Shown: positions 1-51,764 of the stretch, in pieces
Position numbering within the stretch: the stretch's first letter is position 1
Layout of the letters: each line of letters starts with the position of its first letter
Source: Candidatus Caldarchaeum sp.
GTDB taxonomy: Archaea; Thermoproteota; Nitrososphaeria_A; Caldarchaeales; Caldarchaeaceae
Direction: 5' to 3'
Length of the DNA stretch: 51,764 bases
Assembly: GCA_038831915.1 (NCBI GenBank)
Contig: JAWBKB010000010.1
Location: forward strand, 1 to 51,764
Made by a program: the position numbers and the translations under genes
The notes under the pieces: generated by a model
Database searches by the model: none
What the model saw: the letters and a program-made list of their open reading frames with translations, nothing else
What the model was told of the DNA's origin: nothing

Positions 1-97
1 AAAGAATGAATGTTCCAAGTTTTATGCGATTATAGGTTTTCGGCACCCAGAGAAACAGAGGCTGTTGAGGCGGAAGGTTGGGTTGGCGCAACCCTAG
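1..97 (+). mobile_element. 3' end of an archaeal BHB-type 23S rRNA intron inserted after ~U2449 (E. coli numbering); 5' part outside window
   Basis: Conserved 23S AACAGGCTCGTCG starts at 98 but is preceded by non-rRNA sequence instead of GGGAT. CCCT (92-95) plus bulge AG|A (96-98) is the 3' half of a BHB that would pair with exon (A/G)GGG. Confidence 0.8.
2..97 (+). CDS. C-terminal fragment of an intron-encoded LAGLIDADG-type homing endonuclease (partial)
   Basis: Frame 2 reads [39 protein letters not shown] resembles archaeal LAGLIDADG C-termini; stop TAG at 95-97. Confidence 0.65.
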
Positions 98-236
98 AAC
101 AGGCTCGTCGCGGGCGAGAGTCCCCATCGACCCCGCGGCTTGGTACCTCGATGTCGGCTCTTCCCAACCTGGCCGTGCAGAAGCGGCCAAGGGTGCGGCT
201 GTTCGCCGATCAAAGGGGAACGTGAGCTGGGTTTAG
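98..236 (+). rRNA. rrl: 23S rRNA internal exon (domain V, ~2450-2588, peptidyl transferase centre)
   Basis: AACAGG...GGTACCTCGATGTCGGCTC...GTTCGCC...GAGCTGGGTTTAG match universally conserved 23S domain V motifs. Confidence 0.95.
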
Positions 237-886
237 ACACCGCTGTTGGGGAAGCCTTTTTAGAAAACGATGGGCTAGGAAGTTTAGCCAACACCATGAT
301 AGTTTCAGCTCTTCAACTTCAGATCATTTACGGGTCGTTACTCGGCGATGGATGTCTCGACAGGCCTAAACTTGGCAACTCGAGGTTGATCCAGCGACAT
401 AGCGAGAGGGATGAACACTACGCACGTTTTAAGCATGCGGCACTGAGACCCCTGAGCCTCGGCTTATTCAAGCACGTTTATTTAGATAGAAGAACCGGGA
501 AAACATACTCTCAAATCGGGTTTAACACTGTGAGAGACCGGTTCTTCACCGAGTTGTACTGGTTGTTTTACCGGAATAACGAAAAACACGTCCCCGAAAT
601 CATTCTCACACAGTTAAACAAGGTTGCCCTTGCTGTATTCGTAGGCGATGACGGGACGTTTGACAGGTCCTCTGGTACCGTGAAGATCTCTGTGGACAGG
701 TATGACATGCAAGACAGACAGCTGACACGTAGATGGCTCGCCGAGAGGTTTGGCATTGAGGCTACAATCCAAAAAGACAGAATCTACATTCTGAGGAGAA
801 GCTACCAGCAACTTATTAACACAATGCCTGAAAACGTTCTTCCATACCTTAGCCGCAGGCTAGGCTTCCCCTAACGGGTGGAACAG
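237..886 (+). mobile_element. 650-nt BHB-type 23S rRNA intron after ~G2588, encoding a homing endonuclease
   Basis: Helix GTTT(231-234)/GAAC(881-884), bulges AG|A (235-237) and AG|A (885-887), and a long terminal stem CACC..GTTGGGGAAGCCT/AGGCTTCCCCTAAC..GGTG. Splicing restores GGGTTTAGACCGTCGTGAGACAG. Confidence 0.93.
296..874 (+). CDS. Double-motif LAGLIDADG homing endonuclease (I-SceI/LAGLIDADG_2-like), 192 aa
   Basis: Motifs IYGSLLGDGCL and LAVFVGDDGTF. ATG 296 is the likely start; the tracked start at 140 lies in the rRNA exon. Confidence 0.88.
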   Translation: MIVSALQLQIIYGSLLGDGCLDRPKLGNSRLIQRHSERDEHYARFKHAALRPLSLGLFKHVYLDRRTGKTYSQIGFNTVRDRFFTELYWLFYRNNEKHVPEIILTQLNKVALAVFVGDDGTFDRSSGTVKISVDRYDMQDRQLTRRWLAERFGIEATIQKDRIYILRRSYQQLINTMPENVLPYLSRRLGFP

Positions 887-1230
887 ACCGTCGTGAGACA
901 GATCGGATTTTACCTGTTGGGAGTGCTGGCTGCCTGAGGGGAAGGTGTTCCCAGTACGAGAGGAACGGAGCGCCGGGGCCTACGGTTTACCGGTTGTCCT
1001 ACAGGGCACTGCCGGGCAGCTGCGCCCCCGCGGATAAGGGCTGAAAGCATCTAAGCCCGAAGCCGCTCCCGAAAACAGGCAGCCAATCGCCGAAGTAGGG
1101 CCTGGCAACAGGCCTGTTTCGGCGACGAGGGCTCCCGTAGAAGACGGGTTTGATGGGGTGGGGGTGTACGGATGGAGGCTTCGGCCGGACATCTTCAGCC
1201 CGCCACTCCCAACCGCCCGAGTGGCCTAAG
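887..1230 (+). rRNA. rrl: 23S rRNA 3' exon (3' end approximate)
   Basis: ACCGTCGTGAGACAG, sarcin-ricin loop AGTACGAGAGGAAC (~953-966), GCTGAAAGCATCTAAG and a helix-98-like hairpin at 1087-1125. No 5S gene recognised downstream. Confidence 0.93.
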
Positions 1231-1506
1231 GAATGCCGTCCAGGCGACAACGCACCCTACCCAACTGGACGCGGAAATATCTGATCAACAATCACGTCAA
1301 AAGTTCATCAAAATAGATATGCAAAGCCCACAGGCTCCGCACTTCATTATGGCGTATTTGGCGACCGGCTTGGGCATCTATTCCAGCCTAGGCCGGACAT
1401 CGTAGCTAACTACGCGATGTTATCCCGTCAAACCCCGACAGCCATCTCACCAATACAGTCGTGGTCTTCGGTGCGAGGAACAGTTGTTCACAGCTCTTAG
1501 GTGGTT

Positions 1507-2550
1507 TCAACAAATTCTCGGGACTATTTCGCCGGTTGGAGGCTCCAAAACCCTGTAGCCGCCGATCATGGTTTTCATGACGACAAAGCTGTGTCCTCTT
1601 GTGTTTTCTCGCACTTGGCCGATTACTCTTGCAAAACTGTATCCAAAATTTTTCATCACGGCCACGATTTCCTCGGCGATTTCGGGCTTGACGGCGAGAA
1701 GAACCACTCCCTCCGATGCGAGAAACAGCGGGTCTATGCCCATCATGTCGCAGAGAGCTGAAACTGGCTCCCGCACCGGAATCTCGGCCTCATCGATGAA
1801 AATGGACGTGTGGGACGAGGAGGCCCAGTCGTGCAGGGCCATCGCGAGACCTCCACGAGTCGGGTCTCTTGCCGCGTGGACGTAATCGATGTATTTAGCA
1901 AAAATTTCGTTCATCAAACTGGTTAGTGGTTTGACGTCGCTGCGGAATTCCTGGGATTCTAATTTGTGTTGCGCCACAAGAATCGCCGCTCCATGTTCAC
2001 CAAGGGGCCCTGATACGATGATTTTATCCCCCACAGCTATGTTTTTGTCGACGATTATTTTTTCTGCGAAACCGATTCCGACAGTGGTCATCACCATCTG
2101 GTCAACCTGTCCCTTCGGCATTACCTTAGTGTCGCCGCCGATGAGCCTGACGTTTTCGGCTTCAAACACTTTCACCATCGAGTCGAAAATCTGCCTCACA
2201 GTTCCATAATCCAGTCCTTCTTCTATGACCAATGAATCAAGAGCCGCGACCGGTTTTCCACCCATCATCAATACGTCGTTAACGGTTCCGGCGGCCGCCA
2301 AAGTTCCAAGGTCTCCACCAGGGAAGAAAATCGGCTGCACAGTGTAGGAGTCGACGGTGACGACGAGGTAGCTGCCATCTCTTAGAGGTATAGCGGCGGC
2401 GTCGTCGGGAAAATCGAGACCAACCCCTCCACTGAATGATTTCATATCGTGAGGGACTCGTTTCAGAACGAGGGCTTCTAAAAGACGGGCAGATTCAACA
2501 CCGCCTGAACCCATCGCGAGAGAAATTTTTTCAAAAACCTGTTCATCCAA
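1507..2550 (-). CDS. hypE: Hydrogenase maturation carbamoyl dehydratase HypE
   Basis: GSGG, TVDSYTVQPIFFPGGDLG, GGDTKV, RDPTRGG and C-terminal PRIC. Confidence 0.96.
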   Translation of the reverse strand: MDEQVFEKISLAMGSGGVESARLLEALVLKRVPHDMKSFSGGVGLDFPDDAAAIPLRDGSYLVVTVDSYTVQPIFFPGGDLGTLAAAGTVNDVLMMGGKPVAALDSLVIEEGLDYGTVRQIFDSMVKVFEAENVRLIGGDTKVMPKGQVDQMVMTTVGIGFAEKIIVDKNIAVGDKIIVSGPLGEHGAAILVAQHKLESQEFRSDVKPLTSLMNEIFAKYIDYVHAARDPTRGGLAMALHDWASSSHTSIFIDEAEIPVREPVSALCDMMGIDPLFLASEGVVLLAVKPEIAEEIVAVMKNFGYSFARVIGQVRENTRGHSFVVMKTMIGGYRVLEPPTGEIVPRIC

Positions 2551-2586
2551 GGTAGGCCAAACCTCCCAAAAAAGGACCTGTTTTCT

Positions 2587-2871
2587 TCATCCGTTTAGAA
2601 GCTTACGGTCCACTAACCTATCGAGCTCGTCTTCGCTGATCATCCCTTTTTCAACAAGCTTTTCACCGATTTCACGTATTCGACTGAACGCTTCAAGGAA
2701 ATCTTCTCGGCTCAGCTTGGAAACCACTATTCCTGCATGGACAACCACGTAGTCTCCTTCATGCACCCCCTCCACGGTTAGCATCACTGTTTTGACTAAG
2801 CCCCCGCCGAAATCAACCTCAGCGTACTCCCCGTGAACCCCAATCACTTTTCCATAAACACCAAGGCACAC
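2587..2871 (-). CDS. hypC: Hydrogenase maturation chaperone HypC
   Basis: N-terminal MCLG, GDYVVVHAG; lies between hypD and hypE. Confidence 0.93.
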   Translation of the reverse strand: MCLGVYGKVIGVHGEYAEVDFGGGLVKTVMLTVEGVHEGDYVVVHAGIVVSKLSREDFLEAFSRIREIGEKLVEKGMISEDELDRLVDRKLLNG

Positions 2872-2877
2872 GTAATT

Positions 2878-4035
2878 TCACCCCACTGCGTCGAATATTC
2901 GCATCGACCCTCCGGTCCGGGCCCAGATTGCACAGGCCCCTTCGTTTGAAACCATGCAGGGCCCGTAAGGTGTCGCGGGTGTGCATTCCTTCATGAAGAA
3001 TACACAGTCTGAAGGCCTTGCCAATCCTAAAACCACGTGGCCACATCGGCATCCCGGCAAGAGGTCATACCTCCAATCAGATTCTCCTGGCTCCTTCAAC
3101 CCATAAAGCTGTAAAGCATCCACGTCTTCGTATTTGTCTTTGAAGAAGAATCCGCTGTCATCGATGAAACCGATTCCACGCCACGAAGCTTTTCTCACTT
3201 CGAAAACTTCTGAAAGAAGCTTTTGTGCGGTCAAGTTGCCTTCCCATGTTACTGCCCGCGAATATTCTACAACGAGCTTTGGATTGTTGTGTTGTATCAT
3301 TTGCAAGATGTTGGCTACGGCTATCAAAACGTCTATCGGCTCAAACCCTGCGACCACGGTTGAGATTCCAAATTCCTCTGGGAGAAAAGACCACACCCCT
3401 GCTCCGATGATGGTGGAAACATGTCCGGGAGCGATAACGCCCGAAACACGGCCGACTTTTTTCACAGCGTATTTCGCGGCCGGCGGCGTAAGCCTTCCAG
3501 CCGAAATCACCGACAGGTTTTTCGGATAATCGGGACGTGAAACAGCGGCCGCGTATCCCGGACAAGTCGTCTCAAACCCCACACCGAGGAACACCGATTC
3601 TTTACCGGTTTTTCTCACGTCGGTCACAGCGTCGACGAAGCTGTAAACCACTTGGACGTCACATCCAGCGGTTTTCGCCTCAGCGAGACTTCTGTAGCCT
3701 TCCACTTTTTTAACCGCGGGCAGCTTGTACGCATCCCCAAAAGTATAAACCGTCAACCCTTCGTGAGCCAGCTTCACCGCTGCTTCGACGTGAAAAGACG
3801 GTGTAACACATACCGGACATCCGGGACCCGCAACCATTTCCAAACCATCAGGCAACACCGACCGAATGCCGTAATGAGCCGTTGTCCACTCATGTGTGCC
3901 GCAAAAATTCATTATCGTCACGTGGTCGACCCCACTGGCTCGAAGCTCTTTCCAATATCCATGGATGATTTTGACTATTGTTAAAGCGTTTTCCCTGTCG
4001 CGGAAAATTTTTTTCGTTAAAGTCGTCAGGTTCAC
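2878..4035 (-). CDS. hypD: Hydrogenase maturation protein HypD
   Basis: CGTH, GPGCPVC, GFETT, PGHVS and C-terminal Cys cluster (GPCMVSNEGAC). Confidence 0.96.
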   Translation of the reverse strand: MNLTTLTKKIFRDRENALTIVKIIHGYWKELRASGVDHVTIMNFCGTHEWTTAHYGIRSVLPDGLEMVAGPGCPVCVTPSFHVEAAVKLAHEGLTVYTFGDAYKLPAVKKVEGYRSLAEAKTAGCDVQVVYSFVDAVTDVRKTGKESVFLGVGFETTCPGYAAAVSRPDYPKNLSVISAGRLTPPAAKYAVKKVGRVSGVIAPGHVSTIIGAGVWSFLPEEFGISTVVAGFEPIDVLIAVANILQMIQHNNPKLVVEYSRAVTWEGNLTAQKLLSEVFEVRKASWRGIGFIDDSGFFFKDKYEDVDALQLYGLKEPGESDWRYDLLPGCRCGHVVLGLARPSDCVFFMKECTPATPYGPCMVSNEGACAIWARTGGSMRIFDAVG

Positions 4036-4131
4036 GGTTTTTCCACAATATATGTTGTGATGAGGAAAGATAAAAGCTCACATTCCACTGATGTGTTTTT
4101 TAGCATACAAAGCATATGTTCTGTGGACGCG

Positions 4132-6432
4132 ATGAAGGCTGTTAAGCTCTATATTTACGGCGTGGTTCAAGGAGTTGGTTTTCGGCCGTTCGTTTACAGA
4201 CTTGCAATCGAAACTGCTGTGCGTGGATATGTGAGAAACGTCAGCGGAAGCGGTGTGGAAATCCATGTCGAAGGCGGGCCAGCCCACGTCGAATCATTTC
4301 TGAAACGATTTCTCTCTGAGAAGCCCCAAGCCGCAATTGTTGAAAAAATTGAAAACAAGCAGGTTGAACCAGTCGGCTTCACGAGTTTCAGCATATTTCC
4401 CAGCGAAAAAACTGTCACGATTCGCTCTATGATTCCACCGGATTTCGCCATCTGTCAAGAATGTTTACACGAGGTTTTGACGCGGACACGATGGTATCAG
4501 TATCCCTTCAACTCGTGCGTCTACTGTGGACCAAGATATTCTATGATGGCCACCAGTACATACGACCGAGCTAGTACAGCGATGGCGGATTTCCCCCTGT
4601 GCGACGATTGCGTAGAGGATTATTCAGACCCTTCAAACACGCGGAGGTTTCACGCACAGGGGATAAGCTGTCCCAAATGCGGGCCCAAACCAACTCTCAT
4701 CAACGCCAGAAACGAGAGAATCGCTGAAGGCGTTGACGCGGTGTTTCAGGCCGCAGAACTTATCGGCGATGGATTCGTTGTCGCGGTGAAGGGGGTGGGT
4801 GGTTTTCATTTCGCAACACTGGCGACTGACGACGAAGTGGTCATGAAAATTCGTATGAGAAAGAGGAGGTCGATGAAGCCTTTCGCGGTCATGGGTTTAG
4901 ACCTTGCAACTTTGTCCGAAATCGTCGTGATTGATCAGGGGGCGGCGGATGTTTTGCTGTCTGTCGAAAGGCCTATTGTTCTGCTTGAGAAGAAAGCCTC
5001 ACGGGTTTCCGAGTTTGTTGCCCCGGGGTTGCGGCATCTGGGCGTCTTCCTACCCTATACATCGCTCCACTACCTGTTGCTAAGCAAGCTGCGTGACAAA
5101 TTCTGCATAATGACTAGCGGGAACATTTCGGACGAGCCCATGGTCATAGACGATTCAACTGCTCTCACGAAGCTCAGCCAAATTGCTGACTATTTTCTCA
5201 TACATAACCGGCGAATATTTCACAGAGTCGACGACAGCGTGGTCCGTTTCAGCCGTGGTAAAACCATGCTTCTGAGGCGGGGAAGGGGATATGCTCCAAT
5301 GTGGATAACTCTTCCCTTCAAAACCGAGAAAAACGTGGTTGCCTTCGGCGCGATGCTTCAAAACGCCGGCTGCATCGTTTTCGAAGACAAAGCAGTCTTG
5401 ACACCTTACATCGGCGACGTTGACGAATTCAACACCCTGCTCGAACTGGATCAGAACGTTCTTTTCTTCATGCAAAGCTACGGAATATCATTCGATTCCG
5501 CGGTCGTTGTCTGCGATAAACATCCGAGTTATCCATCGACTCGGCTTGCCGCTGAACTGGCAGAGAAGAATAAAGCATCTCTCTTCATGGTTCAGCATCA
5601 TCATGCTCACATTCTTTCTGTCATGGTGGATAAGGGTCTCGATGGAGAGGTTGTCGGCATCGCTGTCGACGGCGCCGGCTATGGAGATGATGGAACGGTG
5701 TGGGGAGGTGAAGTCCTCAAAGCATCTTACGAGGGTTATATCAGAGTGGGCTGTTTAAAGCCACAGCTCATGCCTGGAGGTGATGCGGCGGTCAAATATC
5801 CGTCGAGAATGCTTGTGGGCTTGCTCTCATCAATAAGGACGACGGACGAAATCAGCGAGTTGATGCGAGGTCTCAGACTCGTTGAGAAAGGCTTTCAACA
5901 CGGGGAACGCGAGCTCGACTTTGTTCTCAGAAATCTGCACAACGTCCGGGTCAAAACATCAAGCGCCGGCCGCGTCTTCGACGCAGCATCAGCGCTTCTC
6001 GGCATCTGTTTTCAGAGAACCTATGAAGGAGAGCCGGCTATCAAGTTGGAGGCTGCGTCTAAGCCGACGGATAAACGGTTCGACGTAAAGATAATCGGGT
6101 CGCAGCCTTCGATTGTCGACACCTCACAGCTTTTTGAAGATATTTTAGCTGTGCTCGAAGACGGTGTTCAACGTGGTGAAATCGCTTACATGGTTCAGCA
6201 CGCTGTTGGTTACGGGCTTGGCACGATAGCGGCCAAACACGTCGGAGAAAACGGGTTGGTCGTCGTCTCGGGAGGAGCTGCTGTAAACGATATTTTTCTT
6301 CAAGGCGTTGAGGAGGCGCTGCGGTCTGCAGACCTTGAACTCGTTTTACCGACCCGTGTTCCCGCTAATGACGGTGGCATTGCGTTGGGTCAGGCCGCTG
6401 CAGCCGCTTACCGTTACAGAAGTTCTGGATAA
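4132..6432 (+). CDS. hypF: Carbamoyltransferase HypF
   Basis: Acylphosphatase GVVQGVGFRPF, two Zn fingers, KGVGGFH, QHHHAH, DGAGYG and PANDGG. ATG 4132 preferred over 4057. Confidence 0.96.
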   Translation: MKAVKLYIYGVVQGVGFRPFVYRLAIETAVRGYVRNVSGSGVEIHVEGGPAHVESFLKRFLSEKPQAAIVEKIENKQVEPVGFTSFSIFPSEKTVTIRSMIPPDFAICQECLHEVLTRTRWYQYPFNSCVYCGPRYSMMATSTYDRASTAMADFPLCDDCVEDYSDPSNTRRFHAQGISCPKCGPKPTLINARNERIAEGVDAVFQAAELIGDGFVVAVKGVGGFHFATLATDDEVVMKIRMRKRRSMKPFAVMGLDLATLSEIVVIDQGAADVLLSVERPIVLLEKKASRVSEFVAPGLRHLGVFLPYTSLHYLLLSKLRDKFCIMTSGNISDEPMVIDDSTALTKLSQIADYFLIHNRRIFHRVDDSVVRFSRGKTMLLRRGRGYAPMWITLPFKTEKNVVAFGAMLQNAGCIVFEDKAVLTPYIGDVDEFNTLLELDQNVLFFMQSYGISFDSAVVVCDKHPSYPSTRLAAELAEKNKASLFMVQHHHAHILSVMVDKGLDGEVVGIAVDGAGYGDDGTVWGGEVLKASYEGYIRVGCLKPQLMPGGDAAVKYPSRMLVGLLSSIRTTDEISELMRGLRLVEKGFQHGERELDFVLRNLHNVRVKTSSAGRVFDAASALLGICFQRTYEGEPAIKLEAASKPTDKRFDVKIIGSQPSIVDTSQLFEDILAVLEDGVQRGEIAYMVQHAVGYGLGTIAAKHVGENGLVVVSGGAAVNDIFLQGVEEALRSADLELVLPTRVPANDGGIALGQAAAAAYRYRSSG

Positions 6433-6456
6433 ATACCGGTGCTCCGGTTACTGGTC

Positions 6457-7797
6457 ATGGTTGTTGTTCGCGGTAGATTTGTCGTAACCATGAACTCTGA
6501 AATGAAGGTTTGGAAGAACGGGGGTGTAGCGGTTGAAGACGGTGAAATCGTCGACGTGGGCCGATTTGAAGATTTGAAACAGCGATACGGCGGTGAAATA
6601 ATCGGTGATGAATGGAAGATTGTGATTCCCGGTCTCGTCAACTGTCACTATCATTCGCGGGAGCAACTCGCTGCGACTTTGTTTCCCGATGGCTTAGGCG
6701 AAGCTGAATGGTTTAACAACTATTGCCTGCGTTATCACGAGGTTTTGGGCCCTGATGAGGAGAAGGTTGCTTTAGAGCTCGCGTTGTACGCGATGGCGAG
6801 AAACGGTGTTACAGCTTTTAGCGACGGCGGCCTCATTTACCCCGACGTCTCCCTGACCGCGGTCGAAAAAAATCCGCTCAGAATTTACGCCTCTACATGG
6901 TGTTGGGACATGCCGCCGAGAATACGTAAGACAAGTGAACAAGCCATGAAAGAAATTGACGAACTTCGTCGAAAATGGGCGGGGAAGCACCGCGGCCTCG
7001 TCGAAGTATGTGTCACACCCATAAGCGTGACGACCTGTAGCAGAGAACTTCTTCATCAAACATTTTCCTACGCCAAGTCACATCAGTTGAAAACATACAT
7101 TCATACATCATCTTTCCGAGAAGAGGTGGAAAAGGCGATTCAAACTTTTGGCATAACGCCGGTGGGATATTTACGGCGTGAAGGGTTGCTGAGGAATTAT
7201 GTCAACCTTCTTCACGCTGTTCATTTGACCGATGAAGATGTTGAATGGATTGCTGAATCGGGTGCGAGGGTCGTTTGTTGCCCGTGGTCGTCGATGAAGA
7301 AGGGCAAGGGATTGGCTGTTTCGGGAAGATTTCCTGAACTTTTAAAGAAAGGTGTGCGGGTTGGCTTGGGTGCGGACGGTGCTCCTTCGTCTCAGCACGT
7401 CGACATGCTTCGAACCGCCGGTGCTTTTGCAGGTCTTTTCAGAGACGCCAGAATGGACGCCAAAGCAGTCACGACTACCGACGCGCTGAAAGCAATAACA
7501 TCTACAGCCGCGGACCTTCTTGGCGCATCAAATAGAACCGGTTCCATCGAGAAAGGAAAAAGAGCGGACCTCGTTCTAATCGATGTAAGGCACCCGGATT
7601 TTGTTCCGCTTTCCGACCCGATGCAAGCCTTGGTTTTCTCAGCTACGGGTTCCGCTGTCGACACGGTCATGGTAGACGGCAGAATAATTGTGGAACATGG
7701 TGAGGTGAAGAACGTTGATTTTGAGGAGCTTTTCCGCAGAGCTGAAAAAGCGTTGGAGAAAATTGCTTCGAAAATGGGTCATCAGATTCCGATGTAG
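6457..7797 (+). CDS. Metal-dependent amidohydrolase, MTA/SAH-deaminase/AtzA-like family
   Basis: PGLVNCHYH, HAVH, GADG and GSIEKGKRADLV. Start uncertain (6439 or 6457). Confidence 0.85.
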   Translation: MVVVRGRFVVTMNSEMKVWKNGGVAVEDGEIVDVGRFEDLKQRYGGEIIGDEWKIVIPGLVNCHYHSREQLAATLFPDGLGEAEWFNNYCLRYHEVLGPDEEKVALELALYAMARNGVTAFSDGGLIYPDVSLTAVEKNPLRIYASTWCWDMPPRIRKTSEQAMKEIDELRRKWAGKHRGLVEVCVTPISVTTCSRELLHQTFSYAKSHQLKTYIHTSSFREEVEKAIQTFGITPVGYLRREGLLRNYVNLLHAVHLTDEDVEWIAESGARVVCCPWSSMKKGKGLAVSGRFPELLKKGVRVGLGADGAPSSQHVDMLRTAGAFAGLFRDARMDAKAVTTTDALKAITSTAADLLGASNRTGSIEKGKRADLVLIDVRHPDFVPLSDPMQALVFSATGSAVDTVMVDGRIIVEHGEVKNVDFEELFRRAEKALEKIASKMGHQIPM

Positions 7798-8495
7798 CTT
7801 TGCCTGATTTTTTCAGAGTTGAGAAGAGCTATTCCAGACCCTTCGTAAACGATTTTCCCTTGTTCGAGGACGTAGGCTCTATCTGCTGTCTGTAGAGCCA
7901 GGGACGAATCCTGTTCGACGACGAGAATAGAAATACCTTGCCTTTCTCGGATTTCCCGTATTTTTTCGAAAACAGTTCTCCGTGCTATCGGTGCGAGGCC
8001 GACGCTCGGCTCGTCGAGCAAAAGTACTCGGGGACGTGCCATCAAGGCCCTCGCGATGGCTACCATCTGCTGCTCGCCTCCGCTAAGGGTTCCGGCTAGC
8101 TGTTTTCTTCTTTTTTCGATGATGGGGAAGAGATCGGCGACCATTCTGTAATCATCCATGATCCCGTTTTTGTCTTTCCGCGTATAGGCGCCTGACATGA
8201 CGTTTTCATAGACGGTCATGTCGGGGAAGAGTCTTCTTCTTTCAAGCGATAGCATGAGGCCTTTTCTGACTTTTTCGTAGGGCGGCAGCTTCGTGACGTC
8301 CTCGTTTATCAACGTGATTTTGCCCGACTTGATTGTTGCGAGCCCCACCAACGCCAGCATGAGAGTTGTTTTTCCAGCGCCGTTCGGCCCTATGACGGCC
8401 ACGATTTCTTTCTCCCGCACCGTAAGGTTGATGTCTTCGATGACCGTGACAGGCCCGTAACCAGCTATCAAGTTCTCTACTTCGAGAACAGTCAT
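7782..8495 (-). CDS. livF: Branched-chain-type ABC transporter ATPase (LivF-like)
   Basis: GPNGAGKT, LSGGEQQM, LLLDEPS, VEQ. Confidence 0.9.
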   Translation of the reverse strand: MTVLEVENLIAGYGPVTVIEDINLTVREKEIVAVIGPNGAGKTTLMLALVGLATIKSGKITLINEDVTKLPPYEKVRKGLMLSLERRRLFPDMTVYENVMSGAYTRKDKNGIMDDYRMVADLFPIIEKRRKQLAGTLSGGEQQMVAIARALMARPRVLLLDEPSVGLAPIARRTVFEKIREIRERQGISILVVEQDSSLALQTADRAYVLEQGKIVYEGSGIALLNSEKIRQSYIGI

Positions 8496-9212
8496 CTAAA
8501 CCACCTGCGATGTTCCGAGGTAGGCTTTGATAACCAAGTCGCTTTGAGCCACATCTTCCGGAGCACCTTCAAAGATTAGTTTACCTTGGTCCATTACTAA
8601 AACGCGTTGAACCAATTTCATCAGCTCCCGAAGCCTGTGCTCTATGATGACTAGGGTTCCTCCCTGTGCGACATATTCTTTTAGTACTACGAAAACTTCT
8701 TCGATTTCGGCGACAGTCAGTCCTCCGAAGGGCTCGTCTAACAGAAGCATGGTGGGCTTCGCTATCAAGCCGCGCGCGACCTCAAGCTTTTTCAGTTCTC
8801 CGTGTGTAAGAAGCGTGGTTTGAAGGTCTCTTTTCTCGTATAGGCCGAGCTTTTTCAGCAAGTCGGATGCATAGGTTTCGTCGAAGTTGTTGCCTCGGAC
8901 TGTCATGGGGGCCATAAGGTTCTGCTTAACCGTGAGAGATTTGAAGGGCCTCACTATTTGGAAGGTTCGGACAAGTCCTTTCAAAGCACGGTGGTAGGTT
9001 TTCGCATTTGTGATGTCCTCGCCGTTAAAGTAGATTTTTCCAGAATCTGGTTTTTCCGTTCCTGATAGAAGCGAGAAAAGAGTTGTTTTCCCCGCGCCGT
9101 TCGGCCCGATGATTCCGAGAATTTCGTTCTTTTCAACTGACATCGAAACGTTGTCGACAGCCGTGATTCCGCCGAACCTTTTAACCAGATTTTCAGCTTT
9201 TAGGAGCGGCAT
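8496..9212 (-). CDS. livG: Branched-chain-type ABC transporter ATPase (LivG-like)
   Basis: GPNGAGKTT, RTFQIVRPF, LLLDEP, IEH and C-terminal AYLG. Confidence 0.9.
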   Translation of the reverse strand: MPLLKAENLVKRFGGITAVDNVSMSVEKNEILGIIGPNGAGKTTLFSLLSGTEKPDSGKIYFNGEDITNAKTYHRALKGLVRTFQIVRPFKSLTVKQNLMAPMTVRGNNFDETYASDLLKKLGLYEKRDLQTTLLTHGELKKLEVARGLIAKPTMLLLDEPFGGLTVAEIEEVFVVLKEYVAQGGTLVIIEHRLRELMKLVQRVLVMDQGKLIFEGAPEDVAQSDLVIKAYLGTSQVV

Positions 9213-10128
9213 AGACCTTCTTCCTCAAATAGCCAACTATTCCGCTTGGAAAGAGCATGAATATAGCCAGCGCTAGCGCGGAATAGATCAGCAGCCGTGA
9301 CCTTACGAGGATTTCTATTTTCAGGGTTTCGATGAGTGTTTGGATGATGTAGGCTCCTACAACCGGGCCGATTACCGTGGCTCTTCCTCCGAGCAAAGTC
9401 ATCAACAACGGAAGGCTTGCCTTCTCCAGTTCATAGGTTGCCGGGCTGACGACACCGTTCAAATAACCATAGAGAGCACCTGCGATTCCGGCGATGAAAA
9501 CGCTGATGGCGAGTGCTATTAGCTTGTATCTTGGAACATCTATACCGGCGGCTCTAGCAGCCACTTCGTCGTCTTTTATACATGTGAAAATTATGCCAAG
9601 CCTGCTACGGACGATGACGTAGGTTGCAACGACGCCGGCCGCCACCAACGCGAGACTTATCAGGTAAAATGTCGCGGCCGAGTCAACTAGTGGCGGAATT
9701 CCGAATATGCCATCATGACCGCCGAGCTGCGGCAAAGCGTTCGTTATCTGGTAGGCAATAACAGGTATGACCAGTGTTACGAGGGCGAAGAAATGCCCGC
9801 GCAGCTTGAGGCTTGGAAGCCCGATTAAGCAACTAAGCCCTGTGACGATTATTGCTCCGAGAAAAGTCGCTGCCAGCGGCGGCACCCCCCAGTTTAAAGT
9901 GAGCAATGCAGCGGCGTAACCTCCTCCTGCGAAGAAAAACGAATGACCGAGGCTAAGTAAACCCATGTAGCCAGATAGGATGTTCCAGCTTATCGCCAAC
10001 AAAGCAAAGATGTTTGTCAGAGTTAAGATGAAAATCAGAAACCGGAGGTTGAAGCCTACCGGTATCACGGCCAGCAAAACAAATACGACCGCCAATACTG
10101 CCAACACGATTTTGTCTACGGTTTTCAA
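9193..10128 (-). CDS. livM: Branched-chain-type ABC permease (LivM-like)
   Basis: Hydrophobic; GYMGLLSLGH, LRGHFFALVT, IKDDEVAA. Confidence 0.88.
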   Translation of the reverse strand: MKTVDKIVLAVLAVVFVLLAVIPVGFNLRFLIFILTLTNIFALLAISWNILSGYMGLLSLGHSFFFAGGGYAAALLTLNWGVPPLAATFLGAIIVTGLSCLIGLPSLKLRGHFFALVTLVIPVIAYQITNALPQLGGHDGIFGIPPLVDSAATFYLISLALVAAGVVATYVIVRSRLGIIFTCIKDDEVAARAAGIDVPRYKLIALAISVFIAGIAGALYGYLNGVVSPATYELEKASLPLLMTLLGGRATVIGPVVGAYIIQTLIETLKIEILVRSRLLIYSALALAIFMLFPSGIVGYLRKKVYAAPKS

Positions 10129-10994
10129 TGTTCCACACTCCTTCCAAAGATTCCTCTTGGTCTAATCCATAAAGTTAACAAGACTGCTATTAGTGATGCT
10201 GCGCCTCCGTAAAGAGGGCTGACAAGGTTCTGCACCGTGATTTCTACATATCCTATGACGAATGCCGCGATTAATGTTCCACGGTAGTCTCCGAGGCCAC
10301 CTAACACGACGATTGCGAAGGCCAGAGTAAGCATGGGCCATCCCATCACCGGCGTAATTGTGCTTTGAGGAGTTACTAGGAGGCTGGCGAGACCCGCCAA
10401 AGTCGTTGAAAGCCCAAGGACAAGCGCCATGGTTTGCTGGGGTTTGATGCCGACGCAGACGGCGGCGTCGATGTCCTGAGCCACACCTCTAATAGCGAGT
10501 CCGACCTTGGTTTTGTAGATAAGCACCCAAAGCAGCACAAGGAGAACAGACGCTGCTACCGCCGCCGCAAGCTGTTGGTTGAACACGGAGACGCCGAAAA
10601 CCACCGTCGAACCTGGAAACACAGCTGGAGTTGACCATGGAAAGTTCGTGAACAAAAGCACGATCAAGTTCTGAATGACTAAAGCTATCAAGAATGTTGT
10701 CATTATCATTTCGATGTGTTCTTTGATTCGTCGTAAGACAGTCCAGTAATAGACGGAACCAGCTGCAAAAAGGGCTGCTAAAGTAGCGATAAACGTGGGA
10801 ATCAACGGAATGTTATAGACTGTGACTAACGCATAAGCCATGTAAGCTGCAGCCGCGTACCACATTCCATAAGCGGCGTCAATCATTCTTGCAACTCCAA
10901 AAATAAGGGAAAAGCCCTCTGCGAAGAGGGCGTAGACGAGGCTCGTTATGAAGCCGTAGACGAGGATGACCGCGAACGCCTCTGAGCCAATCAT
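10125..10994 (-). CDS. livH: Branched-chain-type ABC permease (LivH-like)
   Basis: GFSLIFGV, TKVGLAIRGVAQD, VVLGGLG, RPRGIFG. ATG 10994 directly follows the SBP stop. Confidence 0.88.
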   Translation of the reverse strand: MIGSEAFAVILVYGFITSLVYALFAEGFSLIFGVARMIDAAYGMWYAAAAYMAYALVTVYNIPLIPTFIATLAALFAAGSVYYWTVLRRIKEHIEMIMTTFLIALVIQNLIVLLFTNFPWSTPAVFPGSTVVFGVSVFNQQLAAAVAASVLLVLLWVLIYKTKVGLAIRGVAQDIDAAVCVGIKPQQTMALVLGLSTTLAGLASLLVTPQSTITPVMGWPMLTLAFAIVVLGGLGDYRGTLIAAFVIGYVEITVQNLVSPLYGGAASLIAVLLTLWIRPRGIFGRSVEH

Positions 10995-10995
10995 G

Positions 10996-12324
10996 TTACG
11001 GCAGCACGAAGTTGCGAACGGTGTCTCTTTGGTCGGGGCTCCACACGGGCACGAGTTCTCCGTTTTGCCACTGTCCAAAATACCAGTAGAGATGGTGCTC
11101 AGCTAGGTTTAGTCCGTGATGTTTTCGGTCGAATTTGATGCGTCCCATAACACCTGTGTAGTCGGTTTGTTCAAGTGCGGCGACCAGTTTGTCTCCTTTC
11201 CAGCTGTTCGCTCTTTCAAGAGCTTCTTTCAGGACGTAGATGGCGTCGTATGTTCCGAAGGCTGCGGTGTTCGGTGTTTCACGATGTCTCTGAGTGAACT
11301 TTTCGATGAACGGAATTGTTTTCGGTGTCACAGGCACTTTAACCGTTGCAGGCCACCAGAAAGTACCTTGAGCAGCGCCGCCCGTCTGTTCCCAGAACCA
11401 CGAGAAGCCTCCGAGAAGACCCGGACCGAAAACCAGAGGCTTTTTACCCGGTGACCAATCGTATGCGGCCCACTGCTTTACAAACGCCACACCTGGCGGG
11501 CCAGAGAAGAGCAGTATGATGAGGCCAGCACCACTCGCTTTGATTCTGGCGAGATAGCTTGAAAAGTCAGCTTGTGTTGTTGGATAAAGCTCTGCGAAAA
11601 CGAGTTCGAATCCTTGTTCTTGCAGGTTTCTAAAGAACGTCGAGTTGCCCGCAGGTCTTCCAGCAAGTCCAGCTGTCCAAAGGGCGTTTTCGGCCACTAA
11701 CGCGACCTTTGTTACGTCTGGGAAGTTCGGGTTGTTTTTCGCCGCGTTCCGCAGTGCTAAAGGAATTGCTGCGATGTATGGTCCGGCGCTAGAGTTTCTG
11801 CCGCCCGCGAAGAAGTGGAAATAGTATTTATAATTTTCGTAGTCTGTTTGGACGAGGTCTTCGACTATTCTTTGGTTTGATTCGACGTCGAGGAATACGA
11901 TTTTGTACTGTGAAAGTAGCTGTGACTGAGCGACGACCACATCGGTTCTAACTCCGCCGACTATGACATGCGCACCGTGGACTTCGATTAAGCGTTTGAA
12001 CGCTGTCACCCCTTGGTCAACGGGGATAAGGGGGTCCATTTCGTTAGTGTCTTCCGCAACGAGTACAAGTTCGTATTTCGTGCCGTTGATTGTCACTCCC
12101 CCGGCGGCGTTAATTTCTTCAACTGCCATTTCTGCTGCATACTTTGCGTGTATTCCAACCGGGTTTGTCAGCGGAAGCGAAAGCCCGATAATGATTTGTC
12201 TCTTCTGCTGTTCGGGTGTAAGAACTCCGGTCAAGAAAAGGCCGCCGACCGCGGCCGCAGCGATGACGACGACGAGGACTACAACAGTGGCCGTTCTGCT
12301 AATCGCGTTTATTCTCGAATTCAT
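10996..12324 (-). CDS. ABC transporter substrate-binding protein (LivJ/K-like) with N-terminal membrane anchor
   Basis: N-terminal TM helix, AVEEINAAGG, YDAIYVL, GVMGRIKFD; first gene of the liv-type operon. Confidence 0.88.
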   Translation of the reverse strand: MNSRINAISRTATVVVLVVVIAAAAVGGLFLTGVLTPEQQKRQIIIGLSLPLTNPVGIHAKYAAEMAVEEINAAGGVTINGTKYELVLVAEDTNEMDPLIPVDQGVTAFKRLIEVHGAHVIVGGVRTDVVVAQSQLLSQYKIVFLDVESNQRIVEDLVQTDYENYKYYFHFFAGGRNSSAGPYIAAIPLALRNAAKNNPNFPDVTKVALVAENALWTAGLAGRPAGNSTFFRNLQEQGFELVFAELYPTTQADFSSYLARIKASGAGLIILLFSGPPGVAFVKQWAAYDWSPGKKPLVFGPGLLGGFSWFWEQTGGAAQGTFWWPATVKVPVTPKTIPFIEKFTQRHRETPNTAAFGTYDAIYVLKEALERANSWKGDKLVAALEQTDYTGVMGRIKFDRKHHGLNLAEHHLYWYFGQWQNGELVPVWSPDQRDTVRNFVLP

Positions 12325-12386
12325 ACTCGCTTTACAATTCGTGAGTTATTTATAGGTTATCCCAAAAGCATTGTATATTAAAATGG

Positions 12387-13100
12387 TTGCTATCTACGAT
12401 TGACGTGATAATTGTCGACAGCAACGAAGCGGCTGAAAACGTTCGGCTCGTAGAATCTTTACGAAATGTCGTAGAAACGGCAGTAAAGCCTTTGCCGGCT
12501 GGCGACTATTTGGTCGTGGGCCGTGAGACAAACGCTCTTGTTGAAAGGAAGACGATAATGGATTTTCTTAACAGTTTGAAAGGCCGGCTTTGGGATCAGC
12601 TTTCGTTGATGCGTGATTTTGAAGGAGAGAAGTTGTTGATTCTTGAAGGCTGTCTCGGGCTTTACAGGAAACGTGGATGGAAAGAGGTTTCAATCCTCGC
12701 ACTGATGGACCGCATCGTCAACGAATGGCGCATCCCAATCATTCCTACACCAGACATTCGCGGCACGCTGACCTACTTGGTGTGGAAAAACAAATCACTG
12801 GGAGAAGTTGACGAATTCCGGGAATATCCATTACGCATCAAACGGAAAGAAATGTCTGTTGAAGAACAGGCTTTGTTTGTCCTTGAAGGGCTATGCGGAC
12901 ATGAAACAGCGAAAGCTCTTCTCAGCCATTTCAAAACCTTGCGAAATGTCTTCCTAGCGCTTGACCCAAACGACGTTGACAGCGTTGCCGACTTGAACAA
13001 GATTAAAGTTAGCGGGAGAAGGATTCCCGAAAAAACTTTGAAAAAAATGATGACCGTAGCGAACGCTCCCTTTGCCTTCGGTGAGCAGTCAGACTCCTAG
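12387..13100 (+). CDS. Short-form XPF/ERCC4-domain structure-specific nuclease
   Basis: VDSNE, GDY and [22 protein letters not shown]4 signature; HhH-like C-terminus. Confidence 0.85.
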
Positions 13101-14504
13101 GAATTGTTTTTCTACTTCTGGAAGCCATTGAAGTTCCTGTTTTAGTTTTTCGATGGATTTCTTTATTTCCGTTTCTGGGTAGTACCATGGCGGTAGCTTA
13201 CCTTCGAAGAATTCTTCGTATGCATGTAGGTCGAACGCTCCGTGGCCGCAGAGGTTGAACAGAATCACTTTTTCTTCGCCGCTCTGTTTGCATCTTAATG
13301 CTTCGTCGATAACGTATCTTATAGTGTGGGATGGTTCGGGGCCGGGTAGAAATCCTTCGCTTCTCGCAAACGTTACAGCAGCGTCGAATACTGAAACTTG
13401 GTCGTAGGCATATGGTTGAATCCAGCCTTCGTGAAGGAGTAGGCAAAGGGTCGGCGCGTCTCCGTGATATCTTAACCCGCCCGCGTGTATAGGCGGTGGA
13501 ATAAAGTCAGAACCCAAAGTGTACATCGGCAATAGTGGAGTCATTTTGGCTGTGTCGCCGAAGTCGTAAGTGTAGATGCCTTTCGTCATGGTTGGACATG
13601 CGGTGGGCTCGGTAGCTACGAATTTAACTTGTTTTGGAGCTTTTTTTGAGACGACCTCGTAGTAGAAAGGCCAGAAAAGCCCGGAGAAGCTACTACCACC
13701 TCCTACACAGCCCGCTACGATGTCCGGGTAATCGTCAACCTGCTTCATTTGCTCCAAAGCTTCAAGCCCTTGGACTGTTTGATGCATCAACACGTGGTTC
13801 AGGACGCTGCCGAGGCTGTACTTCGTGTTTTCATGCGTGACACAGTCTTCGAGCGCTTCGCTAATCGCAACACCCAAGCTACCTGGATGGTTTGGGTTTT
13901 GGGCGAGGAGGCTACGGCCAAAGTTTGTCTGGTCGCTGGGACTTGGATAAACTTTAGCGCCCCATGAATGCATCAACATTCTTCTGCCCGGTTTCTGGTT
14001 GTAGCTCGCCCGAACCATGTAAACCGTGCATTCAAGCCCAAACATTCTGGTCGCGAAAGAAAGAGCACTACCCCACTGCCCAGCTCCCGTCTCGGTCGTA
14101 AGCCGTTCAACACCTTCTTTCATGTTGTAGTAAGCCTGAGCAACCGCTGTGTTCGGTTTATGTGAACCCGGCGGTGAAACGCCTTCATATTTGTAATAAA
14201 TCCGCGCAGGCGTTTTCAACGCTTTTTCAAGATTATAAGCCCTGTAAAGCGGAGTTGGCCTCCATATCCGCAAAACTTCACGCACTTCTTCTGGGATCGG
14301 TATCCATCTTTCCGGGCTTAGCTCTTGCTGAATCAACTCTTTGGGAAAGATTCTTTCGAGCTTTCGAGGGTCGACGGGCGCCTTTGTGGATGGGTCGATG
14401 GGGGGCGGAAGAGGCCTCGGTAGGTCGGGTAAAATATTGTACCAATATTTGGGGAGACTGTTTTCGTCGAGGACTATTTTGCGGTTCATGCGTTTGTCCG
14501 GCAC
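13089..14504 (-). CDS. trpB2: Tryptophan synthase beta, TrpB2 type
   Basis: [33 protein letters not shown]. Start may be ATG 14489. Confidence 0.93.
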
Positions 14505-14580
14505 CGCCCAGAGATATAAACTTTCATAACAATACTTTCTATACGATAAACTAATTTAAAAGGTGAGAAAATTGCCTTGC

Positions 14581-15750
14581 ATGGATTTTGATGAAACTGA
14601 AGAAGTGGCGTTCATCAGGAGAACCGTTGCTGAATTCATGAAAAAATTTCCAGTCGAATATTGGCGTCGCGTAGACGTAGAGCGAAAATTTCCTGAGGAA
14701 TATTGGAGAGCCGCTGCCGAACAGGGGCTTCTGAGCATTAACATTCCTGAAAAATATGGCGGTTTGGGGATGGGTCTCTACGAGGTTTCCGCTGCGATCA
14801 TCGGTGTATCAGGAGCCGGTGGAGGACTGCCGGCTGGCGATTTGCTAATGAGAAACATGGTGTTCGCCGGATTGACGATTGAGCGATACGCGAAACCTGA
14901 TATTAAGGAGAAATATTTGCCGAGGATAGCTCGGGGAGAGCTGATATGTTCTTTCGCTCACACGGAGCCGAACGCGGGAGTGAATACGTTCGATATTCAG
15001 ACGAGTGCTGAAAAGGACGGAAACGGCTATCGGTTGAACGGACAGAAAATCTGGATTACTTTAGCTCACATTGCGGACATCATCATAGTTGTTGCAAGAA
15101 CTACGCCCAAAGAGAAAACACGTAAGAAATCAGAGGGGTTGACGTTGTTTCTGCTCGACGCCACGCAAAGCGGCGTAAAGACATCGAAAATTCCCGGCAT
15201 GGCTTTGCGGCCCCTTACCAGCAACGTTGTCTACTTCGAGGATGCTTGGGCTCCCGAGGAAAACGTGTTAGGTGAAGTCGATAAAGGCTGGGAAGCTTTA
15301 TCTGGAATTCTCAACGCAGAAAGAGTTTGCACGGCTTCCATCTCGCTTGGATGCGGCGAATATCTACTTTCACGAGCGGTTGACTTTGCCACGAACAGAA
15401 GAGTCTTCGGCAGACCAATAGGAAGTAATCAAGCAATTCAATTCCCTCTGGCTGAGGTGAAAGCCGAGCTCGAAACCGCGAAGCTAATGACGCAGAAAGC
15501 GGCTTGGCTTTTCGACAAAGGCAGAGATTGTGCGTTCGAAGCTAACGTCGCTGCGTTCGCCGCTGCAAGGGCTGCGTTCAAGGCGGCTGACAGAGCTGTC
15601 CAAACATTCGGAGGAAACGGCTTCGCCGAAGACAACGACATCGAAAGATTTTTCCGCGACACACGATTATTCAGAACGGCTCCGGTGCCCGAGGAAATGG
15701 TATTGAACTACATAGGCACTCGGATTCTCAACCTGCCGAGGTCTTTTTAG
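14581..15750 (+). CDS. Acyl-CoA dehydrogenase
   Basis: PEKYGG, TEPNAG, LNGQKIWIT, RRVFGRPIGSNQAIQF, QTFGGNG. Confidence 0.92.
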   Translation: MDFDETEEVAFIRRTVAEFMKKFPVEYWRRVDVERKFPEEYWRAAAEQGLLSINIPEKYGGLGMGLYEVSAAIIGVSGAGGGLPAGDLLMRNMVFAGLTIERYAKPDIKEKYLPRIARGELICSFAHTEPNAGVNTFDIQTSAEKDGNGYRLNGQKIWITLAHIADIIIVVARTTPKEKTRKKSEGLTLFLLDATQSGVKTSKIPGMALRPLTSNVVYFEDAWAPEENVLGEVDKGWEALSGILNAERVCTASISLGCGEYLLSRAVDFATNRRVFGRPIGSNQAIQFPLAEVKAELETAKLMTQKAAWLFDKGRDCAFEANVAAFAAARAAFKAADRAVQTFGGNGFAEDNDIERFFRDTRLFRTAPVPEEMVLNYIGTRILNLPRSF

Positions 15751-15791
15751 GCGTCGCATCTTTATTAATTGACGCAACCTCATTTTTCCAA

Positions 15792-18179
15792 ATGAGCTTC
15801 AACCTTGTCGGTTCTTCTGTTAAGACTAAAGAGGGCCTCCGTCACGTGAGAGGCCGCGGCCGGTTTGTGGACGACGTCGTTCTTCCGAACATGGCTCATG
15901 TTGCTTTTCTCCGTTCTCCTTATCCACACGCCGTCATTAAATCAATAGACACATCCGACGCCGAAAAAGCGGCGGGAGTTTACGGAGTTTTTACCGGCGT
16001 GGACATCGCCTCCGTCACCAAGCCCTTTCCACAGCTCACGGTTCCTCCAGCATCCCGTGTAATAGATTATTCCATGGCTGTGAAAAAGGTTAGGTTTGTA
16101 GGCGAGCCTGTCGCCGCAGTGGTCGCCGACAGCGTTTACCATGCGAGAGATGCTGTTGATTTAATCCAAGTTGAATATGAGCCGTTGAAACCCGTCGTCA
16201 ACCCGGTTGAAGTGCTTAACGGAAACACGCCGTTGATTCATGAAGAAGCTGGAACAAACATCGCCGCGACCGTGGAATACAACTACGGAGACTACGATTC
16301 AGCGGCCGCACAAGCAGACAAAATCATCACCACAAAACTCGTTTTCCATAGGTTTAGCTCCACACCACTCGAACCCAACGCCGTCCTAGCATCTTACGAC
16401 GAAAATACTGGCTACACCATTTACTGCAACAACCAAATGCCGATGTTTCTATCACCGTCGATTCTCAGGGCCCTCGATACGGACATGACAAAGGTTCGCA
16501 TCGTAACTCAGGACATCGGCGGAGGCTTTGGAGTAAAAATCCTCAACTACACATACATGGTTTTGGTCGCAGCCCTTTCACGGCTGACAAAAAGACCTGT
16601 AAAATGGATAGAAACACGCAGCGAGCACATGATGGCGAGCTCGCATGGAGCTGACCGGCATTTCACCGTTGAAGCAGCCATCAAAAACGATGGAACACTT
16701 CTCGGACTAAACGTAGTTACAGTCGACGACATAGGTGCCTACGCGCGCCACGAACCGGCTGGCTTAACCGTTTGGGCTCAAGTCGCTTCCGGATGCTGCA
16801 GATTCAAACATCTCCGACAACGCATGTACGCGGTTTTCACGAACAAATGTCCCGCAGGGCCAAACAGAGGATTTTCGAGAGCACCTCATCAATTCATGAT
16901 TGAAAGAGTTCTCGACAGAATAGCGCACCGCCTCGGCAAAGACCCTGTTGAAATCCGGCGTATCAACTACGTGAAGGTCGAGGAGCAGCCTTACACTACT
17001 CTGAACGGATGTGTCTACGACGGGGGTGACTACATCGGTGCTTTGGAGAAGACAGCCGCTATGATTGATTACTGGGCGTGGCGTAGAAAACAAGAGCAAC
17101 TACGCGCAGAGGGCAGGCTGATCGGCGTCGGTGTAGGAGTGACAATCGACTCGGGTGCCGCTAACTTTGGACAAGTGCGGATGCTGAACCCATCACTCCC
17201 CAACGTGGGAACAAGCGAAGCAGCATCTGTACAGATGACACCAGACGGCAATATATTGGTGAAACTTGGAACTATCCCGCAGGGGCAGTCGCATGAAACA
17301 ATAGCTTCCCAAATAGTCGCCGACGTGCTGGGAATAGATTATGAAGACGTAACAGTGGCGACGGGCTTCGACTCTGCATCTCATCCATACACTCTTCATT
17401 CGGGAACTTATGCAAGCAGATTCGCCGGAACGGGGATGGTCGCCATCTACAACGCAGCTCTCAAACTCCGGGACATGATAGCGACGGTCGCCGCAAAAAT
17501 CCTCGAAGCACGAAAGGCAGACATAGTTGTGCAGGGCGGAGCAGCTTATGTTAAAGACGCACCAGAGAAGAAAGTGTCTTTCAAACGCATCGCAAGAACT
17601 GCCTATGCCAATCCCTACGAGCTGCCAGAAGGAATGGAGCCGGGTTTAACCGCGACCGCTGTGTTCAGCCCACGATTCGAGCCCCCGGACGCAAACAAAG
17701 TTGGCAACCTAACCTTAACCTATTCCTACCAAGCACACGCGGTCGTTGTCGAAGTCGACCCTGAAAGCGGAGCCGCCAAAATATTGGACTACGCTATAGT
17801 TGATGACTGCGGTCGGGTCATCAACCCGGCCATCGTCGACGGCCAGGTTCACGGAGCGGCTTATCACGGTGTTGGAGCTGTTCTTTTTGAAAGCTTTGAA
17901 TATGATGAAGACGGTAGGCTTTTGACCAGCTCGTTCATGGATTACCTCGCTCCCACGGCCGCGGATACACCGAGCTTCAAAACATCAAGAATGATGATAC
18001 CTTCGCCTTTCACACCGCTAGGTGCTAAGGGAGTTGGTGAAGGATGCGGGGCGCCGATTCCGGCAATCGTAGCGGCCGTCGAAGACGCGTTGAAGAGTTA
18101 CGGCGTTGAAATTTCATCCTCTCATATCAGACCGGAATACATACAGCGTTTAATCAACAAGGCAGCTCGCGCCCGGTAA
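15792..18179 (+). CDS. Xanthine oxidase-family molybdopterin-binding large subunit (CoxL/XdhA-like)
   Basis: RSPYPHA, IGGGFGVK, QGQSHET, DCGRVINP..VDGQVHG, GAKGVGEG; active-site loop PNRGFSR. Confidence 0.9.
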   Translation: MSFNLVGSSVKTKEGLRHVRGRGRFVDDVVLPNMAHVAFLRSPYPHAVIKSIDTSDAEKAAGVYGVFTGVDIASVTKPFPQLTVPPASRVIDYSMAVKKVRFVGEPVAAVVADSVYHARDAVDLIQVEYEPLKPVVNPVEVLNGNTPLIHEEAGTNIAATVEYNYGDYDSAAAQADKIITTKLVFHRFSSTPLEPNAVLASYDENTGYTIYCNNQMPMFLSPSILRALDTDMTKVRIVTQDIGGGFGVKILNYTYMVLVAALSRLTKRPVKWIETRSEHMMASSHGADRHFTVEAAIKNDGTLLGLNVVTVDDIGAYARHEPAGLTVWAQVASGCCRFKHLRQRMYAVFTNKCPAGPNRGFSRAPHQFMIERVLDRIAHRLGKDPVEIRRINYVKVEEQPYTTLNGCVYDGGDYIGALEKTAAMIDYWAWRRKQEQLRAEGRLIGVGVGVTIDSGAANFGQVRMLNPSLPNVGTSEAASVQMTPDGNILVKLGTIPQGQSHETIASQIVADVLGIDYEDVTVATGFDSASHPYTLHSGTYASRFAGTGMVAIYNAALKLRDMIATVAAKILEARKADIVVQGGAAYVKDAPEKKVSFKRIARTAYANPYELPEGMEPGLTATAVFSPRFEPPDANKVGNLTLTYSYQAHAVVVEVDPESGAAKILDYAIVDDCGRVINPAIVDGQVHGAAYHGVGAVLFESFEYDEDGRLLTSSFMDYLAPTAADTPSFKTSRMMIPSPFTPLGAKGVGEGCGAPIPAIVAAVEDALKSYGVEISSSHIRPEYIQRLINKAARAR

Positions 18180-18249
18180 CCTAACTTACCTTTTTATAGC
18201 GTGGATGGATTGATAGGCATTCATAAATAGCGACGTAGACTTTGGCTGA

Positions 18250-19293
18250 ATGAGGAATTTGGGCAAAGTCACCGTTGGAATCAACGGCATGGGGAGAATT
18301 GGCAGGCTTTTCCTAAGAGCAGCGCTTGAACACCCGCTTTATGGCGACGCGTTTGAAGTGGTTGCGATGAACGACATAGCGGAAGCTAAAGCAACCGCTC
18401 ATCTCCTCAAGTACGACTCTGTCCACGGAAAAATCGATGAAGATGTAAAGGCCAGCGACTCACACATAAAAATCGGGAACAGAGAATTTGCATATTTCAC
18501 GGTTGCTAAGCCTTCAGACATTCCATGGGACGTTGTCGGTGTAGATGTTGTGATAGAGTCTACTGGGGTTTTTACTAATAGGTCTGAAGCGGCCCAACAT
18601 CTTCAGCACGGCGTCAAGAAAGTCATCATTTCAGCTCCTTCAAAGGACGCAGACGTAACAATCGTGCCCGGCGTGAACGATTCGATGCTCGATGTTTCGA
18701 AACACGTTGTTGTCTCCGGCGCATCATGCACCACAAATTGTCTAGCCCCGATCGTCAAAATTTTGCTCGACAACTTCGGAATCATCAAGGGATACATGAC
18801 CACGATTCACGCATACACAAATGACCAGAGAGTTCTCGACCTTTACCACAGGGATTTGAGGCGTGCAAGAGCAGCTTCTCTATCAATCATCCCAACCTCA
18901 ACGGGAGCTGCTACCGCGCTTCATCAGGTTATTCCCGAAGTCAAAGGGAAGTTACACGGGATCGCGTTGAGAGTTCCGGTACCCGATGGTTCACTCACCG
19001 ATTTGTCAGCCCTTCTCGAAACACCCGCTAGCGTCAAAGAAATCAACGAAACTTTTCAGGAGGAGGCGATGGGCAGGATGAGAGGCATAGTCGAGTACAC
19101 CGAAGACCCGATAGTTTCATCGGACGTGATTGGCAATACACATTCCTGCATTTTTGACGCTACTCAAACACTCGTTCTCGGCGAGAAAAACGACTTTGTC
19201 AAAGTCTTCGGCTGGTATGACAACGAATGGGGGTACAGCAACCGTCTCGTCGACCTCGTCCTAATGGTGTCAGGTCGTGGCCGACTACGATGA
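18250..19293 (+). CDS. gap: Type I (bacterial/eukaryal-type) glyceraldehyde-3-phosphate dehydrogenase
   Basis: GINGMGRIGR, LKYDSVHG, ASCTTNCLAP, HAYTNDQ, WYDNEWGYS. Confidence 0.95.
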   Translation: MRNLGKVTVGINGMGRIGRLFLRAALEHPLYGDAFEVVAMNDIAEAKATAHLLKYDSVHGKIDEDVKASDSHIKIGNREFAYFTVAKPSDIPWDVVGVDVVIESTGVFTNRSEAAQHLQHGVKKVIISAPSKDADVTIVPGVNDSMLDVSKHVVVSGASCTTNCLAPIVKILLDNFGIIKGYMTTIHAYTNDQRVLDLYHRDLRRARAASLSIIPTSTGAATALHQVIPEVKGKLHGIALRVPVPDGSLTDLSALLETPASVKEINETFQEEAMGRMRGIVEYTEDPIVSSDVIGNTHSCIFDATQTLVLGEKNDFVKVFGWYDNEWGYSNRLVDLVLMVSGRGRLR

Positions 19294-20517
19294 AATCGTT
19301 TCAAAACCCTCGACCAGCTAAGCCCAACTGGAAAACGAATAGCCGTCCGCGTTGACCTTAACTCATCCATCGACCCTAACACCGGAAAAATCGTAGTAAA
19401 TGAAAGTTTCGTGCTCATGCAAAAACCGTTAGAGAACTTCTGGAGAAAGTAGGCAAAGTAGTTGTTCTCGCCCATCAAGGCCGGCGAGGAGACCCGGATT
19501 TCACGGACCTAAGCCAGCACGCGGAAATCTTCTCACGATTCGTCGGAAAAAATATCCGATTTGTCCCCGATGTAACAGGCGTTTACGCTATTCAGGCTAT
19601 CAAAAGCCTTTCACCCGGCGAAGCCATCTTGCTAGAAAACGTGAGAATTCTGCAGGACGAAGACATCGAGAAACCGCCGGAAGAACACGCAAAGAGCATT
19701 TGCCGAGGACACTTGCCGATGTCCTCGACGCTTTCGTCCTCGACGCGTTTTCAGTTGCCCATCGGTCTCATGCATCTGTCGCTGGGCTCGCCGCTCTTCT
19801 TCCAACATATGCGGAAAGGGTGATGGATAAAGAACTGACGGCTTTGAACCGCTACATCGCGTTGAGCGAAAAACTAATCTTTCTACTTGGCGGAAACAAG
19901 CCGCAGGAATGTCTCAAAATGTTAACCCGTTTTCTCGAAACAAAGCCCAACGCGGTGAAAACAGTCCTAACAGGCAGCATACTGTGCCAGCTCTTCGCAA
20001 AACTCTTTGGATACGACCTCGGGAAGGAAAACGAGGAATTTCTGCGGAAAAAGAAGTATCTTGACTTCACGGAACAGGTTTGTGTGGTCGTGGAAAAAGC
20101 GGGCGAAAAGATTGCTTCTACGGTCGATTTCGCGTACGCTGGAATCGAAAACGACAGAAAAGAGATTCTTTTGGCAGATTTGCCCGCGCCTGGGTTGATT
20201 TTAGACATCGGTTCCAAAACCATTCAAAATTACTGCGAGACCATTCGAATACTTGATTCCGCAACCTCGGTAATCGTTAAGGGACTGATAGGTGTTTATG
20301 AAAAGCCGCAGTTCCAGCATGGAACTCGAAAGCTGTACGGGCTCTGACCGAGACCCGAGATTCAACATTCATCGGTGGAGGAGATTCGGTGACCGCAAAC
20401 GAATTGATGGGCTTTAATCCGGAACGCTTTACGTTTGTCAGCCTCGGCGGCGGAGCCCTAATTACATATCTTTCGGGAGGAAAAATGCCGGGACCCGAAG
20501 CCCCCATGAAGAATTAA
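19290..20517 (+). pseudogene. pgk: Phosphoglycerate kinase pseudogene (archaeal-type), about 4 frameshifts
   Basis: Fragments in different frames: FKTLD..RVDLNS, AHQGR..LLENVR, DAFSVAHRSHAS..DIG, GGGDS..SLGGGA. Shifts near 19293, 19405, 19703 and 20330. Confidence 0.88.
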
Positions 20518-20586
20518 TATACTCATCATCGTACTCGATGTCAGTCCTCTCGATATCAATAAATTGACCCACTATGTTGCCCTGCC

Positions 20587-21774
20587 GTGTTGAACATAGA
20601 CGTTTCTGTAGTCGGTTATGCTGAAACACCTGTTAGCCGTGCCCGGGTTGACAAAGGTGAGAAAAAACTCTCCATTGAAAGCTATTATGCATGGGCGTTA
20701 AGCCTATTGCTAAAGCAGACAGGTCTTTCGTTGAAAGATTTCCGTGGGCAAGGAGTTGGTGTGACTGGCTCTGCTTACCCGAGAGCTGAAATTTGGTCAG
20801 CTGAAGTCATTCAAAATCTTGGTCTCGAGCCAAAGCTTTTGCTCAGATCTGACCATGGGGGAGCCAATGGCGCGGCGCTCATAGTCTCAGGTGCTCTAGC
20901 CATCCACGCAGGATACGTTGACCATTTCCTCATCCTTGGAGCGGACACCCCTATGAACATCGTCGGTGAAGGAAGCCTGACCTGGCGGTATGAGCTCGAT
21001 TACTTGATGCCGGTGGGAATGATGGGGCCGAACAGCATGGCCGCCATGATGATGACGCGGCAAATGCACCAATACGGGTACAAGCCTGAACACTACGGAA
21101 AAATTTCCGTTTCACAACGCGAAAACGCCTCAAAAAACCCAATCGCCTACTTCAAGGCACCGCTGAAGATGGAAGAATACCTCGCCTCGCCTCTAATCAG
21201 CGACCCGCTGAGAATGCTTGACATCTGTCCCTTTGTGAACGGCGGCTTCGCGCTACTCCTATCACGAACCTCGTTAGCCAAGAAAATCACTGACAAATCG
21301 GTGAAAATCGCCGGCTTCGGGTCTTGGCACAACCTCGACGCATCCACATCCCTCAAAGACATAACCGTAACTGGGCTTAAGAACGCTGTGAAACAAGCCC
21401 TCGACGCAGCAGGGATAACTGCAAAACAAGTATCCCTTTTCAACGCCTACGACGACTACACTCCGATAGTCTTGATGCAGCTCGAAGACGCGGGGTTCTG
21501 TCAAAAAGGTCAGGCGGGAAAATTCCTCGAAGAAAACGACATCACCTACAAGGGCAGTTTACCCGTTAACACCGGTGGGGGTCTCCTATCATATGGTCAA
21601 GCAGGAATGGCAGGAGGCCTGCATCACTTAGTTGAAGCGGTTCGACAGCTCCGCGGCGAAGCCGGTGAAAGACAGGTCGAAGACCCGCGTTACGCGTTGG
21701 TCACTGCGCTCGGAGCCCTCGAACACGGCGGAACATTCATCAACAACTACGCCATCATCTTCGGAGGTGAATAA
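20587..21774 (+). CDS. Thiolase-superfamily protein (SCP-x/Ltp2-like, lacks N-terminal catalytic Cys)
   Basis: RENASKNP, DPLRMLDIC, YDDYT, LPVNTGGGLLS, EAVRQLRGEAGERQV. Confidence 0.85.
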   Translation: MLNIDVSVVGYAETPVSRARVDKGEKKLSIESYYAWALSLLLKQTGLSLKDFRGQGVGVTGSAYPRAEIWSAEVIQNLGLEPKLLLRSDHGGANGAALIVSGALAIHAGYVDHFLILGADTPMNIVGEGSLTWRYELDYLMPVGMMGPNSMAAMMMTRQMHQYGYKPEHYGKISVSQRENASKNPIAYFKAPLKMEEYLASPLISDPLRMLDICPFVNGGFALLLSRTSLAKKITDKSVKIAGFGSWHNLDASTSLKDITVTGLKNAVKQALDAAGITAKQVSLFNAYDDYTPIVLMQLEDAGFCQKGQAGKFLEENDITYKGSLPVNTGGGLLSYGQAGMAGGLHHLVEAVRQLRGEAGERQVEDPRYALVTALGALEHGGTFINNYAIIFGGE

Positions 21775-21775
21775 C

Positions 21776-22189
21776 ATGAGCGAATACAAAAGACCGCTTC
21801 CACAGATAAACGAATATACGCAGGAGTTCTGGCAGGCATGCAAAGAGAACACGTTACTTATCCAAACTTGCCGGAAATGTGGAAATAAGCAGTGGTATCC
21901 GAGACCGTCATGCATAAACTGCGGCTCCACTGAAATTGGCTGGGTTAAAGCTTCCGGAAAAGGCACCGTTTACTCCTACACTGTGATACGTAGGGTTGTC
22001 GCTAACTCGCCCGACTTCCAGAGAGACATTCCGTTCATCGTTGCTGAGATAGACCTCGAGGAAGGAGTAAGAATCTACGCGAAAGTCGACGGAATCGCAC
22101 CCGAACAAGTGAAGCCCGGTTTGAAGGTTAAAGTGGACTTCGTTCAGGCCACGCCTGAAATCACTCTGTATAGATTCGTGCCAGCGTGA
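21776..22189 (+). CDS. DUF35-family Zn-ribbon/OB-fold protein (thiolase partner)
   Basis: CRKC..PRPSCINC, SGKGTVYSYTV; ATG 21776 preceded by GGAGGTGA Shine-Dalgarno. Confidence 0.9.
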   Translation: MSEYKRPLPQINEYTQEFWQACKENTLLIQTCRKCGNKQWYPRPSCINCGSTEIGWVKASGKGTVYSYTVIRRVVANSPDFQRDIPFIVAEIDLEEGVRIYAKVDGIAPEQVKPGLKVKVDFVQATPEITLYRFVPA

Positions 22190-22632
22190 TGAAAAATTTC
22201 AGCTGCGTATTCCGAATCGGTTTCCAAGACACCGATTCAACCGGCCGCGTATATTTTCCAAACTATGTTCGATGGTTTGACATGGCGCTTATCGAATTCC
22301 TCCGGCAAAACAACATCGTCTTCGACCAGGTCGGTCGCCTCTTCATGGATGGAAAAACTTCAAACAACTCCTTCGTGATAGGTGAATACGGCTGCAGAAT
22401 TGAAAAACCTTCAAGATATGATGAACTTGTCGAGGCTTTTGTAGAATCGGCAGAAATTAGAAACAAATCCGTCAAAGTCATGTTTAGGCTTGAAAACACA
22501 GAACACGAAGTTCTCGCCAAAGGTTTTATCACATACGTCTACATCGACACTGAACAAGGGCGAGCTGAAGAGCTTCCAGAAATATTCCGGAAAATCTTCA
22601 AAACTTTAAACAATTCGAGTCCAAAAACGTAA
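22186..22632 (+). CDS. Hot-dog fold acyl-CoA thioesterase (4HBT/YbgC-like)
   Basis: DTDSTGRVYFPNYVRWFD motif. Confidence 0.85.
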   Translation: MMKNFSCVFRIGFQDTDSTGRVYFPNYVRWFDMALIEFLRQNNIVFDQVGRLFMDGKTSNNSFVIGEYGCRIEKPSRYDELVEAFVESAEIRNKSVKVMFRLENTEHEVLAKGFITYVYIDTEQGRAEELPEIFRKIFKTLNNSSPKT

Positions 22633-22664
22633 AATAACGTAGCCCCAGTCAAAAGCCGGCGGCG

Positions 22665-23354
22665 ATGACTCCATTCGTGATTTTGACAGTTGCGCTTGCC
22701 GGAATCACCGGTGTATTGATTTTTTATTCCCTAAAAAAGTCGGAGGAAGACAGCGTAGAAAATTGGCCGTTCTACGTTCTCGGTGTTAGGCCGTCTGATT
22801 CTCTTGACACGGTTAAGAAAGCGTACAGGGAATTGGTGAAAAGATATCATCCCGACAGGTTGCCCGTAAACGCTTCGCCACAGCTAAGGAGGCTCTACGA
22901 AGAGAGGCTCATAAAGGTGAACAATGCATACAAAACCATTTTACTGCTTCACGAGCCGCAACAACGCACCGTAATAATAGATGTCGAACAACTCGACGCC
23001 GTAGCCGAGATGATAGAAACCGCGGAAAAAGCGGCTCGCTCAGGTGAGAAGTCTTCAGGGATTATTGAAAAAGCATACAAAGCCGCTGAAACACTCGTCA
23101 AAACCCTTCATAAGTCAGCTGGCTTGCTGTGCAGGAGTGAACATTTCTATGATTTGGTGACCGACTTGATGATTCACGACGTGCTCAGCGTTGAGGAATT
23201 TGAGGTCCTGGCCGACGCGCGGAGGTATGCCAACAGCGATGCAAAGAACGAAGTTTCGCTGAAAGATGCTGTGACACTTGTGAGACGTATCCGCGGTGTT
23301 TACCTAAAAATACGCGAAAGACACATAAAGCCAGGGAATGGCCATCTCCGCTAA
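22665..23354 (+). CDS. Membrane-anchored J-domain protein with possible C-terminal HEPN-like domain
   Basis: N-terminal TM, VLGV..VKKAYRELVKRYHPD..NNAY; C-terminal EKAYKAAETLVK helical domain. Confidence 0.75.
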   Translation: MTPFVILTVALAGITGVLIFYSLKKSEEDSVENWPFYVLGVRPSDSLDTVKKAYRELVKRYHPDRLPVNASPQLRRLYEERLIKVNNAYKTILLLHEPQQRTVIIDVEQLDAVAEMIETAEKAARSGEKSSGIIEKAYKAAETLVKTLHKSAGLLCRSEHFYDLVTDLMIHDVLSVEEFEVLADARRYANSDAKNEVSLKDAVTLVRRIRGVYLKIRERHIKPGNGHLR

Positions 23355-24060
23355 GATAGTCGTCGTGATTCCCACGTATAACGAAGCCGAAAACATCGAG
23401 AAAACAATCAAATCCGTTTTTGACACTGGTTTGAAGGATTTGGCTGTTTTGGTTGTTGACGACGGCAGCCCTGATGGCACAGCTGAGAAAGTCGCGTCGC
23501 TTGCGGAGAAAAACCCATATGTTTTGTTGCTCAATCGAGGAGCAAAGAAAGGCCTCGGCTCAGCCTATTACGATGGCTTCACAAAAGCACTGGGATTGAA
23601 TCCTGAAATAGTGCTGTCCATGGACGCGGACGGGTCTCATCCCGCAGAACTGATTCCGAAACTGGTCGAAGCGGTTCAGAAAGGAGCTGACGCGGCAGTC
23701 GCATCCAGATATTCCGCGGGAGGAAAATGGGCCGCTGGCTTTTCACGCATGGTCGTTAGTCGGGGAGCTAATTTACTCGCGAAAATATCCACCGGGGCGA
23801 AAGTAAGAGACGCGACTTCAGGCTTTAGAGCATATTCGTCAAGGGCGATAACCTTCCTGCTGTCGAAACCGTTTGAAACGGGATATGTTTTTCAAGTGGA
23901 AATCATTCATCGCCTCACCAAGGCAGGCTACAAAATCGTCGAAGTGCCGTTCGTTTTCAAGAGAAGGGAAACTGGCAAGTCAAAACTGTCGTGGAAAGAA
24001 ATAGTCCACTTCTTTTTCTGGTGTGTCAAAACCTGGTTCCAACGGATTTATGGTAGGTGA
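23338..24060 (+). CDS. GT2 polyprenol/dolichol-phosphate mannosyltransferase-like
   Basis: IPTYNEAEN, VDDGSPDGT, MDADGSH, DATSGFRAY, GKSKL. Confidence 0.9.
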   Translation: MAISAKIVVVIPTYNEAENIEKTIKSVFDTGLKDLAVLVVDDGSPDGTAEKVASLAEKNPYVLLLNRGAKKGLGSAYYDGFTKALGLNPEIVLSMDADGSHPAELIPKLVEAVQKGADAAVASRYSAGGKWAAGFSRMVVSRGANLLAKISTGAKVRDATSGFRAYSSRAITFLLSKPFETGYVFQVEIIHRLTKAGYKIVEVPFVFKRRETGKSKLSWKEIVHFFFWCVKTWFQRIYGR

Positions 24061-24065
24061 ATTGA

Positions 24066-25037
24066 TTGCCGAAACTTTGGGAACTGGGCGAAAGACATCT
24101 TCTTCAACTTATCATGAAAAAATTTAGCTGGCCCCAGGACGTGGTTCTACCACCGGGTGACGATGCTTCGGGGCTCTGGTTCAACGGTCTTCTCATAACT
24201 TCCGTCGACATGCTTGTGTGGAGCACAGACGTGCCTCCAGGAATGAATCATTACCAAGCAGGATGGAAAGCGGTTGTATCGGCTATCAGCGATGTGGCGA
24301 GCAAAGGCGGACAGTCGCGTTACATACTTCTGTCATTAGCCCTCAACCCTCACATAGAGCTCGAACAGTTTGAACAGTTGCTTGAAGGGGCTGAGAAAGC
24401 ATCTCACGAATACGGCGCAAAAGTCATCGGCGGAGATTTAAACGAAGCGGATACAACATGTATATCGGTTACTGTTCTGGGTTCTGCAAAAAATGTGATG
24501 AGCCGAGCCGGGGTTAAACCCGGAGATACGTTAGCTGTAACGGGTTTGTTCGGAAAAACATTCGCCGGTCTTCACGCCGTCATGAATAACGTAAAAGCAG
24601 ACCCGGGATTGCTCGAAGCAATCTATTTGCCTCGAGCGCGTATGCGAGAAGGCATCGCTCTCGCGTCTTCGGGAGGTGTTTCGGCCTGCATAGATTCGAG
24701 TGACGGACTCGGTGAATCTTTGTATCTTTTGGCGGAAACAAATAACGTTGGATTTGTCGTCGACCGTTTACCCATAGACCCTTTGGCGGAGAAATACTGT
24801 GTTGACAATTGGCTGAACACGGTTGACGCGGTGTTTTACGGCGGGGAAGAATATGAGCTGGTTTATACCGTGAAAAAAGGTTGGGAAAACATCGTTGAAA
24901 ACGCTTTGAGCAGAGTTGGAGCGAGTTTCATCCGAATCGGTCGAGCGACGGCCATGCAAGGTGTACAACTACTCGACCAAGGAAGAGTTGTTGAAATTTC
25001 GAGAAAAGGCTGGCAGCATTTTCATCGCCGGCGATAA
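24066..25037 (+). CDS. thiL: Thiamine-monophosphate kinase
   Basis: LGE, GDDA, SDVASKGG, IGGD, DSSDGL, GGEEYEL, GWQHF. Confidence 0.92.
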   Translation: MPKLWELGERHLLQLIMKKFSWPQDVVLPPGDDASGLWFNGLLITSVDMLVWSTDVPPGMNHYQAGWKAVVSAISDVASKGGQSRYILLSLALNPHIELEQFEQLLEGAEKASHEYGAKVIGGDLNEADTTCISVTVLGSAKNVMSRAGVKPGDTLAVTGLFGKTFAGLHAVMNNVKADPGLLEAIYLPRARMREGIALASSGGVSACIDSSDGLGESLYLLAETNNVGFVVDRLPIDPLAEKYCVDNWLNTVDAVFYGGEEYELVYTVKKGWENIVENALSRVGASFIRIGRATAMQGVQLLDQGRVVEISRKGWQHFHRRR

Positions 25038-25546
25038 AACTTTTCTACGAGAAGCAGCGAAGCAATGGTTTTTGAATCAAGTATCCGGCCTTCTCTAATC
25101 ATTTCGACTGCCTCGACGAATGGTACGTGTATTACTTTGATGTCTTCGTCTTGCTCAGGGTTTGCGGTGGTTTTTTCGAGTTCTTCAGCGATGAAAACAT
25201 GCATAAGCTCGGTCGAATATCCGGGTGCGAGGTAGAATTCCGCTATTTTAGTCAGCTTTTTGGCCATGTAGCCTGTTTCTTCTTCCAACTCACGAGCAGC
25301 ACAGTTTTCCGGAGTTTCGTCTTCTAATGTCCCAGCCGGTATTTCAAGCAAATTTTTGCTCACTGGATACCTGAACTGTTCGACCATCACTATTTTTTCC
25401 GTGTCGACGAACGCCACGATTGCGACCGCTCCGGGATGCCGCACTACTTCACGAACAACTTCGAGCCCTGAACGCTTTAGAATCACATGTTCAACTTCGA
25501 ATAATTTTCCACGGTATACGACCTCGGATATTTTCACTTGGAACAC
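25022..25546 (-). CDS. Nudix hydrolase (ADP-ribose pyrophosphatase-like)
   Basis: VRHPGAV, QFRYP, EIPAG..CAARELEEETG Nudix box, DSKT. Confidence 0.9.
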   Translation of the reverse strand: MFQVKISEVVYRGKLFEVEHVILKRSGLEVVREVVRHPGAVAIVAFVDTEKIVMVEQFRYPVSKNLLEIPAGTLEDETPENCAARELEEETGYMAKKLTKIAEFYLAPGYSTELMHVFIAEELEKTTANPEQDEDIKVIHVPFVEAVEMIREGRILDSKTIASLLLVEKFYRRR

Positions 25547-25579
25547 GGTGTCGGACTGCTGTTTGGTTTTTAACGTTTA

Positions 25580-25616
25580 AATTTAGGCCGGTCCTAATTT
25601 AGACCATGCCTAAAAT
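25580..25616. promoter_or_regulatory. Two tandem DtxR/MntR-type palindromic operators
   Basis: TTAGG-CCGGT-CCTAA (25583-25597) and TTAGA-CCATG-CCTAA (25599-25613), next to a TATA-like TTTAAA and directly at the start of the DtxR-family gene. Confidence 0.7.
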
Positions 25617-26034
25617 TATGCTACACCATGTGGAAACCACATACCTCAAAGAATTTTACAGGGCTCGAGAAAGAAACATTGAAGTAACTACAGGCTACCT
25701 AGCCAGAACTTTCAAAGTCAAACCGGCGTCGGCGTTCGACGTTGTCAGCAAGTTGCTCGAGAAAAACATGTTGGAGAAGGCAGGCTGGGGCAAGTTCAAG
25801 TTGACACCAAGCGGTGTTGTCGTCGCGGCCCGAATAATTCACAACCACCGAATCCTTGAAACATATTTCCACAGAGAGCTTGGTTTGAGTCCGTCTGAGG
25901 CGTGTCTTCATGCTTCAAAAATCGACGACCAAATAGGTGAACCTGTAATACGTAGAATGTGTTTGAAACTCGATTTCCCCAACACGTGCATCCACGGCAA
26001 CGAGGTGAAACACAAGGAATGCAGAGAAGAATAG
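25606..26034 (+). CDS. DtxR/MntR/TroR-family metal-dependent repressor
   Basis: YLKE, wHTH with VKPAS, LTPSG, HRILETY, C-terminal CIHGN. Start may be ATG 25618. Confidence 0.88.
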   Translation: MPKIMLHHVETTYLKEFYRARERNIEVTTGYLARTFKVKPASAFDVVSKLLEKNMLEKAGWGKFKLTPSGVVVAARIIHNHRILETYFHRELGLSPSEACLHASKIDDQIGEPVIRRMCLKLDFPNTCIHGNEVKHKECREE

Positions 26035-26930
26035 TTGTTTTGAGCATCGTCGTTGTAATCGCCGCCGCTTTATTGATTACGGGAGCTGTTCTTATACAAC
26101 CTATTCAGACATCGGCGGGCAATCGTGTGGCTGTCACATGGGGTTTAATAGGCGAAATCGTTCACCGTTTAACAAACGGAGAAATAGAGATTTACCAAAT
26201 TCTCCCACCCTCCGTTGAACTCCACGACTGGGAGCCAACCCCCGATGTTATGGAAAAAACCCGAGGAGCGGTCGCGTTGTTTTGGACAGTGGAGGGATTG
26301 GATGAATGGGGTGCGAAAATTGCGCAAAGCATCGGTATTAGAGCGTTTAAAGTAACTCTCGGGATAAAGTTCATCGAGGCCCATCATGAACACAATCATG
26401 ACCATCATCACGGGGTGGATGTTCATTTCTGGCAGGACCCTAAAAATGTCGCAAAAATGACCGAAAACATCGCATCTTTTCTCGTTCAGCTTTTCCCTGA
26501 GAAAAAGGATTTGATAGAACGCAACAAGACTAACTTTCTCCGCGAATTACAAATGCTTGACGAAGAATTTTCCAAAGCTCTTTCACCGCACAAAGGCAAG
26601 GTCATGATTACCCAGCATGACGCGTTCCGGTATCTCGGTAAAGCCTACGGACTCGAGGTCTTCGCTGTTCTGACTCACGAAGAGGAGGAGCCGTCAGCCG
26701 CTCACATCAAGGAACTCTACGAAATAATTGAAACCCAACGCGTGAAAACAATTTTCGCCGAAGACGACTGGGTTCATCCGGTGGTGGCAGGCATTGCACG
26801 AGATAAAAACCTCAAAATAAACATGCTGTACACCGGTGAAGGATTGACGTTTGACGGATATTTGAAAGGACAAGGATATATCGAGATGATGCGTAGAAAC
26901 TTGGAGGCACTGGTGGATGCTCTCGCATGA
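26019..26930 (+). CDS. Zn/Mn ABC transporter substrate-binding protein (ZnuA/TroA-like)
   Basis: HDWEPTP, His-rich loop HHEHNHDHHH, DVHFWQDP, HDAFRYL, EPSA. Confidence 0.9.
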   Translation: MQRRIVVLSIVVVIAAALLITGAVLIQPIQTSAGNRVAVTWGLIGEIVHRLTNGEIEIYQILPPSVELHDWEPTPDVMEKTRGAVALFWTVEGLDEWGAKIAQSIGIRAFKVTLGIKFIEAHHEHNHDHHHGVDVHFWQDPKNVAKMTENIASFLVQLFPEKKDLIERNKTNFLRELQMLDEEFSKALSPHKGKVMITQHDAFRYLGKAYGLEVFAVLTHEEEEPSAAHIKELYEIIETQRVKTIFAEDDWVHPVVAGIARDKNLKINMLYTGEGLTFDGYLKGQGYIEMMRRNLEALVDALA

Positions 26931-27672
26931 ACAACCTGTGGTCGAGCTGGAAAACGTAACTTTCGCCTACCAACGCGACACCCCCGTATTATCCGAGGTA
27001 AATCTACAGATTCATGACCGTGAAGCAGTTTTCCTCATAGGGCCGAACGGCGGCGGCAAATCCACTCTAATAAAAGTAATTCTCGGCGTTCTGAAACCTC
27101 AGAAAGGGCAAGTTAGGTTATTTGGCGACCCGTTGCACAGCTTCAAAGAATGGTGGAAAATTGGATACCTCCCCCAAAACATCAGCCAGCTCTTCGAAAA
27201 CATCCCACTCAGCGTAGAAGAGCTGCTACAATCAGGAGCAATTAAAAACCGAGCTCTAAGCCCGAAAGAAGCCTTATCAATCGTCGGGGTCGAAAACCAA
27301 ACTGAAATTCTGACGAAACGTGTTTCCGAGCTTTCAGCGGGCAATCTTCAAAAAGTCATGCTAGCCCTTGCTTTGATCAACAGGCCCAAGCTATTGCTTC
27401 TCGATGAGCCCACGGTCTATGTTGACCAAACGGGTATGGACGCTTTCATGCGTGTTCTGAACAAGCTCCGGCATGAATGGGGGTTGACGATGGTTTTGGC
27501 CACACATGACTTGGCCGCTATTTCGACCTTCGCCTCACGAGTAATATGCATCAACCGCTCGGCTCTCTATGACGGCAGCATCGACAATTTGCTCAGCTCC
27601 GAGCAGCTCTGCAACATCTACGGATTCCACGTATACGCCGTCAGACACGGCCATCGATGGACTCGCACATGA
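26917..27672 (+). CDS. Metal ABC transporter ATPase (ZnuC-like)
   Basis: GPNGGGKS, IGYLPQ, LSAG, LLLDEPT, THDL, C-terminal HGH. Confidence 0.9.
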   Translation: MLSHEQPVVELENVTFAYQRDTPVLSEVNLQIHDREAVFLIGPNGGGKSTLIKVILGVLKPQKGQVRLFGDPLHSFKEWWKIGYLPQNISQLFENIPLSVEELLQSGAIKNRALSPKEALSIVGVENQTEILTKRVSELSAGNLQKVMLALALINRPKLLLLDEPTVYVDQTGMDAFMRVLNKLRHEWGLTMVLATHDLAAISTFASRVICINRSALYDGSIDNLLSSEQLCNIYGFHVYAVRHGHRWTRT

Positions 27673-28472
27673 TCGAATTGCTGCAGCTACCTTTCATTCA
27701 AAGGTCTTTGACCGCAGCCGTTATCGCTGGATTTCTACTACCGCTAATCGGCAACTACATCGTTCCCAAAAAACTTTCGCTACTTGGAGACTCTTCGTCG
27801 CATGTTGCTTTTGCCGCAATAGGAGTCACCGCTCTTCTCGGACTCGGCACAGACTTTCTCGTATATGTTCTACCAGCTTTAGCGATATACATCACGCTTC
27901 AACTCACAAACCGCTTCAAAATTTCAGGCGACCAAGCATTAGCAATAATGTTGACCATTGCAGCCGCGGTCGCCTCGCTTTCAATCTCGTTCGGAGCACG
28001 CGTCAACTTGTCCGCCGTCCTTTTCGGGAGCCTGCTTTTCGTCACCGTCGAAGATGTACTTACAAGCCTAAGCGTAGCCGTTGCAACCGTTTCGTTCGTA
28101 TTTATCAACTTCGGCAAAACAATACTCTACATTCTGAATGAGGAATTGGCGAGAATCCGCGGAATAAACGTACGCCTCTACCAATTTTTTTTCGCCGTCG
28201 TCGCGGGACTTTCCGTGGTCACAGGCATAAAAATAGCAGGCGTCCTACTCGTCACGGCTTTAATCGCGGTGCCCACAGCGGCCGCAACACTTGTATCCCG
28301 GTCATTTAGAGCAGCACTGACCACATCGATAGCGGTCGGCATGACCGCCACTTGTTCAGGAGTTTTTCTATCATACTACACAGGCGTCACACCAGGAGCT
28401 GCGTCAGTTTTAATTCTTGGTACGGTCTTAGTGATATCCGCTATTTTACGCAGGCTTGGTTTAAGAATTTAA
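27657..28472 (+). CDS. Metal ABC transporter permease (ZnuB-like)
   Basis: GDSSSHVAF, LFGSLL, GVLLVTAL; hydrophobic. Confidence 0.9.
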   Translation: MDSHMIELLQLPFIQRSLTAAVIAGFLLPLIGNYIVPKKLSLLGDSSSHVAFAAIGVTALLGLGTDFLVYVLPALAIYITLQLTNRFKISGDQALAIMLTIAAAVASLSISFGARVNLSAVLFGSLLFVTVEDVLTSLSVAVATVSFVFINFGKTILYILNEELARIRGINVRLYQFFFAVVAGLSVVTGIKIAGVLLVTALIAVPTAAATLVSRSFRAALTTSIAVGMTATCSGVFLSYYTGVTPGAASVLILGTVLVISAILRRLGLRI

Positions 28473-28495
28473 CCCAGCGGCACCGTTTAGCATCT

Positions 28496-28948
28496 GTGGG
28501 CCGAGTTCGTCTCCAGCCGCCCCCGCGGATAAAAATCCTCGAAGCTCTCGGAGCCGTTGCTGGAAACAGGGTGAAAATAGTCGACCAACACAACTGCGAA
28601 GTCAACGCGTCAGAAGGCCCTCGTGCTTACAGAGTATTTCTCGACCTTGAAAACGGCATGGCTTCAAGCGACGACAACGGCACGGTTTTCCGCAACTACG
28701 TTGGCTACCCGATAATCGCATTCATGATGGCTTTGGGGAAGCTCAGCTACGACGAAAAAATCGCGGCACCGCTTAAATCGATAAAATGGCGGTCGCTAAA
28801 CGAGCAGTACAAAAGCTACAAAACTGTCGAAACCATAGTCAAGCAAATGCTTTCCAGAAACGGCGTAGACCCAAGCGACGTCGACAAGTTCGTCGACAGA
28901 GTACTGCGCGAACTAGACGACTACATACTGTTTAAACCAACTACTTAA
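28496..28948 (+). CDS. Conserved hypothetical protein
   Basis: PPRIKILEALGA, SDDNGT..YVGYPIIAF, IKWRSLNE look like a conserved family. GTG 28496 avoids overlap with the permease. Confidence 0.7.
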   Translation: MGRVRLQPPPRIKILEALGAVAGNRVKIVDQHNCEVNASEGPRAYRVFLDLENGMASSDDNGTVFRNYVGYPIIAFMMALGKLSYDEKIAAPLKSIKWRSLNEQYKSYKTVETIVKQMLSRNGVDPSDVDKFVDRVLRELDDYILFKPTT

Positions 28949-29399
28949 CCACGAGAACCGCGCAAGATGCGTGCGAAACTACACCACTCGCCACACTACC
29001 AAGAACAACTTTCTTGAAGCCACTTAATCCTCTTGTCCCCGTTACAATCAAATCGACGCCGCTCATCGAGGAAAATTCCGTTATGGCTTCAACGACTGAG
29101 GGTGCTTTTTCCAGAACTTCTCCACGGCATCCTACACCCGCTTCCCGAGCCATGACCACAACTTCATCAACGTATTTTTGCCCCTCGTTCCGAGCGTCTT
29201 CAAGAAACTGTTTCAACGCCGATGGAGGAACACCCGCGGCGGCGAACATGTAAGGAGGCTGCTGCACAACATGTAAAGCGATTAGCTCCGCTCCAAATAT
29301 CCTGCAAAGCTCCACGGCTACTTTAGCGGCTTTCCTGCTGAAGTCAGAACCATCTACCGCGACCAAAACTCTGTGAAACAAGCCAACATCAACCTCCAA
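28941..29399 (-). CDS. Universal stress protein (UspA family)
   Basis: VLVAVDGS, DLIVTGTRG, LGSVA, CAVLVVK. Confidence 0.92.
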   Translation of the reverse strand: MEVDVGLFHRVLVAVDGSDFSRKAAKVAVELCRIFGAELIALHVVQQPPYMFAAAGVPPSALKQFLEDARNEGQKYVDEVVVMAREAGVGCRGEVLEKAPSVVEAITEFSSMSGVDLIVTGTRGLSGFKKVVLGSVASGVVSHASCAVLVVK

Positions 29400-29505
29400 T
29401 TCGAATAATTAAAGTGTTCATGGTGTCATCACATCGAAGTAGCGAATGCTCATATATCTGCACGTTGCACAGCGATTACCTTGTGGTTGCCATGTTCGTG
29501 CTTCA

Positions 29506-29579
29506 TGGGCCGGGGCGGACTTGAACCGCCGACCTCCACCGCGTCAGGGTGGCGTCATACCAGGCTAGACCACCGGCCC
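29506..29579 (-). tRNA. tRNA-Val(GAC), intronless, CCA not encoded
   Basis: Reverse complement GGGCCGGTGGTCTAGCCTGGTATGACGCCACCCTGACGCGGTGGAGGTCGGCGGTTCAAGTCCGCCCCGGCCCA forms a full cloverleaf; anticodon arm CCACC-CTGACGC-GGTGG. Confidence 0.95.
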
Positions 29580-29624
29580 CGTGTCGTTGATAAACAAACC
29601 ACGTATTTAGGCGTTATCGGCGTG

Positions 29625-31259
29625 TTAATGCGACGTAAGTCCTCGGCTTTCATTTTGTATTTTTTGGTTTCGCTGTTTTCTGGGGTTAACGCGGATGATT
29701 TCAGCTCCCGTGTTAACCGAAAGTGTTTGGGCGAGCTCCCTCATGTATCCCGGGTACGTGTCGGGGCCCCATTCAAAGACGTAAATCTTACGATATCCTG
29801 CTTCAGCGAGTTTTTTAGCAGCTTTGCTGTTCAGCGTCTCGGCGATTTGTTTGAAGAGCGTGATGCTGAAGCTGGTTTGAGAAACTGGGTAGACATTATG
29901 TATGAACAACGGCACCAACCCATATGGAGTGCCCACCACGTAGACGTCGAAATTAACTGAGTCAAGCGTTTTGGAGATTTTTTCGAGTACATGCGTGATG
30001 TTTCTAGAAGTAACAGTTCTGTGATGCAAGAGTACGGCGACATCATTTTCCGGTCTGAGAAACCGGTCGAGTTTATCCGCCATCCTTCGGTATTCAGGTC
30101 TTCTCAAGCTGTCCAAATCGGTGAGGAAAATCCCCCTCCGCTTCGAAACAGATGTATGCAAGGCCATTTCATTCACGGTAATGTCGTCGCTGAAAACTTC
30201 GACAAAGGCATCGTAAACAGACGGATGTGCTTTCGCCCGTTTCTCCACTAGCTCAAACAACCTACCTTCCCAAATCGCCTGCTTAACGGTCTTCAACTCC
30301 TGAAAGCAAACATGCAGGTTATGCAGAGCGAGGTGTTTGAATCTTTCGTCGCGTTCCATTTCTTTCAACTCTTTTGCAGAAACTGTCACGCAAGTCTCGC
30401 AGCTACACGGTAGATAGGCCAAGTCTTCAAGCCTGAGGGTTCCGTCAGGAGTCATGTATCTATCTTCTTTTGCGAAGAGAACGTATGATGCAGAGTCGAA
30501 CAAGTCCACACCCAGGGCAATCACTAAACCAAAGATCATGGGATGACCGGCCCCAAATAGATGTAAAGGAGTCACGGGGCGCAGCGCGGCTCGAGCAGCA
30601 GTTATCATGGAGACGAGCTGAGTGTAACGGTAGGAGGTCATAAGGGGCGTTGGGCTTCCCAGACAGTATAGGCTGAAGCCGAGTTTTTTGTATTCTTCGA
30701 CGCATCGCTGGATTAGGTCTCGGTAAACTCCTCCTTGGATGGGCCCTACCCAGACACATCTACTTTTTTCGCCCACAAGATTCATCGTGAGCCTCACGTT
30801 TTCGAGAGTCTTTTCAACGGTTTGCTCTGCCTTCTTACGGGTCACCAGACCTGTTGGTTTGTCAAGCGGAACAGCGATGTCAGAGCCAATGGATTCTTGG
30901 AAAACAGCTATTTCCGACGGCTGTGCATCGACATCGCCGTACATCAAAACCTGGTAACCACCCGAATCAGTCATCACTATTCCGTCAAAATCTATAATGC
31001 CGTGAACACCTCTATCCACAGCTTCACGGCCGAACCTCTTCAGCAAGATGTAAGCATTTGTAATGACGATGTTGCAGCCGAAAATTTGCTTGATTTCTCT
31101 TGGAGGAATTACTTGGTTGACAGGGTTAATGACAGGGACGAACGCCGGCGTTTCTACCTTCTTTCCGCCTATTCGTAGGTATCCAATTCGTCCGAGAAGG
31201 TCTTTATGTCTCACCTCGAACTCGGCCTGCAACCCGTCTTCTTTGAAAAGACGCCGCAT
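29625..31259 (-). CDS. tgtA: Archaeosine tRNA-guanine(15) transglycosylase
   Basis: ETPAFVPV, MTDSGGYQ, GPIQGG, HLFGAGHP, DLFDSASY and Zn site CSCETC..HN. Confidence 0.93.
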   Translation of the reverse strand: MRRLFKEDGLQAEFEVRHKDLLGRIGYLRIGGKKVETPAFVPVINPVNQVIPPREIKQIFGCNIVITNAYILLKRFGREAVDRGVHGIIDFDGIVMTDSGGYQVLMYGDVDAQPSEIAVFQESIGSDIAVPLDKPTGLVTRKKAEQTVEKTLENVRLTMNLVGEKSRCVWVGPIQGGVYRDLIQRCVEEYKKLGFSLYCLGSPTPLMTSYRYTQLVSMITAARAALRPVTPLHLFGAGHPMIFGLVIALGVDLFDSASYVLFAKEDRYMTPDGTLRLEDLAYLPCSCETCVTVSAKELKEMERDERFKHLALHNLHVCFQELKTVKQAIWEGRLFELVEKRAKAHPSVYDAFVEVFSDDITVNEMALHTSVSKRRGIFLTDLDSLRRPEYRRMADKLDRFLRPENDVAVLLHHRTVTSRNITHVLEKISKTLDSVNFDVYVVGTPYGLVPLFIHNVYPVSQTSFSITLFKQIAETLNSKAAKKLAEAGYRKIYVFEWGPDTYPGYMRELAQTLSVNTGAEIIRVNPRKQRNQKIQNESRGLTSH

Positions 31260-31311
31260 TTATAGTCGTGAGGCAAATCATTATTAACACGGACGACGAA
31301 ACAGTTTCAGT

Positions 31312-32013
31312 ATGCTTGAAACTGAAGTTTTCTTCGTCGACGGCGGCGATAAGGTGAAAGCATTGGACGCAATTCTAGTCGAAGGGTTGCCCGGAATCGG
31401 GCTTGTTGCAAAAGTTTCAGTAGCCTACCTATTGCGCAACTTAGAAGTTAAAAGGGTCTGTAGATTTTTTTCGCCTTTCTTTCCTGCTATCGGCTACATT
31501 TCCGAGGGTAAGCTTGTTTTCAGCTTCGCCGACATCTACCTAGCGAATCACAGCCCACCACTACTCATTCTCTACGGAAACGCACAACCTTCAACGAGCT
31601 ACGGCCAATACGACCTCTGTCAAAAAATAATTGATGTGGCGAAAAACATCGGAGCCTCCACAGTTTTGACGATCGGCGGCTACGGAAAAGAATCGGTTTC
31701 TGAAAAACGAACTATTTACTGCTCTTCAACCGACCCATCTTTTTTGGACGAATGGATTTCAAAAGTTGACGGTGTGAAGTATTCAGGGCAGATTGTGGGT
31801 GCAGCAGGTCTCTTGACGGTTCTCGCCGCCGAAGCGGGTATGCGTAATTTTTCGATGTTGGTCGAAACGGCTGAGCTCGCTCCAGACTTTTTCGCGGCAC
31901 GAAGGGCCCTAGACGCTCTCGTAAAGCTCCTAGATTTACGCATCAAAGTTCCGTCGGCTGAAGAACTTTCGAAAGCATATCTGCTTAGTTTGATGGAGTA
32001 TGAAAGCTTTTAA
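31312..32013 (+). CDS. PAC2-family (proteasome assembly chaperone-like) protein
   Basis: EGLPGIGLVAK, GNAQP, TIGGY, IVGAAGLL, PDFFAA. Confidence 0.85.
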   Translation: MLETEVFFVDGGDKVKALDAILVEGLPGIGLVAKVSVAYLLRNLEVKRVCRFFSPFFPAIGYISEGKLVFSFADIYLANHSPPLLILYGNAQPSTSYGQYDLCQKIIDVAKNIGASTVLTIGGYGKESVSEKRTIYCSSTDPSFLDEWISKVDGVKYSGQIVGAAGLLTVLAAEAGMRNFSMLVETAELAPDFFAARRALDALVKLLDLRIKVPSAEELSKAYLLSLMEYESF

Positions 32014-32061
32014 ACTGTATTAGGTTAAATATTTCCTAGGACATTCGGGGATTTAGGCTGA

Positions 32062-32403
32062 ATGTCGGCTGAAGACGAAGAGCTTGAAAGAATCAGGCAG
32101 CAGAAGATGGCTGAGTTGCAGGCACGCGTGGCTGAGGAGCAGTCGCGTAGACAGAGAGAGTTGGAAAGGGCCGCGGCCATGAGAGTTATACTTACCCCCG
32201 AGGCACGGCAGCGACTCAACAACCTTAGGCTCATCAGGCCTGAAATTGCCGAAAAAGTAGAGACCTATCTTATTCAGGTTTCGCAAACAGGTAGCATAAG
32301 ACTTCCTATAGACGATGAAGGACTCAAACAGATTCTAGACAAAATCATGCCGAGGAAACGAGAGACGAAAATCGAATGGAGGTCGAAGAGCGTGGAGTGG
32401 TGA
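32062..32403 (+). CDS. PDCD5-like DNA-binding protein
   Basis: DEELERIRQQKMAELQ, ILTPEARQRLNNLRLIRPE. Confidence 0.92.
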   Translation: MSAEDEELERIRQQKMAELQARVAEEQSRRQRELERAAAMRVILTPEARQRLNNLRLIRPEIAEKVETYLIQVSQTGSIRLPIDDEGLKQILDKIMPRKRETKIEWRSKSVEW

Positions 32404-32406
32404 AAA

Positions 32407-32814
32407 TTGGTGCAAATCGATGAAAAAACTCATCTCGAAAAATTTCGTCAATTCATTATATTGAACACGTGCGCCTCTTACATTCCTTCAGCTTATCTTC
32501 ACGATACATCGGTGTTTCCAGAAAGAGACCCTGAAAAGGGAACTATATACGTGGAGGCCGTATCCAAAGTTTCACTGGGTGAGATGCGTGACGTTCGGTT
32601 TGTTAAGGTCGCTGAAGTGTTGGGAGTTATTTATCGCTCAAGAAGCGGAAACACCGATTTGAAATGGAGGCAGATTAAAGGGCCTTTTGGCCGCGTCACC
32701 GGTGAAGCATCTCCCAACTCGTTAGTCAACTTGATTGAAGCAGGTGTGCTGAGAAAAGACGTGCTTCTGAAAAAGATTGAACAATCCGCGAAAACCGACG
32801 AAGAAACAGTTTAA
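32407..32814 (+). CDS. Hypothetical protein
   Basis: 135-aa ORF abutting the PDCD5 gene; no motif recognised. Confidence 0.65.
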   Translation: MVQIDEKTHLEKFRQFIILNTCASYIPSAYLHDTSVFPERDPEKGTIYVEAVSKVSLGEMRDVRFVKVAEVLGVIYRSRSGNTDLKWRQIKGPFGRVTGEASPNSLVNLIEAGVLRKDVLLKKIEQSAKTDEETV

Positions 32815-32852
32815 GCATACGCTTAAGAACGGGCTTTTCCTGCAAATTTGTC

Positions 32853-34037
32853 ATGAAAGTTGCGTTAGCTTACAGCGGCGGGCTCGACACCACGGTCATG
32901 ATTAAATGGATTAGCCAGCGGTACAACGCCGAAGTTATTACCGTAACGGTTGACGTCGGGCAGGAGGAAAACTTCGATGAGATAGAGGAGAAAGCATACA
33001 AAAGCGGAGCTTTAAAACACTACAGCATCGACGCCAAAAACAAGTTCGCGGAAGAATACGTCGCGAGAGCCATCAAAGCCAACGCCCTATATGAAAAAAG
33101 TTATCCTCTTTCGTCTGCTTTGAGCAGGCCTTTGATAGCTGAAGAAGTGGCTAAAGTTGCGTTGAAAGAGGGCTGTGATGCTGTTGCTCACGGCTGCACG
33201 GGTAAAGGCAACGACCAGCTGAGATTTGACGCGACGTTCGCATCGGTTGCTCCAGATTTGAAAATCATAGCACCGGTTCGAGAATGGAACATGAGCCGCG
33301 ACGAAGAAATCGAATACGCTCTCGAACACAACCTTCCCGTAAACCCTGTCAAAAGTCGTTTTAGCGTCGACGAAAACCTGTGGGGCAGGTCCATCGAGGC
33401 CGCTGAACTAGAAGACCCTTGGACGGAGCCACCTCAAGAAGCTTTCAAGCTAGTTAAACCGATTAGCCAAACCCCAGACAAGCCAGAAGAAATCGTTGTA
33501 GGATTCAAGGATGGAATCCCCGTCTCGCTGAACGGCGAATCTTTGAAGCTTGTAGAACTCATAAGAAAACTGAATCAATTGGGTGGTTTGCATGGATACG
33601 GGTTGGTGGACCATGTTGAGGACAGGGTGGTGGGGCTAAAGTCTCGAGAAGTTTACGAGCTTCCAGCCGCTTTGATTTTGATCAACGCCCACGCCGACCT
33701 TGAGAAAATGTTCCTAGGAAGAAGGTTTCAAGCGTTTAAGCAAATCGTCGAAAGCACTTGGGCTGAACTTGTGTACTCAGGTCTTTGGGCTGATCCTCTG
33801 CGGAAAGCCCTCGACGAGTTCATCGACTATTCTCAGCAAGGGGTTGACGGCGAGGTTCGGATGCGTCTCTACAAAGGTTCTTTGAGAATCATCGGGAGAC
33901 GCGGTGAAAAACCTCTCTACTCGCCGAAATACATCACTTACGCGAGTGATAGTGTTTTCGACCAGAAGGCCGGCGAAGGCTTTTCCAAACTCTGGAGTCT
34001 TGAAACACGTTTGAGTAGGTTGAAGGAGAAGGAATAG
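32853..34037 (+). CDS. argG: Argininosuccinate synthase
   Basis: LAYSGGLDT, AHGCTGKGNDQ, SVDENLWGRS, KSREVYE. Confidence 0.97.
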   Translation: MKVALAYSGGLDTTVMIKWISQRYNAEVITVTVDVGQEENFDEIEEKAYKSGALKHYSIDAKNKFAEEYVARAIKANALYEKSYPLSSALSRPLIAEEVAKVALKEGCDAVAHGCTGKGNDQLRFDATFASVAPDLKIIAPVREWNMSRDEEIEYALEHNLPVNPVKSRFSVDENLWGRSIEAAELEDPWTEPPQEAFKLVKPISQTPDKPEEIVVGFKDGIPVSLNGESLKLVELIRKLNQLGGLHGYGLVDHVEDRVVGLKSREVYELPAALILINAHADLEKMFLGRRFQAFKQIVESTWAELVYSGLWADPLRKALDEFIDYSQQGVDGEVRMRLYKGSLRIIGRRGEKPLYSPKYITYASDSVFDQKAGEGFSKLWSLETRLSRLKEKE

Positions 34038-34038
34038 G

Positions 34039-35475
34039 ATGGAAGCGCCGCACCGCGGCGGGATGCTTAAACGACCGATGGATGAGAAAGCGGCGATATA
34101 CACGTCTTCCGCATCATTTGACCATGAAATAATTGAAGCAACCGTATACGTTAACGCGGCTCACATCAAAGCGCTTGCGAAGCTCGGCGTGATCTCCCAA
34201 ACAGCAGCCTTGGACGCTTTACAGGAGCTGAAATCATTCGTCGAAAAGAGGCCACAAATCCCAGCGACCGTCGAAGATGTCCACATTTTTCTAGAATCAC
34301 TTGTTTCACGGTCGGTTCCCGAGGTAGGTGAAATGCTCGCCCTAGGGAAAAGCCGGAACGACGCCGTCGTCGCCGCGATCAAAATCGAAGCAAAAAGGAG
34401 AATCTACGGCACTTCACTAACGTTGCTAAACACTGTCGAGTCGCTTCTGCAGAGAAGCTTAGCGGAAGCCGAAACAGTATTTCCTGTTTACACTCATCTT
34501 CAGCGAGCAGCCCCCGCCACGTTCGGCTTTCTTCTCCAGGCCTACGCTGTTCGGTTTCTACGCGGCGTTCACCACCTTCTCGAGGCCGTTAAGCCTCTCG
34601 AAGAAAGTCCTCTCGGCTCAGCAGCGGTGGCGGGAACTTCTGTCCCGCTTGACCGTAAATATCTCGCGGAAATATTGGGATTCAAAACAGCCAGCGTCAA
34701 CGCGTTAGAGGCGACTGCTGCACGGGATTTCCTAATCCCCGTGTTATCTGCTTTGCTTCAGACATCCCTCGTTCTTTCATCATTTGCCGAAGAACTGGTT
34801 TTGTATTGCTCAGATGAGTTCGGTTTTTTGACCATGCCGGACGAATATTCCGCAACCAGCAGCATCATGCCTCAGAAACGCAATCCGGTCGTCGCGGAAA
34901 TCATGCGTACAAAGGTTGGTGAAATTCTAGGTCTCCTATGTTCTGTTTCGATGATTTTGGGTAGGCAGCCGAGTGGTTACAGCCTCGACCTGCAGCAAAC
35001 CACGCCCAAATTATGGAAAGCCTTTGAAGAAATTCAGACGAGCATGTCTCTGCTCGGGGAGATTGTCAAAGATGTCCGGATAAACGCGGAAAAAGCTTTG
35101 CGTGCATGTGGTCCGCCTGCAGCTGCAGTGGAAGTCGCAAACCACCTGACGTTATCGAAGAAACTTCCTTTCCGGAAAGCACATCAAATAGCTGGAAAAA
35201 TTAGTGCCGCTATAGCAAGCGGTGGCTTGGACGACCACACTCTGAAACAGATTTTTTCAGAGCATGGACTTGACAGCCCTTACGAAATCGATGAAATCTT
35301 GAATCTGATGGAGCCAACTCGAGTTGTTCGCAGGTATGCCGTGGCCGGTTCCGCCAACCCAGCTTACGTTAGGGAGGCCGGCTACCAGCTATTAAAGCAA
35401 GTAGCAGATTTAAGAGACGAAGTGGATAGACGGAGTCGCGAGTTTGAAAACGTTTTAATGACTGTTTTGGAGTGA
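34039..35475 (+). CDS. argH: Argininosuccinate lyase
   Basis: EDVH, GKSRND, YTHLQRA, SSIMPQKRNP. Confidence 0.95.
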   Translation: MEAPHRGGMLKRPMDEKAAIYTSSASFDHEIIEATVYVNAAHIKALAKLGVISQTAALDALQELKSFVEKRPQIPATVEDVHIFLESLVSRSVPEVGEMLALGKSRNDAVVAAIKIEAKRRIYGTSLTLLNTVESLLQRSLAEAETVFPVYTHLQRAAPATFGFLLQAYAVRFLRGVHHLLEAVKPLEESPLGSAAVAGTSVPLDRKYLAEILGFKTASVNALEATAARDFLIPVLSALLQTSLVLSSFAEELVLYCSDEFGFLTMPDEYSATSSIMPQKRNPVVAEIMRTKVGEILGLLCSVSMILGRQPSGYSLDLQQTTPKLWKAFEEIQTSMSLLGEIVKDVRINAEKALRACGPPAAAVEVANHLTLSKKLPFRKAHQIAGKISAAIASGGLDDHTLKQIFSEHGLDSPYEIDEILNLMEPTRVVRRYAVAGSANPAYVREAGYQLLKQVADLRDEVDRRSREFENVLMTVLE

Positions 35476-36543
35476 ATCGAATTCTTTCGCGAATTCGACG
35501 TAGATTTTTACGGCCGACATGATGTCTTTGATTTCGACTGTTTCCATCGCTGTGTGAGCAAGCGTTGAATCGCCGGGCCCGCATGCCACGATGTTCTCTG
35601 TCAAGGCTACGAGTGTGTTCATGTCGCTGGTTCCTGTCTTTTTCACGATTTTCGGTTTGAGGCCGAGACGTAGCATCGCTCTTTGTAGGCCTCGGGCCGC
35701 GAGATTTGTCACGCTGGTTACGACGGGTTCTGTGATGTCGACAACCTGCATTTCGCAGTCGCTTACTTTGACGAATTCTTCGAGCTTTGAGATGATTTCC
35801 TTAGACCTATAGGGGTGGGGGAAACGAATGTTGAGGCTTCCTTCGGCTTTTTCCGGGATACGGCTTATCCAGTCGCCTGCGTGAAGGGTTGTCAGCGCAG
35901 ATGTTACTTCTTCGTATCTTTTGCCGCCAAACTCCTGTTTGACCAAGCTCCATAGGTTGAGGATTTTCTCAAGCGCTGAATCAGCGATGTATGGAGCCGA
36001 AGCGTGACCGCCTTTCGCGTATGCTTGGATTTTAACGCTTACACTTCCTCTGTACGAAACCGCGATTCCAACTGTTCCTGTCGGCTCGCCGATTATTATC
36101 GCGTCCGCCTCAATCTCATCTTCGACAAGTTTTTTCGCACCGCTACCCATTCCCTCCTCGTCAACGAGTCCAGCTACTACAAGCCTCACATTGTTAAGCT
36201 TGTCCGCTAACTGGCCGCCGGCAAGCAGCATCGCTGACAACGGGCCTTTCGCGTCGACCGCTCCTCTTCCGCTAATCTTTCCCTCAGTAACCTTGACACG
36301 TAGTTCGCCTGGAACTGTGTCGACATGGCTCACGAACATGAGGTTGCGGTTCCCTCGGCCTACGGCTGCGAAATAATTGCCCACTTCATCCCTCCAAACA
36401 TCTTTGTATCCGAGGTTTTCGCATACGCGATACCATGTTCGTTCCAGCCTTCTTTCCTCGCCTGGAGGAGTGTACACCTCCAGTAGCTGGACAAGCGTTG
36501 AAACGACATCTTCACGTTGCACTTCGACTGAGCTCAATTTCAT
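35455..36543 (-). CDS. lysK: [LysW]-lysine/ornithine hydrolase (M20 family)
   Basis: SHVDTVPG, GRGAVDAKG, DEE, IGEP, GTSDMN, GPGDS..AH. Start approximate. Confidence 0.88.
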   Translation of the reverse strand: MKLSSVEVQREDVVSTLVQLLEVYTPPGEERRLERTWYRVCENLGYKDVWRDEVGNYFAAVGRGNRNLMFVSHVDTVPGELRVKVTEGKISGRGAVDAKGPLSAMLLAGGQLADKLNNVRLVVAGLVDEEGMGSGAKKLVEDEIEADAIIIGEPTGTVGIAVSYRGSVSVKIQAYAKGGHASAPYIADSALEKILNLWSLVKQEFGGKRYEEVTSALTTLHAGDWISRIPEKAEGSLNIRFPHPYRSKEIISKLEEFVKVSDCEMQVVDITEPVVTSVTNLAARGLQRAMLRLGLKPKIVKKTGTSDMNTLVALTENIVACGPGDSTLAHTAMETVEIKDIMSAVKIYVEFAKEFDSLQNSH

Positions 36544-36621
36544 TCCGGCGGAGTCTGTGTCGAAAAATTCTGTATTAAGTGTTTGCACAAGGTTTAAAGG
36601 TCTTGTTCAGCTGGTTAGGAT

Positions 36622-37964
36622 ATGAAACGGATAAGAACAGTTATCATGGGGGCTGCTGGACGCGACAGAGCTTGAAAAAGCTCCGCGAATTCCATAACTT
36701 CAACGTCGTTTTCAAAGACAATCAACTGTATGAAGTGGTGGCGTTCACCGCGGCCCAGATACCTGGAATAGCTGGACGAATCTACCCAGCCAGCTTGGCG
36801 GGCCCACTTTATCCTGACGGCATTCCCATTTACGACGAATCGAAACTTCCCGAGATCATTAAGGAAAAGAACGTCGACCTCGTTGTTTTCTCATACAGCG
36901 ACTTGACTCACGAAGAGTTGATGCACAAGGCTTCCCTTGTATTGGCCCTTGGTGCTGATTTTTTGCTGTTGGGCCCGAAGTCGACGATGCTTCGGCCGTC
37001 GAAAAAAACCATCGCGGTTACGGCTGTTAAAACGGGCGCTGGCAAAAGCACGATTTCACGATATTTTGTCAAACTACTCCGCGAAATGGGGCTTAAACCG
37101 GTCGTCGTTCGCCACCCCATGCCCTACGGTGTCTTGGAGAAACAAGTTGTTCAAAGGTTTTCGACGTACGCCGATTTAGATGAACAGGGATGCAGCATCG
37201 AGGAAAGAGAGGAAATAGAGCCTCATTTGAGAGAAAATACTATTGTTTACGCGGGCGTCGACTATTTGTCCGTTTTGAAGGAAGCTGAGATGGAAGGAGA
37301 CGTGATTTTATGGGACGGTGGTAACAACGATTTCCCGTTTTTCCGCCCCGACCTTCACGTCACTGTCGTCGATGCCACCAGGCCGGGTCTCGAGACGTCG
37401 AGCTACCCTGGAGAGACAAACATTCTAATGGCCGACTTGATCATCATACACAAGGCGGACAAAAGTAGTGCGGAGAAAATTGAGGAGCTGAAAAATGCCT
37501 TGCATCATCTTAACCCGAGGGCTGAAATCGTAGTCACGGGGTCGACGACGTGTGCCGATGAATTCTTCAACATCAAAGGAAAACGAGTTGCTGTCATTGA
37601 AGACGGGCCTTCAGTGACACATGGTGGAATGGCTGTGGGAGCCGCTTTCGACTACGCGGTTAAGGCTGGGGCCGAGGTCGTGGACCCTAAGCCATACGCC
37701 GTCGGAGCCATCGCGGAAATGTATAAGCAGTATGGGCACATCGGGCCGGTTGTTCCAGCCATCGGATACACTTTACAACAGCTACGAGACCTTGAAGAAA
37801 CTTTGAAACGAATATCGGCAGACACCATTGTTTCCTCGAGCCCCGCAGACCTTTCCAAAATCATTCGGCTCAACAAACCATATGTCAAAGTTTGGTTCGA
37901 AGCGGTTCAACTTTCTGGCAAAAACTTGTCAGACATTATTCGGCTACGTTTGCTGGAGAGTTAG
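36622..37964 (+). CDS. arcE: COG2403/cDPG-synthetase-like P-loop protein, probable arginine synthetase; spliced join(36622..36666,36690..37964), 439 aa
   Basis: Spliced N-terminus MKRIRTVIMGAAGRD|FHNFN; FTAAQIP, AVKTGAGKS, VRHPMPYG, IEEREE, WDGGNND, EDGPSVTHGGM; sits in an Arg biosynthesis locus. Function is inferred. Confidence 0.75.
36667..36689 (+). other. 23-nt BHB intron within an mRNA
   Basis: TGGA-CGCG-AC|A-GAGCTT-GAAA-AAGCTC-CGCG-AA|T-TCCA is a canonical BHB. Removal restores the frame and motif and deletes an in-frame TGA (36673-36675). Confidence 0.88.
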
Positions 37965-39116
37965 AAATTCGTCGGCGGTCTTGCGAATTGTTTCAGCTGC
38001 AAACAACATGTCTTTTTCCTCGATGACGTAGGGTGGGAGGAACCTCAGAACAGTCAGTCCCGCCTTAAAGCCGATTAAGCCATTTGCCTGAAGCATTTTG
38101 ATGAAAGTTGTGGGAGTTGTCCTCATTTCAAGGCCGATCATGAGACCGGCGTTGCGAAAAGCTCGGAAAATTCGGCTTTTTTCTTCGACGACCGCTTTAA
38201 GTTCTTCAGTAATCATGGCGCCTTTCACTTCGGCCTGTTGTGGAACGTTTTCATCGGTCAGGACTTCGACGGCTGCTGTTATTGCGGCGAGTGCGAGCGG
38301 GTTGCCTCCATAGGTGGAGCCATGGTCAGTTTCTTTTAATTTGGAGACGATTTCCTCTGTGACTGCGATTAAACTCGCTGGGAACCCTCCTGCGACGGCT
38401 TTCGCCGTCGTCAGGATGTCGGGCTTTATTTCGGCCCGCTGATGGTTCCATACATATCCTGTTCTTCCAAAACCAGATTGAATTTCATCCACGATGATGA
38501 AAGCACCGACTTCACGAGCTTTTTTCTCCAAAGCTTTCATGAAGTCCACCGACGCGGGAATGATGCCGCCCTCGCCTTGAACAGGTTCAAAAATTACCGC
38601 CGCGAATTCCTTAGTTAGTTTGCGATCGACTTCCTCGGGATTGTTGAAAGGCGCAAACACAGCCTCCAGCGGAAAAGGGTCGAAGCCTTCTCGGTATTTG
38701 CTGCTCCACGTTGCTGATAGTGCGGCCATGGTTCGGCCGTGAAAACCGTTGTTGAACGCGAGAATTTTCCTTCTTCCCGTCAGCTTTCTGCTCAATTTTA
38801 ATGCAAGCTCAACAGCTTCTGAACCACTGTTAAGGAAAAAAACGTTGGTCAAATGACGTGGAAGTATTCGTCCCAGTCTGTCAAGGCATCTATCGAGAAT
38901 CTCCGTGTCAAAAGCAGGGCTGATCGTCATGTATTTGTCCAGCTGTTCTTTTAACGCGTTCACGATTTTCGGATGGCGGTGGCCTAGAAAAGCAGCTCCG
39001 TAACCCATGTAGAAATCCAGGTACCGCCGACCTTCTGCATCCCAGACATACTGGCCTTCAGCCTTTGCAATCCGTAGGCCTCGAGGAGCCGCGAACCTAA
39101 TCAGCGACGGAGTCAT
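37944..39116 (-). CDS. lysJ: [LysW]-aminoadipate/glutamate semialdehyde transaminase
   Basis: NSGSEAVE, FHGRT, EPVQGEGG, DEIQSGFGRTG, AKAVAGG, HGSTYGGNP. Confidence 0.9.
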   Translation of the reverse strand: MTPSLIRFAAPRGLRIAKAEGQYVWDAEGRRYLDFYMGYGAAFLGHRHPKIVNALKEQLDKYMTISPAFDTEILDRCLDRLGRILPRHLTNVFFLNSGSEAVELALKLSRKLTGRRKILAFNNGFHGRTMAALSATWSSKYREGFDPFPLEAVFAPFNNPEEVDRKLTKEFAAVIFEPVQGEGGIIPASVDFMKALEKKAREVGAFIIVDEIQSGFGRTGYVWNHQRAEIKPDILTTAKAVAGGFPASLIAVTEEIVSKLKETDHGSTYGGNPLALAAITAAVEVLTDENVPQQAEVKGAMITEELKAVVEEKSRIFRAFRNAGLMIGLEMRTTPTTFIKMLQANGLIGFKAGLTVLRFLPPYVIEEKDMLFAAETIRKTADEFLTLQQT

Positions 39117-39958
39117 CTTCTAACCACTTGCACTGTTGATTCGACGATTTTCGCAGCCAAGTTGTAACCAGTGACCAGCACTGTGTTTCTGAATTCGACG
39201 ACTCCGTTCACTTCGTTCACCAATAGGCCTTTTTCCTTTGATTCGAGGATGTCCACGCCCAATACACCGCCTCCGACGGCATCACCAGCTTTTACGACGA
39301 TTTCTCGGAGTTCATCTGTCACCGGACATGGTTGTGCTCTCCCCCCTAAAGCGGTGTTGGTTTTCCACATTTTACTAACCCTGTAGATCGCGACCGGGAC
39401 TTCACCCCAGACATAGAACGCTCGAATGTCTCGCTCAGGTTTGTCCACATACTCTTGAAGGTAGTGGACTTTCATCATCGGGTTAGGCATATTCTCTCTC
39501 AATTCGAGAATATCGACTAGCGACTGTTCGTCGAAAGCTCTTGCGATGTTTCGACCCCAGCTACCGTAGATGGGTTTGACCACGACGGGAAATCCCATCT
39601 TTTTCGCAATTTCCACCGCTGTTTGTCTTGTTAAAGCGACAGCTGTCATGGGTGCCGGAACGCCTCGGCGAGCCAGCATGCATGAAGTTATTAGTTTGTC
39701 AGCGGTGTTTCGCAGAACGTCGAGGCCGTTCACCACCAAGTTGCCGAACCGCTCCAAAATAGTGGTTGTCGCGAGAGCTCTGCTGTAGCTGACACATCGC
39801 TGGATTACGAAGTCATGTTCATGTCCGTTTCCTTCGTTTATCCAAAATTCCTTACCCACTACGTGCAGCGGCTTAGCGACATGTCCCGCGTCGTTAATCG
39901 CCTGAATGAGTGATTTTTCCTCAAACCGGACGACGTCGTAGGCGAGCCCGATATTCAT
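39113..39958 (-). CDS. lysX: ATP-grasp aminoadipate/glutamate--LysW ligase (LysX/ArgX)
   Basis: RFEEK, QRCVS, KPIYGSWGR, QEYVDKPERDIR, WKTNTALGG, NEVN..EF. Confidence 0.92.
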   Translation of the reverse strand: MNIGLAYDVVRFEEKSLIQAINDAGHVAKPLHVVGKEFWINEGNGHEHDFVIQRCVSYSRALATTTILERFGNLVVNGLDVLRNTADKLITSCMLARRGVPAPMTAVALTRQTAVEIAKKMGFPVVVKPIYGSWGRNIARAFDEQSLVDILELRENMPNPMMKVHYLQEYVDKPERDIRAFYVWGEVPVAIYRVSKMWKTNTALGGRAQPCPVTDELREIVVKAGDAVGGGVLGVDILESKEKGLLVNEVNGVVEFRNTVLVTGYNLAAKIVESTVQVVRR

Positions 39959-39961
39959 CGA

Positions 39962-40138
39962 CTACTGGCCCCAGTCCTCCGCGACCTCTTCAGCTACACG
40001 GAGCATAGGAACGTTTTTTTCATCGACGAAATATTCGAGTTGTGCTCCACATTCACCACATTCAAACAGCTCGCCGGGCAACGCATCAGATGGAACAACC
40101 ATTGAACCGCCGCAGACAGGACAATTCAAGTCTGCCAT
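39962..40138 (-). CDS. lysW: Amino-group carrier protein LysW/ArgW, 58 aa (missing from ORF track)
   Basis: MADLNCPVCGG...ECGECGAQLE...AEEVAEDWGQ*; GGTGA Shine-Dalgarno upstream; directly before lysX. Confidence 0.93.
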   Translation of the reverse strand: MADLNCPVCGGSMVVPSDALPGELFECGECGAQLEYFVDEKNVPMLRVAEEVAEDWGQ

Positions 40139-40258
40139 ACACTTTTCACCTTGCAGTCCGTAGCAAAGGCGTTATTTAAATCGTTACATGCGGGCAAAAA
40201 TCTTGGCAAAAGATTTAACCGGGTCTACGATTTTCGAAAATATTCTACGTTCCCGATG

Positions 40259-41053
40259 TTATCTGATGATGACCGTACCTCTCCCGACGTCGGCGTTACC
40301 GATAGGGTCGTCAACAAGCCCCGAACAGATATGCGCTGAGCCAACTCCGTTTTCGACAGCTTTCGCAGCCATCATCAGCTTCCGATTCATTCCAGCGCCA
40401 ACCTTTTCCGCCAACTCCAAAGCTTCTTGCACGCTCAGCTTCCTCACCACTTCACCGTCAACGATCACGCCTTCAACATCAGTCAATAGATATAGTTTTT
40501 CAGCTTTGACGGCCGAAGAAATCGCTGACGCCGCTGAATCACCGTCAACGTTCAACATCTCCCCTTCGATACCTAATGCAAGAGGTGAAATCACAATCAA
40601 AACACCGATATCTAGGAGTGTTCTAACAAAATCACCATCCACTTCAACTATAGTGCCTGTATAACCTCCGTCGACTACTCTTTTCCTACCTCTTTCATCG
40701 ACTATGACGATTTTCTTTTTACGAGTAGCTTTCAGAACAGATGCGTCTATTCCTGAAAGGTTTACCGCTTTGACTCCCCGGCTGTTAAGGTAAGCCGCGA
40801 TTTCTTTCCCCAGTTTACCCGCCATAACCATCGCGTAAACTTCAATCTCTTCTGAATCAGTCAACCTGCTTCGAACACCCGACGGAGAAACAACTATTTT
40901 CGGCTCGATGCCAAGCCGTTTTTCAAAACTCGAAACTATCTCTCCACCTCCATGAACGAAGATGACTTTCCTGTGTCGATGAAGGGCGACTGAATCGAGA
41001 ATCTTGTCCCGGTTAGAAGCCAGAGCACGTCCGCCGGCCTTGACCACGATCAC
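40259..41053 (-). CDS. lysZ: [LysW]-aminoadipate/glutamate kinase
   Basis: VVKAGG, VHGGG, SPSGVRSR, GGYTG, LNVDGD, GAGMNRK. Confidence 0.92.
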   Translation of the reverse strand: MIVVKAGGRALASNRDKILDSVALHRHRKVIFVHGGGEIVSSFEKRLGIEPKIVVSPSGVRSRLTDSEEIEVYAMVMAGKLGKEIAAYLNSRGVKAVNLSGIDASVLKATRKKKIVIVDERGRKRVVDGGYTGTIVEVDGDFVRTLLDIGVLIVISPLALGIEGEMLNVDGDSAASAISSAVKAEKLYLLTDVEGVIVDGEVVRKLSVQEALELAEKVGAGMNRKLMMAAKAVENGVGSAHICSGLVDDPIGNADVGRGTVIIR

Positions 41054-41086
41054 GGCTCCATTTTTGAATGCGTGATGATTTTAAGA

Positions 41087-42145
41087 TTAGGCAGGCCTGA
41101 GCGGGGGGTTATTCAATCCAGTTTTTTCGTCAAACCCATGCATGATGTTGAAGCACTGAACCGCCTGGCCCGCAGCTCCTTTCATCAAGTTATCTATCGC
41201 CGCAAAGAGAGCGGCTCTGCCAATTCTGTTTTCCACGGCGAACCCAATGTCAGCGAAATTGCTTCCAATTACGTATTTTGGGTCCGGATATTTGAAAGGT
41301 GCTCCGTGCACGATTCTTACGAAGGGTTCTTTTCCGTAGCGGTTTGTGTAAGCTTTCCAAATGGTTGTGTCGTCTATGGTTGTGTACGCGAGCCAGACGT
41401 GAGAGGTCGCCATCGCACCCCGGACGGCTCCGACCGCGTGCGGAACCAAGGCAATACGCAGTCTGCGACCAGCTATAATGGAAAGCTCTTGCTCGACTTC
41501 TGCAACGTGTCGATGTCCTTCCGCTTCATAGGGCCTCATCACGTTGGCCCTTTCGGGATGATGAGTTCCCAGCGATGGTTTGATGCCGGCTTCGCTGCTT
41601 CCAACTTTCACGTCGACTGCGATGTGGTCGAGGTCGATGAGCTTGGTCTCCACCGCTGGTATGAGTGAGAGCAATGCCGCGGTGGAATTGCATCCGGGAC
41701 AAGCGATTAGATTGGCGTTTCTAATTTTTTCACGGTATAGTTCTGGGAGTCCGTAAACGGCTTTTTCAACCAAGTCGGGCCTTGGATGCGTGGTTTCATA
41801 CCATGTTTTGTAATCGTCGAGGTTTTTCAGCCGAAAGTCCGCGCTCAAGTCGATTATTTTGAGCCCATTTTCAAGAAGCCGAGGGGTTAAAGTGGATGAT
41901 ATTCCGTGCGGCGTGTTGACGAAAACGGTTTCGCATTTTTCGACTATCGACTCTATGGATACTTCGCTGAATTTCAGTCCCTTGTAGAATCCGCGGAGTT
42001 GGGGATGAATCGCTGTGAAAGGCTTGCCCGCGTATTCTCTCGAAGTCACGTAAGTTACCTCGACGCGGGGATGAACGGCCAGAATTCTGAGAAGCTCGCC
42101 GCCTGTGTATCCCGAGCCACCAATGACGCCGACTTTCACTGTCAC
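41087..42145 (-). CDS. lysY: [LysW]-aminoadipate/glutamyl-phosphate reductase (LysY/ArgC)
   Basis: GGSGYTGGEL, DLSADFRL, YGLPE, ACPGC, HRHVAE, DNLMKGAAGQA. GTG 42145 is the likely start. Confidence 0.92.
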   Translation of the reverse strand: MTVKVGVIGGSGYTGGELLRILAVHPRVEVTYVTSREYAGKPFTAIHPQLRGFYKGLKFSEVSIESIVEKCETVFVNTPHGISSTLTPRLLENGLKIIDLSADFRLKNLDDYKTWYETTHPRPDLVEKAVYGLPELYREKIRNANLIACPGCNSTAALLSLIPAVETKLIDLDHIAVDVKVGSSEAGIKPSLGTHHPERANVMRPYEAEGHRHVAEVEQELSIIAGRRLRIALVPHAVGAVRGAMATSHVWLAYTTIDDTTIWKAYTNRYGKEPFVRIVHGAPFKYPDPKYVIGSNFADIGFAVENRIGRAALFAAIDNLMKGAAGQAVQCFNIMHGFDEKTGLNNPPLRPA

Positions 42146-42219
42146 AGCGGAGCCACGGAGACTTCGCGTGGGCACCATTTTATAAAGGCTAATACCCACG
42201 CACAGCTGGGAAAACCCAG

Positions 42220-42648
42220 ATGACAGCGTTAGATGACATCGACAGAAAAATTATCGAGCTCCTCAGAAAAGACGCGAGGAGAAAATACACGGATATTGCG
42301 AAAATTTTGAACATTTCTGAGGGTGCGGTTCGCCAACGTGTGAAAAACCTCATCGAGAAAAAGGTAATCAGGTCATTCACCATCGAGTTGGAAAGAGATT
42401 ACGCGGTAAAAGCTGTGACTTTCGTATCTGTTCATCCATCTACACCTACACCCGAAGTTGCCGACAAACTTATCAAAATAGACGGTGTCGACGAAGTTTA
42501 TGAAATAACTGGTGCGAGAGACATCATGGCGATGATCTCTGTTCCCACCATGAGCGACCTTAACAAAACCATAGAGGAAATCAGAAACATTCAGGGGGTA
42601 GATGAGACCAACACCAGCATCGTGCTGAGACAAATTCGGAAAACTTAG
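42220..42648 (+). CDS. lysM: Lrp/AsnC-family regulator (LysM-like), divergent from lysY
   Basis: LDDIDRKIIELL..DAR, SEGAVRQRV, YEITG..DI; genomic context. Confidence 0.8.
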   Translation: MTALDDIDRKIIELLRKDARRKYTDIAKILNISEGAVRQRVKNLIEKKVIRSFTIELERDYAVKAVTFVSVHPSTPTPEVADKLIKIDGVDEVYEITGARDIMAMISVPTMSDLNKTIEEIRNIQGVDETNTSIVLRQIRKT

Positions 42649-43130
42649 TCTATGACCTTAGCACGTGCAAGCATCAGCAACAGTTCATCATATCTGCTGT
42701 CTATGTCGTTCACCGCTGATTCGGGAACCTCCAAATTTACTGGAATCCTGTGTTTCCAGTAATAGCCGTTGTGAACGTTGAGCCTTGTGAAAACGCCGGT
42801 GACCTGCGGTGGGAGACGGTATTTGTGCTTGTTCAGTATGAATTCGACAAAACAAACGCGGTATGCTTTTTCGTGAATGTCGCCGTAGAATGTGTTGAAG
42901 TAAACGTGTAGAGGTGCGTTGCGGCTGTAGGTCTCCCATGTCGTGAATCCTGTGTAATTAGGCATCCATCCTTCGTCGCGTAAAATTTTGTCTTCAAGCG
43001 ATACTGGCCTCTTCCAGCTACTGACCAGAAATCCACGCATTTCTAACGTGGGAACGATGTATCGATGAATAATACCCTGCCGCATCAACTCAATTTTCTC
43101 CTTCAAACTGAGTGTCAACGGACATTCCAC
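42645..43130 (-). CDS. Hypothetical protein
   Basis: 161-aa ORF filling the gap downstream of surE; no motif recognised. Confidence 0.6.
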   Translation of the reverse strand: MECPLTLSLKEKIELMRQGIIHRYIVPTLEMRGFLVSSWKRPVSLEDKILRDEGWMPNYTGFTTWETYSRNAPLHVYFNTFYGDIHEKAYRVCFVEFILNKHKYRLPPQVTGVFTRLNVHNGYYWKHRIPVNLEVPESAVNDIDSRYDELLLMLARAKVID

Positions 43131-43175
43131 CTATTACAGCGTCGATTCCGCTTCAACTTACCCCAAACCCAAGAT

Positions 43176-43994
43176 TCAGACTGGTTTAAAACCTCTGTCT
43201 GTGAGGTGGTTTAGAAACTCAGCCAGCTCGTTCGAATTCAATGTTTCCATAGATGTGGTGTTGGTCTTCATCGGCGATACCGCAACAGCTTTCTCAACGA
43301 AAACAGCATGAGCGTCGGTTCCGGGCTCGAGTTCTTCGAGGAGCCTGCCTTTCAACCAGTAGTATGGCTTCCGGCGCGGGTCGATTCTTTCCTCCACAAG
43401 CTCACGGTATCTCGCCACGGCGGTTTTAGTTAGCATGTAAGGGGTTTCAGGCCGGATATCGTGCGGAAAATTGACGTTGAAATAGTCTACGCCTTTTGGA
43501 AGACCTTTTGTGAGTATGTATTCGACGATCGGTTTCGCCTTGGACGCGGCTATCTTCATCGCCTTTTTGAGGTCTTCGCTCGAAATCAATCCGTCTTCGC
43601 CCAGCGAAAGAGAAAACGCGGTCGCCTTCACACCCATCAAGGAAGCTCTAATGGCTGCCGCCACAGTTCCACTTCCGTAAACCGCTTGAAGCGAAACGTT
43701 GTTACCTTCGTTGATTCCGGAGACAACGATGTCTGGCGGCTCGTCGAAAAGTTTACGCATCGCCATGATTATACAGTCAGAAGGTGTTCCGCTGCACGCG
43801 TAGACAACGGCCCCGCGTATACGGTATTTACGGAGGCGAATGGGTTTATGCAAAGTGATACTCATGCCGACGGCGCTTTTCTCCGATTCGGGTGCTACAA
43901 TCGTCACCTCTCCTAAATCCTTCAACTCCTCGTGCAGGGCCCATAGTCCGGGCCTTCTGAACCCATCGTCGTTTGTGAGCAGGATTTTCTTCAA
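43176..43994 (-). CDS. surE: 5'/3'-nucleotidase SurE
   Basis: ILLTNDDG, GTPSDC, VSGINEGNN, SGTVAAA, NVNFP. Confidence 0.95.
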   Translation of the reverse strand: MKKILLTNDDGFRRPGLWALHEELKDLGEVTIVAPESEKSAVGMSITLHKPIRLRKYRIRGAVVYACSGTPSDCIIMAMRKLFDEPPDIVVSGINEGNNVSLQAVYGSGTVAAAIRASLMGVKATAFSLSLGEDGLISSEDLKKAMKIAASKAKPIVEYILTKGLPKGVDYFNVNFPHDIRPETPYMLTKTAVARYRELVEERIDPRRKPYYWLKGRLLEELEPGTDAHAVFVEKAVAVSPMKTNTTSMETLNSNELAEFLNHLTDRGFKPV

Positions 43995-43996
43995 GA

Positions 43997-44596
43997 CTAT
44001 TCCTTCGGCAACAGCATTTTAGCCAGCTCAGTTCTGAGATATGGTTTCAGCCTTTCAAGACGTGCTTCTAAACTGTTGTCGTACCGTATCGCGCCGTCAA
44101 GTGATACAGCTCTGACACCGGCCTTGATGTTGACTGGAACTTCGGCGACAAAGACTTTGACGGGATATTTTTTGGATTTCACGATTTCCCGAAGCATCGC
44201 AAGCCCGACTTCGTTCGATTCCACCATCAAGTCCCTGCCAAGCAATTCGACAACCTCGTCCAGCAGCTTCGCCATCACAGGTTTGAACTCGGAGTGTTTC
44301 GACTCTTCAACGACTTTTTCCAATACAGCCTCGAAGATTTTTGTGACCTCTTCTTCCACAGCTGCTATCGCCATGTTCTTTGCCTGTATTTCCGCTGTGG
44401 AAAGGATTCTCTGCACTTCCGCCTCACGGGCTTTTCTCCCCGCCTCCTGGATGGTCCGCACTTCCGCCAAGACGTCCTCCTCTGCTTTCGAGACTATCCT
44501 TAGAGCCTCAGCCTCCGCTTCATCCACGGATTTCAACGCCTTAGCCAAAGCTTCTTGGAGGACTTCGTTGACCACTTTAGCGAGTGTCGTGGACAA
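43997..44596 (-). CDS. A/V-type ATP synthase subunit E
   Basis: Coiled-coil N-terminus, C-terminal AGVRAVSLDGAIRYDNSLEARL; follows subunit F. Confidence 0.8.
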   Translation of the reverse strand: MSTTLAKVVNEVLQEALAKALKSVDEAEAEALRIVSKAEEDVLAEVRTIQEAGRKAREAEVQRILSTAEIQAKNMAIAAVEEEVTKIFEAVLEKVVEESKHSEFKPVMAKLLDEVVELLGRDLMVESNEVGLAMLREIVKSKKYPVKVFVAEVPVNIKAGVRAVSLDGAIRYDNSLEARLERLKPYLRTELAKMLLPKE

Positions 44597-44638
44597 GTTT
44601 ACTCATAGCGGTTCTCCGCCAGCCACTTAAAAAAGATG

Positions 44639-44935
44639 TTACACACCCAAAACTGAGCGAAGTAGCTTGCGGTAATCTATTTTTTTAGTTGTGCCGACTG
44701 GTGGTGAAAGCTCGTAAACCAAAGGCGTTGGCTTGCGAACCCTGAGCTCGTTCAGCTCGTCCCTAAATTTCTCCGATAAATCTTCTGAAACGATTATCAG
44801 TCCGACGTCGGGCCTGTTCATCAATTCTTTCACGACTTTTAGACCTTCCTCGGCTGAGTTGACCGCAATTCCTTCCGCTCCGGAAAGCTTGAACCCTGTA
44901 ACGAAAGTTGAGCCACCGACCGCGTAAACCTTCAA
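44639..44935 (-). CDS. A/V-type ATP synthase subunit F
   Basis: VG..TFVTGFKLSG, DVGLIIVSE, C-terminal LRSVLGV. Confidence 0.88.
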   Translation of the reverse strand: MKVYAVGGSTFVTGFKLSGAEGIAVNSAEEGLKVVKELMNRPDVGLIIVSEDLSEKFRDELNELRVRKPTPLVYELSPPVGTTKKIDYRKLLRSVLGV

Positions 44936-44969
44936 GCTAAAACCCTTTGGTAAACGGTTTGATTTAACG

Positions 44970-46127
44970 TTATACGAAAAGCTCTACGGTGTCCCCGTCC
45001 ATCAGCACATGGCTGGGCCCGACCTGCTGGCCTTGAATTTTGACAGATTTGCCCCACACCTTAGCATACTTTAGCTCTTTTGCAATTTCGCGGTGGATAA
45101 CCTCGGCGAGCTCTCCTACCGTGGTTCCCTTCTTCAGAACCACAGGCTTGCGGTTGACCACTCCATCTTTTTGAGTGTATATTCTGATAAGCTCGAGCTG
45201 TTGGAAGATTCTCTCACCCATCTTTCTGTAAGAATCCGGATTTAGCTGCGAAAGCGTGAACAACGGGAGATTCATCTGCTCTACCCGTCGCCATAGAATG
45301 TTTAGGTTTTCTGGCTGGCATCGGTCTGACCGGCCTAAAGCCACCACCGCTTTCTTGAAAACTAACGGCCTGAGAACCTCTTCAACCACTTCATCTATGC
45401 CCGCTTCCCCATAGATTTTGACGACGGCGTTTCTAATGCCGATTTGGTTGAGCTGTTGTTTCAGCTCGTCATAGCTATCTCTGAATTTGCCAAAGACGAC
45501 CAACCTTATTCCACCGCTATCCTTTTTCTCGACGGTAATCTCGTAGTTCTTTACCCCCAACGCCATACCTGAATCGCTGAGCGTTTCGACGATTTTCTCA
45601 AACTGCTGAACCGGGTCATTCGCACCGTCAACCATGATTACTATTAGGTCGGCTGTTCGGGCGGCGGCGAGGCTTCTGCTCGCAAACGGTGTTTCCTCGA
45701 GTTTGGAAGTTATCACGGCTGGGAGCTCGACAATCTTAATGCCTACGTCTTCGTAAAACATCATAGCGGGCACAGGTTTAGTGGTGGTCAACTCGTATTC
45801 ACTCACTTCAGCCTTAGCGTTTGTCACAGCACGGAGAAAAGTGGATTTGCCTGAATTTGCGGCGCCGAGCAAAACCACGGTCGCGGCTCCTTCTTTCCGG
45901 AAAGCAAAAACATCAGTTCGACTTACCTTTGTGGATTTCTTTCTCTCGAGCTCTTTCCTGAGCTTGGCCAGTGTTGTTTTGAGCTGGGCTCGCATCTTTT
46001 CCGTTCCTTTGTGGTCTGGAATGAGCGGTAACGCTTCTTCCAGCGCCTTGATTTTCTCCTCGATGGTTCTGGCTTCCTGATATTTGGCCAGCTTCGCCTG
46101 TGCTTCGGCGGGCAGGTTCGTAGGCAT
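44970..46127 (-). CDS. DRG/Obg-family GTP-binding protein with TGS domain
   Basis: MPTNLP, PDHKGTE, GAANSGKS, LIRIYT, AKVWGKS..GQQVG..H.L.DGD. Confidence 0.88.
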   Translation of the reverse strand: MPTNLPAEAQAKLAKYQEARTIEEKIKALEEALPLIPDHKGTEKMRAQLKTTLAKLRKELERKKSTKVSRTDVFAFRKEGAATVVLLGAANSGKSTFLRAVTNAKAEVSEYELTTTKPVPAMMFYEDVGIKIVELPAVITSKLEETPFASRSLAAARTADLIVIMVDGANDPVQQFEKIVETLSDSGMALGVKNYEITVEKKDSGGIRLVVFGKFRDSYDELKQQLNQIGIRNAVVKIYGEAGIDEVVEEVLRPLVFKKAVVALGRSDRCQPENLNILWRRVEQMNLPLFTLSQLNPDSYRKMGERIFQQLELIRIYTQKDGVVNRKPVVLKKGTTVGELAEVIHREIAKELKYAKVWGKSVKIQGQQVGPSHVLMDGDTVELFV

Positions 46128-46164
46128 TCTATCGGTCAGTTTTCCGCCGCGATGGAATAAATCT

Positions 46165-46710
46165 TTACAAATAGTTTAACAGCAGGTAGACAAAGACGCC
46201 GAGAACAAGGCTGAGACTCCAGCTTCTGACGGCCCATTTTCCAACCGACCTATGTTTTGTTTTTCTGCCGATTTCCTGGACGCTGATGAATGCGCCGGTT
46301 AAAATGTTGTAAACCACCAGTGGAACGGCTGCTATCGACAACCCGAGATGCACAGCCAGCGACGGGAGATAAATAAAGTCACGGATGAATTCCGGTCCCG
46401 TGAACTGTTTGACACCGCCCAGGAAAAGCCTTGTCAGATACATCACCAAAAAAGCCGTAATCAAAAGGAATGAGGCCAGCATGAAGATACGGTGATATCC
46501 GATTTTTCTCCGCTTGATGGTGATGTATCCTCCGACCAAAGTGATTACAGCCGCCGTGTTGACCGCGGCGATGGCATGCGGCAGAATCTCGACTAGCTGG
46601 TTTTTCTCCGACGGCAGTTCGCGTGGAGCAATCAACAGATAGCTCAAAATCGTGTAGGAAAATAGAGTAGCTGCGATTGTCAATACGACGACCAAACCAT
46701 GCCTATCCAT
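46165..46710 (-). CDS. DUF420-family membrane protein
   Basis: LPHAIAAVN, HRIFML, FLVMY, HRSVGKW; four to five TM helices. Confidence 0.8.
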   Translation of the reverse strand: MDRHGLVVVLTIAATLFSYTILSYLLIAPRELPSEKNQLVEILPHAIAAVNTAAVITLVGGYITIKRRKIGYHRIFMLASFLLITAFLVMYLTRLFLGGVKQFTGPEFIRDFIYLPSLAVHLGLSIAAVPLVVYNILTGAFISVQEIGRKTKHRSVGKWAVRSWSLSLVLGVFVYLLLNYL

Positions 46711-48640
46711 GGACACCAGATATCCAGCTCACAATTTAATTTTGGCTTCGAATCACTATTCCGGATTGAAAAAACTGGTTGAAGAGGTCGAACAGCTGCT
46801 TCGACATGCAGGGGTTGGAGACCCGAAAATATCTCTGTCGAAGGAGGCACGATTCGGCGATGTGTCGTCTTCAGCGTCTTTTGATATTGCGAAAACGCAA
46901 GGAAGAAAACCGGTTGAAATCGCCCGCGAACTCGCAGCCAAGATTTCAACCATGCCCATGCATTATGTGAAATACGTTGAGGTTGCTGAGCCTGGTTATC
47001 TGAATTTTTTCGCGAATTGGAATGTTTTGGCCGTCGAAGTGCTTACCCATGCGATAAATGAGAAATCACGGTTCGGCGAAGTTGATTTGGGTCGTGGCGT
47101 CTACGTTTTGGTTGAACATTCGAGCGTCAATCCGAACAAGGCTCTTCACATCGGCCATGCCCGCAACGTCTGCCTTGGTGACAGCTTGGCTCGGCTACTG
47201 GCGAAAACCGGTTACAAAGTTGCTGTTGCCAATTACGTCGACGACAGCGGTGTTCAAATGGCTGAAATTCTTCTCGCCTTCACTCGTTTGGGATACAGCT
47301 TTACACAGCCCCCTGACATGAAATTTGACGAATACTGCGGCAAAATCTACGCGCAGGTCAGCAGACACATAGAATCAAACCCGGAACTTGAAGCGGCGCG
47401 TAGAAAGATAGCGGCGGAACTCGAAAACCCTGAATCAGAGACCTACCGGCTTAACCGTGAAATCGTCGACCGTGTGTTGTTGGAGCAGCTGGCGACATGT
47501 TGGCGAATCGGCGCCCGATACGACGTGTTAAACAAGGAGAGTGATGTCATTTTTTTCGACCTTTGGACTGAAGTCTTCCAGCGTCTAAAAGAATTGAAGG
47601 CGATCTACTTGGCTGAAAGCGGGCCGAAGAAAGGCTGCTGGCTGATTGACCTCAGCGAACATCCGAAACTGAGTAAGGAAGGGAATGAAGTGTTTGTGAA
47701 GAGCGACGGCTCGACCACCTATGTTGCGCGAGATGTTGGATACGCGGCGTGGAAAATCGGCTTGCTCGACAAAGATTTTAGCTACCGTCTTCTTGGGAAA
47801 AATCCCGACGGAACCGATGTCTACATCACCGACCGGAAAGGGACTATTTTTAAACAATTTGGCTCAGCTGCCTTCACCATCAACGTCGTCGACGTAAGAC
47901 AGAAACGTCCGCAAGAAGTTGTCCGCTACGCGTTGCAAAAGCTAGGAGCAGACCCATCCAGATACATACACTACGCCTATGAGGTGGTTTCCTTGAGCAA
48001 GGCTGATGCTCAGAGGCTCAACGTCCAAGTCGAAGAAGCTTCTTTTGTTCACATGAGCGGAAGAGGAGGCATTTACGTCAACGTTGACCCACTTCTCGAC
48101 CACATCAAATCCATAGCTGCTGAAGGCACCCGTCAGCGTCATCCTGACTGGAGCCGAGAAAAAACGGAGATGGTGGGGGAGAAAATAGCGGTCGCAGCAC
48201 TGAGATATTTCCTTCTCCGCTCCGACCCAGACAAAATGATAATCTTCGACAGTGCGGAAGCATCGGACATAGAAGGGGACACAGGGCCCTACATTCAATA
48301 TGCCTACGCGAGAGCAACGCGAATACTCGAGAAATCCGATTCGCATCCCAACCCGACCATGGTTCCAGAAAAAATCGAGCCTGAGGAGATTGAACTCATC
48401 AAGAAGATAGGTATACTGCCGATGGTTTTTGAAGAAGCTGTGAAGAACCTTTCCGTGAAACGGGTTGTGTCATATCTGCGGGAGCTGGCCGTCGCGTTCA
48501 ACGATTTCTACGAGAAATGTCCAGTGCTGACCGCGAACCCCGATGCCAAAGCTTTCCGTCTCGCCTTGGTTGAATCGTTCCGCTCCGCACTTTCTTCAGC
48601 CGCTTCAGTCGTGGGAATTCCGCTGCTCGAAGAAATGTAA
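46709..48640 (+). CDS. argS: Arginine--tRNA ligase
   Basis: EHSSVNPNKALHIGHARN, SDGSTTY, MSGR, GDTGPYIQYAYAR, C-terminal EEM. True start is probably slightly downstream. Confidence 0.95.
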   Translation: MDTRYPAHNLILASNHYSGLKKLVEEVEQLLRHAGVGDPKISLSKEARFGDVSSSASFDIAKTQGRKPVEIARELAAKISTMPMHYVKYVEVAEPGYLNFFANWNVLAVEVLTHAINEKSRFGEVDLGRGVYVLVEHSSVNPNKALHIGHARNVCLGDSLARLLAKTGYKVAVANYVDDSGVQMAEILLAFTRLGYSFTQPPDMKFDEYCGKIYAQVSRHIESNPELEAARRKIAAELENPESETYRLNREIVDRVLLEQLATCWRIGARYDVLNKESDVIFFDLWTEVFQRLKELKAIYLAESGPKKGCWLIDLSEHPKLSKEGNEVFVKSDGSTTYVARDVGYAAWKIGLLDKDFSYRLLGKNPDGTDVYITDRKGTIFKQFGSAAFTINVVDVRQKRPQEVVRYALQKLGADPSRYIHYAYEVVSLSKADAQRLNVQVEEASFVHMSGRGGIYVNVDPLLDHIKSIAAEGTRQRHPDWSREKTEMVGEKIAVAALRYFLLRSDPDKMIIFDSAEASDIEGDTGPYIQYAYARATRILEKSDSHPNPTMVPEKIEPEEIELIKKIGILPMVFEEAVKNLSVKRVVSYLRELAVAFNDFYEKCPVLTANPDAKAFRLALVESFRSALSSAASVVGIPLLEEM

Positions 48641-48672
48641 CACTTAAGGCTGACCTCATCACGCTTTGGGCT

Positions 48673-49368
48673 GTGAAATACGAAATCCGTAACAGGCCTT
48701 CCTACGCGATGCTGGAAGTTGAGCTTGACGCTGGTGAAGCAATCGAGGCCGAGGCAGGGGCCATGACCTATATGACGCCAAACATACAAGTTTCGACGAC
48801 AATCCGACAGTCAGACTTCATCTCAGCACTGGGCCTTAAAATTTTCGGCGGCCAATCCTTCTTCGTCAACGAATACACTGCGAGGGGAGGCCCGGGAAAA
48901 ATCGCGCTCGTTTCCGCGCCTTTAGGAGACATAGCCCACCTCAGGGTAGCGCCGAACGCAGGATATATCATCCAGAAATCCGCATACGTTGCGTCAAGCC
49001 CGGCCGTTGACCTCGACATCAAGTGGCAGGGATTCACACGCGGGCTTTTCGGTCAAGGCCTTTTCATGATTAAAGTATCTGGCACAGGAGATTTGTTCAT
49101 CAACACATTCGGCGCGCTTGAAAAAATAACTCTCGGTCCAAATGAGGAGCTGATCGTGGATAACTTTCACCTCGCGGCGTTTTCTGACACGTGTAGGTAT
49201 GAAGTCCGGAAATTCGGCGGGTTGAAGTCAACGATTCTGGGTGGTGAAGGACTGGTCGTCAGCGTGAAAGGCCCCGGCGACATCTACGTTCAGACGAAAA
49301 ACCCCGCGGAATTCGCTGAATGGCTTTGGAGCCTCCTCGAACCATACGCAAGGTCGAGAGCACGTTAA
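48673..49368 (+). CDS. TIGR00266/AIM24-family protein
   Basis: AEAGAM, GGQSFFVN, GQGLF, VDNFHL, GGEGLV..GPG..QT. Confidence 0.88.
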   Translation: MKYEIRNRPSYAMLEVELDAGEAIEAEAGAMTYMTPNIQVSTTIRQSDFISALGLKIFGGQSFFVNEYTARGGPGKIALVSAPLGDIAHLRVAPNAGYIIQKSAYVASSPAVDLDIKWQGFTRGLFGQGLFMIKVSGTGDLFINTFGALEKITLGPNEELIVDNFHLAAFSDTCRYEVRKFGGLKSTILGGEGLVVSVKGPGDIYVQTKNPAEFAEWLWSLLEPYARSRAR

Positions 49369-50720
49369 AAAACGAGCAAAGGCTTACCCGGTTCTGGTGT
49401 CAGTATTTCTCTACCAGGCATTAGTTTTGTGAAGTGCTCGGGATGTTCTGTGTGGACCGGAACGACTTTTCGCGGGTCGATTTCTTCAACTATTTTGAGG
49501 AGAGCCTGTTGCGAAGCATGTCCTGAAGCATGAATTCGGAACAGCCGGAGACCGAGAAGCTCGGCCCAGTTCTCCACCTTGTCCATTTCAAGCACCTGCT
49601 CTTCAGAATGAGGCTCGCTAGTCGACAAAACAAAAGGAGAATCTCTGTCTGGCTTTATGTCGGATAGAGTGATAATGTCCTCCGCTCTGCTAAGCACGAG
49701 AACATATTTGCTCTGGTTTCTACGTAAAGTTCCCTCCGTCACCGTCGGAACCTTGTCGAGGAGCTCTGCCATCCATCTTGGATAATCTTTTCTGTCGTAT
49801 GTGCCGGTTCTTCTCTTTTCGAGGAAAGCAACGAGCTTGTCTTCCTTCATTTCGGGACAAGATATTCTCGGCCCCGCCTTTCGAAGATATTCGAGTACGT
49901 GAGCATGTTCCAACGATATAGCAGCGGTTCTGCCGCTCTGTTCAGCAACTTTGAGCACGGTGTTTAAACGGTCAAAATCCATCATACCTACCACTACTAT
50001 CACAAGTTTCTGAGAACAATCTGTCGCAACTTTTTTCAACTCTGTTTCTATGGTTTTCTCGCTTGAAGCATCGGTGTCATCGATTCGGGTTCCCTCGATG
50101 ATGAGAACATCGATGTGTTTTTGTCGGCATTTTTCGACGTATTTCCACGTCATTTCGGCTTTCGGCCCATGTGTTCGCAGGTCACCCGTGTAGGCGATTG
50201 TGCCGCCGTCGGTTTCGACGACAAACCCGTAGGCGGCGGGAATGCTGTGGTCCACGTGAACGGGGTTGAAAACATGTTCGTTTACGCGAACTGTTTCGCC
50301 GGTTTTGAATGTGTGGATGATGTGTTTTGTTTCTGTTGAGAGGAGGTTTTCGGGTGATTTTGGTTTTGAGCTTTCTCTGGCTTGGATAAGGAGTTTCGTA
50401 GTTTCGCCCAGGTAGATGGGAATGTCTCTTCTTAAGAGTCCGGCGTGTCCGTAATGGTCCATGTGGCCATGTGATATCAGCACCGCGTCTGCGAAGGGTT
50501 TTGAACCATCATGAACGTACAGTCCGTCGATGAATGGAAGTACATGCGTGGAAAGATAGTCCTTGACCATGGCAAATCTTCGTGGCTGGAGGAAAGTGCT
50601 GAAAAACTTGCTTTTCGCGTTAAAGTCAACTCCAAAGTCGAGGAAAACTCTGGATTTTCCTTCTAGCAGTATTTTGTTTCCGCCGATTCTGCCGGCGCCG
50701 CCGTAAACCGTTATCTTCAA
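49365..50720 (-). CDS. Metallo-beta-lactamase/beta-CASP ribonuclease (RNase J-like)
   Basis: IGGNKI, SHGHMDH, VDHS, YTGDLR.HG, EGT, HASGH, PVHTEH. Confidence 0.85.
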   Translation of the reverse strand: MKITVYGGAGRIGGNKILLEGKSRVFLDFGVDFNAKSKFFSTFLQPRRFAMVKDYLSTHVLPFIDGLYVHDGSKPFADAVLISHGHMDHYGHAGLLRRDIPIYLGETTKLLIQARESSKPKSPENLLSTETKHIIHTFKTGETVRVNEHVFNPVHVDHSIPAAYGFVVETDGGTIAYTGDLRTHGPKAEMTWKYVEKCRQKHIDVLIIEGTRIDDTDASSEKTIETELKKVATDCSQKLVIVVVGMMDFDRLNTVLKVAEQSGRTAAISLEHAHVLEYLRKAGPRISCPEMKEDKLVAFLEKRRTGTYDRKDYPRWMAELLDKVPTVTEGTLRRNQSKYVLVLSRAEDIITLSDIKPDRDSPFVLSTSEPHSEEQVLEMDKVENWAELLGLRLFRIHASGHASQQALLKIVEEIDPRKVVPVHTEHPEHFTKLMPGREILTPEPGKPLLVF

Positions 50721-50805
50721 CCATCGCTACATGTTCAAGCTCCGTAAAATCTTTAGCGATGGGAAGTTTCACCATTCTTAAAAGCTGGCGTGTTCGTTTT
50801 CATTT

Positions 50806-51570
50806 GTGTTGAATTATTTTTATGTGGACGAGCCGCCTGTCGGCGTGAAATTTTTAGTTGCGGGTTTGCCGGATATGGGAAACGTCGCCGGAATCGCAGT
50901 GGAACATCTCATCAAAACACTCGGAATGCACCCTTTCGCCGTCCTGCGCGGCTCATGGCCTCCCTACGTTATGCATGAAAAAAGCAGAATAGTTTATAGA
51001 CGGTCGCAGTTCAAGTTTTACAAAACTCCGCTGCCGAGCTTGTTCACGGTTTTCTCGGGAGAGTATCAGCCTTACGAACCTCAGGCCTTGTATGAATTGA
51101 CCGAATCAGTTGCAGAGTTTGCGAAAAGACTTGCCGTCGAAAAGTTGGTAACCGTGGGTGCGGCCCATCGCGGAGCCGCTTCTCAGGGGAGGGTGTTTTA
51201 CGCGGCGACCGAAGAAGAGATGGCTGCTTTGGCTGAGCAAGCTGGTGCGGTCGCGTTGGAGGACAGCGGATACGTCACGGGTTTCAACGGTCTTTTACTC
51301 GGAGTTGGAAAAGAGCTAGGGATGGCCGGCGTCTGCCTCCTTGGCGAGATAGACAATCCGGAAATTCCCCAGCCGTCGGCATCTAAAAACGTTCTCCGCG
51401 TCGTCGCCAAACTAGTGGGAATCGAAGACCTCGACACGTCTACCTTAGATGAAGCGGCGGAAAAGATCAGGGCTCAGCTGCTTTTCGCCGAGGAGCAGGC
51501 GCGGTTGAGACGCCAGTTTTTGTTTCGCTCGAATAAATGCTCACAATGTTCAACCCATAAGTGGCAATAA
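50806..51570 (+). CDS. PAC2-family protein (second paralogue); C-terminus possibly non-native
   Basis: AGLPDMGNVAG, YQP, TVGAA, VTGFNGLLLG, CLLGE..PQPSAS. Confidence 0.82.
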   Translation: MLNYFYVDEPPVGVKFLVAGLPDMGNVAGIAVEHLIKTLGMHPFAVLRGSWPPYVMHEKSRIVYRRSQFKFYKTPLPSLFTVFSGEYQPYEPQALYELTESVAEFAKRLAVEKLVTVGAAHRGAASQGRVFYAATEEEMAALAEQAGAVALEDSGYVTGFNGLLLGVGKELGMAGVCLLGEIDNPEIPQPSASKNVLRVVAKLVGIEDLDTSTLDEAAEKIRAQLLFAEEQARLRRQFLFRSNKCSQCSTHKWQ

Positions 51571-51764
51571 CTGACAAAACCTGTGTGAGAGCGCCAGGCT
51601 ATCCCTACAACGGCGGCCTCCTTGTCATAATTTTAGATGGTTGATTTGTTTTTCTTTTTTCTTAGTAAGGTGTATTTTGGTATTTAAAGGCTGGAAGAGC
51701 TTTTAAACGTTTTTGTGAAAATTGGCCATATAAGGCTATTTACTACAAGGACAATGTTAGTGTC

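Follow-up and report, generated by a model that had tools for sequence, protein, structure and literature searches.

A candidate BHB pre-mRNA intron within a protein-coding gene of Caldarchaeum and its relatives, outside cbf5

An interrupted P-loop protein gene

The window considered here is the whole 51,764-nt stretch of contig JAWBKB010000010.1 from the genome of a hot-spring archaeon, Candidatus Caldarchaeum sp. (assembly GCA_038831915.1). At 36622-37964, within an arginine/lysine biosynthesis cluster, lies a gene that reads as two blocks in different frames. From ATG 36622 the unspliced frame gives MKRIRTVIMGAAGRD, then RA and a stop codon, and FHNFN... opens at 36690, in a frame different from that of exon 1, and continues for 424 codons to 37964. 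A first-pass annotation had described this layout, and we found all of its elements in their places. When 36667-36689 is removed in silico, the family motif GAAGRD|FHNFN is rebuilt, and the 439-aa reading frame that had been predicted for the spliced gene is confirmed as 15 + 424 codons. The features at the locus are as follows.

36622-37964, plus strand: whole split gene; predicted spliced product, 15 + 424 = 439 aa
36622-36666, plus strand: exon 1, 15 codons, MKRIRTVIMGAAGRD, read from the sequence
36667-36689, plus strand: candidate 23-nt intron; cuts predicted 3′ of 36666 and 3′ of 36689
36690-37964, plus strand: exon 2 (P0001), 424 codons and stop; P-loop (CobW/HypB/UreG-like) protein
36672-37964, plus strand: public gene call P0002, 430 aa, with a TTG start within the intron and without VIMGAAGRD
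36579-37964, plus strand: 461-aa mechanical ORF that starts at GTG 36579, in frame with exon 2
36593-36598, plus strand: TTTAAA, possible archaeal TATA box, its centre ~26 nt 5′ of ATG 36622
36657-36694, plus strand: hBHBh′ motif in the MFE structure
36657-36660 and 36691-36694, plus strand: outer helix TGGA/TCCA (MFE fold)
36661-36664 and 36684-36687, plus strand: central 4-bp helix CGCG/CGCG (MFE fold)
36665-36667 and 36688-36690, plus strand: 3-nt bulges ACA and AAT (MFE fold)
36668-36683, plus strand: intron hairpin GAGCTT-GAAA-AAGCTC, stem 36668-36673/36678-36683, loop 36674-36677 (MFE fold)

It had been expected that gene callers would mis-start this gene at GTG 36579. The public N-terminus is indeed wrong, but the start that was chosen is TTG 36672 (MKKLRE). 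Among the homologues examined, the public starts give proteins of 430, 408, 404, 403, 365 and 363 aa, and the N-terminus is wrong in every public annotation examined for this gene within the genus. In most of the 20 genes with the intron, a start codon precedes the junction by 15-16 codons. TTTAAA is read as a TATA box because of the spacing usual in archaeal promoters, and CTTTAA(A/G) boxes are found at about equal distance upstream in the relatives G001 and G011; it is possible that this box gives rise to a leaderless mRNA, with GTG 36579 outside the transcript. The upstream extension of the 461-aa ORF is open by chance in the source genome, and in three relatives (G009, G012 and G010) the frame of exon 2 closes 5-6 codons 5′ of FHNFN, leaving open frames of 423-424 aa.

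The product is an uncharacterised P-loop protein, and the metabolic role proposed for it is putative. Its match to PF02492 (CobW/HypB/UreG, G3E, nucleotide-binding) is weak (27.8 bits against a cut-off of 20.7, residues 116-281), and the source labels for the family are 'GTPase' or 'cyclic 2,3-diphosphoglycerate synthase', a name of the latter type being given by NCBI to many homologues. Residues 199-307 alone match the characterised cyclic 2,3-diphosphoglycerate synthetase of Methanothermus fervidus (E 1.3e-15), and the best Foldseek match, 8oru, has an E of 1.8e-19 but 16% identity and a TM of 0.45. Judged by these matches, the protein is a distant relative of cyclic 2,3-diphosphoglycerate synthetase, with any shared activity putative. 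The residues of exon 1 build strand β1, the Gly-rich loop and the opening turn of helix α1 in a confident model (pLDDT 91.8) of an orthologue without the intron. Because the modelled junction falls at the start of helix 1, immediately after strand 1 and the Gly loop, exon 1 would be structurally integral.

The MFE fold of 36645-36706 is an exact BHB (-19.2 kcal/mol), identical, helix by helix, to the ideal motif that had been proposed at 36657-36694, and the predicted cuts lie between the second and third base of each 3-nt bulge. Three of 200 shuffles fold as well, and the z-score of -2.33 is modest. Perfect motifs (12 Watson-Crick pairs, inserts to ~250 nt) number 68 in the 1.59-Mb genome, exactly as many as are given there by a mirror-repeat decoy pairing rule, so that the motif alone proves nothing. 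Two things go beyond chance, judging from the comparisons below: the motif lies exactly at a conserved codon junction, and relatives preserve it with covarying pairs. We found no further copy of the intron in the source genome when up to 4 mismatches were allowed, and on this result we rejected the idea that it is a repeat or a mobile copy. An Rfam search of 36400-36900 returned nothing relevant, the sole match being a chance snoRNA (E 0.55).

Occurrence of the insert and constraint on its exons

Is the insert shared with other genomes? Of the 17 Caldarchaeaceae genomes that have the gene, 15 carry 21-30 nt inserted at this codon junction, including 13/13 in the source genus and 2/2 in genus g3; among all 27 related genomes with the gene, 15 carry the insert and 12 are contiguous. 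Three of 120 further Thermoproteota genomes (G054, G214 and G131), belonging to another family, also have it, as does a single MAG labelled Bathyarchaeia (L076) among 80 loci drawn from all prokaryotes. This makes 19 genomes or MAGs with the insert, spread over three lineages, and about 190 other homologues are contiguous at the junction. Intron presence and compensatory changes, both of which had been named as checks, were thus found across these 19, and a contiguous GRDFHN was found in 76/80 and 117/120 homologues. The inserts are 21, 23, 24, 25, 26, 27, 29 or 30 nt long; nine of the 19 are divisible by 3, and each of these nine contains an in-frame stop codon. All 19 interrupted homologues have the two-bulge, 4-bp-spaced BHB architecture, and in all 19 the canonical cuts rebuild GRD|FHN, with its invariant Asp and Phe codons, in silico.

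The pairing is supported by covariation. In 93.7% of the cells of alignment A1 the bases pair, a share that falls to 31-56% once the partners are slid. Both partners have changed in 7 of the 14 pairs. Covariation scores 0.362, compared with 0.179 in shuffles and 0.04-0.13 in the slid controls; none of 500 shuffles reaches the score, although the sequences are kin and this count is not a probability. Over 17 distinct sequences, the central helix is 100% paired and alternates between C-G and U-A. The outer helix has 3-4 bp with GGA/TCC invariant, its fourth, outermost pair being present in 8 and unpaired in 9 of the 17, and the intron hairpin has 3-9 bp, with all 6 of its pairs covarying.

The exons are constrained in two ways. 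In exon 1, first codon positions show 9 extra nucleotide states, second positions 4 and third positions 23. Synonymous variation is seen in its codons for Gly, Ala and Ile, yet the residues IMGAAGRD hardly change or do not change at all; by this codon pattern, exon 1 is under purifying selection. Moreover, the pairing codons GGA and CGY are present in 20/20 intron-bearing genes, whereas among 129 intron-less genes GGA is found in 46, CGY in 24 and the full BHB-compatible context in 2. The pairing exon codons are therefore frozen only where the insert is present, which shows a constraint at the RNA level. The shared site, variable length, in-frame stops, covariation, synonymous changes in exon 1 and frozen codons all support the earlier proposal of an mRNA BHB intron outside cbf5.

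Can RNA or metagenome contigs be brought to bear? One RNA run (X10) holds the locus, with contigs over 36952-37119 and 37636-37800 and none over 36555-36707, and assembled contigs cannot reveal rare RNA forms. A scan of metagenome contigs with a degenerate query and a gap of 0-30 nt gave 115 stretches, 80 of which were listed; 72 of these 80 were gapless and 8 had inserts of 22-30 nt. The 80 matches that were listed out of 115 included neither a near-identical intron-less copy of an intron-bearing gene nor a spliced-form contig, and the best gapless match to such a gene, among those listed, was 100% over 31 nt only.

The first-pass annotation had also suggested that further introns of this kind may be hidden genome-wide, and here our scan gave no excess over decoy. 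The strict motif with an ORF-joining filter gave 1104 real versus 1181 decoy candidates, and the relaxed motif with a codon-usage filter gave 559 versus 775; real candidates never exceeded decoys at any stringency tried (42/43, 12/18, 6/10, 3/3, 22/30 and 8/12), and the 22 best real candidates resemble ordinary junctions between the end of one gene and the start of the next. The true intron itself was dropped by the filter, because its exon-2 frame is open for 37 codons upstream, and since the scan loses a true intron, its outcome leaves room for additional ones. Motif and ORF logic is insufficient without homology.

Splicing enzymes and competing explanations

The source genome (G000) has two EndA paralogues, at C19:18968-19216 and C1:102378-102635, its two PF01974 matches scoring 94.9 and 58.2 bits, and one RtcB at C12:43662-44999 (PF01139, 563.9 bits); two EndA paralogues were also present in 5/5 other genomes checked. 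The genus is noted for its numerous tRNA introns and its heterotetrameric endonuclease (PMC3082918). In the same source genome, cbf5 contains a 14-nt BHB mini-intron between letters 1 and 2 of the catalytic Asp codon, the position at which the crenarchaeal cbf5 intron is described in PMC2738675.

We consider it highly likely that the gene at 36622-37964 carries a genuine archaeal BHB pre-mRNA intron at 36667-36689, spliced by EndA and RtcB. The pre-mRNA would fold into the hBHBh′ motif, the two-subunit EndA of the host would cleave between bases 2 and 3 of each bulge, and RtcB would ligate the exons, setting free the 23-nt intron, probably as a circle. The complete protein of 439 aa, including the strand and the Gly-rich loop at its N-terminus (VIMGAAGRD|FHNFN), would be encoded by the spliced mRNA alone; without splicing, the mRNA would give a 17-aa peptide, or a protein that is N-terminally wrong or truncated.

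With a 461-aa ORF open in the frame of exon 2, the gene of the source genome could conceivably be translated unspliced. An internal or alternative start (GTG 36579, TTG 36672 or one further downstream) would then be used, exon 1 being a leader peptide and the hairpin a translational regulator, and public annotation does use such starts, with products of 430 to 363 aa. However, the closed frames of G009, G012 and G010 would cost these proteins strand 1, the Gly loop and more; the supposed leader peptide is the exact motif that is contiguous in about 190 homologues; and the 3-nt bulges and the 4-bp spacing, which have no role in a simple hairpin, are nevertheless kept in 19/19. We regard this explanation as very unlikely. 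The BHB might instead be cleaved with the exons left unligated, or rarely ligated, so that the element serves in mRNA decay or as a regulatory switch, like the decay initiated by the tRNA endonuclease in yeast. Yeast TSEN is known to cut mRNAs without splicing them (PMC10485636), and spliced RNA was absent both from the X10 contigs, which do not cover the intron region, and from the 80 listed of 115 metagenome matches. Yet the N-terminal residues of the family are kept in exon 1 through synonymous changes, and the canonical cuts restore the Asp and Phe codons in every one of the 19; such residues and codons would not persist if the exons were never joined, and cleavage without ligation accordingly has little chance of being the right account.

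Ribosomal bypassing is known from gene 60 of phage T4, and a similar bypassing or recoding event here, with take-off at the Asp codon, landing before TTC and 21-30 nt skipped, would suit a hairpin that lies directly 3′ of the take-off site and stops that come early in the gap. The triplet before exon 2, however, is Asp (GAT) in only 4/19, the rest being GAA, GAG, GCA and GTA, so that the matched take-off and landing codons of bypassing are not conserved; the conserved feature is the two-bulge geometry, and we judge bypassing to be extremely improbable. Finally, the locus reads as a frameshifted gene in a MAG, as would a pseudogene or an assembly artefact. But the 23 nt, whose absence from DNA had been named as a sign of artefact, occur in DNA contigs assembled from X1 and X5, runs that belong to studies P1 and P2, and same-site inserts occur in 18 other genomes and in at least 8 further metagenome contigs; the contigs of the two studies and the insert in the 18 other genomes exclude an assembly artefact. 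Apart from the insert, the two exons are intact and show purifying selection, in agreement with the earlier remark that the rest of the gene is undamaged, and the pseudogene or artefact reading, to which we assign a negligible probability, is effectively refuted by the inserts in relatives and the contigs of two studies. A genuine pre-mRNA BHB intron outside cbf5 is thus very probably what the aligned genomes record.

Origin and meaning of the intron

How might the intron have reached its present distribution? The occupied junction is common to Caldarchaeaceae, an unrelated family (f17) and the MAG labelled Bathyarchaeia. On a quick protein tree, 4 changes of the intron label are needed, and the intron bearers stand at 3-4 separate positions. 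The rows comprised 12 of 52 bacterial sequences (every fourth); L020 and L093 were omitted as incomplete, and L030 and L031 because they duplicate G005 and G011. In AU tests, one clade for all 18 intron-bearing rows was not rejected (p 0.112), and a single Caldarchaeaceae clade (g1+g3) was better than the free tree (p 0.766); with these results, gain and loss cannot be told apart. The three-lineage pattern would reflect either site-specific re-insertion (e.g., reverse splicing by endonuclease and ligase, then recombination) or an ancient intron with many losses. We also entertain, as a rather unlikely idea, that archaeal mRNA BHB introns are no one-gene curiosity and can be gained repeatedly, or move, at sites whose codons supply half a BHB.

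Watanabe and colleagues reportedly described the cbf5 pre-mRNA intron of Crenarchaeota in 2002, and to our knowledge cbf5 has since then been the sole established case of an archaeal coding-sequence intron. In a search confined largely to the main texts of open-access papers, we found no archaeal coding sequence besides cbf5, whether of this gene family or not, that is described as carrying a BHB intron. PMC2738675 mentions unconfirmed predictions of introns in other genes, and a 2023 review states that others still await discovery (PMC10485636). Like the crenarchaeal cbf5 intron (Yokobori et al. 2009, PMC2738675), the present one is a short coding-sequence BHB with cuts predicted between bulge bases 2 and 3, is patchily present in lineages with a two-subunit endonuclease, and is read by gene callers as a frameshift or truncation. 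In contrast to the relaxed BHB in the gene for an RNA-modification enzyme of Crenarchaeota, it has a strict BHB, its host is a P-loop enzyme gene in an arginine/lysine cluster, and it occurs in Caldarchaeales and two other Thermoproteota lineages; and whereas cbf5 splicing has been shown experimentally, the present intron is known from comparative evidence.

Other systems offer partial parallels. IRE1 recognises twin stem-loops in HAC1/XBP1 mRNA and RtcB ligates XBP1, in a stress-regulated, cytoplasmic process; that splicing is likewise spliceosome-independent and removes a short, frame-changing intron so that the protein made changes, but the endonuclease there is IRE1, and the gene described here gives no sign of regulation. 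The tRNA introns of Archaea, at canonical and non-canonical positions, share the hBHBh′ geometry, size range and enzymes, but here the exons encode protein and a tRNA body is absent, so that the exon halves of the motif must satisfy codons (GGA CGY GAY / TTC CA) and pairing together. Schwarz et al. 2020 (PMC7714728) used knock-down and in vitro cleavage to show a BHB intron in the 5′ UTR of HVO_1309 from Haloferax volcanii. There the tRNA splicing endonuclease acts on an mRNA and not on tRNA or rRNA, as is predicted for the present gene; unlike that leader intron, which leaves the frame uninterrupted, the present intron splits a coding sequence and is known from comparison.

With several lineages giving unusually clean comparative support, this would be the second protein-coding gene known to need BHB splicing, independent of cbf5. 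In the rather unlikely reading of repeatedly gained or moving introns, the present one, lying 45 nt into a probably leaderless mRNA, could also gate the translation of an arginine-cluster enzyme on the RNA-splicing capacity of the cell. The case indicates that exon codons can be fixed by RNA structure; its natural variants, at least 19 in number, are a test set for endonuclease specificity, and conserved short inserts at conserved motifs offer a template for the search for hidden introns. If the proposed splicing is true, the tRNA splicing machinery is needed in these Archaea to express an ordinary enzyme gene.

Two reading frames and a candidate intron

In the window sequence, translation from the ATG at 36622 gives MKRIRTVIMGAAGRD, followed by RA and a stop codon, and a 424-codon open frame that begins FHNFNVVFKD (protein P0001) runs in a different frame from 36690 to its end at 37964.

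36622-37964 (+), the interrupted gene
36622-36666 (+), exon 1
36667-36689 (+), candidate bulge-helix-bulge (BHB) intron
36690-37964 (+), exon 2

The hBHBh' arrangement (helix-bulge-helix-bulge-helix) is the substrate of the archaeal splicing endonuclease. The first-pass annotation had placed such a motif at 36657-36694, and ViennaRNA reproduced every helix, bulge and hairpin of it, returning an identical structure at -19.2 kcal/mol (z = -2.33), with an equally good fold in 3 of 200 shuffles.

Elements of the ViennaRNA fold of 36645-36706
Outer helix: TGGA/TCCA
Central helix: CGCG/CGCG
Two 3-nt bulges: ACA and AAT
Intron hairpin: GAGCTT-GAAA-AAGCTC

Under the endonuclease rule given for cbf5 in PMC2738675, a cut between the second and third bulge residues, 36667-36689 (23 nt) would be removed. 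Splicing is predicted to fuse codon 15, an Asp, to the Phe codon that opens exon 2 at 36690, giving a 439-residue product.

The BHB motif alone is not above chance in the host genome (G000). A scan of the whole 1.59 Mb (12 pairs, inserts up to about 250 nt) returned 8766 matches, in 68 of which all 12 pairs were Watson-Crick; a decoy scan using mirror repeats, a pairing rule with the same chance level, returned 11536, likewise with 68 perfect. Because the perfect motif is equally common in the decoy, the argument has to come from where the motif sits and from what relatives show.

The junction in related genomes

A search with the exon-2 protein found the gene in 27 of 41 related genomes, and the junction was read in all 27. 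An insert separates the Asp and Phe codons in 15, namely all 13 genomes of the host genus (G000-G012) and both of g3, another genus of the Caldarchaeaceae; the other 12, from g2 (same family), g6, g8, g9 and g10, have a contiguous GRDFHNFN. A family-wide search, covering 18 genomes, added none, and the gene was absent from one genome (88% complete). Among the 80 best prokaryotic loci (one genome per species), 76 were contiguous, one lacked the N-terminus and three were interrupted: two from Caldarchaeum and L076, from a metagenome-assembled genome labelled Bathyarchaeia, whose 21-nt insert at the GRD|FHN junction (within L076:1465-1511) again folds as a BHB. The gene was found in 153 of 401 sampled Thermoproteota genomes, and 117 of 120 previously unread junctions were contiguous, in a set that omits G375, G335 and G186, G045 and G235 (N-terminus off contig), and four matches outside those listed. 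The three exceptions (G054, G214 and G131; loci L146, L148 and L174) all belong to another Thermoproteota family, f17, and carry 29-nt inserts at the identical GRD|FHN junction; G082 and G096, also of f17, have a contiguous junction. A degenerate scan of metagenome contigs yielded, among the matches listed, at least eight further contigs with an insert of 22-30 nt, two of them new variants. Orthologues do conserve the contiguous GRDFHN that the first-pass annotation expected of them (76 of 80 and 117 of 120 loci), and conservation of the insert among relatives excludes an assembly artefact.

In all 19 interrupted sequences compared, the outer helix has 3-4 bp, the central helix has 4 bp (CGCG/CGCG, CGUG/CACG or, in one case, CGUG/CAUG), both bulges are exactly 3 nt, and the hairpin has 3-9 bp of freely variable sequence. 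Insert lengths are 21, 23, 24, 25, 26, 27, 29 and 30 nt. Nine inserts have a length that is a multiple of three, each with an in-frame stop, and the remaining 10 cause a frameshift, so nothing keeps the insert open to translation. With the canonical cut, the Asp codon is made whole as GAY and the Phe codon as TTC in 19 of 19. In alignment A1, 93.7% of cells were paired under the named structure and 7 of 14 pairs had changed on both sides, with a covariation score of 0.362. None of 500 shuffles (mean 0.179) matched this score, although the relatedness of the sequences means that this count cannot be read as a probability. The fairer control, in which partners were slid by 1-3 columns, gave a clear outcome, with pairing down to 31-56% and scores of 0.04-0.13.

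Exon 1 encodes exactly the N-terminal motif of the family, and in most of 20 intron-bearing genes the start codon lies 15-16 codons upstream of the junction. Extra nucleotide states over the last 12 codons of exon 1 number 9 at first, 4 at second and 23 at third codon positions. Gly -6 is written with four codons, Ala -5 with four and Ile -8 with three (n=20 throughout), all synonymous, so exon 1 is under protein-level selection. In all 20 intron-bearing genes the two codons that build the outer and central helices are fixed, Gly as GGA and Arg as CGY; among 129 intron-less genes, GGA occurs 46 times, CGY 24 times and the full BHB-compatible context only twice. RNA pairing freezes these codons only in genes that carry the insert, a pattern hard to account for if the BHB is not in use.

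Sequencing reads, splicing machinery and cbf5

Contigs from X1 and X5, DNA runs of two studies, cover the entire stretch and include the 23 nt; the window itself may have come from either run. The X5 contig is 2 bases shorter at 36556, clear of the intron, where the short interval separating the M20 gene from the interrupted gene is divergent; this is strain variation or an assembly difference. Contigs from X10, the sole RNA run, cover 36300-36549, 36952-37119 and 37636-37800, and none covers the intron region. One 173-nt X10 contig matched only 36728-36760 (33 bases, 3 differences), with flanks unlike the window; it probably derives from another organism's homologue and was kept out of the evidence.

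In the host genome the endonuclease catalytic domain is matched twice, on contigs C19 and C1, and RtcB is present once; two endonuclease paralogues occur in each of five other genomes checked, intron-bearing or not. The host endonuclease genes are on contigs other than that of the interrupted gene. In G013, an intron-less g2 genome, one paralogue lies about 420 nt from the orthologue, which may be coincidence.

G013 contig C10, 8109-9356 (-), orthologue of the interrupted gene
G013 contig C10, 9779-10036 (+), endonuclease paralogue

For Ca. Caldiarchaeum subterraneum, the available sections of the genome paper (PMC3082918) describe a heterotetrameric endonuclease and introns in 13 tRNAs and in rRNA, and report no protein-gene intron. 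ARAGORN called introns in 18 of 39 predicted host tRNAs, two of them (636 and 1312 nt) implausibly long; this figure, from unvetted calls, agrees with published descriptions of the genus as rich in tRNA introns.

The host cbf5 is also split, by a 14-nt BHB mini-intron that interrupts the catalytic Asp codon between letters 1 and 2 (GGTL|DP), just where the intron of crenarchaeal cbf5 has been described.

L113:1485-1498 (contig C2, about 60491-60504; outside the window), cbf5 insert: helices GGGA/TCCC and CCCU/GGGG, bulges UGA and AAA

Of 30 Caldarchaeales loci whose junction was read, 27 have an insert of roughly 13-22 nt there, and the three contiguous loci are those of genus g10 (3/3). Published reports, in the sections available, confine the cbf5 intron to Desulfurococcales and Sulfolobales. 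Since cbf5 is split across Caldarchaeales, the lineage very probably already splices one mRNA.

Alternative readings, origin and the host protein

How else might the interruption be accommodated? A pseudogene or an artefact is excluded by conservation. The BHB might be cleaved and the exons left unligated, or the insert might never be spliced and translation might begin at internal starts; both readings leave unexplained why synonymous change has kept the family motif in exon 1 and why Asp-Phe is restored by the canonical cuts in every case. Bypassing of the insert by the ribosome requires matched take-off and landing codons, and an Asp triplet directly precedes exon 2 in only 4 of 19 sequences. 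The first-pass observation is confirmed; the comparative evidence supports its reading as a BHB pre-mRNA intron, and we consider it very likely that 36667-36689 is genuine and productively spliced.

A quick tree of 69 proteins under LG+G4 placed the intron-bearing genes at four positions (the host genus, g3, f17 and L076), the f17 and L076 genes lying apart from Caldarchaeum. The AU test did not reject one clade for all 18 intron-bearing rows (p 0.112), and a clade of the host genus and g3 beat the free tree (p 0.766). A single origin of the intron within Caldarchaeaceae seems likely; its presence in the f17 and L076 lineages may reflect independent gain, inheritance or gene transfer.

The public call (P0002, 430 aa) takes the intron's TTG at 36672 as its start, reads MKKLRE from there and so misses VIMGAAGRD. 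Other public calls for this gene in Caldarchaeum have 430, 408, 404, 403, 365 or 363 aa; intron-less homologues have 437-451 aa. For the protein, Pfam gave a weak CobW/HypB/UreG P-loop match, NCBIfam gave nothing usable, and the only match in a PDB sequence search was cyclic 2,3-diphosphoglycerate (cDPG) synthetase (residues 199-307, E 1.3e-15). Homologues are named GTPase, GTP-binding protein or cyclic 2,3-diphosphoglycerate synthase. A confident AlphaFold model (pLDDT 91.8, pTM 0.90) of P0074, an intron-less Aigarchaeota orthologue, built from the 28-row alignment A2, has strand 1 at residues 5-10, a Gly-rich loop at 11-14 and helix 1 at 15-24. Because the junction falls at the start of helix 1, exon 1 is predicted to contribute strand 1 and the loop after it to the N-terminal domain. 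Foldseek ranked cDPG synthetase top (E 1.8e-19, 16% identity, TM 0.45), followed by LpxK and HypB; with the sequence match limited to that one segment and this TM score, the name was not adopted. The gene lies within a LysW-type arginine/lysine biosynthesis cluster (32853-42199) comprising argG, argH, M20 deacylase, the interrupted gene, class-III aminotransferase, LysX-like ATP-grasp protein, amino-acid kinase and semialdehyde dehydrogenase. There are hints of a role for this P-loop family in the LysW-type pathway.

We found no report in the literature of a BHB intron in this gene; Yokobori et al. give unconfirmed intron predictions in a virus and in Sulfolobus genomes (PMC2738675). The mechanism is already established; new here are the gene that hosts the intron, the lineages concerned and the spread over several of them. 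The intron would therefore extend a known mechanism and reveal no new one, in a form that is directly testable and should be notable to specialists in archaeal RNA processing.
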